DNA from: Chiloscyllium plagiosum
Taxonomy: Eukaryota
Assembly (NCBI RefSeq): GCF_004010195.1
Contig: NC_057759.1
Coordinates: 343,518 to 407,517, forward strand
Reading direction: 5' to 3'
DNA length: 64,000 nucleotides
The translations under genes were made by a program, and so were the position numbers. The notes beneath the pieces were generated by a model that was not told the DNA's origin, made no database searches, and saw only the letters and a list, made by a program, of their open reading frames with translations. Positions 1 to 64,000 of this stretch are shown in pieces (positions within the stretch are counted from its first letter, which is position 1; each line of letters begins with the position of its first letter).

Positions 1-130
1 GGAGGAAACCCACGCAGACACGGGGAGAATGTGCAAACTCCACACAGTCAGTCGCCTGAGTCGGGAATTGAACCCGGGTCTCTGGCACTGTGAGGCAGCA
101 GTGCTAACCACTGTGCCACCGTGCCGCCCA
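1..130 (-). mobile_element. HE1/V-SINE-type tRNA-derived SINE, 5' part (cut by window edge)
   Basis: Reverse complement reads GGGCGGCACGGTGGCACAGTGGTTAGCACTGCTGCCTCACAGTGCCAGAGACCCGGGTTCAATTCCC (pol III A/B-box head); same family as 18166-18486. Confidence 0.85.
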
Positions 131-422
131 CCGTGCCGCCCAAAGACTCGGCAGGCAGGCAGGATTCAAGCAAGTGGTAGGTGTTTATTCAACCAGAACC
201 TGGTTAGCGCAGGCAGAGGGCCAAAGGATTGTCCTCTGAGACTGGCCTCAGAACATGGCACTGTGAGGCAGCAGTGCTAACCACTGTGCCACCATGCCGC
301 CCACCGTGCCGCCCAAAGACTCGGCAGGCAGGCAGGATTCAAGCAAGTGGTTTATTCAACCAGAACCTGGTTAGCGCAGGCAGAGGGCCAAAGGATTGTC
401 CTCTGAGACTGGCCTCAGAACA
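83..422. repeat. Tandem duplication of ~170 bp (83-255 and 256-422)
   Basis: Two near-identical copies from tggcactgtgaggcagc to ggcctcagaaca; the second has a small deletion. Confidence 0.9.
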
Positions 423-1529
423 GAGGTCCATGACACACTCTGATTTTACAATAAAAAGCAATATTTTTTGTTATCAGAAAATTTATAATCATAAACTTGA
501 TTACAATGATCTTACCTTGCAAACCCTCTTCAATGAGACCTAATCAATGGTGGGCATTTCTTTGGACAATCCCAGGATCCCCGACCTCTCAGTTTCACGG
601 AAACTAATCTCAAGGTCTTGCGATCTTTCTATTCATTCACATTCCAAAGTTATTTGCGATATGCCTTTGGGTTTCTCTCAGGCTAGCTTGTCTCTCAGGA
701 CAGCTTGAATGTTGTTATTCATTGTATTCCATTTTATCAAGTTCAATTGCTCCTCTGATCTAATTAGGGCAGTGGGAAACATATGAAGAAAAATCAAAGG
801 ACAGTTTGTTTTGACTTACTTGCCATCGACTTGTAATTTTAATTTTTGTTATACAAAGTTAGCTACAAAGTGTAAATTTTTTGCCCCAATTGTTAGCACT
901 CTGATTAATAGGCTGTGAGCAATCTATTTTGTACTGGCATAAGAGAAATCATTACCTAAAGCTAGCTAACCTTCACTTCCAGGTTTAAATGCTTCTTTTC
1001 CTCTTTATGCTTTGGTATTATGCACCTTCTTTTATGCTGAAAACTACGGTGATGATGGTAAGACTCTTTACGAGAACCTTTTCCTTAATTCAAGAAACTG
1101 AGTACTATAAGATAACTTTAGCTGTTGCACCCTCGGCTGTTTTAGGGCATTAATGGGCTGTTACTAGCACCTGGTGATTGTTCATGAACTGGGACAATTA
1201 CCCTTTCATTTAATGTGGCTGGAATTACTCATTTATTAGACCTTTGGTCTGCTTGTCAGAACTGTTTTGAATGGGAACTGGCTGGGTCCTTGGAGTGACT
1301 TGTTCAATGGTATCATTCTGCCTGAGTGAGGAGGCTGTACGCCTTAGTTTCTGCCTGCCATTCTGTTTCACAGCCTGCTGCTTAATTTTACTTTCCACTT
1401 CTCAGCCAGTTTGTGTTAACAGACATGAGCCACTCACTTCTGGCCAGATACAGGCCACCCCAATAGCCTTTGACAAGGCCAAAGTCCCATATAAAAGACT
1501 GGTCCAAGCTTGGGTCTTGGAGTCTTAAG

Positions 1530-2620
1530 TGCACTGGAGCTGAAATTAGCTTGCAGACAGGGTGCAAACTATTGTGCGTTTGTGACTGGAAGCCTGTGAC
1601 CAGCAGTGAATCACAGGGATCAGTGCTGGGACCCTTGCTGCTTGTTAAGTACATATTAACAATTGGATGTGAATATAGAAAATATAATCAGTAAGCCTGC
1701 AAATGAATTTTTCGTGTGGAAGTATTAAATATTTCAGTGCAATCTTGGTGTGCAAAGGACCTGTTTCTGTGTTGTATTGTTCTTTGTTCTATGACATGAA
1801 AATGACATGAGGGCGATGGTCTCGGGCTACAGTATGAGTACATTGGGCAGAAGAATGGCAGATGGAACTTAAATCCTGATAAATGTCAGGTAATGCATTT
1901 TGGGAGTTCTAATAAGGGAAAGAATTACACAATGAAGGATTGGTCCTGAGGGAGTACTGAGGAACAAAGGGACCTTGGTGTACAAGTCTATAGATCCCAG
2001 AAGGTGTCAGCATAGGCAGACAGGCTGCTGAAGGCGGCATACTGAATGTTTTCTGGAGCTGTCGAATATAAGAGCAAGGAAGTCTTATTCCAACTTTATA
2101 AAACAGATCAAATACTGTGTGCAGTTCTGATTGCCACACAATTAGAAGGATGGGATTGGCTGGAGAGGATGCAGTGGGTTGGAAAGTCTCCATTAAAAGG
2201 GGAGACCGTTTGAGCTGGGTTTCCTTTCCTTGGAGCAGAGGAGGTTGAGGGAGGATCTGACTGAGATATACTAAATTGTGAATGATGCAGATGGAGTAGA
2301 TTGTGAGAATCTTTCTCCCCTTGGCAGACGTGTCTGAGACCAGAGGGCAAAAGTTGAAGTTGTGGGGACAGCAGTTTAGAGGATATCTGTGAAAAATAGT
2401 TTGATGTTGATGATGGGTAAAGTTTGGATTGTGCTGCCTGAGAGTGTGATGGAATGCTCTCTCAGAATTTAAGCAGCATCTGGATATGCCCTTAAGAAAC
2501 CAGGGCATAGTCAGCAGTGGGCCAAGTGCAGATAAATAGGATGAATGCAATTTGGTGTTTGTTGGACATCATGGACATGTTGGGCTGAAGGATCTGTTTC
2601 TATGCTGTATGACTCTATAT
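1530..2620 (+). mobile_element. Decayed CR1-clade LINE, RT 3' half and tail
   Basis: WKPVTS..QGSVLGPLL motif in ORF 1470-1694; CR1/HE1-shared tail gggctgaaggatctgtttctatgctgtatgactctat. Confidence 0.8.
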
Positions 2621-3000
2621 CGCTATAACATCCTTGTAAATCTTTTCTGCAGCATCTAAAGTTTAACATCATCCTTCCTGGAGAAGGGTGATGAGCGTTT
2701 TACGCAATCTCAAGTGGCATCACTAATATCCTGTACAGCCACCAGATGACATCCCAACTCCGACACTCAATGTTCTGACCATGAAGAAAAGCATGCCAAA
2801 TACTTTCTACACTGCCCTGCCTACCTACAACTCTACTTTCAAGAAAATATGCAGCTGCACCCCTCAGTCTCTTTGTTCAGCAACACTTGCCAAGGCCCCA
2901 CCATTAAGTGTATAAGTCCTGCCCTGGTTTGCCTTAATCAAAATCTAACACCTCACATGTATCTAAATGAAACTGAATCTGTCACTTCTTGGCCCACCCG
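2621..3000 (-). mobile_element. CR1 ORF2 fragment
   Basis: Reverse-complement similarity to the RT region of the CR1 at 6780-7150. Confidence 0.7.
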
Positions 3001-3259
3001 ACAAAGGTCATAATTAATATTTGTTTTTCAGTGCACTTGAAGACTGTTGAAGTAAAGGTAGGTGTTAATTACCCTGCACTGTATTGTGATGGTGCTCACC
3101 ATGATTGGGGCACTTGTGTGGCTCTACAGAGGGCAGGAGGAAGCAATGATTTTCTCTCATGCAGTGGTCCAAATTGGAACAGCCAAACTAAACTTTTTGA
3201 AGAATAAAACTTTTGAATTCTTCTTGTAAAAAGAAAAATGAGCAGGTTTAGTAATCTAC

Positions 3260-4325
3260 ATTATCTTGTGGGGAGTTACCAAGACATAGTCACATCTCAG
3301 GTACAAGAAAAATGGCCAATGGGTTACAGTCAGGGGACTGAAGGGGAAGGAGCCCCTGTGTCCATTCCCCCTAATAACAAATGTACTGTTTTGGATACTA
3401 TTGATGGGCGGGGGAGAAAACTTACCAGCAGTAAGCCACATGGTACAGGTCTCTGGCAAAGAGTCTGTCCCTGTTACTCGGGGGGGTGGGGGAGGAAGAG
3501 GAAGAGAGAGAAGAAGAGTGCATTCGTTATTGGGTTCTCCATAGTTAGAGTGGAGTTGTGGACAGTGGTGAAGGATGTTACAGGTTACACTGGTACATAG
3601 ATAAGCTGCAGAGTTGGGCTGAGAGGTGGCAAATGGAGTTTAGTGTGGAAAAGTGTGAGATAATTCACTTTGGAAGGAGTACTGGTCTAATGGTAAGGTT
3701 CTTGGTAGCGTAGATGAGCAGAGAGATCTTAGTGGACATGTACATTGATCCCAGGTTGATAGGGTTGTTAAGAAGGCATACAGTGGTTAGCTTTTATTGG
3801 GAGAGGGATTGAGTTTTGGAACCATGAGGTCACGGTGCAGCTCTACAAAATTCTGGTGTGGCCGCACTTGGAAAATTGCATCCAGTTCCAGTCCCCACAT
3901 CATAGTAAGGATGTGGAAGCTTTGGAAAGGGTTCACAGGTGATTTACTGGGCTGTTGTCTACTCTGGAGGGAATGTCTTATGAGGAAAGGCTGAGGGACT
4001 TCAGACTCCATTAGAGAGAAGAAGGTTGAGAGGTGACTTAATATGAGACACTTAAAATAATCAGAGGGTTAGAAAGTGTGGGCAGTGAGAGCCTTATTCC
4101 TCTGATGGTGTTGGCTAGCACCAGAGGACATCGCTTTAAATTGAGGGATGATAAATATAAGACAGATGTCAGAGGTAGTTTCTTTAGTCAGTGGTAGGGG
4201 CATGGAAAGTTCTGCCTGCAACTGTTGTAGACTCGCCAACTTTAAGGGTGTTTAAATGGTCATTGGATAAACATATGGATGATAATGCAATAGTATACTG
4301 CACTGTCATGTTCTGTGTTCTATTA
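3260..4325 (+). mobile_element. CR1 fragments (ORF1 piece plus RT 3' end) inserted in a duplicated unique segment
   Basis: W.MEF..EKC.I.HFG-type RT C-terminal codons and 3' UTR; absent from the paralogous segment at ~27780. Confidence 0.75.
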
Positions 4326-5529
4326 TCTGTCTAAATCTTTCCTACTCCATTGTTTCAAATTACGATTATGTGATCACATTGAGTCCTTGAGAAAATGGGA
4401 TTGAGTTTTCGTGTGTCTTATATCAGACTTCATAGAAATGCAGGGCTATTTGTAGAAAATGAAAGTTACTTTGAAACAATGGGGTAGGAAAGATTTAGTG
4501 AGATAATAGAACACAGAACATGACAGTGCAGTCAGTATACTGTTCCATTTTCATCCATATATTTATCCAATGATCATTTAAATGCCCTTAAAGTTGGCGA
4601 GTCTACTGCAGTTGCCATTTTGATGACGATCGAGGCATAAAAAAATCTGTTCCTGCAAGTTGGAGAAATGGAGAATGATGTTATGATGAGGGTGGGAATG
4701 GCAGCTCCTCTGCCACCATGATACATTTATGGAAATGGAAAGCTGTCTGAGTGGGAGGAGAATTGTTAACTGGATGTCTCTGACTGCTGCAGACCACAAT
4801 GACTCCATGAGAGAGTGATATTTATCTTGATTATATCATTTTCTGTTGCCTGAAGTATATATGGAACTCCATAACTGTTAGTCCTGCTCTGCAGTTATGG
4901 TGTTTGTATTTTGAACTAATTCTGAATTAAGTCAGTTGCTTTGTGTGTGTGTGTATGTGTCTGTGTGTGCCTGCAGTATTTATTCTATATTGTCAGGAAT
5001 AAAAACAGAAATTCCTAGAGAAACGCAGTTCTGAATAACAGTTACTGGTCCCAAAACATTAACTCTGCTTTCTCTCCACACATGCTGCTGGACACGCGGA
5101 GTTCTTTTTCAGCAACTTCTCCTTTTGTTTCCAGCCTGGAGCATCTGCAGTTTTAATTGTCAGGTTTTGGCACAGAATGGGTGTTTGGAATTCACATTGT
5201 TTAATTGTCATGTGACTGTATGTGACAACTATTCATTAAAGGGTTAACTCTGTCCTGCCCAATCACTAATAAATTAATAACACTATTTCATCCTGTAAAT
5301 TGGTGACTTTTATCTGGTTTCCTTCTATCTCTGTATTTAACATCTATGTTATATATGGTTTTTGAAATGATGCTACAGTCGGATTTTCTTTTCCATCTTG
5401 ACTTTAACTCCAAAAAGTCACATTAAATGTAAATTTAATGCCTTCTTGGGCATATATTTCAGATAAGAATTCAGTCTAAACCTCTTGAAAAATGGTGTAA
5501 ATGTCAATGGGCTTGACAATATTAGGTAA

Positions 5530-7593
5530 GGACTTCCAAAAGCTGATTAATGGCAGATGTTCACAGGTAAAGTGATGGCTGGAAAATGGGAAACCTTCAA
5601 AATGAGATAACGAGAGTCCAGTGACAGTCTGTTCCTATTAGGATGAACGGCAAGTCTGGAAACTGTAGGGAATGCTGGATGATGGAGAAATTATGGTTTT
5701 GGTCCAGAGAAAGAAGGAAACGTATGTCAGGTATAGACAGCAGAGATCGAATGAATCCTTAGAAGAAGAAAAGACAGTAGGAGTATACTCGAGAGGGAAA
5801 TCAGGAGGGCAAAAAGGGGGCATGAGATAGCTTTGGTAAATACGGTTGAGGAGAATCACAAGGGATATTAAGAATACATTTAAGGACAAAAACGTAACTA
5901 GGGAGAGATTAGGGTCCCTCAAAGATCAGCAAGAAGGCCTTTGTGTCGAGCCACAAAAGATGGGGGAGACACTCAATGAGTATTTTGTATCACTGTTTAA
6001 TGTGGAGAAGGACATAGAGGTTACAGAATGTGGGGAAATAGATGGTGTCATCTTGAAAGATGTCCATATTACACACAAAAGTAGTCCTGGATGTCTTGAA
6101 ACGCATAAAAGTGGATAAATCCACAGACCCTGATCAGGCGTACTCTAGAACTCTGTGGGAGGTTACGGAAGTGATTGCTGTGTCCCTTGCTGAGATATTT
6201 TTATTATAGATAGTTACAGGTGAGGCGCTGGAAGACTAGAGTTTGGCTAACGTGGTGCTACTATTTAAGAAAGGTGGTAAGGAAAAGTCAGGGACCTTTA
6301 GGCTGGTAAGCCTGCCATTGGTGTTGGGCAAGATGTTGGAGGGAATCCTGAGGGACAGAATTTACACGTATTTTGAAAGGCAAGGATTGATACGGGACAG
6401 TGAACATAGTATTGTGCATGGGAAACCATGACTCTCAAACTCCACTGAGTTTTTGGAAGTAGTACGAAGAGGATTTCCCCATGGGAGACTGGTAAGCAAG
6501 GTTAGACCTCATGGAATACAGAAGAACTAGCCATTTGGAGACAGAATTGGCTCAAAAGGTAGAAGACAGAAAGCAGTCGTAGAGGGTTGTTTTTAAGACT
6601 CGAGGCATGGGACCAGTGGAGTGCCACAAGGATCAGTGCTGGGTCCACTACTTTTCTTCATTTACATAAATGATTTGGATATGAGCAATGGAGGTAAGAC
6701 ACCAAAATTGGAAGTGTAGTGGACAGCGAAAAAGGTTACCTCAGATTACAAACTGGATCTTGATCAGATGGGTCAATGGGCTGAAGAGTGACAGATGGAG
6801 ATTAATTCAGATAAATGCAATGTGCTGCATTTTGGGAAAGCAAATCTTCGCAGGATTTATACACTTTATGGTAAGGTCCGAGGGAGTGTTATTGAACAAA
6901 GAGACTTCGGCGTGCACGTGCATAGTTCCTTGAAAGTAAAGTCACAGGTAGATAGGATATTGAAGACGGCGTTCCATATGCTTTCCTTTATTGGTCAGAG
7001 TATTGAGTACATGTTGCAGCTGTACAGGACATTGGTTAGACCGCTATTGGAATATTGTATACAATTCTGGTCTCCTTCTTATCAGAAGGATGTTGTGAAA
7101 CTTGAAAGGGTTCAGAAAGGATTTGCATGGATGTTCCCAGGGTTGGAGGATTTGAGCTATAGGGACAGGTTGAATAGGCAGGGGCTGTTTTCCCTGGAGC
7201 ATCGGAGACTGAGGGGTGCCCTTATAAAGGTTTATAAAATTATGAGGAGCATGGATAGGATAAATAGACAAGTTTTATGTTCCCTGGGATGGGGGAGTCC
7301 AGAACGAGAAGGCATAGGTTTAGGGTGAGATGGAAAAGTTATATAAGAGACCTAAGTGGCAAGATTTTCACACAGAGGGTGGTACATGTATGGAATTAAC
7401 TGACAGAGGAAGTGGTGGAGGCCAGTAAAATTGCAAATTTTAAAAAAGCTTCTGAATGCGTATATGAATAGGAAGGGTTTGGAGGGATATGGGCCGCTGC
7501 TGGCAGGTGGGACTAGATTGGGTTGGGATATCTGGTTGGCTTGGACGAGTTGGACTGAAGGGTCTGTTTCTGTGCTGTACATCTCTTTGACTC
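5530..7593 (+). mobile_element. CR1/HER1-type LINE, 5'-truncated, decayed ORF2
   Basis: ORFs 5846-6118, 6243-6431 (ANVVLLFKKGGKEK), 6795-7328 (LYRTLVRPLLEYCIQFWSP); gtgccacaaggatcagtgctgggtcca = VPQGSVLGP; CR1 tail. Confidence 0.9.
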
Positions 7594-8390
7594 GAAGATG
7601 GATGAGGGAAGAGTGGTGTATGTGTTCGATATGGATTTCAGTAAGATGTTTGGCAAGTTTCTTCATTGTAGACTTGTTAGCAAGGGTAGTTTACATGAAA
7701 ATCAGGAAGAACTAGCAATTTGGACACAGAATTGACTTGAATGTGGAAAACAGAGGGTGGTTGTGGAGGCCTACCTTTCAGACTGGAGACCTGTGATCAG
7801 TAGTGTGCCACCAGGATCAGTGCTGAGTTCACTGCTTTTCCTTATTTTTATAAATGATTTGAATGTGAACATAAAACGTTTGCAGATGACGCCAAAATTA
7901 GCAGTGTAGTGGACAGCAAAGAAGGTTCCCTCAGATTACAACAGGATCATGATCAGGTGGGCCACTGGGCCGACCAGTGGAAGATGGAGTTTAATTCAGA
8001 TAAATTTGAGGTGCTTCATTTTAGAAAGGCACATCAAGGCAGGGATTATACACTTAATGCTAAGGTCCTGGGGAGTAATTCTAAACAAAGAGACCATGGA
8101 GTGCATGTTCATAGTTCCTTGAAAGTGGAGTCGCCGGTCGATAGGATAATGTTGCAGCTGTATAGCCAATTGGTTCAGCCGCTTTGGAATATTGTGTGCA
8201 ATTCTGGTCTCCTTCCTATTGGAAGGATGTTGTGAAACTTGAAACATTCAGAAAAGATTTGTAAGATTGTTACCAGGGTTGGAGTGTTTGAGCAAAAGGG
8301 AGAGGCTGAAGAGGCTGAACCTGTTTTCCCTGGAGTGTTGGAGGCTGGGAGGTGACCTTATAGAGGTTTATAAAATCAGGAGGGTCACTG
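7594..8390 (+). mobile_element. Second CR1 RT fragment
   Basis: FADD codons (tttgcagatgac) and ORF 7909-8235 WKMEFNSDKFEVLHF. Confidence 0.85.
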
Positions 8391-8874
8391 TAATTGTAAA
8401 AAAATTGTAATTCCTCCGTGATATTTAACACTTGATTTGAAAATTTCTCTCTGGAAATTGAATCAATGTGTGTCTAATTCAATCTATTCTATAACAATGG
8501 AAAGGATGATCTTCAGTCTGACAGCAGTAACATACCTGCTGTTTTTTCGAAGGAACTGATCACACTTGGCTTTGTACTGAGCACATATTACAGTGTCTTG
8601 GTCCTTCAAGTAATTGTCTGGAGGAAGACAGAAGAGACATCGTTTGTAAATCAACATTAAGTCAATCGAATAATTTAATAATAATTAGGCTGTTTTTTGT
8701 CTTCAAGACAGCAATTCTAACAGGACCACAGGCTGATCCTCTTCTTGGCCTGAGCTGCTCTTTGGTGATTATATTTTTTAAAAAGTACCAATTCACTGAG
8801 AACCACAGAAAAACCAATACCTCTACAAACACCTCTGGCATCTGGATAATAAAGTTTGTCTGGATATGAAAGTT

Positions 8875-11400
8875 TCCTTATCTATCCATACCTGTCAGTT
8901 CCTGCTCAGTAAATGTGTGAAGATAATTATCAAGATGTACCTGTTAAATGCTGCTCTGTGAATATCTGAGTGTAGTTTATCAAACTGTAATTATCAATCT
9001 GTATAATCTGTGCAAATATGTGAGTGAATGCAGTATTCAATCTGTCCCGGTCACTCTCTGGTAAATATATTTACATTTTCTCATCACAGAGACAAATAGG
9101 GACAGACTAATAACTGCACTCATACATTCACATACCATAAACCGACAGGTGCAGATTGGTAACTGAACTCCTGTGGCCACATAAAGGAAACTGCCAGGGA
9201 CTGGTTGATAAATACATTTCAAACATTTTAAATAAATAGGATCAGTCCCTAGTGTTTCTCTGATGTGGATATGCAAGTTTAGTTATCAATATATATATAC
9301 CTGTCAGTTTCTGCCCTGCAAATGTGCATGTTTGCTTTGCCAATCTGTCCCTAAAAGTTTCTGCTGTGTACCTGCGAGTGTAGTTATCAACCTGAACCTG
9401 TCAGTTTCAGTTTTGAGAATGCGAGTTTCGATATTAATCTCTACCTGTCACTTTCTGCTGTATGAATATTAAATGCAGTCATCAATTTGTACCTAACAGT
9501 TTATTCTGTGAGAATGTAGATATTGATCTCTACCTGTACGTTTAAGCTATATCAGTATGGGAGAGCAATTATCAAACAATATCTGTCAGGTTTTGCTATT
9601 TGACACCAGAGTGTTACTGTTTCTACTATGTCAATATGACGGTGCAGATACCAATCTGTCCCTGTCAGATTCTTCCCTGTCAATATGTGAATACAGTTAT
9701 TGAGCAGTACCCATCAGCTTCTGCTCTGTGAATGTGGGTGTATTAATCAAACTGTAGCTGTCAGCTTCAGTGATGTGAATGTGGGAATAGAGTTATCGTT
9801 CTCTACCTGTCATTTTCTTCTTTGTCAAAGTGAGTGGAACTGTCAATCTGTATCTTTCAGACTCTGTTGTGTGAATACATAAATATAGATGTCAATCTGT
9901 AGCTGTCAGTTTCTGCTTGGTGAATATGTTTGTGTAATAGCCAATCTTTCCAATTTCTACTATGTGAATGTGTGAACTGAGTTTTCACCTGTCACTATCC
10001 ATTTCTGCTTTGTGAATGTGAGAGTTTAGTTATCACTCTTTCCCTGTCAGGCTCTGTAATATCAATGTTTTGAGTGTATTTACTCATCGTTTCCTGTCAG
10101 TTTGTGTGACTGTAGTTATCAACTGGTACCTCTTAGATTCTGCTATGTGAATATGTGAGTGTAATTATCCGTTTCATTTGATCTGACTTATTATTCTCAC
10201 ACACACTGACATACAATGAAAAGTATTGTTTTGTGTACTTAACAGGCAAATAATATCAGACAAAATGCATCAGGGTAATAGAACAGAATCTGTAATACAG
10301 TATTAAAGCTGCAAAGAGAGAGAGATTAACATTAAAATTTGAGCAAGATTAGAGTGGTGCTGGAAAAGCACAGCAGGTCAGGCAGCATCTGAGGAGCAGG
10401 AAACAAAATCGACATTTCAGGCAAAAGCCTTTCATCAGGAATGCCCGAAACGTCAATTTTCCTGCTCCTCGGATGCTGCCTGACCGAAACGTCGATTCTC
10501 CTGTTCCCTGGATGCTGCCTGACCTGCTGCGCTTTTCCAGCAACACATTTTCTGCTCTGATCTCCAGCATCTGTTGCATTTGAAGTGACATGCAACAGCA
10601 AGCTCAGGGTCTTTTTGTCTGGATAGAATGTAGGCGTTCTGAAAAGTGGACACCCATTCTGCGTTCAGTTTCCCCAACATAGAGGAGACCACATTGTGTG
10701 CATTTTCCTTGCCTCTGAGGACCAGTCACTGGACCTGAAATGCTGCCAGACCTGTGAATTTTCCACCAATTTTTGTTTTGTTATCAATCTCTCGCTGGGA
10801 GTTTCTTCTCTGTGAATATCGTTATCAAAGTGTACACATCAACTTATGTGATTTGAAATTGGGAGCATAATCAATCTATTCCTGTCAGTTTCTGCTTTGT
10901 GAATATGAGAGTGTAGTTATCAATCTTTCTCTGAAATTTACTGCCACCTGCATGTGAGTTATTTACCAACCTGTCCCTGTCAGATTCTGCTCTGTGCATC
11001 TGAGAGTGCAGTTAATAAACTGTATCTGTCAGCTTCTTATTTATAAATGTGCAATTTAATTTATCATCCTGTACCTGTCAGGTTTTGCTGTGCAAATCTG
11101 TTAGTCTAGTTATTAACCTGTACCTGTCATGTGTGTGTGCATGATTATTGTTCTCTCCCTTTCAGTTTCTGCAATATGAATATGTGAGAACAGATATCAA
11201 TCGATGTCTGTCAGTTTTGGTTGTGTCCATACGAGAGTTTAGGACTTGATGTATAAATGTCAATTTCTGCTGTGTCCATGTGTGAATTTAGGAATTGATC
11301 TATACATGCCAGTTTCTGCTGTATCACTGAGAGTGAAGTTCTCAATGAGTTCCAGTCACTTTCAACTCTTCTATCAAATTTGCTCAATTCTCTGGCAACC
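8875..11400 (+). repeat. Degenerate minisatellite, period ~47-49 bp (consensus like gttatcaatctgtacctgtcagtttctgctctgtgaatgtgagtgta), interrupted at ~10180-10785
   Basis: ctgtca core recurs at 10977, 11026, 11075 and 11124 (49-bp spacing) and throughout; a few inverted units at ~9060-9240. Confidence 0.85.
10350..10785. mobile_element. Cluster of PLE-related pieces: inverted short hammerhead-bearing repeats and a GIY-YIG fragment (10578-10702, minus)
   Basis: Minus strand encodes CTQCGLLYVGETERRMGVHFSERL / KDPELAVACHF; minus-strand CTGATGA-A-AGGCTTTTGCCT-GAAATGTC at 10411-10438. Confidence 0.75.
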
Positions 11401-11404
11401 AATA

Positions 11405-11625
11405 ATATTCTAGAATCTATTGTTGATTGCCAGAAAAATTCATCTGATTCACTAATGCGCTTGAAGGAAGGAAACTGCCATCCTTACCTTGTCTGGCCTA
11501 CATGTGACTGCAGACACACATCAATGTGGTTAACTCCTAAGTACTGCATGGGTAGTTAGGGTTGGGCAATAAATGCTGGCCTAGCCACTGAGGCCCCCAT
11601 CCCATGACTGAATTAGAAAAAAAAT
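11405..11625 (+). mobile_element. SacSINE1-like SINE, 3' part
   Basis: Similar to 39845-40160; ends gggcaataaatgctggcctagcc...A-rich tail. Confidence 0.55.
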
Positions 11626-13649
11626 GTTCTCTGTGACTGTGATTCAATCCGTGATAGCAGTTCTTATGGTGTTGTGATTGTGCCTTAAACACTTAGGCAT
11701 TTTGTGATTTATGACTCAATCACAGAATTGGTACAGCCATTCAGTGTGTTGTGTCTGTGCTGGGACATTCTATTCTTGATCTGTTCTCCATACTAGTTTC
11801 CAATAACTGTTTGGGATTCTGAACTTCATCCACTCACTACCAGTGTCTCGGTGTAAATGGCAATTTGAGATTAGTTCTGCAGTTATCAGCCTTTTAAAAC
11901 CTATAGTACCAGTTTTGCTCTGTGTGCAGTGACGAGTTGAATATTTGAATGCCATTCTCTTTCTATGTTCAGTTGTGTTTTTTCAGTCAGGGTGTAGGAT
12001 AAACCAGTTCAATGTTCGCTAAATCTGGTGATTGATGGATTAATATTGGTTCAGTACTTATCTTTGAATCAGTTTTAATTTTACATTTTGTGTGTGCACT
12101 AGTCTTTGGCAGTTGCTGCTGGGCACTGCAATAATGTAACATCTAAAACTAACATCTTCTGAAGCATTTAATAATTTGGTCAGTCAATTTATGACTGTCC
12201 ATATCTGGAAGTAGTTGTGGGCCTAAATTGCATTTTTCTCCCTTTTAACCATTAACTGGCTGGATGTGAGTGAGTTTTCTGTTGTTCTGCCAATCTGTAT
12301 CACTTTGAAGAATGGTACTGGTCTATATCACACTGACATTGTCGGTGTGTCTCCTTGTGTTTCCAGTCCTGATCCACTTTCAGATGGGTTTAAAGTCTTA
12401 TCAATCAGTGTTTCACACATTTAAAAATTGTGGAAATGCTTCTGTATTACTCAGGCCCTCAATAAGAATGGGAGTGTGGATAAAGTGTATTTTCATCAAC
12501 ACCAGGCTGAGAGACAGGCAGACAGAGACAGATGTGTATGCACATGTGTGAATGAGCTTGAAGCATCCTCTCGGGAAGCATCCTCTGTAGATCAGGCTTG
12601 ACCAAGAGGGTCATCTGGAATTTACATTGTTTGATTATTCTCTTTATCCAGGACAACTATTTATCAAAAGAATAAATTTGTACTGGTCAGTTACTCAATG
12701 TCCAACTTTGCTTCTCTATCTGCACTCAATATCAACTTCATATATACTTGTAACAATATAACAGCATGATTGATTATTGATTATAACTTTAAAAAATGCC
12801 TTTTCTACATATGGATTTAATGCAGCTCAAATGTATATTTATTACAAGCATACAGTCTAACCTGCTTCTAATCTTATGAATGATAATTGGCTTTGAATAG
12901 TGGAATTTACCATCACTGAGGTGGTATGCATTCAGAACAGGGTGAAATATAGATTTATATATCATCTGTTGCGTTTAACTCTTGGATTGAATGTGTACTT
13001 CTGGAAATGGAGCTCAATGTGCGTCTGACTTAATCCACTCAGACAGTGGAAAGGACATTCTTCACTCTGTCAGTGGTAACATACCTGCTGATTGTGAGAA
13101 GCAGCTGGTCGCTCTCGGATTGGTCCATCAAATATTTGCCTGGAGAAAGACAAAAGAGAGAGCTCCTGTACATCACTAGCAGCTGAGTAGGAAGACATTA
13201 AATAATCAATGCAATATTCAGGTTATGATCATTATAATTCTTTGTTTTTGAACAAGGTCAGGTGAACAGAGCAGATCCTGGTTCCACTCGAACCCAGAGC
13301 ACCTTCCAGTCTTTTTCTATTTTCGAAATTCTAAAACATTTTACTAAGATAAAAATAAACTAACCAAAATACGCACAGCTCCACAAATGTAATGATTACG
13401 CAGTTCAATATCCAACTCCCAATACACCATCTGTTGAAAGACGAACACTGGGCCCGATTTCACATACTTTGAGACGTTCCCGGTGCCTGCTATATTTACC
13501 CTTCACAGGATTATTACACTTGTTTCTACTGTCCTTTATTTCAATGTCTATTCGCAACAAATAGCGGGAAACAGAAGCCAAACAATGAATTTCCATCAGA
13601 GTGTAGGTAATTAAAAAACACAAGAATATCCCACAGCAGCTTCTTCCCC

Positions 13650-14100
13650 CTCTGCCTCCCTCAGCAGGCCCACACACAGCCCGAGAAAGGCCTCTCTCTT
13701 CCCCCCAGCCCGCTCACTCCAAGTTCCGGGACCAGTTCCTGCTCCGCTCGGCCTCTTACAAACAGCCCCCGGTTCTCCCTGAACTCACCCCGAATCAATC
13801 CCGGTCTCGGAGCCCCCTCTGTGTCCCAGGCTCCCATCCCGATGTGCTGCTGGAAGGAGCCTGCTGTTCCCTCGCTTCCCTGGGCGCTGATCTCTCCATT
13901 GCGGTCTGTTTCAAACAAACCTCTTGCACTCACTGAGTCAATGCTCCTCAATGGCAGCGCTGGGGGTGGGCCTCACGCATGCGCTCCACTCGTCAGGACC
14001 AATCTGCATTGGGGGTGGGGCAGCATCGCGCATGTGCCGGTTTTCCCGATGACTCACAGAAACAAACATCAATTGGTCATTCTCTTCCTGGTGGTGGAAA
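13650..14100 (-). promoter_or_regulatory. CpG-rich promoter with a probable non-coding first exon on the minus strand
   Basis: NRF1-like ACGCATGCGC at 13975-13984 and CGCGCATGTGC at 14027-14037; CCAAT at 13999-14003; minus-strand donor GGG|GTGAGT at 13788-13783. Confidence 0.6.
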
Positions 14101-17100
14101 TTGAATAAAGATTCGTACACCTTGTGTCTCTCACTGTGTCTCATACCGACGCACACACACCATGGGTCCTGGGGAAAAAATAAGCACTACCGCGGTTAGG
14201 CGGTAGTGTGGGGGTTAATAGGAAAATAAAAAAAAATAAACTGGAAATTTCACACAGCATTGCCCCTGAGAAGGACAGTGCTTGTCACGGCCACTCGGGT
14301 GTTTTCAAAAAAAAAAATAACTCCTCCCTCCGGCTCTCTCACAATCTGATCAGGGAGCGGAGAAGCTGGCGGCCACTCGGCCCATCCTCTGTGCTCCCCC
14401 ATTCAATAACATCACGTCTGAACGAATGTTAACTGTGGTATTTAATCCTGCTGATCCCTCATCCAGAAATATTAACTTCTTGCCCAAAGTAACATACAGA
14501 GAGATGGAATAAGTGGAACATTCTTATGAAGGCAGAAAATAACTGATGGAGAGAGTCTTGCGTCACAGTGTCAGAGCTTATTTCTGGGTCAGGAGGCCCA
14601 TGCAAAAGTCAGACCAGGTGTGCAATAACATCTCTGGGACTCGATTTAGTTTGGAGTGGATGACAGATTTTAGTGTCAGGTATGCCGCAGAAAGAAAATT
14701 GTGATGCATTGTATGCCATAACGAGAGACCCCAGCTGTTTTTATTTATTCACTCCTGGAACGTGGATGTCGCTGGCTGAGCCTAGCATTTATTCTCCATC
14801 ACTTTGAGAAGGCGGTGGTGAGCCACCTTCTGGAACCGCTGTTGTGCATGTACTGCCCACAATGCCATGAACATGGAGTTCCAGGGTCTTGATCCGGTGA
14901 CAGTGAAAGAAAACGGTCTTATTTCCAAGTCAGGATCGTGAGTGTCTTTGGACGGGAGCTTGTCCAATGTCAAGGTGATGTTCCCCTACATCAGCTGCCT
15001 TCATCATTTTGGAAGGTCCTCCTTTTACAAATTACAAAACTCGAATCTCTTTGTCAGCAGCCTGGACAAACGTCTCTCCGGCTGAGGAGAAATCAGAATA
15101 GTGTGTTGCCTCCCTGGTGACAGGATCAAGGATATCTCGGAGAGAGTGCATGATATTCAGAAAAGCAAGAGGGACCAGCCAGTGTAAACATTGGAACTAA
15201 CTACATAGGAAGGGGAAAGGATGGGATTCTGAAGGAAGAATAAGGAAGAGAGGCGAGAATTTAGAAAGGCGGTCCTTTCTGATTGTAATATGTAGACTAC
15301 TCCCGCTGCTCCGAGCAAGTGAGGGTAGGAATAGGATGATAGAGTAAGGGGATGCCCAACTCAGGAGCTGGTGCATGGGAAAAGGGTTCACGTTTTTGGA
15401 TCATTGGAATCTCTTTGGAGGATTGCACCTGAATTGGAAGGGATCTAATATACTGGCAGGGACATTTCCTTGAGCTGCTGGCGAGAGATTAAACTAGTAA
15501 GGTGTGGGGGCAGGAACCAAGGATATAGTGAGGAAAGACAGCGATCTAAGACTGGTATCTTTGGCAAATCAAACAGTCAGGGCAGCCAGGAACATAGCAG
15601 AGAATGAGGTAGGATTCATAAATTAAACTGCATTTATTTCAATGCAAGAGGCCTAACAGGGAAGGAGGATGAACTCAGGACATGGTTAGGAAAATGGGAT
15701 TGGTGTTGGGATATCATAGCAATTACAGAGATTTGGTTCGGGGATGACACAACTGCAGCATAATGTTCCAGGAATCAAAGGATGGGGGGAGCGGGAGGGG
15801 GGGGCAGCCAGAGAAAATGGGGAGTGACGTGTTTGGTAAGAGATAACAACATTACAGCTGTATTTAAGGAGGATTTTCCTGGGATTACATCCATGGAAAT
15901 TATTTGGGTGGAACTGAGAAATAAGAAAGGGTTTGATCACCTTATTGGGATTGGACTGTAGACACCACAACAGTCATCAGGAAATTTAGAAACAAATTTG
16001 TAAGGAGATCTTCGATCTTCAGGAATACTGGTGTGGTTATGGTGAGGGATTTTACTATTCCAAACACAGATTGGGGCTGCCATATTGTTAATGATTTCGA
16101 CAGAGAGGAATTTCTTAAGTGTGTACAGAAAAAAATTCTGATTCAGTATGTGAATATATCTTCTAGACAAGGTCCAAAACTTGATCTACTCTTGGGATAT
16201 AATGATGTGTCAGTGGGGGAGCATTTTGGGGCCAGCGACCATAATTCAATTAGTTTTAAAACTGTTACGCAAAAGGATATAACAGATCTCAAAGTTAAAT
16301 TTCTAATTTGTACAAAGGCCAGTTTTGAGAGTATTATGCAAGAACTTTCAAAAGTTGACTGAGGGCAGATGTTCACATGCAAAGGGATGGATGGAACATG
16401 GGAAGCCTTCAAAAATGAGAAAAGGAGGGTCCAGAGACAGGATGTTTGTGTTAGAGTGAAAGGCATGATCGGTAGGTGTAGGAAATGCTGTATGAGAAAA
16501 CAAGTTGAAATTTTAGTCCGAATAAGAAGGAAACATGTGTTAGGTATATACAGCCGAGATTGAGTGAATCCTTCAAAGAGTATAAAGGCATTAGGGATAT
16601 ACTTAAAAAGGAAATCAGGAGGGCAAACAATGGACATAACATAGATTTGGCAAAAAGTGTTAATGAGAATTCAAATGTATTTTATAAGTACATAAAGGAC
16701 AAAAGGGTAACCAGGGAAAGATTAGGGCCCAGCAAAGATTAGCAAGGCAACCTATGTGTGGAACAACAGGAAATATGGGAGATACTAAGCGAGTGCTTAC
16801 CAAGGAGAAGGAAATGTAAGATATAGAATGTGGGGAAACAAATGGTGACATCTTGAAAAATGTCCATAATACAGAGGAGGTGCTGCTGGATGTTTTTAAA
16901 CAGAAACGGTGGTTAAAGTACGAGCACCTGATCAAGTGTACCTTGGAACACGGTGATAAGCTAGGGAAGTGATTGTTGGGCCTCTTGCTGAGATACCTGT
17001 ATTATCGATAGTCACAGGTGAAGTGCAAAAAGACTGGAGGTTGGCTAACGTAGTGCCACTATTTAAGAAAGGTGGTAAGGAAAAGCCAGGGAATTATTGA

Positions 17101-17495
17101 ACAGTGAGTGTAACATCAACAGTAGGCAAACAGTTGAGGGGATTCTGAGAGGCAGGATTTACATCTTTTTGAAAGGCCAGGATTGATTGGATTAGGCAAC
17201 GTGACTTTCTGCGTGGGAAGTCATGTATCACTAACTCGACTGGGTTTATTTGAATTGGTAAGGAAGAGGACTGATGAGTTGAAAAATGTGGTGCTGGAAA
17301 AAGCCCTTCCTGAAGAAGGGTTTATTCTCCTGCTCCTCGGTCTCCTGCTCCTCAGATGATGCCTGGCCTGCTGTGTTTTTCCAGCACCACATTTTTCAAC
17401 TCATCAGTCCTCTTCCTTACCAATTCAAATAAGTAAGGAAAAGCCAGGGAACTATTGAACAGTGAGTGTAACATCAACAGTAGTCAAACAGTTGA

Positions 17496-17630
17496 GTGAT
17501 GATTTGGAGATTCCGGTGTTGGACTGGGGTGTACAAAGTTAAAAATCACACAACACCAGGTTATAGTCCAACAGGTTTAATTGGAAGCACAATAGCTTTT
17601 GGAGCGATGCTCCTTCATCAGGTGATCAAA
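17496..17630 (-). mobile_element. Short repeat with a hammerhead-like terminus (GAAAGCTA-type family)
   Basis: Minus strand cac-CTGATGA-A-GGAGCATCGCTCC-AAAAGCTA at 17588-17624; related palindromic copy at 17957-18145. Confidence 0.6.
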
Positions 17631-17956
17631 AGGGGATTGTGAAAGGCAGGATTTACATCTTTTTGAAAGGCCAGGATTTTTTGGAGTAGTCAACATGGCT
17701 TTCTGTGTGGTAGATGTGATTTATATGGCATTCAGTAAGGGGTTTGATTGTGTTCCCCATAGGAAATTGGTTAGCAAGATTACATCATATGGAATACAGG
17801 GAGAACTCACCAATTGGAAACAGAATTTGTTTGAAAGTAGAAGACAGAGGGTGGTGGTGGAGGGATGCTTTTCAGACTGGAAGCCTGTGACAAGTGATGT
17901 GCTACAAGGATCACTGCTGGGTCCACTGCTTTTCATCATTTATATAAATGATTTTA

Positions 17957-18145
17957 GTTTAAAAAATGAAACAACACCAGGTTATATTCCAACAGTTTTA
18001 TTTGGAAGTATAAACTTTCAGAGTGCTGCTCCTCCATCAGGTATCTATGCTCTGAATGCTTGTACTTCCAAATAAACCTGTTGGACTATAACCTGGTGTT
18101 GTCATTTTTAACTTTGCACACCCCAGTCCAACACCAGCACCTCCA
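17957..18145. mobile_element. Palindromic copy of the same short repeat family, inserted in the CR1 RT
   Basis: Inverted arms acaacaccaggttata...tttggaagta / tacttccaaa...tataacctggtgttgt; CR1 atgattt present on both sides. Confidence 0.65.
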
Positions 18146-18165
18146 CATTATTATGAATGATTTGA

Positions 18166-18486
18166 TTAGATTAGATTAGATTAGATTACAGTGTGGAAAC
18201 AGGCCCTTCGGCCCAACAAGTCCACACCGACCCGCCGAAGCGAAACCCACCCATACCCCTACATTTACCCCTTACCTAACACTACGGGCAATTTAGCATG
18301 GCCAATTCACCTGACCCTGCACATCTTTGTGACTGTGGGAGGAAACCGGAGCACCCGGAGGAAACCCACGCAGACACGGGGAGCACGTGCAAACTCCACA
18401 CAGTTAGTCGCCTGAAGGGGGAATTGAACCCGGGTCTCTGGCGCTGTAAGGCAGCAGTGCTAACCACTGTGCCACCGTGCCGCCCA
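18166..18486 (-). mobile_element. Full-length HE1/V-SINE
   Basis: (ttaga)n tail, CR1-like 3' region, central V-domain-like segment, tRNA-like head ending at 18486. Confidence 0.9.
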
Positions 18487-20210
18487 CGATGGGCGGCACG
18501 GTTTGGATGTGAGGTTGCAGGTAAGTTGGTTAGTAAGTTTGCAGATTACACAGAAATTGGAGGTGTAGTGGACTGCAAAGAAGGCTACCTCAGATCTCGA
18601 TCAGATGGGCCACTGGACCCAGGAGTGGCATACTGAGTTCAATTTAAATCAATATGATATGCTGCAATTTGGAAAGGAAAATCAGGGCAGGACCTACACA
18701 CTTTATATTAAGGTCCTGTGGAATGTTGCTGAACAAAGAGACCTTGGAATGCAGAGTCATTGTTCCTTGAAAGTGGAGTTATAGTTAGATAGGATAGCAA
18801 GAAGGCATTTGATATGTTTTCTTTTACTGGTCAGAACTTTGAGTATGTGACTTAAGAGAACATGTTGTGGGTGTACAGAATATTGGTTATGCCACTTTTG
18901 GTATATTATGCGCAATTCTGGTCTCTCTCCTATAAAAAGGATGTTGTGAAACTTGAAACGGCTATTTAAGATAGTTTTTGGTCCAAAGAAAAGGCCTACA
19001 ATTTGGGAAGAAATATAGCGGGACAGGAAGGCTGCAAACAGATCAAAATTCAGCAAATGACAGTGAAAAGGGATTTAACTAACAAAGAACAAATGAAGAA
19101 AAGAGTAATATTGCAGAAACCATAAAAAAACTGCTAAAACACCAATACATGTGTAAAGAGGGAAGTGAACTTAAATAGGTTGGTAAAGAGGACCACATGT
19201 CACTTACAACATTAAAATCGGAAACGAAAACATCTCAAAAATCACTAACATGCTGTTGTTCTCTGTTCACAAATATTAATAGAACTAACACAGTAGAAAT
19301 GTTGGGGAGTTTGTTGAGAGGGTAAAACTGAACCAAATCAGTATTATTTGGGAAATAATGTTGGGACAATGGATTGGATTGAAGGTTGTGAAACACCAGA
19401 CCTTGATCATCTGCGTCCCAGACTATTTAATGTAGTGGGCTGAGCAACAGTGGATGCTCCAAGATTCTATAGGTTCTGCAATAATTTACACAGATTAGGA
19501 GCTAGCTAGTGTAAGCAATCCAATGGAGAAGGGAGGTAGGTATAAAATTGGGAACTATAGACCAGTCAGCCTGCAGGGAAAATCAAAATGAAAGCTTCAA
19601 TTGCGAAGCATTTGACAAAACAGTATTCAGGATTTGCTAGACTCAGCGTGGACTTGAAGGGCCTGTTCCAGTGCATACTGTTCTGTCTTCTAAGCTTGGC
19701 AAACCGACTGGCCATCTTTGATGATGTAAACAGTAGAGCTGATGAGAGTGTAACAGTTACTGAGAAGAAACAAAACTGTAAGTAACTCCCAGGACAACGC
19801 AGGAAAAGTTGAAAGGTGATATTTCTGGCGTGTGACTGTGAATGTGAATATTGTGGCCAGAGAGACTGTAGGAAAAGGGCGGACGGTTCGTCTACCGTAA
19901 TTGTGTTTGTGTGTCCGCTAATATTATGATATTTCCAAGTTTCTCTTATTTAACTCAAAAATATTTTGAATTCAAATTATCGCCCTGCTCCCCTTCTAAA
20001 CCCTCAAGGTCGATTTGAAGGCAATATATTTATTAGTTTCAAGATTTCGGTCTAAAAGGTTCAGCTCAGAAAGCGCAATTAGCGCAGCAGCAAAATGCGT
20101 TTGAATTTTCTTCGGCCGTAAAGCTTCCCTTGTCAGGGTAAGGAGCGATCGAGCCTGGCTCTCCGGTGATGCGGAATTTCAGAGGAATCGGAGAGTTTAG
20201 GCCGTTAGAG

Positions 20211-20217
20211 AAACACA
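20211..20217 (+). promoter_or_regulatory. H1 box (AAACACA)
   Basis: Exact AAACACA about 145 bp upstream of the H1 ATG. Confidence 0.6.
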
Positions 20218-20358
20218 GAGAGGCAGCAGGAGCAGGCAGCAGATTGTCCCTGCGCCGTCGGCTCGCTGCCTTGAAGTTGCTCAGTGCCGCCCCCAGCAGC
20301 TTCATTGCTGACCCAGTTCAGACTGACCAAGAGAGAGATTCAGCGCAGAGTTCTCAAA

Positions 20359-21015
20359 ATGAGCGACAATGCAGCCGCCGAAACGGCTCCTCCAGCCGCC
20401 GCTCCCACCAAAGCCAAGGCTCCCAAGAAGAAGGTGGCAGCTCCCAGGAAAAGAACACCCGGTCCCGGGTTGGGAGAGCTGATTCTGAAGGTTGTCGGGG
20501 ATATCAAGGATCGCAGAGGGGCGTGTCTGTCCGCTATAAAGAAGGCGCTGGAGAGAAGCGGGATCGATGTGGGAAAGCGAAAGGCACAGATCAGGGTGAG
20601 TAACAAAAGGTGCCTGGCGAACGGCTCCCTTGTTCTGGTCAAGGGCCAGGGCGTCTCCGGCTCCTTCAAACTCCCGAAGAATCCAGTCAAGGCAAAAGCG
20701 GGAAAGAAGGCGGGAACATCAGCGGCCGTCAAGAAACCGGCCGTGAAGAAATCACCGTCCAAGAAGGCGACAGCCAAGAAATCCCAGGCCAAGAAAGCGA
20801 CAGCCAAGAAATCACCAGCCAAGAAAGCGAGCGGCAAGAAGCTGGCACCGCCAAAGAAAGCGGTGAGCAAAGCAGCGACAAAGAAACGGACTCTCGTGAA
20901 GAAGGTGAAAAAGTCCAAGGGCCCTAAAACCCCCAAACCCCTCAGCAAACCGGCTAAAAGCAAGGCCAAGCCCAAAGCAAAAGTGACCAAGACAGCAGCA
21001 AAGAAATCGGTGTAA
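20359..21015 (+). CDS. H1: Linker histone H1 (218 aa, intronless)
   Basis: MSDNAAAETAPP N-tail; winged-helix globular domain ending KGQGVSGSFKL; K/A/P-rich C-tail with SPxK motifs; the real ATG is at 20359 (ORF track starts at an upstream GTG). Confidence 0.95.
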   Translation: MSDNAAAETAPPAAAPTKAKAPKKKVAAPRKRTPGPGLGELILKVVGDIKDRRGACLSAIKKALERSGIDVGKRKAQIRVSNKRCLANGSLVLVKGQGVSGSFKLPKNPVKAKAGKKAGTSAAVKKPAVKKSPSKKATAKKSQAKKATAKKSPAKKASGKKLAPPKKAVSKAATKKRTLVKKVKKSKGPKTPKPLSKPAKSKAKPKAKVTKTAAKKSV

Positions 21016-21037
21016 TATATAAACATCTGAACCCAAA

Positions 21038-21076
21038 GGCTCTAATCAACCATCCACATCTCTCAGGAAAGAGCTG
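21038..21076 (+). terminator. Degenerate histone stem-loop followed by an intact histone downstream element
   Basis: ccaaa-GGCTCTAATCAACC-atcca versus consensus GGCTCTTTTCAGAGCC; HDE AAAGAGCTG at 21068-21076. Confidence 0.75.
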
Positions 21077-21849
21077 AGCCCGGATCCAGTGTTCCCTGTC
21101 CCGGCGCCGGGCGCACACCTACAGATATGAATTGATCTGAATAAATCAAATAAACACTTGCCATGGTTTACGAGAGCGGAGACCTATGAATGGGGAAGGT
21201 ATATTGATCTCCATCTGGTTATTTCACTTCGCTACTTATAACTCTACCGAGTCAACAATGTGACATATTGTAGTATTTGTATTTCATTGACCCATTCAGG
21301 GATGTTACTTTGTTTGGGACACTGCACATGTTTTCATGCCGTGTTCCTTGCATCTACCTGTTACAGACAGTTCAGGCAGCAATTCCACATTTTGTTCGGG
21401 CTAATTACAATCTGAGGGTAATTCTGTCCTTTTATCGGTGTACACTGCATTAGCTTTTAAGATGTTTAAATTGGCGGGGTTGTTTAGATTGATTCACGGC
21501 CGGCACAAGTTCGGTTGTTCAGTTTGTCTGGGCTGTTTTAAACCCCGCCTTTCCTCCTGCCTATTACAGTCAAATCAGACAATGATCCCGCCTCGTGTCC
21601 GCGCTGACAGCTAACTAGATTTTAAAGAAATACTATAAAGTATTAAATGTTATCTTAGTTGCAGACGGATGGTGTTTTGCGTTTTAATGGTTAATTTAAT
21701 CTCAGGGTTTGTCAGAGTGAGTTCGGCGGGCATTTTCAAACTAACCAACCGTCATTTCACGTTAGCAAACCAGCCTCCAACAAATCTTTTCCTGCCTTTA
21801 CTGTCCCTTCCGGAGCTGTTTCTCTGTTGGTTGAGGGACGGGGCTGCAT

Positions 21850-21890
21850 CCAATCCCAGCTCTAGGGCGGGCTCTCCGTTCCCTTAAATA
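21850..21890 (+). promoter_or_regulatory. H3 core promoter
   Basis: CCAAT 21850-21854, GGGCGG 21865-21870, TATA-like TTAAATA 21884-21890. Confidence 0.75.
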
Positions 21891-21918
21891 GGCAGCACCG
21901 CAGCAGCCTCAGCATTGA

Positions 21919-22371
<453 letters not shown>

Positions 22372-22425
22372 ACGGAGCATAGCCGGCCCTGCACATTCAC
22401 CCCGAGAGAGAGAGTAAAACACAAC

Positions 22426-22463
22426 GGCTCTTTTCAGAGCCACTAAACCATCCAGAGAGAGCG
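22426..22463 (+). terminator. Histone 3' stem-loop and purine-rich HDE
   Basis: Perfect GGCTCTTTTCAGAGCC at 22426-22441; AGAGAGAGCG at 22454-22463. Confidence 0.95.
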
Positions 22464-23597
22464 GGAAGCGATCGGGGACCTGAGAGCACGACATTAATTT
22501 GTTCTCCGCCCGAAGTAAATTCTGTTGTTATTAAATTTATTTTGAATCTAGCCGGGAGGGGAGTTATTTGTAAGACACGGCTTTCTGCGGCACTGATTAG
22601 TACATTGCCATGAATGTTATGCAATTATTACACTACATATTAGGTCGGGGAATGTTTATTCCGGATGAAATCCCCTCTGTCCTCATTGTCTCCCTTGGTG
22701 TTCCCACCAGCTGTAACTATATGGTCATTGCTGAGGAAGCTGGCGGGAAAACATGGCGCCAAATCATCAACCGTTTTCTTTCCAATTTGAAAATCCCGCC
22801 ACGACGTATATCAGAGAAGGCTGTTTTACAGGAAAAAAAATGTCTTCATACTTAGTCGTTAATTTGCTTTTCGATTATAAAAGTACAATTCAAACAACCT
22901 TTCTTTCGGGTAATGAGTCCAGAAGCTATTTAAAGGATTCGAGATCCTCTTCGGAGGGGAGGTTCAGACTCGATGGGCCGAATGCCCTCATTCAGCCCTG
23001 TCAGGATTTCATGAACGTTCTTTGCCATGAGCGCATTGATAACGAACACCGCTCTTAGATATTATTTTAATACCGTGCTCCCTTGTCGCAGAAGCTCCAC
23101 ATTAACTATTCCAGTCCGGCAACTTCTGGTTCTGGTTTGATTTCGTTCATTTTGAAAGCTTCGAGCCGACAGCAGAAAGCCTCATTTAAAACGTGCAATC
23201 ATCATTCCCACCCAACAGAACCCGCGCGGAGTTCTGGAAATTGAAAAATCAGTGTGTATCTACCCGTGGGTCTGTAAGAAAAGGGGCACTTTTTTTTCCC
23301 CAGTGGTGACATTCAGGGCACACATCCCAACCGGGGCTTGCACGTCCTGGAATAATCAAATATTAGAGAATAACTTGAGCAAATAATAGCAAACAGAAAA
23401 AAAATTCTCTGGTGTTTAATATGCTTGTAAGAGACAAGGAGAAGAGTGGGCACGTTCTCTTCTCTTGAAGCCAGAACCAAATCATCAACAACTTTCTCTC
23501 CCATTTGAAAGGCCCGCCGATTTGCGAGCAACAGAGTGTGTTTTGCATTGAAAAAGAGGACGTTGTTCAGAGGATGATTCATCAATACTTGTCAATT

Positions 23598-23920
23598 CGG
23601 GAGAGGCTGATTAGGCTGGGGCTTTTTTCCCTGAAGCATTGGAGGTTGAGGGGTGACCTTTATAGAGGTTTATAAAATCATGAGGGGCATGGATAGGATA
23701 AATAGACAAAGTCTTTTCCCTGTGGTCGGGGAGTCCAGAACGAGAGGGTATAGGTTTAGGATGAGAGGGGAAAAGATATAATAGAGACCTAAGTTTCAAT
23801 GTTTTCACGCAGAGGGTGGTACGTGTATGGAATAAGCTGTCAGAGGAAGTGGTGGAGGCTGGTATAATTGCAACATTTAAAAGCCATTTGGATGGGTATA
23901 TGAATAGGACGGGTTTGGAG
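23598..23920 (+). mobile_element. CR1 3' fragment running into a gap
   Basis: Closely matches 7170-7490. Confidence 0.85.
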
Positions 23921-24420
23921 NNNNNNNNNNNNNNNNNNNNNNNNNNNNNNNNNNNNNNNNNNNNNNNNNNNNNNNNNNNNNNNNNNNNNNNNNNNNNNNN
24001 NNNNNNNNNNNNNNNNNNNNNNNNNNNNNNNNNNNNNNNNNNNNNNNNNNNNNNNNNNNNNNNNNNNNNNNNNNNNNNNNNNNNNNNNNNNNNNNNNNNN
24101 NNNNNNNNNNNNNNNNNNNNNNNNNNNNNNNNNNNNNNNNNNNNNNNNNNNNNNNNNNNNNNNNNNNNNNNNNNNNNNNNNNNNNNNNNNNNNNNNNNNN
24201 NNNNNNNNNNNNNNNNNNNNNNNNNNNNNNNNNNNNNNNNNNNNNNNNNNNNNNNNNNNNNNNNNNNNNNNNNNNNNNNNNNNNNNNNNNNNNNNNNNNN
24301 NNNNNNNNNNNNNNNNNNNNNNNNNNNNNNNNNNNNNNNNNNNNNNNNNNNNNNNNNNNNNNNNNNNNNNNNNNNNNNNNNNNNNNNNNNNNNNNNNNNN
24401 NNNNNNNNNNNNNNNNNNNN
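23921..24420. other. Assembly gap (500 N); other gaps at 41383-41407, 45007-45291 and 46915-47414
   Basis: Runs of N. Confidence 1.
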
Positions 24421-24562
24421 ATTCTCACTCTCAGCTATGTGCTGATGAAAACATCTTATTCACACTCACATTCTGGTTGAGGGCCTGAGTAATGCAAAAG
24501 CATTTCCATGGATAAACAAAATATGGAATACGGATTTATGAAATGTTAAATCCAATAGCAAG

Positions 24563-25333
24563 GTTTGAGAAGATTTGAAGCTCAAGTTGAGGTTCTGGGT
24601 GTAAGTTTGCTTGCTGAAAGGTACATTTCCAGGTGTTTCATCAGCCTACTAGGTAACATCTTCAGTGGGCCTCCAGGAGAAGCACTGCTCCTGATTCCTG
24701 CTTTCTATTTATATGTTTGGGTTTCTTTGGGCTGGTGTTGTCATTTCCTGCGGTGATGTCATTTCCTGTTCTTTTTCTCAGGAGGTGGTAGGTGGGGTCA
24801 AACTCAATGTGTTTGTTGATAGAGTTTCGATTGGAATGCCATGCTTCTTGGAGTTTTCTTGCGTGTCTCTTTTTGGCTTGTCCAAGGATGGATGTTTTCT
24901 CCCTATCGAAGTGGTGTCCTTCCTTATCTGTATGTACGGATACGAGTGAGAGAGGGTAATGTCGTTATGTGGCTAATTGATGTTCATGTATCCTAGTTTT
25001 TTGCCTGTTTGCCCAGTCCTTGCATGGTATTTTGTAAATGACATTCGTTTTGCTTGTTGTGTGTATAGGGTCTTTCAAGTTCATTAGCTGCTGTTTTAGT
25101 GTGTTGGTGAGTTTATGGGCAGGGGTCTGAGTAATCTGGCAGTTATTTCTGAGATGTATTTGATGTAGGGGAGAGTGGCTAGGGTTTCTGGACGTGTTTT
25201 GTCTTCTTGTTTGGGTTTGTTGCTGAGAAACCGGCAGTGCTTCACCTGGAGGCCCACTGAAAATGTTACCTGGTAGAGCAACGAAACGTCTGGAAATGAA
25301 CCTTCCAGCTCAGCGAGCAAATCTACATCCATG
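24563..25333 (-). mobile_element. Penelope-like element 3' fragment (second subfamily) with an inverted terminal repeat
   Basis: LATLPYIKYISEITARLLRPL in ORF 25096-25332; homologous to 48613-49280; 25232-25333 is an inverted copy of 24590-24690. Confidence 0.85.
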
Positions 25334-26327
25334 TTAAACCCATCTCACAAAGTATATCCAATCATGACGTGCAGGACTGGAAATATAAGGAGACATACAG
25401 AAAATGTCAGTGTGATATAGACCGGTATCACTCTTCAAAATGATACAGATTGGCAGCACAACAGAAAACTCTCAGATACTCAGCCAGTTAATGGCGAAAG
25501 GAAAGAAAACCTGAAATTTTGGCCCAGGTATTTCTAAATATAGACAGTTATAAATTGACTCACCATATTATTAGTCACTTCAGTTAGTATTAAATGATAC
25601 ATCTTACAGTGTCCAGCAGCAACTGAAAAGACTACTGTATACGCAAAACGTTAAAAAAAGGAGTCTGAATGCAATAAAAATTCAGATTCAGGCCAAGATA
25701 AACATTTAACCAACATTAGTCCCTCAATCAGAAAGGGTTAGTGAATATTGATTGAGTTTATCCAACACTTCGACCAAAAGAAAACACAACTGAACATGGA
25801 AAGAGAATGAGATACACATACTCTACCAAATGCTGTTGCATACAAGCAAAACTGGCTCCATAGTTATTCAAAGACACATAACTGCAGAAATAAACTCAAA
25901 TTAGCATTTACATAAGGATACTGGCAGTGAGTGGATAAAGATCAGAATCCCAACAGTTAATGGAAACTAGTATGGAGAATAGGTGAAGAACAGAATGTCC
26001 CAGTCTGGACACAATGGGCTGAATGGCTGTACCAATTCTGTGACTCTGTCATAAAGCACAAAATGCAGAAGAGATTAAGGCCCAATTACAACACCCTAAA
26101 AACTACTATCACAGAATGAATCACAGTCACATGTTCACAAAAGAATAACTCAGGCAAACAGTTATGAATACACTCACATTCACATTACAGAACCCGACAG
26201 AGAAGGATTCTTAACTAAACATTCACAAAGTAAAAATTGACAGTGACTGTTAAAAACTAAATTCTCACATTCACATCGCAGAAACTGACAGGCTTATATT
26301 GACAATTACCCAAGCACATTCACCATG

Positions 26328-26435
26328 CAGGTTTCCTCAGGAGGCTAAGTAAATCCAGCATGTCCATAAAGACACTTGCAAATTTTTCTGGATGCATCCT
26401 CTCTAGATGTGTCACAGCGTGGTATGGCTACTGTT
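26328..26435 (+). mobile_element. Small Rex1/Babar-like LINE fragment
   Basis: Encodes FLRRLSKSSMSIKTLANF ... RCVTAWYGYC, resembling the Rex1 RT C-terminus. Confidence 0.5.
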
Positions 26436-27175
26436 GATTGACAATTACACTCACTGTCAGATTGATAATGTGGAGAGCCCTGGACTTTCAATCTGGCATC
26501 GGTCAATCATGATCTCCTTGTTATTAGATACGCGACTGTCACTGGCTGCGAGAGCAGAGAAAAAAAAATCATAAAATACAATTGTAACAGTGTCTGTAAG
26601 GACATTATTTCTTATTGCACGTTCATTGCCTGAGTGTTCTCAGCCCTTAGTAAATGTCCGATACATGCAGAATGGCAACGTGAGCGTCCCTGATCGTGTT
26701 TGACTTCACATTGGTATCACATTTCCTTTAAATGCATTAAGAAAGGCTGAATTAATCCCCAGTGCAATAAGTAGTCAGTCGATGCAGCATACGATAATGA
26801 GCGGTCCCTGACCCTCTGTACATTATTCACTGGTTTCACTGATTTCAGAGAGAGAGCATATTAGACAATAGTGAGTCAGTCCTCAGCTGTAAAGGATGGA
26901 ATGGGGTAAAGTGGGATTGTGTTAACTATCCTTTTGTAATAGAAAAACAAATGAACGAGTATGGACTCATGCACTCTCCTCAAACTATCTGGTCTTTTCT
27001 TCGTGTTCGCTGGCTTTTCAAATTTTTTTAAAAAGCAGTTGATCACTTGGTGCCAATTCTTTCTCCTTTCCCAATGGCAGCTATATTAACACCAACAGAG
27101 AGAATGAATAGTGTTTCCTGGAATTTCAAATCCAGTACCACAATATGTTAAAATTATATTGTATAATATCCTGAC

Positions 27176-27480
27176 TAGATTAGATTAGATTCCCTACAGT
27201 GTGGAAACAGGCCCTTCGGCCCAACAAGTCCACACCAACCCTCCGAAGAGCAACCCACCCAGACCCATTCCCCTACATTCATTCCTGACTAATGTACCGA
27301 ACACTACAGGCATGACCAATTTACCGAACCTGCACATCTTTGGACTGTGGGAGGAAACCGGAGAACCTGGAGGAAACCCACGCAGACTCGGGGAGAATGT
27401 GCAAACTCCACACAGACAGTTGCCTGAGACAGGAATTGGCGGGTCCCTGGTGCTAGGAGGCAGCAGTGCTAAGACTGAGC
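27176..27480 (-). mobile_element. HE1/V-SINE
   Basis: (ttaga)n tail and body matching 18166-18486. Confidence 0.85.
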
Positions 27481-28089
27481 CTAGTATAATAAATTCTGCA
27501 GTCACCGAAGGTTTTGTTAGTTATAATCGTTGCCACCTTTATCACAAAATCCTTCTGCATTTCTCCAACTTGCGGGAACAGATTTTCTCTTTAACTCTAT
27601 CTTCATCAATAAGACGTCTTGTACCTTTGTTCCAAATTAACTTAAATTTTCTACTGTGTTCTTCTTGATCCTCCTGATGAATTCTGATATAAAACACAAG
27701 AAAACTTGATGCCATTTTCTCAGATACTCAATGTGATCACATAATATTTTGAAGCAGTGGAGTAGGAAAGATTTAGTGTGATCAGGTAGATTAGTAAAGC
27801 TATTCAATTTTCTTTTTGTGAGAAAAGTTGAACAGTTTCATTCTTCAATACATCTACTTTGACCATTCCAATTTCCTCCACTGCATGAGAGAAAATCAAA
27901 GTCCTTTTGCCATCCTTCCACCTCCCCAATAGAGCTACACAAGTGGCCCAATGATGATGAGCACTATCACAATACAGAGCACACAATACATTACCTTTAC
28001 TTCAACAGTCTTCAAATAATTATACCACTGTGCACTGCGGAAAGAAAAACTAATTATGAGAGTGACAGATGAGTTATTTGTTCATGGAA

Positions 28090-28440
28090 CACAAACTGAC
28101 AGGTACATATACTTTCACATACAGATGCACGCATCCATTCATATAGTCGAAGCTGTCAGGGATAGACTGATAATTGCACAAACACATCCACATTACAGAA
28201 ACAGACAGGTACATTTTGATAACACACATATCCCCGGAGCAGAATCTCACAGGTATACACTGATAACTACATTCTTACATTCACCTAATGGGGCAGACTG
28301 ATAACTAAAGTCACATTGACATAGCAAAAGCTGACAGGTAGAGATGGATAATGACATTCATATTCACACAGCAGAATCTGACAGGGGCAGATAGATAATT
28401 GGACAGTCATCTTCACATCACAGAAACTGTAAGTATAAAC
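28090..28440 (-). repeat. Inverted copy of the 47-49 bp minisatellite (also 26150-26325)
   Basis: Repeated gaaactgacagg...gataact...cacattcac, the reverse complement of the 8875-11400 unit. Confidence 0.75.
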
Positions 28441-30757
28441 ATTTGGGCATATTCTCATTGGAGTTTTGAAGAATAATGTGTCACCTTTTAGTAGAAGAGA
28501 AAATGATCTAAAAGGAGTTGACAAAGTATGTAGATGCTGGGTGAACGTCACTGCTCATTAGAGAATCCGGGGTAATGTGGCAGTTTGAACAGGAAGCCTT
28601 CCGTCTAATAAGAAAATGTAAAACATGCTGCCATTGTTCTATTCCACAGGGAGCAGTTTGGGTTGTTTTATCAACTTAACTTCAGCTCAGGTAGCTATAT
28701 ATCTTTCACGATACATAAGGGAGTCTTTGGTTATGGACAATAAACATAAAAATGGGGTTAAAAACAATTGTGATTTTTTTCTTATGACAGAACACAGGCA
28801 AATAAAAATGCCACAAACATTTCATTTTCCTTATGGTCTTCTGCTTTGAGACATTTAAACTGACTCAAGCCTGAAAGAAATTAATAACTCTCGTGTATAC
28901 CTTACAACAGCATGGCAGAAATAGGAGACATCATTCACCTTCCACTTTATCTGTAACGTACTGATATGTATGTGTTCACAGATCATACACTGACAGATTC
29001 AGTTTCAAATGACCATGACATACCAGGGATGGAGTAAAAAAAGATTGCTTGGTTCTTTTCTTGAGGTTTCACACATGAGATGCAATTCACACACACCAAC
29101 GTCTGCAAACAGTAAAAGTGCAAACCGCAAACACTCCTCTGATACTCTTTCCAGGCGTGAAAAGTTGAGTCAGAAGAGAGACCCCAGCAAAGAAAATACA
29201 TTTCCTCTCCACAGGTCAGTTGACAATGTTTACAGATACTCTGGCCACTCCCCATAGTCACATGCCACTGAAGACAACCCCCAGCCTCACAGTCACATAT
29301 TACCCCAGGTACTATGGTAGGATGAGATCATCCTCGGAGATAATGCAAATGCTAATGCCCTAATCCTGGGAATCATAATGCAGAAGATTTCCTGACCCAG
29401 TGATTCCCAAGGACAACATAGGTGTGATGTATTCGAACTTCGGAGTGGCTCTGAAAATGAGTTCTGGTCCTGCTTCTGCCTCAGACAACGTAGGTGTGAT
29501 GGGCCTCAGCATTGGGGGGATGATCAAGCAAGCGAACCTGATTGGCTGGGGATGGCTATAAAAGTATGATAGAGATTCAACAGTAATTTAACTTGATAAT
29601 AGGGAGTTCAGTAGCAAATGACTGTGTAATTGGAGTAAGGGTCATTCGCATTCCTGCCTGACTGTCGTCCTCACCCACTTCCAGAACATTCACTCATTGT
29701 AGTTTAACCCTTAATATTACATTAATGTCCAGAGAGATATTCCCATTTAATCTTTCCACATTACAGAATAGAAGGATCTGCTGGCCTTTGATAGAATGGT
29801 ATGCTCTTCCTGTTGGATGTGGGAGATTAGGGAGAGTATCCATGTTACTGGTGATTATGTCTGCAGTACGTGTGTTTGGTTGTAAATCCTATCGGATCAT
29901 GTGGATCGGTTGGAGCAACAGTTGAAAGGATCTGCTGATGGGGAGTTGAAGAGGGGAGGTTGAATACTCATGTGGAGCATATATACTGACTGAGACCAAT
30001 TGAGTCAATTGGCCTGGCCCTGGATACAAACTTAATGGAACAAAGACAAACATATTTACTTTTCATCTCATTGGAGTGGTAAGGAAAACATTATTTCCTA
30101 TCCAGGATAAATTAAATGTCCTTCCTCAGGGGATCATTTCCATGGGAATGTGCAGTTCCATGCTCAAAGAACATCAGCCTGACTGGAAGCAAAGTAGCAA
30201 GAGTGGCCTATCCAGCAGAAAGCAATCCTTTGGTCGTCCCCATTTCACCTTCTGTCAGAATGAAGGTGGATTAGTCTTGAGCTGGATTTTCCCTCATTTT
30301 GATATCAATTCATTGGATATAGTATCAATGTCTGGGTCAGCATTCATTGCCCACCTGAGTTGTTCACTTTGAGAAAGTGATGGTGAGTTGCCTTCTGGGA
30401 CTGCAGTCCTTGTGGTGTTGGCTCACCCACAAAGCTGTTACAGAGCAGTTCCAGGATTTTGACCCATTGATAGTGAAGGAACAGCCAATGTGGAGATTTA
30501 TGATGTTCAAGTCCCAGTCATTTCAGTGACTCCATTAGATCTTCATGTACTAGTCATTTTGAGATTTCTGTCTGCAAACCCTCCCTTTCTAACAGCCTGT
30601 TAATGAGAATGGCGTGTGACATGGAGGGGAGCTTGCAGGTGGTAATGTTCCCAGGTAACTGCTGCTCTTGTTCTTCTAGATGGTGAAGGTGTGGGTTTGA
30701 AATGTGCTGTCGAAAAGATTTAATAATTCAGATTAAAAACAGATCCAAGTCCTCTGA

Positions 30758-31348
30758 TCATTTGTGAGGTTTCTTGTGCCTCCACAGACTGGAATACTGA
30801 GTGAATTCTTTCCCACACTCAGAACATATGAATGACTTCTTCCTAGTATGACCTAATTTGTGTGCCTGTAGGACAGATAAATATCTGAATCGCTTCCCAC
30901 ACTTGGAGCATTTGAATGGCTTTTCCCCTGTGTGGATGCGTTGGTGTCTCACGAAGGCTGATGACACAGTGAATTCTTTTCCACAATCAGAGCAGGGAAA
31001 TGGCCTCTCCCCAGTGTGAACTCATTGGTGCATGCGCAGGCTGGATAACTGCGTGAACACTTTTCCACACTCCAAGCAGGTAGGTGGCCTCTTCCCTGTG
31101 TGAACTTGCTGGTGTGTCAACAGGGTGAAATACTCACAGAACGTCTTGTCACACTCAGAGCAGGTGAATGGTCTCTCTGCAGTGGCATCACGCTGGTGTA
31201 TCCACAAGGCAGACGAATCAAGGAATCCCTTCCCACATTCGGTGCAGATGAACGGCCTCTCCCTGTAGTGACCACGTCGATGAAACTCCAGAGTTGACAG
31301 GGAATGGAATCCATTCCCACAATCATCACATTTCCATGGTTTCTCCAT
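30758..31348 (-). pseudogene. C2H2 zinc-finger gene, 7 fingers, one in-frame TGA (31022-31024)
   Basis: MEKPWKCDDCG start; ORFs 31022-31381 and 30758-30967 are in the same frame and joined by [19 protein letters not shown]; finger 2 lacks its last His. Confidence 0.9.
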
Positions 31349-31899
31349 ATTAAGGGTGGCCTTGTGTCTCTGTAAGTTCATACTATGAATGGTGTGATGT
31401 TTCTTTCGGGTATGAGACTTTTTGAAGGTTTATCAATTCACTGAAAGACTCGCAGTTGGTAAGTATGTCTCAGTTCTTTTCTAGCCAAATTGTTGTTTCA
31501 AATCTTTTGAACCAGAGAGACAGACATTCTTGATCTATGGTTTACAGTCAATGATATTTAAATGCCAGTTATTTCAGTAAACCTATAAGATCTTCAAGTG
31601 TTGGTTGTTTTGAGATTGCTGTCTGAAATTCTTCTCTTTCTAACATACTGAAAGAAAGTTATAAAAGTCATCACTATTCGGTTCGAAATTCAGAACAATC
31701 AAATCTGAGTGATCATCATTTCTTGCCCTGGACAGATTCTGTCCTTCCCTGGGTTAATTTCCTTTCTCTTTCAGTTGCTGCAAATAGATAATTTCAGACC
31801 AGAACTTTAAGAAGAAGAAACCGGGTGATTGGAGGAATTGTCAGTCTGAGTAAAGCTCCATCTTCATTCATACAAAGACAAACAGCAGCACCAGCTTTT

Positions 31900-32300
31900 G
31901 CTGGGTCGTACGGAGCAGCTTTCTAAACTCATGGTTGCACGATCGCGCTCAGACAATAGGGCGCTCTGATTGGTCGGAGGTCCAGATTGCTTCCGGTCCT
32001 CCAGTGCTTTCTATTGGTCACTTTGCCGCTGGGATGGAAGATGGAATCACGAGGGGCAGCAGCGGGCCTGACGAAATGACGTTTGTATGCTTTTTGCCAG
32101 GAGACAAGAGACTGCGATGATAACTGACCATTGACATTGAAGGGGCTGTCCCCGCCCCAAAGTTGTTTATGCACATGCGCGGTATACGCTTTGTTGTGTC
32201 AGATCGTGAACCTATCACATGACCAGCAGCAACATGGATTGTGGGAGTTGTAGTCCCCATGAAGCTACTGGTGCCCTGTCTCCGGGAAGTGGATGAAAAG
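31900..32300. promoter_or_regulatory. CpG-rich housekeeping-type promoter upstream of the ZNF
   Basis: ATTGG at 31969 and 32013; ETS CTTCCGG at 31990; NRF1-like GCACATGCGC at 32171; ZNF143-associated ACTACAACTCCCA on the minus strand at 32242-32254. Confidence 0.75.
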
Positions 32301-33149
32301 TATGGGTCGGAACCTGGTGGGAACAGGAGTCCTGAAACGTTAATTCTGCTTTCTGTTCACAGATGCTGCCAGACTTGCTGAGCTTTTCCAACAATTCCTG
32401 TTTTTGTTTCTCATTTGCACCGGCCGCATTTTTGGCGGCTTTTATGAGGACTTAGAGACCTGGGTGGCAGCTTTTGGGGGAGCAGCGAAATAGGTGACTG
32501 TGACAGTGAATACCAGAAGCATCTTCAGGGAAGGAGATTTGGGCTAATAGCAAAGAGATCGTCAGATGAATTAGCAGTCCAAACTTAGACAATGAGGGAA
32601 TATGCGGGATATAGTGATTAATATACATAGACTGGGAAGTATATTCAGACCATGTAGAATAATGTGTTTGGAATGTCCAGCCTGTACTTATAAAACCATA
32701 TAATTCTTCTTGAGCAGTGACTGTGCATCAAGGATGATTCTTTTTCTATGCGTCCTGGGATTATTGGGTCGTTTAATGTTGAATCCGCAAGTACTGCCCA
32801 TGTGGGGCAGATGATATTTGCTGAAGCCAGTGTGGGTGTGATGGGTACATTTTCACATGCTTCTTCCAGTTATAACCTTTGTTTTCCATCTGGGGATATT
32901 TCAGATATCAAAATTGTTGTCTTCTTCAATGATACTTCTTTGCCAAATTGCATGTTTGGGGGCATTACATTTTTGTTTTTAAGAGAAAATGTGGAGTCAT
33001 ACTGAACACTGCTTGCTCAGATTACTGAGCTGCTTTGGAAGTCCTGTGTCAGACGTGCAATTGATGCGATCTGTAGTTGATTGTGCACAAGCAGTGCCTC
33101 AGTTCAAGACTCTTCAGTCTGATCTGCATTTTAATAACCACTTTCCTGG

Positions 33150-36100
33150 AGGTCATTCAAGAGGGGAGAGCAAAAAGGCAAGTGGTAGTTGTAGGGGACT
33201 CTTTAACTGGGAGTATTGACAGCATCCTTTGTAAGCGGGATTGAGAGTACTGCACAGTGTATTGCCTTCCCCATGCCAGGTTGAGGAAATCTCTGGCCTC
33301 CTTGAAAGGATATTTAAGTGGGAGAACAAGGATCCAATTAGTCTGGTTCACATTGATATGAACATCATAGGCAAGGTGAGGACGAATGACCTGTTTGGGG
33401 ATTATTAAGCACGGGAAACAAACTTAAGGAACAGGTCCTCCAAGGGTTATAATCTCCAGATTACTACACGAGCCATGTGCAAATTGGTTTAGGTAAAATA
33501 AAATTAGGGAATTAAACACATTCCTAAAAGAGTAGTGTGGGAACGAGGGGCTCCGTTTCTTGGGGCATTGGCATCAGTTTTGGAACAGGAGGGATCTGTA
33601 CTATTGGGACGGTCTCCACCTGAAATGATCTGGAACCAGTGTTCTCGCGAAAAGGAGAAATGAGGTGATCACGAGGACTTTAGTGATGGAGGGTGGGTTG
33701 GGGGGGAGCGACAGGAAGTATCATGGTAAATAGAAAGGAAAGCAGCAGATTAACGTGTGTGCAGAAAGGTTTAACTACATCCAAGACTATGAAAGACGTT
33801 AAAAGGAAGGACAAGTCAGGAGGTATTAGTGGAAATTAATAGAATTCAAAAAGGTGTAAAAAATGAGCATAAAGGCACTTTACCTAAATGCTCGTGGCAT
33901 TCAAAACAAGGTAGATCAGTTCATTGTGAATTAGTATGATTTAGTAGCTATTATGGAACAGGATCGCAAGATGGTCAAGTCTGGGAGTCAAATATCCAGG
34001 GCTTATCAGACTGTTTGGAAGGACAGACAGAAATGGAAGGGGGTGGTGTAACTCTGATATTTAAGGATGATATTAGAGCTATGGTGAAATAGGTTCCATG
34101 AAGAATAAGGTTTAATCCATTTGAGTAACAAATAGAAACGCAAAGAAAAATAAGTCACTATTGGCGAAGTCTATACGGCACCAAATAACATCACACTGGG
34201 GAGGGAAGTGAACATAGAAATAAATAATTCCTGTAAAAATGGTTTGGTAATTATCATGGGGGACTTTAAACTACATGTCAATTGGTGAAACCACGTTGGT
34301 GAATAGAGCCTTGAGGAGGACTTCATTGAATGTATCCACAATAGTTTTCTTGAACAGTATGTAATGGAACTGACGAGGGACTAAACTACTCTAGATCTGG
34401 TCCTGTGTAATAAGACGGGATTAATTAAAGATGTCATAGTTAAAGATCCTATTGGAAGGAGTGATCATAGTATGGTTGAATTTAGAATACAGATGGAAAG
34501 AAAGATAAAAATCCAATACCAGAGTCCTGTGCTCAAACAAGGGAGACTACAATAGGATGACAGAGGAGTTAGCAGACTTTATAGTGGGACAATTGCCGAA
34601 CAGTGGAGGACTTTCAAAGCAATTTTCCAAGGTGCTCCACAACAGTATACACCACTGAAAACGAGGTTAATCTGTCATGGGTGTCTAAGGAAGTAAGTGA
34701 GGCTCTCAAGTTACAAGAGAAAGCACACAAAGTGGCAAAGAGCAGTGGGAAGCCAGAGGATTGGGAAAACTTTAAAGGTCATCAGAAAGGAACAAAAAAG
34801 CTATTAAGAAATTAAGATAGATTATGAGATTAATGTAGCTCAGAATATAAAAACAGACAGCAAAAATTTCTTCAAATATATAAAGCGAAGAAGACTAGCT
34901 AAGGTAAACATTGGTCTTTTAGAGGGTAAGAAGGGGGATTTCACATTGAGATAATGAGGAATTGGCCGAAGCATTGAACAGGTATTTTGTGTTAATATTC
35001 ACAGTGCAAGATACAAGTACCGTACCAGTAATTGACAAGGAGATGAAGGGAGGTGTCATGGAGTCCTACAGCACAGCAACAGGCCTTTTCGCCCAAGTTC
35101 TTCAATGCCAACAAAAAGGTCCATCCAATCCCATTCCCTGGAATTGGCCCATATCCTTCTAATCATTTCCTGTCCATGTACTTGTCTAAACACCTTTTAA
35201 ATATTGCTAATGTATCTTCCTCAACCACTTCTGCTGTCATCTCATTCCATGTGCATACCACCCTCTGTATAAAAACATTGCTCCTCCAGTTCCCTTTTAT
35301 TCTTTCTCCTCTAACATTAGACTGATGCCCTCTGATCCTCCATTCCCCAATCTTGGGAAAAAGACTCAGTGCATTCACCCAACCTGTTCCTCTCATAATC
35401 TTATACAGTTCTATAAAATCCCCCCTCAGTCTCCGATGCTCTAAAGAGTGAAGTCCTAGTTTGTCTACGTATAACTCAGACCACTGAGTCCTGGCAGCAT
35501 CATTGTAAATTTCTTCTGCACTCTTTCCAGTTTAGTAACATCCTTTCTATAACAAGGTGACCAAAACTGAACAGACCACTCCAAGTGCGGCCTCACCAAT
35601 GTCCTGTGCAACTGCAACATAACTTCCCAATTTCGATACTCAATGCCCTGACTAATGAAGGCCAGTATGCCAAAAGCCTTCTTCACTGCTGTCGACCCAT
35701 TACTCCACTTTGACAGAACTGTGAACTTGAACTCCAAGTTCCCTCTGTCCCACTACACTCCTTAAGGCTTTATGATTCACCATGAAATTCCTACCTTGAT
35801 TTGTTTTTCCAAAATACAAGACCTCACACACACAAAGGTATGCTGACTATTCCCTATCAAACCCTGTCTTTCCAAATGCATGTAAATCATATCTCTCAGA
35901 ATTTTCAAGTAGTTTACCTACCACAGATTAAATCTTACTGATCTGTATTTCCCAGGCTTTTCTTTGCAGCCATTGTTGAATAATAATTGGCCAATTACAG
36001 GGAAATGGGATTGGATGGACATTTTTGTTGGCATGGAACAGTTTGGGCTAAAGGGCCTGCCTCTATGCTGTAGGACTCTATAACATCTCCCTTTGTCTCC

Positions 36101-38940
36101 TTGTCAGTTACTGGCATGGTACTGGTATCTTGTACTGTGAACACTAACACAATAACATTTGTCACCCTCCACTCTTCTCTGACCTCACTCATGGCTAACA
36201 ACGATGCAAAATTATCAGCCAGGTCCCCCCGCAATTTCTCCTCCAGCCTGTTGCAGTTAGGATGTAGAAATATTTATCACAAAAAGGTCAATGTTGGACA
36301 AACTAACGGATATAAGGGCAGACCAGTCTCCTGGCCCTAACGGATTGCATCCGAGGGGACTAAAAGAAATGGCACTCTTGGTAATTTTCTAAACTTAGCT
36401 GGACTCTGGGGCAGTTTGAGCAGATTGAAAACACCAAATGTGGTGCCACTGTTTAAGAAGCGAGGTAGAGAAAAAATGAGGAATTATAGGACAGTTAGGT
36501 TAACATATGTAGTGGGCAAGATGCTCGAGTCTACTGTCAAGAAGAAATAGCAAAGCATCTCGATAGAAATTGTCCCATTCGGCAGGCACAACAGGTCATG
36601 CTTAATTAATCTTTTGGAATTCTATGAAGCCATTATAATTGCACTGAATAATGTGGACCCAGTAGATGTGATATATCTAGATATCCAAAAAGCATTCAAC
36701 AAGGTGTCAAGTAAAAGGCTGCTGCATAAGATAAAGGTGTTACAGGCAATCCACGAGCATGAATAGAGGATTGGTGAATGAACAGAAAGCAAAGAATGGG
36801 GATAATTGAATGCTTTTCTGGTTGGCAATCGATGATAGTGGGGTGCCTCAGGGATCATTGAGTCATAGAGATGTACAGCAAGGAAACAGATCCTTCAGTC
36901 CAACTCATCCATGCTGACCAGATATCCCAACCCAAACTAGTCCAACCTGCCAGCACCCAGCCCATATCCCTACAAATCCTTCCTATTCATGCACCCATCC
37001 AGATGCCTTTAAAATGTCACAATTATACTAGCCTCCACCACTTCCTCTGGCAGCCCATTCGACACATGCACCACCCTCTGTGTGAAAAGGTTGCCCCTTA
37101 GGTCTCTTCATGTCTTTCCACTTTCACCCTAAACCTATGCCCTCTAGTTCTGACCTCCCCCACCTCAGGGAAAAGACCTTGTCTATTTACCCGATCCATG
37201 CCCCTCATGATTTTCTAGACCTCTACAAGGTCACTCCTCAGCCTCTAATGCTTCAGGGAAAATAGCCCTAGTTTATTCATCCTCTCTCTATAGCTCAAAT
37301 CCTCCAACCCTGGCAACATCCTTGTAAATCTTTCCTGAACCTTTTCAAGTTTCAGAACATCTTTCTGATAGGATGGAGACCAGAATTGCATGCCATATTC
37401 CAAAAGTGGCCTCACCAATGTCCTGTACAGTCGCAATATGACCTCCCAACTCCTGTACTCAATACTCTGACCAATAAAGGAAAGCATATCAAATGCCTTC
37501 TTCACTATTCTGTCTACCTGTGACTCTGCTTTCAAGGAGCTATGAACCTGCACTCCAAGGTCTCTTTGTTCAGCGGTACTCCCTCGGATCTGAACATTAA
37601 ATGTATAAGTCCTGCTAAGATTTGTTTTCCCAAAATGCAGCATTTATCTAAATTAAACCCCATTTGCCACTTTGTTGGGACCACAATTGTTTACAATTTG
37701 CACAGATGGTGTGGAGTTGAGGACCACATGTAGTGTGTTAAAGTTTGCAGATAACAAATGTTTAGGGGCATATAGATCGTTCAAGTGAGTGTGTGAAGTT
37801 CTGGCAGATGGAGTAAAATGTTGGTAAATGTGAAGTCATCCATTTTAGTAGCAATAATAGTAAAAAGGACTGTTATTCGAATGGTAAAATTTGCAATAAA
37901 TTGCTATGCAGAGAGACTTTGGTGTCCTTGTGCATAAATTGCAGAAGGCTGGTCTGCGGGTGCAACAGGTAAATACTAAGGCAATGGGCAGCACAGTGGC
38001 TCAGTGGTTAGCACTGCTGCCTCACAGCACCAGGGTCCCAGGTTCAATTCCAGCCTTCGTCAACTGTCTGTGTGGAGTTTGCACATTCTCACGTGTCTGT
38101 GTGGGTTTCCTCCCACAGGGCAGGTGAATTGGCTATGGCTAAATTGCCCACAGTGTTCAGTGCATTAGTCAGAGGGAAAGGGGTCTGGGTGGGTTACTCT
38201 TCGGAGGGTCGGTGTGGACTGGTTGGCCCAAAGGGCCTAATTCCACCCGGTAGGGAATATAATCTAATCTTTAAAAATGGTATATTGTCCTTTATTAGTA
38301 GAGGGATCGAGTTTAAAAGTGGAGAGGATATGTTACGGCTCTGTAGGGTGTTGGTGAGGTCACACCCAGAGTACTGCATGCAGTTTTGGTCTTCTTACTT
38401 GAGAAAGGAGATACTGGCACTAAAGGGGGTGCAGAGAAGGTTCACTAGGTTCCTGAATTGATGAGTTGAGGGGATTGCTTTCTGAGGAGAGACTGAGTAG
38501 ACTGGGATTATATTTGTTAGAATTTAGAAGAATGGGGGAGGGGGGGGGGCGCGGAGGGGAGAAATCTTACAGTAACATATAAAATTATAAAGGGAATAGA
38601 TGAGATTGAAGCAGGGAGAATGCTTCCACTGGTGAGTGGAACTGGGACAAGACGGTATTGCCTCAAAATTAGGGGGAGCAGATTTAGGACTGAACTGAGA
38701 AGGAATTTCTTCACCCAGAGTGTTGTGAATTTGTAGAATTCCCTGCAGTATTTGAGGTTTCCTCATTGAATGCTTTTAAAGCGAAGATCATGTTTTTAAA
38801 GAGTAAAGGAATTCAGGGTTATGGTGAGAGGCTGGGTAAGTAGAGCTGAGGCTGGGAAAAGATCAGCCATGATCTTATTGAATGGTGGAGCGGGCTGAAA
38901 GGGCCAGATGGCCAACTCTTACTCCGGGTTCTTATGTTTG
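33150..38940 (+). mobile_element. Long decayed CR1 (ORF1 esterase through 3' tail) with nested antisense CR1s (35056-36250, 36861-37670) and an HE1 SINE
   Basis: LYLNARGI APE start ~33880; LDLVLCN and SDHSMVEF codons; DPVDVIYLD.QKAFNKV ~36660; tail ~38850-38940; antisense ORFs 35465-35737 and 37245-37643. Confidence 0.85.
37986..38270 (+). mobile_element. HE1/V-SINE
   Basis: gggcagcacagtggctcagtggttagcactgctgcc head; aatctaatct tail. Confidence 0.85.
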
Positions 38941-39264
38941 TAATTCTTAGTGGTCAATCACCCCAAACCTAGAACATCACTGCAGGAGTTTCTCAGTTTC
39001 CCAATCGCTCTGAGCTGCCTCAATGACTTTACGTTTGAATGAAAGTCCAAGTTGGTACTCTGATTACACAATATGTAGCACCATTTGAGACTCCTCAGGC
39101 ACACAAGCAATCTCTGGCCTAACACTGTAAAAGAAGATCAGTCACATGGAACACGTTTTGTGTAACAGGACATCTCAAGATCCTTCAGGAGTGTTTGCAA
39201 AATAAACATTGGGCACTGACACATTGAATGGTATTCTCTTGAATGATGAAAATTTTGATTGTAG

Positions 39265-39720
39265 GGCAAGTTTCACATACGAGGAATAGCTGAGGATCCT
39301 GGGATTGCATTCATTGGAGTTTAGAAGATTAAGGGGAGATCTAATAGAAACTTACAAAGATAATACATGGCTTGGAAAGGGTGGACGGTAGGAAATTGTT
39401 ACCGTTAGGCGAGGAGACTAGGACCCATGGACACTGCCTTAGAATTAGAGGGGGTAAATTCAGAATAGAAATGCGAAGACATTTCTTCAGCCAAAGAGTG
39501 GTGGGCCTGTGGAATTCATTGCCATGGAGTGCAGTGGAGGCCAGGACGCTAAATGTCTTCAAGGCAGAGATTGATAAATTCTTGATGTCACAAGGAATTA
39601 AGGGCTACGGGGAGAATGCGGGTAAGTGGAGTTGAAATGCCCATCAGCCATGATTGAATGGTGGAGTGGACTCGATGGGCCGAATGGCCTTACTTCCGCT
39701 CCTATGTCTTATGGTCTTAT
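39265..39720 (+). mobile_element. Well-preserved CR1 3' end
   Basis: ORF 39372-39635 RTHGH...FFSQRVVGLWNSLP; tail cctatgtcttatggtcttat. Confidence 0.9.
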
Positions 39721-39844
39721 AACTTGCCCATGACTGATGTCGAGCAACACAGCCCAATATGCAGATATCACAGAGTTATGGACTGGATATCAGTGATCAA
39801 GAGGGACGTTTGCAATTTTTAACTGGAGCAAATTTCTGCTCATG

Positions 39845-40160
39845 GAGGCAGTAGCTTAGTGGTATTATCTGAAGACTATTAAACTAGGGATCCAGGTAAT
39901 GTTTGGGGGGGATCTGGTTTTGATATCCACTATGACAGATGATGGAATTTGAATTCAATAAAAATCTGGAATTAAAAGGCTAACAATGACCTGGTTGAGT
40001 GTTCGAAAATCCCACCTGGTACGCTGAAGTCCTTTAAAAGAAAGAAACCCTGTCCATACCCAGTCTGCTGTACGTGATTCTAGATCCACAGCATTGTGGT
40101 TGGCACTTAACTGCCCTGGATGAGCGAGTGATGCTCACAGCCTGTGACTTAATAAGTCAA
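39845..40160 (+). mobile_element. SacSINE1-like tRNA-derived SINE
   Basis: gaggcagtagcttagtggtatt head; ggaatttgaattcaataaaaatctgg body; homologous to 11405-11625. Confidence 0.55.
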
Positions 40161-40644
40161 TAAAACATCCAGTGCTGTAGAATACACTGTCTGATAATTT
40201 AGCAACAGTGGAATAACGGAGACATTGAGTTGTCTGATGAGGTAGAATTGAGTAATGTCAGCAGAGGTGTGAAAACGAACACCATGCCTTTGGATGAGCT
40301 CACCTCATGGTGCCGTTTGGTTGAGAACAGCAGGAGCCAGGGATAGGCTCTTCCCTTGGGGGTTACCAAGTTCTAGGTTTTTGGAAAGGAAAGGGAGTTT
40401 GGAAATGAGGCCACGTTGGTTTTCACTGGATGATGATGGTGGAATTAAAGTGACAGGGACCTTACCAGATGAGAGCAAGAACTGGTAACAATATCAGGGA
40501 ATGGGAGGAGGTTGGATGTTTGGCCATTAAGTGGAAAAATGGTCAAGAGATGAGAAGTTGGTTCTCATGGACAGGAGGAGCTCCCAAGGTAGGAGGGTAG
40601 CTGGATAAAGTTGAATATTAAGGACGCAGACAAGGTGGAACTTC

Positions 40645-40835
40645 AGAGACAGTTTCAGAGAAAGGATGGAAGAGAAAGAGACAGCTGCTCAGATTATCTC
40701 AATCTGAACGACAAAGAAGCTCCGTGAGCTCTGTACAAGCAGAGACAGTTTCAGAGAAAGGAGGGACATGGAAGAGACAGCTGCTCAGATTATCTCAATC
40801 TGAATGACAAAGAAGCTCCGTGAGCTCTGTACAAG
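40645..40835. repeat. ~95-bp tandem duplication
   Basis: agagacagtttcagagaaagga...gagctctgtacaag occurs twice. Confidence 0.85.
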
Positions 40836-41105
40836 ATGGAAGAGAGAGAAAGGGAAACTTTTCAAAAGGAAGTGAAAAGGACATTAGAAAGTGTTAGCAA
40901 ACTGGGTGTTTACCACAAATTTGATATAATTGACCTTTAATAAACACCTGTAACCAAGCTAGAATTTTCACAAGGTCAATTGAAAAAGACTGCAATGAAT
41001 CAAATTGGATGCTGGATGTGATCAACAGCAAATTCCAACTCCTTCACTTATGGAAGTTACTTTGGCAGTTATGTAGTTAACTGATGCATGCTCGGGATCA
41101 TATTA

Positions 41106-41326
41106 CAGGGCTTCAATAACAGATAATGATAGTGTATTGTGATAGGTTAGCTGAATCACTGGTTCATGAGTTTATGCTGAAGACAATGAGGTTATAATCT
41201 GATAGGTTAAGTGTGATGCAGGGAACCAATCAGTCGACAACCTCATTATCTTTAGCATTAGCTCATGTACCAATGATTCAGCTAACCTATCACAATGCAC
41301 TATCATTATCTGTTACTGGAGCCCTG
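41106..41326. mobile_element. MITE-like element with long imperfect TIRs, TA-flanked (Tc1/mariner-type)
   Basis: TA|CAGGGCT...AGCCCTG|TA; ~90-bp arms with about 10 mismatches. Confidence 0.6.
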
Positions 41327-41407
41327 TAATATGATCCCGAGCATGCATCAGTTAACTACATAACTGCCAAAGTAACTTCCATNNNNNNNNNNNNNNNNNN
41401 NNNNNNN

Positions 41408-41627
41408 CCACTGCAGCGGACAGCTGGAACTGACAACCGGAAGCGGCAGATTCAAACCACTACAAATGCAGGAGGAAAGATCACAGAAACGCTTCACAGG
41501 AGGCTCCCAAGCACTGAGGATGTCACCTAGACAGGGGACGAAACGTCTGCAACACAAATTCCCAGCTCGGCGAACAGAACCACAGCTACGAGCACCCGAG
41601 CTACAAATCTTCTCACAGACTTTGAAC
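41408..41627 (+). mobile_element. Penelope 3' terminal (pLTR) fragment
   Basis: Near-identical to 51049-51262. Confidence 0.9.
41511..41550 (+). ncRNA. Minimal type-I hammerhead ribozyme motif, intact core
   Basis: GCA-CTGAGGA-T-GTCACCTAGACAGGGGAC-GAAAC-GTC-TGC: stem I GCA/TGC, stem II, palindromic ACGT in place of stem III. Confidence 0.8.
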
Positions 41628-41862
41628 TGTGTGTTTAACACAAAGTGCATTTGTTTCATTGTCATCCGGAATAGTCATCCCTTTAACTGAGCTGGTGTTC
41701 ATTAACTTCAGTAGAAACCTGCCACAGTGGACATCATTCAGTTATCAATTACAAAAATAATTAAGTTCTTTGACATAGCTCCATATCAGGTGGGACTTGA
41801 AACAAAATGTTCTGGCTGAGACTATGAAGCAGGGAGATGTTCACAGTAAAAACCAGGCACTG

Positions 41863-42316
41863 TCATTTCTCATGAATACGCTGGTGTTTCAGCAGCTTGG
41901 ATTTCACAATGAATCTCTTCCCACAGTCAGTACAGCCTCTAACTTCAGAGAAATCGCCGGTGTTTTCACAGGTTGGATTTATGAGACAATCCTTTCCTGT
42001 TGTGTGAGCAGGTGAATGATCTCTCCCCAGTGTGGATCTGCTGGTGTTTAATGAGGTTGGACGACGGCTTGAACCCACACCCACAGTGAGAGTTCATGAA
42101 GGGTCTCTCGTCACAGTGAGGATTTTGTTGGGATATCAGTGCCCCAGAGTTTTTAAAGCACCTCCTACATTCGGAGCATTTCAAAGGTCTGTTTTCTTTG
42201 TGAACTTGCTGGGGTTTCAGCAAGGTGGATGATCGAGTGAATCCTTTCCCAGACAGGGCAGATGATCTGCTGAAGACTTGTCCACATGTACAACACACGT
42301 ACGGTTTCTCCCCCAC
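41863..42316 (-). pseudogene. Decayed C2H2 zinc-finger pseudogene
   Basis: GEKPYVCCTCG..., HQQIHTGERSFTC, CTDCGKRF..LLKHQRIH in two frames; lost Cys/His residues and internal deletions. Confidence 0.9.
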
Positions 42317-42499
42317 TGTGAATGGTGCTTTTTTAATGCAAAACCCAATGATATTCAGATGACAATAAATTCGGCAGCTTAGTCAGATTGGGAAGTGATG
42401 CCTGGTTTTAAGTCTCCTCATTGCAAATCATCTTCTTCCAATACCCTGTGAAATTCATTGAAAACAAAAGGCAAATCAAGTGAGAACCCAGAAAAGGAT

Positions 42500-43150
42500 G
42501 TTTAAAACCATCAGATGCAACTCAACCCAGCAAGCCTGCTGTCACCATTCAGTGAGATCAGAGCTGATCCAATAATCTTCAGCTCGATTTTCCTGCCTTA
42601 TGCCCCCACCCTTGAATTCCTTACTAATTGAAAATCTATTTATCTCAGCCTTGGACACACTGAGCAGCACAGCCTTTACAGGCCACTGCAGTATTCAGTA
42701 CCCCAAGAGAAGGAATTCCTCTACATCTGTTTTTAATAGGTGATTCCTTACTCTGAGATTATGTCCTCAAGTCCTCAACTCTCAAATAAGTAGTAATAAT
42801 CTCCCAGAATCTACAATGTCAAGCTCCTCAGAATCTTTCCATAAGGTCTTGTCTCATTCTTCTGAACTTCAATGAGCACAGAAGCAGTCTGCTCAAACTC
42901 ATCTCCTGAGAAATTCCTCCCATATCCAGATCAATGTCCTGAACACTCTATGGTCTGCCTTTCCCAAAACAAGGGACAAAAGCTATTGACAGGATTCCAA
43001 ATGTGATCTCACTCGTGTCTTGTACAGTTTTAGCAAAACTTCCATTTTTCTCCCCATTCCCTTTAAATAAAAGCCAACTTGACTATTTTCCTTCCTGAAT
43101 ACCCACTGAACCTGGATGCTAGTTTTTCATCTTTCAAGCAGAAGGACCCA
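42500..43150 (-). mobile_element. Decayed CR1 3' fragment
   Basis: Reverse complement of CR1 tail and RT C-terminus. Confidence 0.7.
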
Positions 43151-43789
43151 CAATTCTGTGCTGCAGTTTTCCCCTTGTTAAATAATATTCACCTCTCCTC
43201 GTCTTCCTGCCAAAATGCATATATTTTCCCACATTATATGCCACAGCTCTGGAAGGACTAGAATGAGAGGAGCTTTATCAATCATACCTTGAACACAACC
43301 GCCCAAACCAGCCACTTCCACCACCATGAAGGACCGGGGAGCATGTGTATGTGACCAGCACTCTCTTGGAGATCCCTCCAACTCGCACAACGTCCCAACA
43401 TCCAGTGCTGGATGAATAGAAATTGCCTCCAACTTAATCAAGAACTTGGGAGCAGAGTCTGTTCGAGAGAGATGTGAGGAATGACTTCAATATGAAAAGG
43501 GTGGAAAAGGTTGTTAGTTTTCAGTCTGAGACGGATAAACTTTTGTTCAACAAAGGTATTCAGGGATATGGGCCAAAGGCTGAACTCCATGCAGCAGCCA
43601 TGAGTTAATTCAATAGTGGAACACCTGAAGGGCCTACTTCTGATCCTTTGTTCACTAAAAGCTGCTGGCTTCAGTCCCTGTACAAAACTTCCAAACTCCC
43701 AAACTATATCACCCCCTCAGGTAACTATCTGGACCAGGCTCTTCCCAACATTAAGGGACTATTGCACTTGGAGATTAGCTTTGAACCAC

Positions 43790-44200
43790 AGACCCACATC
43801 CTCACCGTGACATTCTATTTCCATTTCAGTAACATGGCCTGACTCCAACACAGTTTCAGCTCCAGGTGCTGATAATCTCATCCAGTCCTTTGCAACCTCG
43901 AGACTGAATGACCCTAACACACTTCTGATCCACCTCCCACTTTCAACCTCCCTGTAATCTTGAGTTCATCCAACACCCCGCTGCCCATGTACTCGCTCAC
44001 ACTGGGTTTTGTTCCCCTCACCCTGAGCTCACTGACATGAAGAGGTCGCAAGTTGAGGAAAAGCAACATTTTAACAAATTTCTCATCCTTTTTTTCAAAT
44101 CCTTCTATGATAGTGATCATTTCCATCTCTAATCTCTGCCAGCCACGCAATCTTTCAAGATATCTGCACTTACTTAATTTTGGCTTCTTGAGCATGGTCA
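43790..44200 (+). mobile_element. L2-clade LINE fragment
   Basis: Codons resembling YFH..N.A.L and LIQSFATSRL, an L2 RT C-terminal motif. Confidence 0.6.
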
Positions 44201-44269
44201 ATTAATCTCCCCGACAACAGTGGATGTTCTTTCAGCATGAAATGTTTAAAAATCAAGTTAAGCACCAAG

Positions 44270-46914
44270 TCATTGAAATGGAGGGGCCAGACTAGGCGAG
44301 GTGTTGTAACTGCATGATGTCAGAGCTGTTGGACCCAATAGTGGTTCATAGCTACTACAACCATAACAAATGTTGGTTGAGGGATTCCAGCTCAGATTGT
44401 TGAGCTGAAGTCTGAGCTCCGAACACTTCCACACACCAGGGAGGGATCGGAGTTACCTGGATGCTCTGTTTCAGGAGGCATTAGATTAACTACCTCAAAT
44501 CGATCAGTGGTCAGGGACAGAAGGGTGTGACTATACTGAGGCAGGCAGAAGGAAGCAGAGGGTAGTGCTAAATGAGCCTCAGCCCATCAGCTTGTCGAAC
44601 AGGTTTGAGATTCTTGCTCCCTTTGTGGATGAGAGTGGGGTCTGTAGGGAGAATGAGCAAACTGACCACAGCACTGTGGGAGAGGGAGCGATTCTAGAGG
44701 AAGGAGAAAAGTGAAATGCAAGTGTAATTGGAAACAGTGTAGTCAGGGGAATAGAGACTCTTCCCTGTTGCCAGAATCGAGAGTCCCGAAGGCAGATTTG
44801 CCTGCCTGGTGCCTGGCTTCACAATAGTCATCTGGGCTGCAGAGGAACGATCCAGTGGTCGATATAGACAGAAGGAGGGAAGAAGGTCTGCTGAAGGGAT
44901 AAATTAAAAAACAGAATAAAAAATCTCTAGATTACTACTCGAGCCACAACGTCAGCAAGATTATAACAGTAAGATATGTGGGGCTGAACGACTGGTGTAG
45001 GAGAAANNNNNNNNNNNNNNNNNNNNNNNNNNNNNNNNNNNNNNNNNNNNNNNNNNNNNNNNNNNNNNNNNNNNNNNNNNNNNNNNNNNNNNNNNNNNNN
45101 NNNNNNNNNNNNNNNNNNNNNNNNNNNNNNNNNNNNNNNNNNNNNNNNNNNNNNNNNNNNNNNNNNNNNNNNNNNNNNNNNNNNNNNNNNNNNNNNNNNN
45201 NNNNNNNNNNNNNNNNNNNNNNNNNNNNNNNNNNNNNNNNNNNNNNNNNNNNNNNNNNNNNNNNNNNNNNNNNNNNNNNNNNNNNNNNNNNAGGACTGGT
45301 AACTAATTATCCAAGCTATCGAAAAGGCAATGGGCAGAGTCAGAGGGGTTGCCTTGTTAGCAAGAAATAAAATTAAATTGACAGCAAGAAGCGAAATAGA
45401 GTCAGAAGGTGTAGAATCCATAGTGTAGAGATCAAGACCCTCAAAGGGAAAAAGACCCCGAAGGAACTTGTGTACAAGCCATTAGCCATTGTCAGGATGT
45501 GGGGGAGAAAATACATCAGGAGACTATAAAAAACATGTAAGGAACTGTTGCAATAATCATTGGGGACTTCAATATGCAGGTGGACTGGGAAAGACAGGTT
45601 GGTAGCGGTTCTCAAGCAAACGTGGAATTATCGGAGAAATGTTTTGTTTGGAGCAGTTTGTGGAAGTGCACACTCAGGAACAGGCGATTCTGGAGTTAGT
45701 AAGGTGTAACGAGGGAGACTTGATTAGGGAGCTCAAAGTGAAGGAACTCCTAGGAGGCAGTGGCCATAACAGAATAGAGTTCACCCTGCAGCTTGAGAGG
45801 GAGAAGATTGAATCAGAGGTAACGGGATGACAATTGGGTAAAGGTAACTAAAAAGACATGTGGGTGGAGCTGGACAGAATTGACTGGAAAGGAGAGCCGA
45901 CCAGCGAAGACAGTGGAGCAGCAATGGCAGGAGTTTCTGGGTTAATTCAGGAGACATTGCAGAAATTCATCCCAAGGAAGAAGAAAAACACTAAGGGGAG
46001 GATGAGACAACCCTGGTTGACAGGAGAAGTCCGGGAGAGCATAAAGGCAACACAAGCAGCATATAATGTGGTAAAGATTAGTGGAAGCCAGAAGATTGGG
46101 AAGTCTTTAAAAAACAGAAATAACTTTAAGAAAAGGTGGGTACGGGGAAAGAGGTGAAATATGAGAGTAAGCGCGCTACTAATACAGAAGAGGACTGCAG
46201 GCAATTTTCTTGGATATCTAAGCGGTTACGAAGAGACAAGAGTGGACATTGGACAGCTTGAAAACAATGCTGGAAAAGTAGTAATGGGGAACCACGGCAT
46301 GGCAGAGGATCTGAAGAGGTACTTTCCATCAGTTTTTAACAGTGGAAGACACCAGCAACCGACCAGAACTTCAAGGGGATCTTGGGGACAGAAGTGAGTG
46401 CATTGGCCATTGGTAAGGGGAAGACGCTAAGCCGAAGGCGGATAAATCACCAAGACCGGATGGACTACACTCCAGATAACTGAAGGAGACAGCAGAGTAG
46501 ATTGGAGAGGCATTAGTGATGATCTTTCAGAAAGCACTGGAATCAGGCAGGGTCCCAGATGACTGGAAAATGGCTAATGCAACACGTGTTTAAGAAAGGG
46601 AGGCAGAGGCTGGAAACTATAGGCTACGTAGCTAGAATGTCGTCATTCCTAAGGTTTGAGAATCCCTTGTTTAGAATGAGGCTGCAGAGTACTTGAAAGT
46701 GCATGGTAAAATAGGGTAGAGTCAGCACGGCTTTGTTAAGGAAAGATCTTCCCTGATAAATCTGTTCAAATTCTTTGAGGAAGTTAGAAGCAAGTTAGAC
46801 AACACAGAGCCAGTGGGTGTAATCGATTTGCATTTCCAGAAGGCCTTTGATAAGGTACCACACAGCAGGCTGCTAAACAAAGTAAAGGCAGAGAATTGGC
46901 TGCTTGGCAGAAGG
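44270..46914 (+). mobile_element. Decayed CR1 (ORF1, endonuclease, RT start) spanning a gap
   Basis: LSNRFEILA (ORF1); IIIGDFN; ILELVRCNE; LHFQKAFDKVPHSRLL. Confidence 0.85.
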
Positions 46915-47414
46915 NNNNNNNNNNNNNNNNNNNNNNNNNNNNNNNNNNNNNNNNNNNNNNNNNNNNNNNNNNNNNNNNNNNNNNNNNNNNNNNNNNNNNN
47001 NNNNNNNNNNNNNNNNNNNNNNNNNNNNNNNNNNNNNNNNNNNNNNNNNNNNNNNNNNNNNNNNNNNNNNNNNNNNNNNNNNNNNNNNNNNNNNNNNNNN
47101 NNNNNNNNNNNNNNNNNNNNNNNNNNNNNNNNNNNNNNNNNNNNNNNNNNNNNNNNNNNNNNNNNNNNNNNNNNNNNNNNNNNNNNNNNNNNNNNNNNNN
47201 NNNNNNNNNNNNNNNNNNNNNNNNNNNNNNNNNNNNNNNNNNNNNNNNNNNNNNNNNNNNNNNNNNNNNNNNNNNNNNNNNNNNNNNNNNNNNNNNNNNN
47301 NNNNNNNNNNNNNNNNNNNNNNNNNNNNNNNNNNNNNNNNNNNNNNNNNNNNNNNNNNNNNNNNNNNNNNNNNNNNNNNNNNNNNNNNNNNNNNNNNNNN
47401 NNNNNNNNNNNNNN

Positions 47415-48147
47415 TAAATACTGATGCAAGATCCTCGTTTAGTATCTCCCCCATCTCGTGCGGCTCCACACAAAGGCCATCTTGCTGATCTGTGAGGGGC
47501 TGAAAATGTGTTGCTGGAAAAGCACAGCAGGTCAGGCAGCATCCAAGGAGCAGGAGAATCGACGTTTCGGGCATGAGCCTTTCTTCCTGAAGAAGGGTTC
47601 ATGCCCGAAACGTCGATTCTCCTGCTCCTTGGATGCTGCCTGACCTGCTGCACTTTTCCAGCAACACATTTTCAGCTGATCTCCAGCATTTGCAGTCCTC
47701 ACTTTCTCCTAGAAGATCTTTGAGGGGGCCCTATTCTCTCCCTAGTTACCCTTTTGCCCTTGATGTATTTGTAAAAGCCCTTTGGATTCTCCTTAACTCT
47801 CTATTTGCCAAAGCTATCTCATGTCCCCTTTTTGCCCTTCTGATTTCTATCTTAAGTATACTCCTAATGCCTTTATACTCCCCAAAGGATTCACTCGATC
47901 TATCCTGTCTATGCCTGACATATGCTTCCTTCTTTTTCTTAAGCAAAATCTCAATTTCTTTAGTCATCCAGTATTCCCTGCACCTACCAGCCTTTCCTTT
48001 CACCCTAACAGGAATATACTTTCTCTGGACTCTCGTTATCTCATTTCTAAAGGCTTTCCATTTTCCAGCTGTCCCTTTACCTGTGAACATCTGCGCCCAG
48101 TCACCTTTTGAAAGTTCTTGCCTAATACCGTCAAAATTGGCCTTTCT
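47415..48147 (-). mobile_element. CR1 ORF2 fragment with a palindromic hammerhead-bearing insert (47499-47710)
   Basis: ORF 47746-48150 matches CR1 copies at 5530 and 16300. Confidence 0.85.
47584..47617 (+). ncRNA. Minimal hammerhead motif in a short repeat
   Basis: ttc-CTGAAGA-A-GGGT-TCAT-GCCC-GAAAC-GTC-gat. Confidence 0.7.
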
Positions 48148-48612
48148 CACTAGCGATGTTTAAACATGGCTGGGTTTTAGAGGGTTATCTTTTACCAGCA
48201 TTTCTTATTTTTGAGATGGTGAAAACTGAGTACACCAAACTGCTCTCTGTTTTGGAGTCATCAATAATCAAGAAACAAGAAAGCAAAGTGAACCGAAAGG
48301 TTAGAGATCAGAATGTTAAACCAACAGCAAACAATACCTCAAACCGATAATTAAGGTCATAGCCTCAACCCAGCAGGAATATAAACCAAAGCTCTTGGCG
48401 ATATATCAACCTTTCAAAGCAGTTCACAAACCAGGTGACTCAATAACATTGAATGTGTCTTTTGCATCAACATTCACTACAGAGTTTGTGCCCACCCTTC
48501 CAGAACAAGTTCACGTTGTAAATTACCCCAGGGTCTCTACCTTCCTATGTTTTTTGTTACTATTATTCGCTCATGGCACATGGGCATCCCCTGCTGGACC
48601 CAGCATTTATTG

Positions 48613-51266
48613 TTGTGGTTCTGTTCGCCGAGCTGGGAATTTGTGTTGCAGACGTTTCGTTCCCTGTCTAGGTGACATCCTCAGTGCTTGGGAGCCTCCT
48701 GTGAAGTGCTTCTGTGATGTTTCCTCCGGCATTTATAGTGGTTTGTATCTGCCGCTTCCAGTTGTCAGTTCCAGCTGTCTGCTGCAGTGGCCGATATATT
48801 GGATCCAGGTCGATGTGCTTGTTGATAGAATCTGTGGATGAGTGCCATGCCTCTAGGAATTCCCTGGTTGTTCTCTGTTTGGCTTGTCCTATAAAAGTAG
48901 TGTTGTCCCAGTCAAACTCATGTTGCCTGTCATCCACGTGTGTGGCTACTAAGGATAGCTGGTCGTGTCGTTTCGTGGCTAGTTTGGTGTTGATGGATAC
49001 GGATCGTTAGCTATCTTCCTGTGTTTGTCCTATGTAGTGTTTTGTGCAGTCCTTGCATGGGATTTTGTACACTATATTGGTTTTGCTCATGCTGGGTATC
49101 GGACCCTTTGCCCTGGTGAGTTGTCATCTGAGAGTGGCTGTTGGTTTGTGTACTGTTATGAGTCCTAGTGGTCGTAGTAGTCTGGCTGTCAGTTCAGAAA
49201 AGTTCTTGATGTATGATAACGTGGCTAGTCCTTTGGGTTGTGGCATGTCCTCATTCCGTTGTCTTTCCCTTAGGCAACTGTTGATGAAATTGTAGGGGTA
49301 TCCATTTTTGGCGAATACATTGTAGAGGTGTTCTTCTTCCTCTTTTTGCAGCCCTGGTGTACTGCAGTGTGTTGTGGCCCTTTTGAACAGTGTCTTGATG
49401 CAACTTCTTTTGTGTGTGTTGGGGTGGTTGCTTTCGTAGTTCAGGACTTGGTCTGTGTGTGTGGCTTTCCTGTATACCTTTGTGGTGAATTCGCCGTTCG
49501 GTGTTCTCTGTACCATCACGTCTAGGAAAGGGAGTTGGTTTTCCTTTTCTTTCTCTCTAGTGAATCTGATTCCTGTGAGTGTGGCGTTGATGATCCGGTG
49601 TGTGTTCTCTATTTTATGTTTTTAATGATTACAAAGGTGTCATCTACATATCTTACTCAGAGTTTGGGTTGAATTTGTGGGAAGACTGTTTGTTCTAATC
49701 TTTGCATTACAGCTTCTGCTATGAGTCCAGAGATGCATGAGCCCATGGGTGTGCCATTGATTTGTTCATATATTTGGTTGTTGAATGTGAAGTGTGATGT
49801 GAGGCACAGGTCCAGTAGTTTGAGTATGCAGTCTTTGTTGATAGGTTCCCAGTCTTGTTGTCTGTTCTGTATGTCCAGCAGGTTGGCTACTGTTTCTCTG
49901 GCTAGGGTTTTGTTGATAGAGGTGAACAATGCCGTTACGTCGAATGAGACCATAGTTTCTTCCTTGTCTATATATATATTTCTGATGATGTCCAAGAATT
50001 CCTGTGTTGATTGTATAGATTGTCTGGATCCGCTGATCAGGTGTTTCAGTTTCTGCTGTAGTTCTTTAGCCAGTTTGTGTGATGGTGTCCCTGGTAGTGA
50101 TACTATGGGTCTGAGTGGGATGTCTGGTTTGTGTACTTTAGGTAGACCATATAATCTGTGGGTGGTGTTGCTTTCAGGATTCATTCTCTGTAGGTCAAAC
50201 CTGGTTATCTGTCCATTTTTTTGTAGGTTCCTCAATGTTGTTTATCCTATTGGTAAGCTGTGGGGTGGGGTCAAACCCTCTCTTTTGGTCGGTGTTGGTA
50301 TCTGCAAGTAGTCGTTGCGCTTTCTGGATGTACTCTGCTTTGTCCAGGATGACGGTCATTCTGCCTTTGCCTGCTGGTAGTATGATTATGTTCTTATCGT
50401 TTCTTAGTGTTTTTAGTGCTTCCCTCTCCTTGGTGTTGATGTGTGTTTGTCTTTTCCTTGTTATCAGGGGTACGAGACTTTGTCTCACTATGTTGTGTCT
50501 GAGACATAACAAACAAAGTATCGTCACACAATCACACAAACTGGCTAAACAACTACAACAGAAACCGAAACACCTAATCAGCTGATCCAGACACTCCATA
50601 CAGTCAACACAGGATTTCTTGGACATCAGAAGTATACATATAGACAAGGAAGAAACTATGGTCTCATTCGATGTAATGGCATTGTTCACCTCTATCAACA
50701 AAACCCTAGCCAGAGAAACAGTAGCCAACCTGCTGGACATACAGAACAGACAACAAGACTGGGAACCTATCAACAAAGACTGCATACTCAAACTACTGGA
50801 CAAAAGAAGTTGCATCAAGACACTGTTCAACAACTGATCCGTATCCATGAACACCAACTAGCCACGAAACGACACGACCAGCTATCCTTAGTAGCCACAC
50901 ACGCAGATGACAGGCAACATGAGTTTGCCTGGGACAACACTACTATTATAGGACAAGCCAAACAGAGAACAGCCAGGGAATTCCTGGAGGCATGGCACTC
51001 ATCCACAGATTCCATCAACAAACACATCGACCTGGACCCAATATACCGTCCACTGCAGCGGACAGCTGGAACTGACAACCGAAGCGGCAGATACAAATCA
51101 CTAAATGCCGGAGGAAACATCACAGAAGCGCTTCACAGGAGCCTCCCAAGCACCGAGGATGTCACCGACAGGGGACGAAACGTCTGCAACACAAATTCCC
51201 AGCTTGGTGAACAGAACCACAACGAGCACCCGAGCTTCAAATCTTCTCTACAAACTTTGAACACCT
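48613..51266 (-). mobile_element. Penelope-like retroelement: RT plus GIY-YIG on minus (48613-~50500) and an inverted, internally deleted copy on plus (~50500-51266)
   Basis: LYGLPKVHKPDIPLRPIVS, SFDVTALFT, GTPMGS, RYVDDTF (49633-49653), NIVYKIPCKDCTKHYIGQT; flanked by 11-bp direct repeat agcatttattg (48602-48612, 51267-51277). Confidence 0.95.
48648..48687 (-). ncRNA. Minimal hammerhead motif in the Penelope terminus
   Basis: GCA-CTGAGGA-T-GTCACCTAGACAGGGAAC-GAAAC-GTC-TGC; a mutated copy (CCGAGGA) lies at 51150-51187 +. Confidence 0.75.
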
Positions 51267-51612
51267 AGCATTTATTGCCCAACTCATCTCTAGTTGCCCC
51301 CTTGAGAAGGTAGGCATGAGCTGCTCTCTTGAACTGCTGCATTCCATGTTCTATAGATAGACACATATTGCCCTGAGGGAGGGAATTCCAGGATTTTGAC
51401 ACAATGACACTGAAGGAACAGTGTTATATTTCCACGTCAGGACACTGAGTGGCCGGAAGGGGAACTTGTAGAGGGTGGATGTTCCCACATATCTGCTGTA
51501 CTTGTGCTTCTAGATGGAAGTGGTTGTGAGTTTTGAAGGTGCTGCCTGAGGATCTTTGGTGTACTTCTGCAGTACATCTTGTAGATGGTAAACACTGCTG
51601 CTACTGAGCATG

Positions 51613-51918
51613 GCTAGCACGGTGGTACAGTGGTTAGCATGCTGCCTCACAGCACCAGAGACCTAGGTTCAATTCCCACCTCAGGTGACTGACTGTGTGG
51701 AGTTTGCACGTTCTCCCTGTGTCTGCGTGGGTTTCCTCTGGGTGCTCCTGTTTCCTCCCACAGTCCAAAGATGTGCAGGTTAGGTAAATTGGCCATGCTA
51801 AATTGCTGGAATTGTTAGGTAAGGGGTAAATGTAGGGGTATGGGTGGGTTGCGCTTCGGCGGGTCGGTGTGGATTTGTTGGGCCGAAGGGCCTGTTTCCA
51901 CACTGTAATGTAATCTAA
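51613..51918 (+). mobile_element. HE1/V-SINE
   Basis: Head gcacggtggtacagtggttagc; tail cactgtaatgtaatcta. Confidence 0.85.
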
Positions 51919-52274
51919 AACGTAAATGTAAATTTCTAAGAAAGTGGATGCGGTTCCAACCAAGTGGAGCTGGTTTGTTCCGCGATGATGTCTAGCTTCG
52001 AGTGTTGTTGGAGCTGCAACTATTCAGGCAAGGGGGGAGCATTCCATCACCCTCCTGACTGGAGACTGAGATAGTTGGAATGGCTCTATCAGGGAAGATT
52101 CTAACCATATATATCCCTCCATGGAAAAAAGGAATGAAATCACGACGAATCAATATTGTTCTGTCTTCCTCAGATGGATCCCACGGCCTATGCCACAAAT
52201 TCCAAACTGAGTCATACCCATCGCACACAGCCTACCTCAGATATACAGAAAGCCTTTGATTTTCTGCCATTTGT

Positions 52275-52480
52275 TAGATTAGATTAGATTACTTAGTGTG
52301 GAAACAGGCCCTTCGGCCCAGCAAGTCCACACCGCCCCGCCGAAGCGCAAACCACCCATACCCCAATATTTACCCCTTTACCTATTCACCTGGCCAATTC
52401 ATCTGACCTGCACATCTTTGGACTGTGGGAGGAAACCGGAGCACCCGGAGGAAACCCACGCAGACACGGGGAGAATGTGC
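52275..52480 (-). mobile_element. HE1/V-SINE, 5'-truncated
   Basis: (ttaga)n tail plus body. Confidence 0.85.
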
Positions 52481-52599
52481 AAGGATCAAAAGGAAAGTTG
52501 TCTTACAGTAAACAGTCAGCTTCCAGGTGGCAAATACTATCTGTCCCTGCTGAGTTTCTCCAACAATTTCTGTGTTTCCTTTTATTTCTATCATTCATT

Positions 52600-53220
52600 G
52601 CCTGAAGAAAGCTAATTGAATGCTGGCCATTATAATTGAGAGATCTGGTGTACAAGGATGCAGAAGGGATGCTGCAGTTATACAAAACCCTGGTTCGACA
52701 CCACTTGGAGCAGATCTGGGCACCACACCTGAGAAAGGATAGATTGGCCTGGTAAGGAGTACAGCGTGACTTTACAAAAATGATACCTGGACTTCAGGGG
52801 TTAAGTTATGAGGAGAGATTATACAAATTAAGCCTGTTCTGTCCAGAATTTACAGGATTCATGGATGATCTGATCAAAGAAAAGACAGGGTATGGAAATT
52901 GAAAGTGTTTCCACTGGTCGGAGATCCTAGAACTAGGGAGGGCATAGCCAGAGAATTAGGGACAGACTGTTCAGGAGAGATGCTAGGAAGTATGACTATT
53001 CACAAAAGCTGGGAGAGGTTTGGAACTCTTTTCCACAAACAGCAGGCATTGCTAGATCAGTTGTTAGTTTTAAGTCAGAGAGAGAAAGAGAGTGTTTTTG
53101 TTCAGCAAAGTTATTAAGGGGAATAGGGGCCAAAGGTAGGTCTATGGAGTCAGGTCACACATCAGCCATTGAATGGTGGAGCATGCTGAATGGGTTGAAT
53201 GGTCTCCTCCTGCTCCTTTA
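52600..53220 (+). mobile_element. Decayed CR1 3' fragment
   Basis: MLQLYKTLVRHHLE codons and CR1 tail. Confidence 0.75.
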
Positions 53221-54274
53221 CATGAATATTCCACATTAATATATCATGGAACTCCCTGCAGTTACAAAGTGGCATTTCCACACACTGGAGCAATTAGTGA
53301 TTTCAAATGGAAACTGAAAGTCCAGATATTTTATTTTCACACATTCCAGATCTCCACCATCCTCTGGGTGAAACAATCCTCAAATCCATCTCTAAACCTC
53401 TTACCCTTCAGTTTAAAAACTATGAAGGCAAATGTTCTAAACAGCTTCTCAAACACCCTGTCTACACGTGACACAACCTTCAAAGAATTATGCACCTGAA
53501 ACCCTCGGGCTCTGCTCTACAACACTACCAATCTTACACTCTGCTATCAAGTTCCCCCTCACCCATCAACCTTCTGTGCTATAAAGGAAACAACCCAAAC
53601 TACCCTCCCCAACACTTCCAGGAAGAGATTTGTTTTTGTGGATCTTTCCAATCAGCCGAATACCAGCATGAATACTGACTAGTACGTGACGGTGTAGGAT
53701 CAGCAGCTCACAGATTCATACTCGCCATTCAATCGGCTTGACCCGATCTCTGCGTGTTTGAAATTTCTTGCAGGTCTGTCCTCACTCGGGCCCTCAGCTC
53801 GATTTCCCATCGTCCCCCCCCCGGAATGAAATAATTCCAGATCATCACCCAACCGAGTTCCAATCCCAATCGTGATAACAAGTTGCTGCTGTACGTGTAT
53901 GAAAACTCCTGGCAACAAGGTCACTGAGCCAAGGTCCCACGGAACGACCTCCTGGAATTATCCAGAATGTGGTTGAGAACTTCTACGTTCATAGAATCAT
54001 AAAGTTTTACTGTACGGAAGGAGGCCATTTGTGTCTGTACCAGCTCCTGAATGAGCTACCCAGGTAGTCCCACTCTCCAGCCCTATCTCTGTAGCCCTCT
54101 AACATCATCCCTTCCAAATTTATATCCAGCTCTCTTTTCTCTCTTGCCTGTGAAGGTAAGGTGTTACACATAAAGAAATAGCCAACAGATCAAAGGTGCA
54201 TCTCCAACATGATCTAATATTCTCCATTCAATACTTGCTGTCACTGGAATTAATTTCTTTTCTGCCCTCTGCTT

Positions 54275-54445
54275 TGTGTTGGGTTAGCTCAGTTGGCTGG
54301 ATGGCTGGTTTGAAATATAGAGTAACATCGACCGCGTGGGTTTGAATCTCTCACTGACTGAGGTTACCGTGAAGAACTGTCCTTCTCCATCTCTCCCCTT
54401 GTGTGAGGCATGGTAACCCTCAGATTAAACCACCACCTACCAGTT
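54275..54445 (+). mobile_element. tRNA-derived SINE fragment (another family)
   Basis: gggttagctcagttgg A box and gggtttgaatc B box. Confidence 0.5.
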
Positions 54446-54764
54446 ATCTCTCTCTCTCTCTCTCTGACACACCAGCTGAGGTCCACCAGTGTCTTTTATA
54501 ACTTCAATACCACTTCCTTGTTCTCAGACTCTATGCCCTTATTAATAAAACCAAGAATGTTATGTGTTTTATTAACTGCTGTCTCCCTGTTATGCCGCCT
54601 TCACTGATCTGTGGACATATACCCCCAGCTCCAAACCTGCTCGAGTTTTTTTTAAACCCCCCTAAATGTATTGTCTTTCCATTTCTTTCAACCAACGCCC
54701 TTCACCAAATTTGTGTTGAATCACGTTTGTCTTTATTTTCGAATGTTCACAAATTCGATTACAT

Positions 54765-55010
54765 GACATTACATTACAGTGTGGAAACAGGCCCTTCGGC
54801 CTAACAAGTCCACACCGACCCGCCGAAGCGCAACCCACCCATACCCCTACATTTACCCCTTACCTTACACTACGGGCAATTTAGCATGGCCAATTCACCT
54901 GACCTGCACATTTTTGGACTGTGGGAGGAATTGAACCTGAGGCAGGAATTGAACCCAGGTCTCAGGCGCTGTGAGGCAGCAGTGCTAACCACTGTGCCAC
55001 CATGCCGCTC
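54765..55010 (-). mobile_element. HE1/V-SINE with an internal deletion
   Basis: Matches 18186-18486 without the central ~50 bp. Confidence 0.85.
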
Positions 55011-55099
55011 ACCTTAATTAAAATCTATTATTTTGTTAAATAAAACTTAATTTTCTCCCTCCTAGCAGTTTTGCTCTTAACTAACAATATAACTCCAAA

Positions 55100-58000
55100 A
55101 GAACATCCAGGCTGGCATCAGGTCGAGTCCACTTGGCCCCTCAGGAATCTGCTCTGCTATTCCATACGATTGCAGCTGATCCCATCTCAGCCTTACCTTC
55201 ACTTTCCTGCAAACACTCACTTTGACCCATCACTGATTAACAATCTGTCTGTCTCCTCCAATTTATGCAGTGGTGGTGGTGGTGTGCAGTGGTGGTGGGG
55301 AGTTGGACGGGGGGTGATGTTCCCACAGATGTACAACCCCCTCCTCATTTGAGAGAATTCATTGCTCCTTACCTCTGTTTTCACTCTGCCCAGCCCCTTA
55401 TCATGAAATGATAACCTTTTATTCTAGATTCGCCCACATGAGCAAACATCCTCTCCGCAACCCCTTTGTCAATACCCCCTTTAGCATCTTATAACCTTCC
55501 GTTAGATCTCCTCTCTTCCAAACTCCAGAGAAACTGCTCAATCTCCCATCTAAGACAAACCCTTCATCTCTGGAAATGATTGGGTGAATCTCCTCTGAAC
55601 TACCTCCAGTATAAACTGCATCTGTCCTCAAGTAAAGAGATCAAAATTGTACCAGTCTCTTTTCATAAGACTAAACTTTCATCTGGGCAATCAATTCAGT
55701 GATCTCCTTTGAACTCCCTCCAATTACATCCCTACTCAAGGAATGGGACCAAAAGTGTCTGCAGTATTCCGGATGTGGAAACCCCAATCCCTTGTACAGT
55801 TGTAGTAACAATTACCTACTTCCATAATAAATGTCTTCCTTGTGACCTGCTGTAGCCTTTGCACTGACATTTTGAACTTTCTCTCCCATTCAGATGATAA
55901 GTTGCCTTTTTCAATTCTTCCAACTGCAATGAATAACCTCACCACTAATGGGACTGGCCAACGCTCAGTTCAAAGTCTAACGGAAATTGAGAGAGTGTGT
56001 CCTCAATTTGAACTGTTGTGCTTTAGATTTGCAAATGAGTCAGACACAACGGTTCATTTGCTCCAATTTGTCTAACTGATGTAAAATTGCTGGGTTTGCA
56101 CCTGAGTGATTTTCAGACCATTTGGACAGTGTTTGAACGTGTCTCTCTCTCTCACACACAGATGTACACATTCATACTCTCACTCAAACGCACTACACAC
56201 ACACACTCTCTCATACGCACACCCTCATACACTATGTGAGCAACATCAGTTTGAAACCTACATCGAGTGCAGACTGGAGAACGATCACCAGGGTTACCTG
56301 CTGGAATGTCTCACCCACCTTGTTTCCAATCCCGGAGTTTAATGGGAAGCAATGTGAGGAGAGAAAGGATCAGAAACAGTGGGACGATGAGTACTGCCAT
56401 CTCAGTGCTGTGTGCCTGTGCTGGATTCAGAGATGGATTTCCTGTCAATAACATCATTCCTTCAGCAAACACCAACCCCAGTGTTTCCTGTTCCCTGTTG
56501 CCCTGACCCCCTGCCAACACTCGTGTCTGTAAAATTCTCTCCAAACCCTCACCATTACATTGACATCATTGTTTCTGTGCAGGCCTGTCTCATTAACAAT
56601 ATCCCACCAATCCAACAGAAATTATTCCATGCTAAACTCAAAAGATCGCTCTTCACCCACTTTCTCTAAATTGTCAACTAGAAATTACTGTCCTTCATTT
56701 TCACGGCCTGCATATATCGAGGCAAAACTTCCCTTGTCCTCCACCTGTCAGTGGCAACTGGGCCATTCACAGGGAAACATCAAAAATATCATCAGGAGGG
56801 GGCCATTTGGCCTCTCTAGTCTGCTCCACCCATTCGAAGGGATCATGGCTGATCACCCAACACAGTCCCCTCTCCCCGCACTCTCCCTTTAGCCCCTAAG
56901 AACTCAATCCAAATCCTTCCTGAACAACATCCAGTATTCTGGCCCTGACTGCTTTCTGTGACAGAGAATTCCACAGGCTCCCCACTCTCTGGGTGAAGAC
57001 ATTTCTCCCCAGCTCAGTCCCACTCTATTTCCTTTTGACCGTGACCCTCTAGTTCTGGACTCTCCGCCCAGTCACAGGGAACACCCTCCCTGCGTTTACT
57101 CTGTTTCATCCTTCAAATTTATAGGTTTCTATGAGATTTCCCCCTTAATTCTTCTAAACTCCAGTGAATATCATCCTAACCATTCCTGTCTCTCTCCATC
57201 TGTCAGTCCTGCCATCCCAGGAATCATTCTGGAAAACCTTCACTGCACTCCCTCCATAAGCACAATATCCCTCCTCAAATAAGGAAACCTCAAACTGCTC
57301 ACACAGTTCACCAGGGTGTGGTCTCACAGTGTCCAATTGTAAAGAGACATCCCTGCACTTGGACTTGAATCCTCTCGCTATGAAGGCCTCCCTTATCTAA
57401 GAAAGGATATTACTCTCTCTCTCTCTCTCCCTTCCCCCCACAAATGCTGCCGACCTGCTGAGTTTCTGAAGTAATTTTTTTTAAGAGTGTTCCTGTCAAG
57501 ACTTCAGCTGGACCCCAGTGAAGAACAAGCACAGATCAAAGATGAAGAATGAATTACCTAGCTCTGAGGTTGATGGAATTCGTGGTCACATTAAATATCG
57601 TTCCAAACCCTGGTGATCGCAACAAGGTATCAGCCTTGGTGCTGGGACTGGAAGGATTCAATGGCCAGCTCTCTCCTGTCTGAGCTAAAGTTGTAATTCC
57701 CGCTGGCATTGTTTAAGGCTTACCTTTGAAGGTACCATTGAAAGCACGGTCCTGTACCTCGACACAATACACACTCGAACAAGACGATTCCCAATCAGAA
57801 CCTCCATTTTATTGACTCTGGGGGTGAAGAAAATGTCAGGAACTGGAAGAAAACAAGACAAAGAGGAAATAAAAGATTGGATGTTGAAATTGTCTTTCTT
57901 TTTGCAGATGTTATCTTCTATGACAAGATAATAACCGACAAAGGAGAAATAAAACAACTGAGATTTCACATCATTGCAAAGTTTTCATCTGTTATAAAAT

Positions 58001-59790
58001 CTACACTTCAAAAGATTTGTGTTAACTATGGATGGTCAAATCCAACCTTTGCCCTCTTGATGTTTAATGGTATTACTGTCACTGTCCCCAACCCCTGCTG
58101 TATCAAATCCTAGGGGTTACATTACTAACCCCATACCCCACAGTATCAACATCCTGGGAGTTACTGTCACTGTCCCCACCCCCAAACCACATTCAACATC
58201 CTGGGAGTTACCGTCACTGTCCCAACCCCCACCCCACTGTCAATCCTGGGGGTTAATCACAGGTCCCCCCACACCCACACTGTCAACATTCTGGGAGTTA
58301 CCGTCAATGTCCCCACACCCACCTCCTGTCAACATCCTGGGGTTACCGTCACTGTCCCCATCCCGCACCCCCCCAATTTGAACATCTTCCATGCCAGTTA
58401 AAAGCAACCATCTCTCTGTTTTCAAATACCAGACTCCCAGTTGTAAGGTCATAGAACCGAAACAGGCCCTTTGACCCAACTCGTCCATGCTTACGAAGTC
58501 TCCAAACAGAACTAGCTGCATTTGCTTGTGTTTGACCCATATCCGTCAAAATCTTTCCTATCCATGCATCTTTCCAAATGTCTCTTAGAGGTTGTTATTG
58601 TATCCTCTTCTACCACTTCCTCTGGCAGCTCATTCCAAAAAACACACCACCCTCTGTGTGATAAAGTTACCCCTCAGGTTGCTTTAAAATCTTTCCCCTC
58701 TCACCTTAAACCACTGTCTTCTAGTTTTGGACTCCCCGTCCTGGGGAAAAGACCTTGACTATTCACCTTATCCAAGCCCCTATTTCTGCAACAATATACA
58801 TATGAAACATCAAAGACCACTTAACGTGAGTCTAGCCTTGGATTGCAAGTGCACATCTAAATCGTTTTTCAATGTGATGAGGATTTCTGCCTGTGAGAAA
58901 CAAAAGCTCACTCACTTTAATAATTTCAGTCCGAGACTAATTTCTGAATCAGCCATTTATTTGTACACCTATAGATGGGTGCTTTGTCTAATTACCTGGT
59001 AAGGTAATGACAAAATGCACACTATATCCAAAAAACCCTCGCTATTTATACCATATGTTTTCCTTATTCCATTGTCTGTTCCCTGCTTCGCTTACGTCAC
59101 AGATTTCCTTAAGACTTATCCCACAACTTCTGTTTATCCTGTTTTGTCCGTGACAAACTCTTATCTCTGACTCCCATAAGGGTGTTTGACGTCAGTCTAC
59201 TGTAGGTTATTGATTAGGCATATCTTTTCTTCTATCAGCATCTATTTCCATCCAGAGGCCACTTTGACCTCTTTGATTAGGGTTTGTTCCTGTGTCCCCG
59301 TGTAAGGGGGAAACAGATGCTTTCCTGTTTGCCCATATATCCACCATTGTTCTGTATTCATGTCTCATGCTTTCTTTTTGCTGAATATGTATTTTCTCAT
59401 TCCTATTCTGTATCAGAATTTATACTTGCAGAAATAACATTAATTCATTTATATCCCACATGCCTCTCGCACCCTTACAGACAGTGAGTTCCAGACCTCC
59501 ATCACCCTTTCAGTGAAAATGTTTTCCCTCACATCCCCCTTGAAACCCCCAACCCTTACTTTAAATCCATGCCCCTCCCCCAGTCATTGATCCTTCCTAT
59601 CTACACCCCTCATTATTTTATACATCTCAATCATGTCCCCACACTCTCAATCTGCTCTAAGGAAAACAACCCCAGTCTGTCCAATCTCTCTCCATCACAA
59701 ACTCTCCAGCCCCCAAGACAATAACCTGGTAAGTCTCTCTCTGCATGCTTCCCCAAGTGCTATCACATTGCTCCGATAATGTTGATTTGT
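55100..59790 (-). mobile_element. Several antisense CR1 3' fragments in introns of the Ig relic (about 55100-55930, 56790-57400, 58450-58780, 59430-59790)
   Basis: Reverse complements of the CR1 tail and RT C-terminus. Confidence 0.65.
58060..58375 (+). repeat. Minisatellite, ~43-48 bp unit (tcaacatcctgggagttaccgtcactgtccccacccc...)
   Basis: Unit starts near 58146, 58194, 58240, 58283 and 58329. Confidence 0.85.
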
Positions 59791-59817
59791 ATAGAGTTGC
59801 TTAAAAACTCACTGAAA

Positions 59818-60082
59818 TGGCGATAAATTTGCTGTTCAGGAGAGACCCTGCCTGCTGGTTAGAAACAGCACAGTGCTAATTGCCGTCTTGACGTTTGCTG
59901 ATGTTGATGGTTGTGTGTACGGTTCTGCAGTGGTTGGAGTATTCCCAGTTGGCGATAAATTTGCAGTTCAGGAGAGACCCTGCCTGCTGGTTAGAAACAG
60001 CACAGTGCTAATTGCCCTCTTGACCGTTTGCTGATGTTGATGATTGTGTGTACGGTTCTGCAGTGGTTGGAGTATTCCCAGT
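59818..60082. repeat. ~132-bp tandem duplication inside the Ig exon
   Basis: 59818-59949 and 59950-60082 are near-identical. Confidence 0.95.
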
Positions 60083-60488
60083 AAATCTCCTCACTATCCT
60101 TACAGAAAATATATTCAACTGGGGTCGAAACGACTGGTTTAAGGAGGTGCTGTCTCCCTCCACTACCTCATTTCCAGTGTGGACACTCAGCTCTTGGACT
60201 GACACAGGGATGCCTGTGATTAAACCAAACTGTTAGGCACTTTTCTAAGGCAGGAGTTGCTGTTTTCAACAACAAACAGTACTCCCACAGTCAGAGAGAG
60301 TTAGAGTCAGAGAGAGGCAGGGAGAAACAGAGACATAGACACACACACAGGCATATAGAGTTACATAGAAACATAGTCAGAGTCAGAAAGAGGCACAAGA
60401 TCACAGCGTCATCGAGATTAATCGACATAAAGTAAGTCATAGACAGTCCAACAGAGAGAGATAGAGACCTCGCAGTATGTACAATATA

Positions 60489-60760
60489 CCTCACCGGGGG
60501 GAGGATCTCTCCTGTCCCCCTCCACCCCCCAATAACCACCATCCTGACCCTCGGGAACGGGACATGTTGACACAGTCCGCTCTCCCTCGGCGCTTTTCCT
60601 TCCCGCGTGGCCCCGGCGCCATTTTAGCTTCAGGCCCCGCGCGAGATGGCGGTTAACGGCCGCCTCGTGCCCCAAGTGACCGTTAGCAGCTGCTTCAGGG
60701 GAAAGGCTCTTTAAAGGGACAACCCTTTCAGGAGAGAGAAACAACAGGGCCGGCTCTGGA
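60489..60760 (-). promoter_or_regulatory. CpG-island promoter and first exon (minus)
   Basis: YY1-type CGCCATTTT at 60617-60625 and AGATGGCGG at 60644-60652; donor CCG|GTGAGG at 60494-60489. Confidence 0.6.
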
Positions 60761-60778
60761 ACTCGCCAAACTCAATAA

Positions 60779-61430
60779 TGTAAGAAATGGGAAAGTGTTG
60801 TTTTCGCAGATATAGCAAAAAGGTAGTGATAATAAGCTTAAGTATAGTGCTGATAAATCAAATGCTTCTAAGAAAAACAAGCGTGTGCGTGCAGAAAAGG
60901 GGAACAACGGAAAACCGTTAGTGGATAATTGGGTACTAACTTTAATGCATAATTATTCTAGCAAATAATTTTTTTCATCATGATAGTTTAAATAATTTAG
61001 TCTCAGCAAACTAGCTGAGATAGCTGAAATGCATAAACTAGGCAAGAAAGGACACATTGTTAAAATATTCAGGAATGGAATGTACCTATGAACAATGGAA
61101 GATTTTACAAGCAAACAGATAAAATGAAAGGAACATCAAGATCCAAGTTTAGCAAAATCTCCCTTATGTCAGCACTTACAGAGGGAAGGGTCGCCAACTT
61201 GGAAAAGGGGGGAATAATAAGAGCGGATTGCAAGTTATTCAGAGAATAAAGTTGATTGGGTAATGTAGGAGTCAGAAGAGGCGACCTCACGCAGCTCAAA
61301 AGTATAACTGTGTTTGAATGCTCATTGCTCATTTGCTTCTGCATTTGATGCCCTTGCAAGATCGTAGAATAAATTGTCTTGTTTCCAGTTTTGGTGGTCT
61401 CGTCTAATTTTATTAAATTTATTTCTAACA
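60779..61430 (+). mobile_element. ERV 5' LTR (652 bp)
   Basis: Termini TGTAAGAAAT...ATTTCTAACA (9/10 inverted match); TATAA at 61303; AATAAA at 61368; degenerate PBS TGCTGCCAGTCACCTGGAT at 61435-61453 resembling a tRNA-His PBS. Confidence 0.85.
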
Positions 61431-61834
61431 GATTTGCTGCCAGTCACCTGGATATATCCGGGTATCTGGGCGACTGGGGTAGGCAGCAGTAGTTGCTGCC
61501 AGGTGGATATATCTGGTTATTGCTGCGGGACGGGGCATGCTGAAACGACCAGGTACCTCTTGTGCACAGACCAAGGTAAGAAAATTGACCTTTAAGTATT
61601 GCCTTAGTGGTCGGGGATGTACGAGAAGTATGGGGAATTGGCAACACATAAAATAAAGTATTTAATTGGCTAGATTAATGTGATGAGTAAGGTGTCTACC
61701 TGATTCGACCACCGGTTGTTAAGAGGGGAAATCCCCCACGCGAAGGTCAGGAGCCTGAAGCGGATGTGGAAGAAGGTGACACCGGACCTCAGTAAGGTTA
61801 ATTAAATTACATAAAGAAACGGCCGAGTATTAAA

Positions 61835-63351
61835 ATAGGAAATAAGAATAGTTGTTTAAGCGTCGAAGGAGACGTGAGAGGGACGACCGAGGACCACATC
61901 CCACCGGACAGTCTTTTAGGAAAAATGTTAAGAGATTGGAAGTACAATCCTCTGATGCGAGGAAAGGATAAAAAACAAATGATAAAATGTCAATGAAAAA
62001 CAGCCTTAGTCAGGAGGAATCAGATTATGCTTCGTGTCAGAAGGGCTCGTCGCTGAAGGGCTACTGAGGGTATATTTCGTAACTAACTTATAGCCAGACA
62101 TCTAGAAAAAGATTCAAAAGCTAGTGGAGTCATTGCAGGAAGCTCAAAGTGTCTGTGTGATATGGTGCCTGTGTGTGTGTGAGAGAGAGAAAAGAAAAGC
62201 TGTACAGCTAACAGAAAGTTTAACCCTTTGTGATTCGGTTTGAATGCACATTTGTTTGTTGGTGATTGAATGTTTGTGCTTTGTTCCCTGGAGCTTCAGA
62301 TCTGGGACTGTTTTGAATCTGATTTCTATTATGGAAATTTTAACATGATTTCTTTTAAGGTTAAGGATTTTACAGATTATGAAATAAAATGTTAACTCCT
62401 GCTCTTTTTACAGGTCATGACTGCCTTACTATCGGTTTCTAACTAGTCTCTTTTATCCTTACATAAAAGCGATTTATGGAGGACAGTTGAAGTCTCAGTT
62501 CAACACTAGATTGTAATAAATCAAAAAAAAATCCTATGGTTAAAATTGGTGACCTTGGATTCGGCCATTATTCATGCATTCGAATTTTTTTTTTAACTTG
62601 AATAGACAAATCCTTTTTAAGGCAGCTCTGGTTATTTCACGACCTATAGCATTGTAATTGAGCAATGACTGGTCAGGACTACTTAAGAAAACTAATTTTG
62701 GATTTAAATCAGGGGACTAAAACCAGGTAATTATAATGGATTTAAAGTTGGGAACTGTATGCATTTTACATTTTAAATATTAAACACTGAATAAATGAAT
62801 TTATAATATATAAATATATATTTACAAGTAAGATTCCAAAATGTATAGTTAGGAATAGGCTTTAAAGTTAGACAAACCATAAATTGTATTTGAGATTACA
62901 GGGAGCAAGAAATATTGCATTATTTCTTTTTTTAAAAAAAAAATCAAGGTCTAAACAAAACATTGGGTGATGAGGAATGGCCATGAGGTGGCCCTAAAGC
63001 TGTTTAGTTGGTTAAATCGGCTCAGCAATTGATCTGGCAACGTAACATGAGAAGCAGAAACAGAAGGCAAAAATAATGATAGCCACGGTTGATGAGGTAA
63101 TAAAGAAAAGGACACAACTAAAAGGAGAAGCCAACCGGAATGGTGGCGGGCAGCATGTTGAAAATAAGGGGAGGAGAAGGATTCGGGGAGGAGATGTTAA
63201 GGGGTCTGGTAGACAAGAACAAGGATCAAAGTGGAATTCCCCACAGGCAGGATGTTATTACTGTGGAAAGACAGGTCACTTTAAGAGAGAGTGTCTAGAT
63301 CTGAAAAAGGAAGTAAAGGTAGTGCCGTTTATGAACCTCAATGAAAAATAG
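61835..63351 (+). pseudogene. gag: Class I (HERV-I-like) ERV gag remnant: MA start and NC zinc knuckle, middle deleted or replaced
   Basis: (ATA)GNK..IPPDSLLGKMLRDWK..KKQMIKC at 61835-61996; KQKAKIMIAT..CYYCGKTGHFKREC (CCHC); TAG GGG TGT CAG gag-pol readthrough-type junction at 63349. Confidence 0.8.
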
Positions 63352-63618
63352 GGGTGTCAGGAGTTCCTGCCCCCGGGGAGAAGTCACAAGTGACTGGTAA
63401 ACAAACAGAACTGCATGATTACAGTTGTTAAAATGTTTTAGTCACTTGTTGCGTTTCCACCCTGAATTATATAATATATATAATTAATAATTAATATTTA
63501 TAATAAATCAATTGTGTTAGCCTGAATCAATATTAATTGGCAGGATTCCGTCATACATTCTCAGTGACCTGTCATATTGATTCATGGTTAATTTAAAACA
63601 TGACTGCATTAATTCATT

Positions 63619-63743
63619 CCTGAAGAAGGGCTCATGCCCGAAACATCGGTTCTCCTGCTCCTTGGATGCTGCCTGACCTGCTGCGCTTTTCCAGCAACAC
63701 ATTTTCAGCTCTGATCTCCAGCATCTGCTGTCCTCACTTTCTC
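63619..63743 (+). mobile_element. ~125-bp hammerhead-headed short element with a 15-bp flanking direct repeat
   Basis: CTGAAGA-A-GGGCTCATGCCC-GAAACATC at 63620-63647; ctgcattaattcatt at 63604-63618 and 63744-63758. Confidence 0.8.
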
Positions 63744-63789
63744 CTGCATTAATTCATTGTTAATTAAAGAATGAAAAGCTACGTTACTG

Positions 63790-64000
63790 GCCAGTGTGTG
63801 CAGGCAGTGGCAGCAACAGCCTTATTGGGAGACGAGAGTCGGAAACTTACTTTTTGGGGAGCCTTAATAGTCAGCACCCCACATCAGGTATGGACCATAT
63901 TAAATCAGAAAGTAGGACGATGGCTCACAGACCGTAGGATCTTGAAATATGAGACAATCTTAATAGAGCAGAATGACCGTGTGTTAGTCACAGACAGTTG
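63790..64000 (+). pseudogene. pol: ERV pol remnant (RT connection/tether region), frameshifted
   Basis: CVQAVAATALLGDESRKLTF / GGALIVSTPHQVWTILNQKVGRWLTDRRILKYETILIE. Confidence 0.85.

Follow-up and report, generated by a model that had tools for sequence, protein, structure and literature searches.

A 125-bp hammerhead-bearing insert in Chiloscyllium plagiosum as a probable terminal-repeat stub of a Penelope-like element, in a family whose copies mostly stop near the front of the ribozyme

Toward the right end of the window, by which we mean the whole 64,000-nt stretch of Chiloscyllium plagiosum DNA that was analyzed, a 125-nt insert (63619-63743) is bracketed by two copies of an exact 15-mer, found at 63604 and 63744 and nowhere else in the 64-kb window. 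The insert sits in an ERV-like repeat from which internal sequence has been deleted; a zinc knuckle lies upstream of the insertion (Pfam zf-CCHC, E 1.3e-5) and an RNase H match just past the window end, in locus L073 beyond 64000 (Pfam, E 2.6e-19). The AT-rich host segment is common to at least 40 genomic copies, 94-97% identical (40 scored matches, the window's own included). When window positions 61900-64000 are taken together with L073, they present a multi-copy ERV-like host in which this segment is placed between gag and the pol end, and the window's host copy is without some 300 bp present in most of the fetched paralogues. Out of the 40 host-repeat matches scored, 12 loci were fetched, one being the window's own copy, and in 11/11 of the others (L032-L042) the 15-mer is single and the hammerhead is absent. 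The 15-bp repeat is thus a true target-site duplication (TSD) and the insertion is real, and the initial annotation was right in placing a unit of about 125 bp with a 15-bp TSD inside an ERV, as a later arrival. The TSD ends overlap element sequence by 5 nt at the 5' junction and by 2 nt at the 3' junction, and the exact insert ends are therefore ambiguous by a few bases (Table 1). The start at the hammerhead core claimed by the same annotation needs one amendment, as the insert begins one base before the core, and one correction, as the predicted cut (63647/63648) lies inside the insert and is not its 5' boundary; likewise, of the stem I bases attc that had been assigned to the TSD end, att is TSD-derived and c is the first insert base. 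The marks of a SINE, pol III boxes (judged by eye, none seen) and a poly(A) or simple-repeat tail, are missing from the insert, whose end carries neither a poly(A) nor a tandem tail, as had been annotated.

Table 1. Features at the insertion locus and one further family copy in the window; signed positions count from C3 of the hammerhead core (63620), taken as 0.
Feature	Position	Strand	Basis or remark
Second family copy in the window, a head-to-head two-armed insertion	47499..47710	.	One arm tailed, the other not
Host gag-like remnant with zinc knuckle	63046..63351	+	Part of the internally deleted ERV-like repeat
Host AT-rich segment between gag and pol remnants	63378..63603	+	Insertion target
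Left TSD copy, 15 bp	63604..63618	+	Last 5 nt also match element -6..-2 (5' microhomology)
Inr-like motif	63614..63620	+	A at 63616 (-4) is the putative RNA start and first stem I base; from sequence, 5'-end peak and extra G in other copies
Minimal type I hammerhead	63616..63651	+	Sequence, stem II fold, alignment
Solo pLTR stub of a Penelope-like element (hammerhead, body, tail), 125 bp	63619..63743	+	Probable
G-to-A at CpG, position 16.2 (+25)	63645..63645	+	Breaks the C15.2-G16.2 pair
Predicted self-cleavage site, inside the insert	63647..63648	+	Between +27 and +28; hammerhead numbering
Optional PLE "tail" of about 35 nt	63710..63745	+	Between the two preferred 3' ends (putative RT start sites)
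Right TSD copy	63744..63758	+	First 2 nt also match element end
Host pol remnant leading to RNase H past the window end	63768..64000	+	The stretch itself is without a Pfam match

Judged by its sequence, the family fits a minimal type I hammerhead, with a conserved core, a stem II, a short stem I and a loopless helix III. In the window copy, the core CTGAAGA (63620-63626) is followed by an unpaired A (63627), a 4-bp stem II hairpin (63628-63639) and GAAAC (63640-63644), helix III has no loop, and the strands of stem I are 63616-63619 (-4..-1) and 63648-63651, the cut site being placed by established hammerhead numbering. The modal core is intact in 30/48 family copies. The GAAACATC variant remarked upon earlier in this copy is real, position +25 being G in 46/52 and A in 6/52 comparable copies, and a second change, G for A at +29, is seen in 0/52 of the comparable copies. 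As the A at +25 (16.2) breaks the C15.2-G16.2 pair and a G stands at +29, the hammerhead of the window copy, apparently damaged by CpG decay, is predicted to be impaired. An Rfam scan of the window gave 0 matches, hammerhead included, the folding stability of the unit was no better than that of shuffles (z about -0.1), and the catalytic fold was not returned by monomer or dimer structure predictions. A type III reading, with the cut just before -4, was rejected by eye, as helix III and helix I cannot pair in it. Published minimal hammerheads of Penelope-like elements (PLEs) share with this one a helix III without a loop, a short helix I, an unpaired base before stem II and a G10.1-C11.1 pair, and they too are mostly solo or in opposite-strand pairs, ascribed to truncated PLEs in the available text of that account; unlike them, the present family has a stem II of 4 bp and, in the window's subfamily, a U-U mismatch in stem I, and the same text names no cartilaginous fish (PMC4209133). 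Another, very homogeneous subfamily (L199, L201-L203, L206, L216-L218, L222) has a stem I of 4 bp without mismatch, differs at its 3' end, is linked to long ORFs and is probably younger. A second, unrelated family of minimal hammerheads is present in the window at 41514 (+) and 48684 (-). Its stem I is 3 bp long and its core ends in an ATG, as does that of the anole Poseidon element, and the family likely represents a Penelope/Poseidon-type element; a broken GIY-YIG-like frame is found upstream of the copy at 48684.

As to the identity of the insert, an internal 45-mer of the unit has 36,688 exact matches in the 3.56-Gb genome, compared to 0 for the reversed control, in keeping with the family of copies to which the initial annotation pointed. 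The unit and the terminus of PLE copies that encode RT-EN are >90% identical, and the upstream continuation of many unit copies is a 3' UTR and then an ORF. RT followed by the unit on the same strand is found in 12/20 long-ORF loci, and 7/8 of the others run into N gaps. The ORF of one locus, L224, matches RVT_1 above the Pfam cut-off (E 2.2e-7) and GIY-YIG just under it (E 2.8e-4, 21.5 bits, cut-off 22.6), and between RT and EN it encodes a Zn-finger-like cysteine linker, a feature given in the available text of one survey as common to the Neptune and Nematis clades (PMC8557442), the linker sequence thus pointing to one or the other of these two clades. At a single internally deleted locus, L140 (1/228 tail-bearing copies), the unit with its tail continues into a short UTR and then an ATG-initiated ORF start, and therefore the unit is also the upstream repeat. 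A complete pLTR-ORF-pLTR copy was not recovered, the 3' pLTR being seen in 12/20 long-ORF loci and the 5' pLTR with the ORF start in L140 only; L224 was considered as a full-length copy and rejected, its apparent 5' repeat being an unrelated older stub upstream. Because of the linkage to RT-EN ORFs (12/20 loci) and the continuation at L140, the unit is taken as the terminal repeat (pLTR) of an autonomous PLE, and we are confident that the insert is a pLTR stub of an element encoding RT and GIY-YIG. Two PLE ORF copies (L211 4564-5718 and L217) contain internal tandem duplications of 120-130-nt pieces. Elsewhere in the window, the same subfamily or older ones are represented again at 10354-10576, 17283-17395, 47499-47710 and 32362-32394, and three of these copies are two-armed or rearranged. 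Repeats of other kinds are also present, such as a 15/30-nt tandem repeat at 20721-20862, which would encode a lysine/alanine-rich stretch presumably resembling a histone H1 tail, and a tandem repeat of 84 bp at 30915-31106, a period that we take to be that of C2H2 zinc-finger arrays.

The ends of the unit were mapped on contig C1, in the first 100 of the 45-mer matches there. Its 3' ends fall at +89..92 in 41/100 copies and at +123..126 in 44/100, the lower mode being left-censored, as the search word ends at +89 and earlier ends are invisible. A head-to-head partner arm accompanies 57/100 copies, and exactly one arm is tailed in 53/57, a count in which both arms of a pair may be included; an exact flanking repeat of 8-22 nt is present in 19/100, some of the 8-mers probably by chance. 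At the level of sequence, all these hallmarks of PLEs are found: a 30-40-nt tail that may be present at one end, inverted copies adjacent to the 5' end, and long TSDs. The earlier suggestion that the unit is PLE-mobilized is supported. Solo pLTRs, tails and inverted arms have been published for PLEs, and the available text of the same two studies describes 5'-truncated and solo-pLTR insertions of EN+ PLEs in much the same terms, with RT plus C-terminal GIY-YIG, a pLTR, an inverted 5' copy, the optional tail of 30-40 nt on one of the arms, TSDs about 8-17 bp long and microhomology at the 5' junction (Arkhipova et al., 2013, PMC3846280; Craig et al., 2021, PMC8557442). In many TSD-defined loci the TSD opens with C or CT, the same bases with which the element ends, a hint that primer and template pair over 1-2 nt where RT starts.

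An alternative, and the one preferred in the initial annotation, is a stand-alone, retrozyme-like unit, an independent non-autonomous SINE- or retrozyme-like mini-family whose stubs are transcribed, self-cleave or circularize, and are remobilized in trans by PLE protein. Such a family would agree with the very high copy number (36,688 45-mer matches), with long units being far fewer than short ones, and with a recent preprint that, in its available text, derives animal retrozymes from pLTRs (Li et al., 2026, 10.64898/2026.07.22.740005); like the unit, animal non-LTR retrozymes are small and non-coding, carry a type I hammerhead, are PLE-related and have TSDs >4 bp. However, according to the available text of these accounts (Cervera and de la Pena, 2020, PMC7229834; Li et al., 2026, 10.64898/2026.07.22.740005), non-LTR retrozymes are tandem repeats with a hammerhead per unit and give circRNA, whereas the ribozyme here is minimal, the ends of the units are not cut sites, and arrays are nearly absent, with 23 tail-to-head junctions genome-wide in a search of the tail-bearing form and nothing larger than a dimer at the 20 junction loci fetched, so that the tandem organization of these retrozymes is not found. 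Stubs carry the same subfamily variants as ORF-linked copies, and unit copies pass without a break into longer ones truncated at the 5' side, 14 nt upstream of the core (-14) being reached by 12,819 exact matches. In addition, the RT start sites are where stubs end, which leaves them without the downstream RNA needed for insertion of Poseidon (PMC11167929), if that need may be transferred to this family. With the identity to a PLE terminus added to the grading, the near absence of arrays and the ends lying off the cleavage site, the stand-alone mini-family is not supported, and we regard it as improbable.

The 5' ends bear on the origin of the stubs as PLE fragments. After 6 N-limited copies were dropped from the 100, 65/94 5' ends lie at +10..-10 around the core start, where the 5'-end hazard is 0.060 per nt versus 0.003, 0.0065 and 0.0059 in neighboring bins, an approximately tenfold excess; the hazard of 0.022 in the -61..-150 bin is attributed to ungapped extension that stops at indels, gapped alignment having given longer extents. 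Only 2/94 ends are exactly at the ribozyme cut, and 7/94 within +26..+31. Most copies thus stop near one spot, and that spot is the front of the hammerhead, not its cut; a likely cause is that the RNA is copied from a point near its front out to its capped start. The tabulation of ends proposed in the initial annotation has therefore shown boundaries that are non-random relative to the ribozyme, and at the same time it has spoken against a boundary set by ribozyme cleavage. In a larger, overlapping set, 17/162 5' ends are at -4 and 18/162 at -3, and genome-wide 9,276 copies start at -4 and 9,490 at -3 behind a non-template base, each count following a filter that dropped roughly a quarter. A 5' boundary apparently shared by long copies was traced to the reference locus itself and rejected as an artefact. 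It might be proposed instead that PLE copies are simply 5'-truncated at random and that the clustering comes from hit selection or assembly gaps, given that heavy 5' truncation is general in PLEs according to the available text of PMC8557442, and that N gaps often end long copies (6/100 here being N-limited), but the hazard spike persists when selection is by an internal 45-mer and N-limited ends are removed, and a depth step is present at the same 5' position in independent public runs (DNA contigs, RNA reads). Random truncation is largely refuted by the hazard analysis, and we give it hardly any credence.

The bases preceding these ends provide a second line of evidence. At deduplicated loci, G precedes -4 in 33/62 non-templated junctions, compared to an expected fraction of 0.283 (P 3e-5), and it precedes -3 in 5/39 (-4 versus -3, Fisher P 4.5e-5), after 34/96 junctions at -4 and 21/60 at -3 were dropped as templated by another piece of the element. 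A hand tally of AT-context listings, with 12 and 6 entries dropped and with loci that overlap those of the former test, gave G before -4 in 51/88 and before -3 in 19/94. Where the TSD is exact, a single extra G that is absent from the target is seen at -4 in 4/17 cases (one further case having a single A) and at -3 in 0/15. The excess of G at -4 suggests a run-off cDNA from a capped RNA start, and the A at -4 lies in a motif resembling the Inr consensus, YYANWYY. In an unselected set, the six genomic-flank ends at -4 were G2, A2, T2, and the extra G is not present in the window copy. A sister subfamily whose base at -5 is T, not C, has no G excess, with 5 G and 7 A among the 12 usable of 100 listed junctions (hand tally), and most of its copies that reach -4 continue upstream; because of the T at -5, this replicate failed as designed. 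In the one run with mapped raw reads (poly(A) single-cell), no pile-up of read starts or ends was seen, and 94% of mapped reads run on into unrelated sequence, as expected of copies embedded in other transcripts. The available text of two studies provides precedents, with transcription starting within the pLTR of Drosophila Penelope (PMC2377424) and an untemplated G at the 5' junction of L1 interpreted as a copy of the cap (PMC9341517). Neither cap-G at PLE 5' junctions nor the family itself is described in the available text of the papers found by the literature search.

From these observations the following model may be drawn. On balance, a stub is probably a run-off cDNA, RT having started about 130 nt inside the PLE RNA and reached the capped 5' end. 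In the upstream pLTR, transcription would begin at -4, the A of the Inr-like motif, the GIY-YIG domain would nick AT-rich DNA, and RT would prime internally at +92 or +125, by analogy with the anole Poseidon in vitro, reach the cap after about 95-130 nt and often add a C opposite it. Microhomology could then attach the cDNA end to the target (in the window copy, 5 nt are common to both at the 5' junction). Alternatively, the end could be attached to a cDNA primed on the opposite strand, resulting in head-to-head arms, which Arkhipova attributes, in the available text, to self-priming on an antisense template (PMC3846280), or be transferred to the RNA 3' end, resulting in a long copy. Stubs would be dead-end products and not a self-propagating family. 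If the hammerhead of the downstream pLTR cut the RNA, -4..+27 would be repeated at both ends as a 32-nt terminal redundancy resembling the R region of retroviruses; this step of redundancy and strand transfer is the least supported part of the model and is offered tentatively. The proposition as a whole, that the commonest product is a fossil "strong-stop" cDNA with the cap copied as G, and that the hammerhead cuts the downstream repeat for a retrovirus-like strand transfer, is likewise possible but falls short of probable. As the ends cover some 20 nt and fall at -3 no less often than at -4, run-off needs trimming or microhomology as an added assumption.

Close to the model is the anole Poseidon studied in vitro (Anolis carolinensis; Frangieh et al., 2024, PMC11167929), which has its hammerhead near the pLTR-ORF junction, has ATT-rich targets, has two internal RT starts that bracket the tail, and has both target strands nicked and extended. 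Unlike Poseidon, the present family probably belongs to a different clade, has the cysteine linker between RT and EN, and has a long ORF that begins downstream of the tail and not in stem II. Hammerhead cleavage was dispensable for insertion in vitro in the anole system, and no RNA-seq reads ended at the cut (PMC11167929). The available text of that study is silent on the positions of genomic cDNA ends.

The main rival retains the PLE origin of the stubs, explaining the hotspot by RT stalling at a protein-bound hammerhead, or by 5'-3' exonuclease trimming of a read-through transcript down to an uncapped end at the base of stem I, the G coming from a choice of microhomology or from a switch to the cleaved RNA end, where a G is followed by the same four bases. 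It draws on the fact that -4 is exactly the first base of stem I, on the smear of ends over the core (+10..-10), on the recurrence of bases -4..-1 behind a G after the cut, on the sister subfamily without a G excess, and on the anole Poseidon hammerhead cleaving only with protein (PMC11167929). Against it, an RT moving 3' to 5' would have unwound stem I before -4, the G excess is confined to -4 and absent at -3, and the unit folds no better than shuffles. We consider stalling or trimming rather unlikely, and run-off from a capped start remains the preferred reading.

In conclusion, the class to which the insert belongs is already known, solo and opposite-strand minimal hammerheads from truncated PLEs having been published (PMC4209133, available text), and as a repeat the pLTR stub is ordinary; its value is as a record of mechanism. 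The available accounts of EN+ PLEs speak of variable truncation, and their text has neither a fixed hotspot at the hammerhead front nor an untemplated G (PMC8557442; PMC3846280), and both the regeneration of the terminal repeats of PLEs and the role of their hammerhead are stated as open in the available text of the literature (PMC2377424, PMC8557442, PMC11167929). The sharp 5' hotspot and the position-specific extra G predict the RNA start to the base, which makes the strand-transfer model directly testable. Such stubs are better annotated as PLE fragments than as new SINEs or retrozymes, and, if the model is true, it would cover at once pLTR regeneration, the tail, the inverted two-armed insertions and the function of the ribozyme, and the genome offers tens of thousands of junctions as a test.
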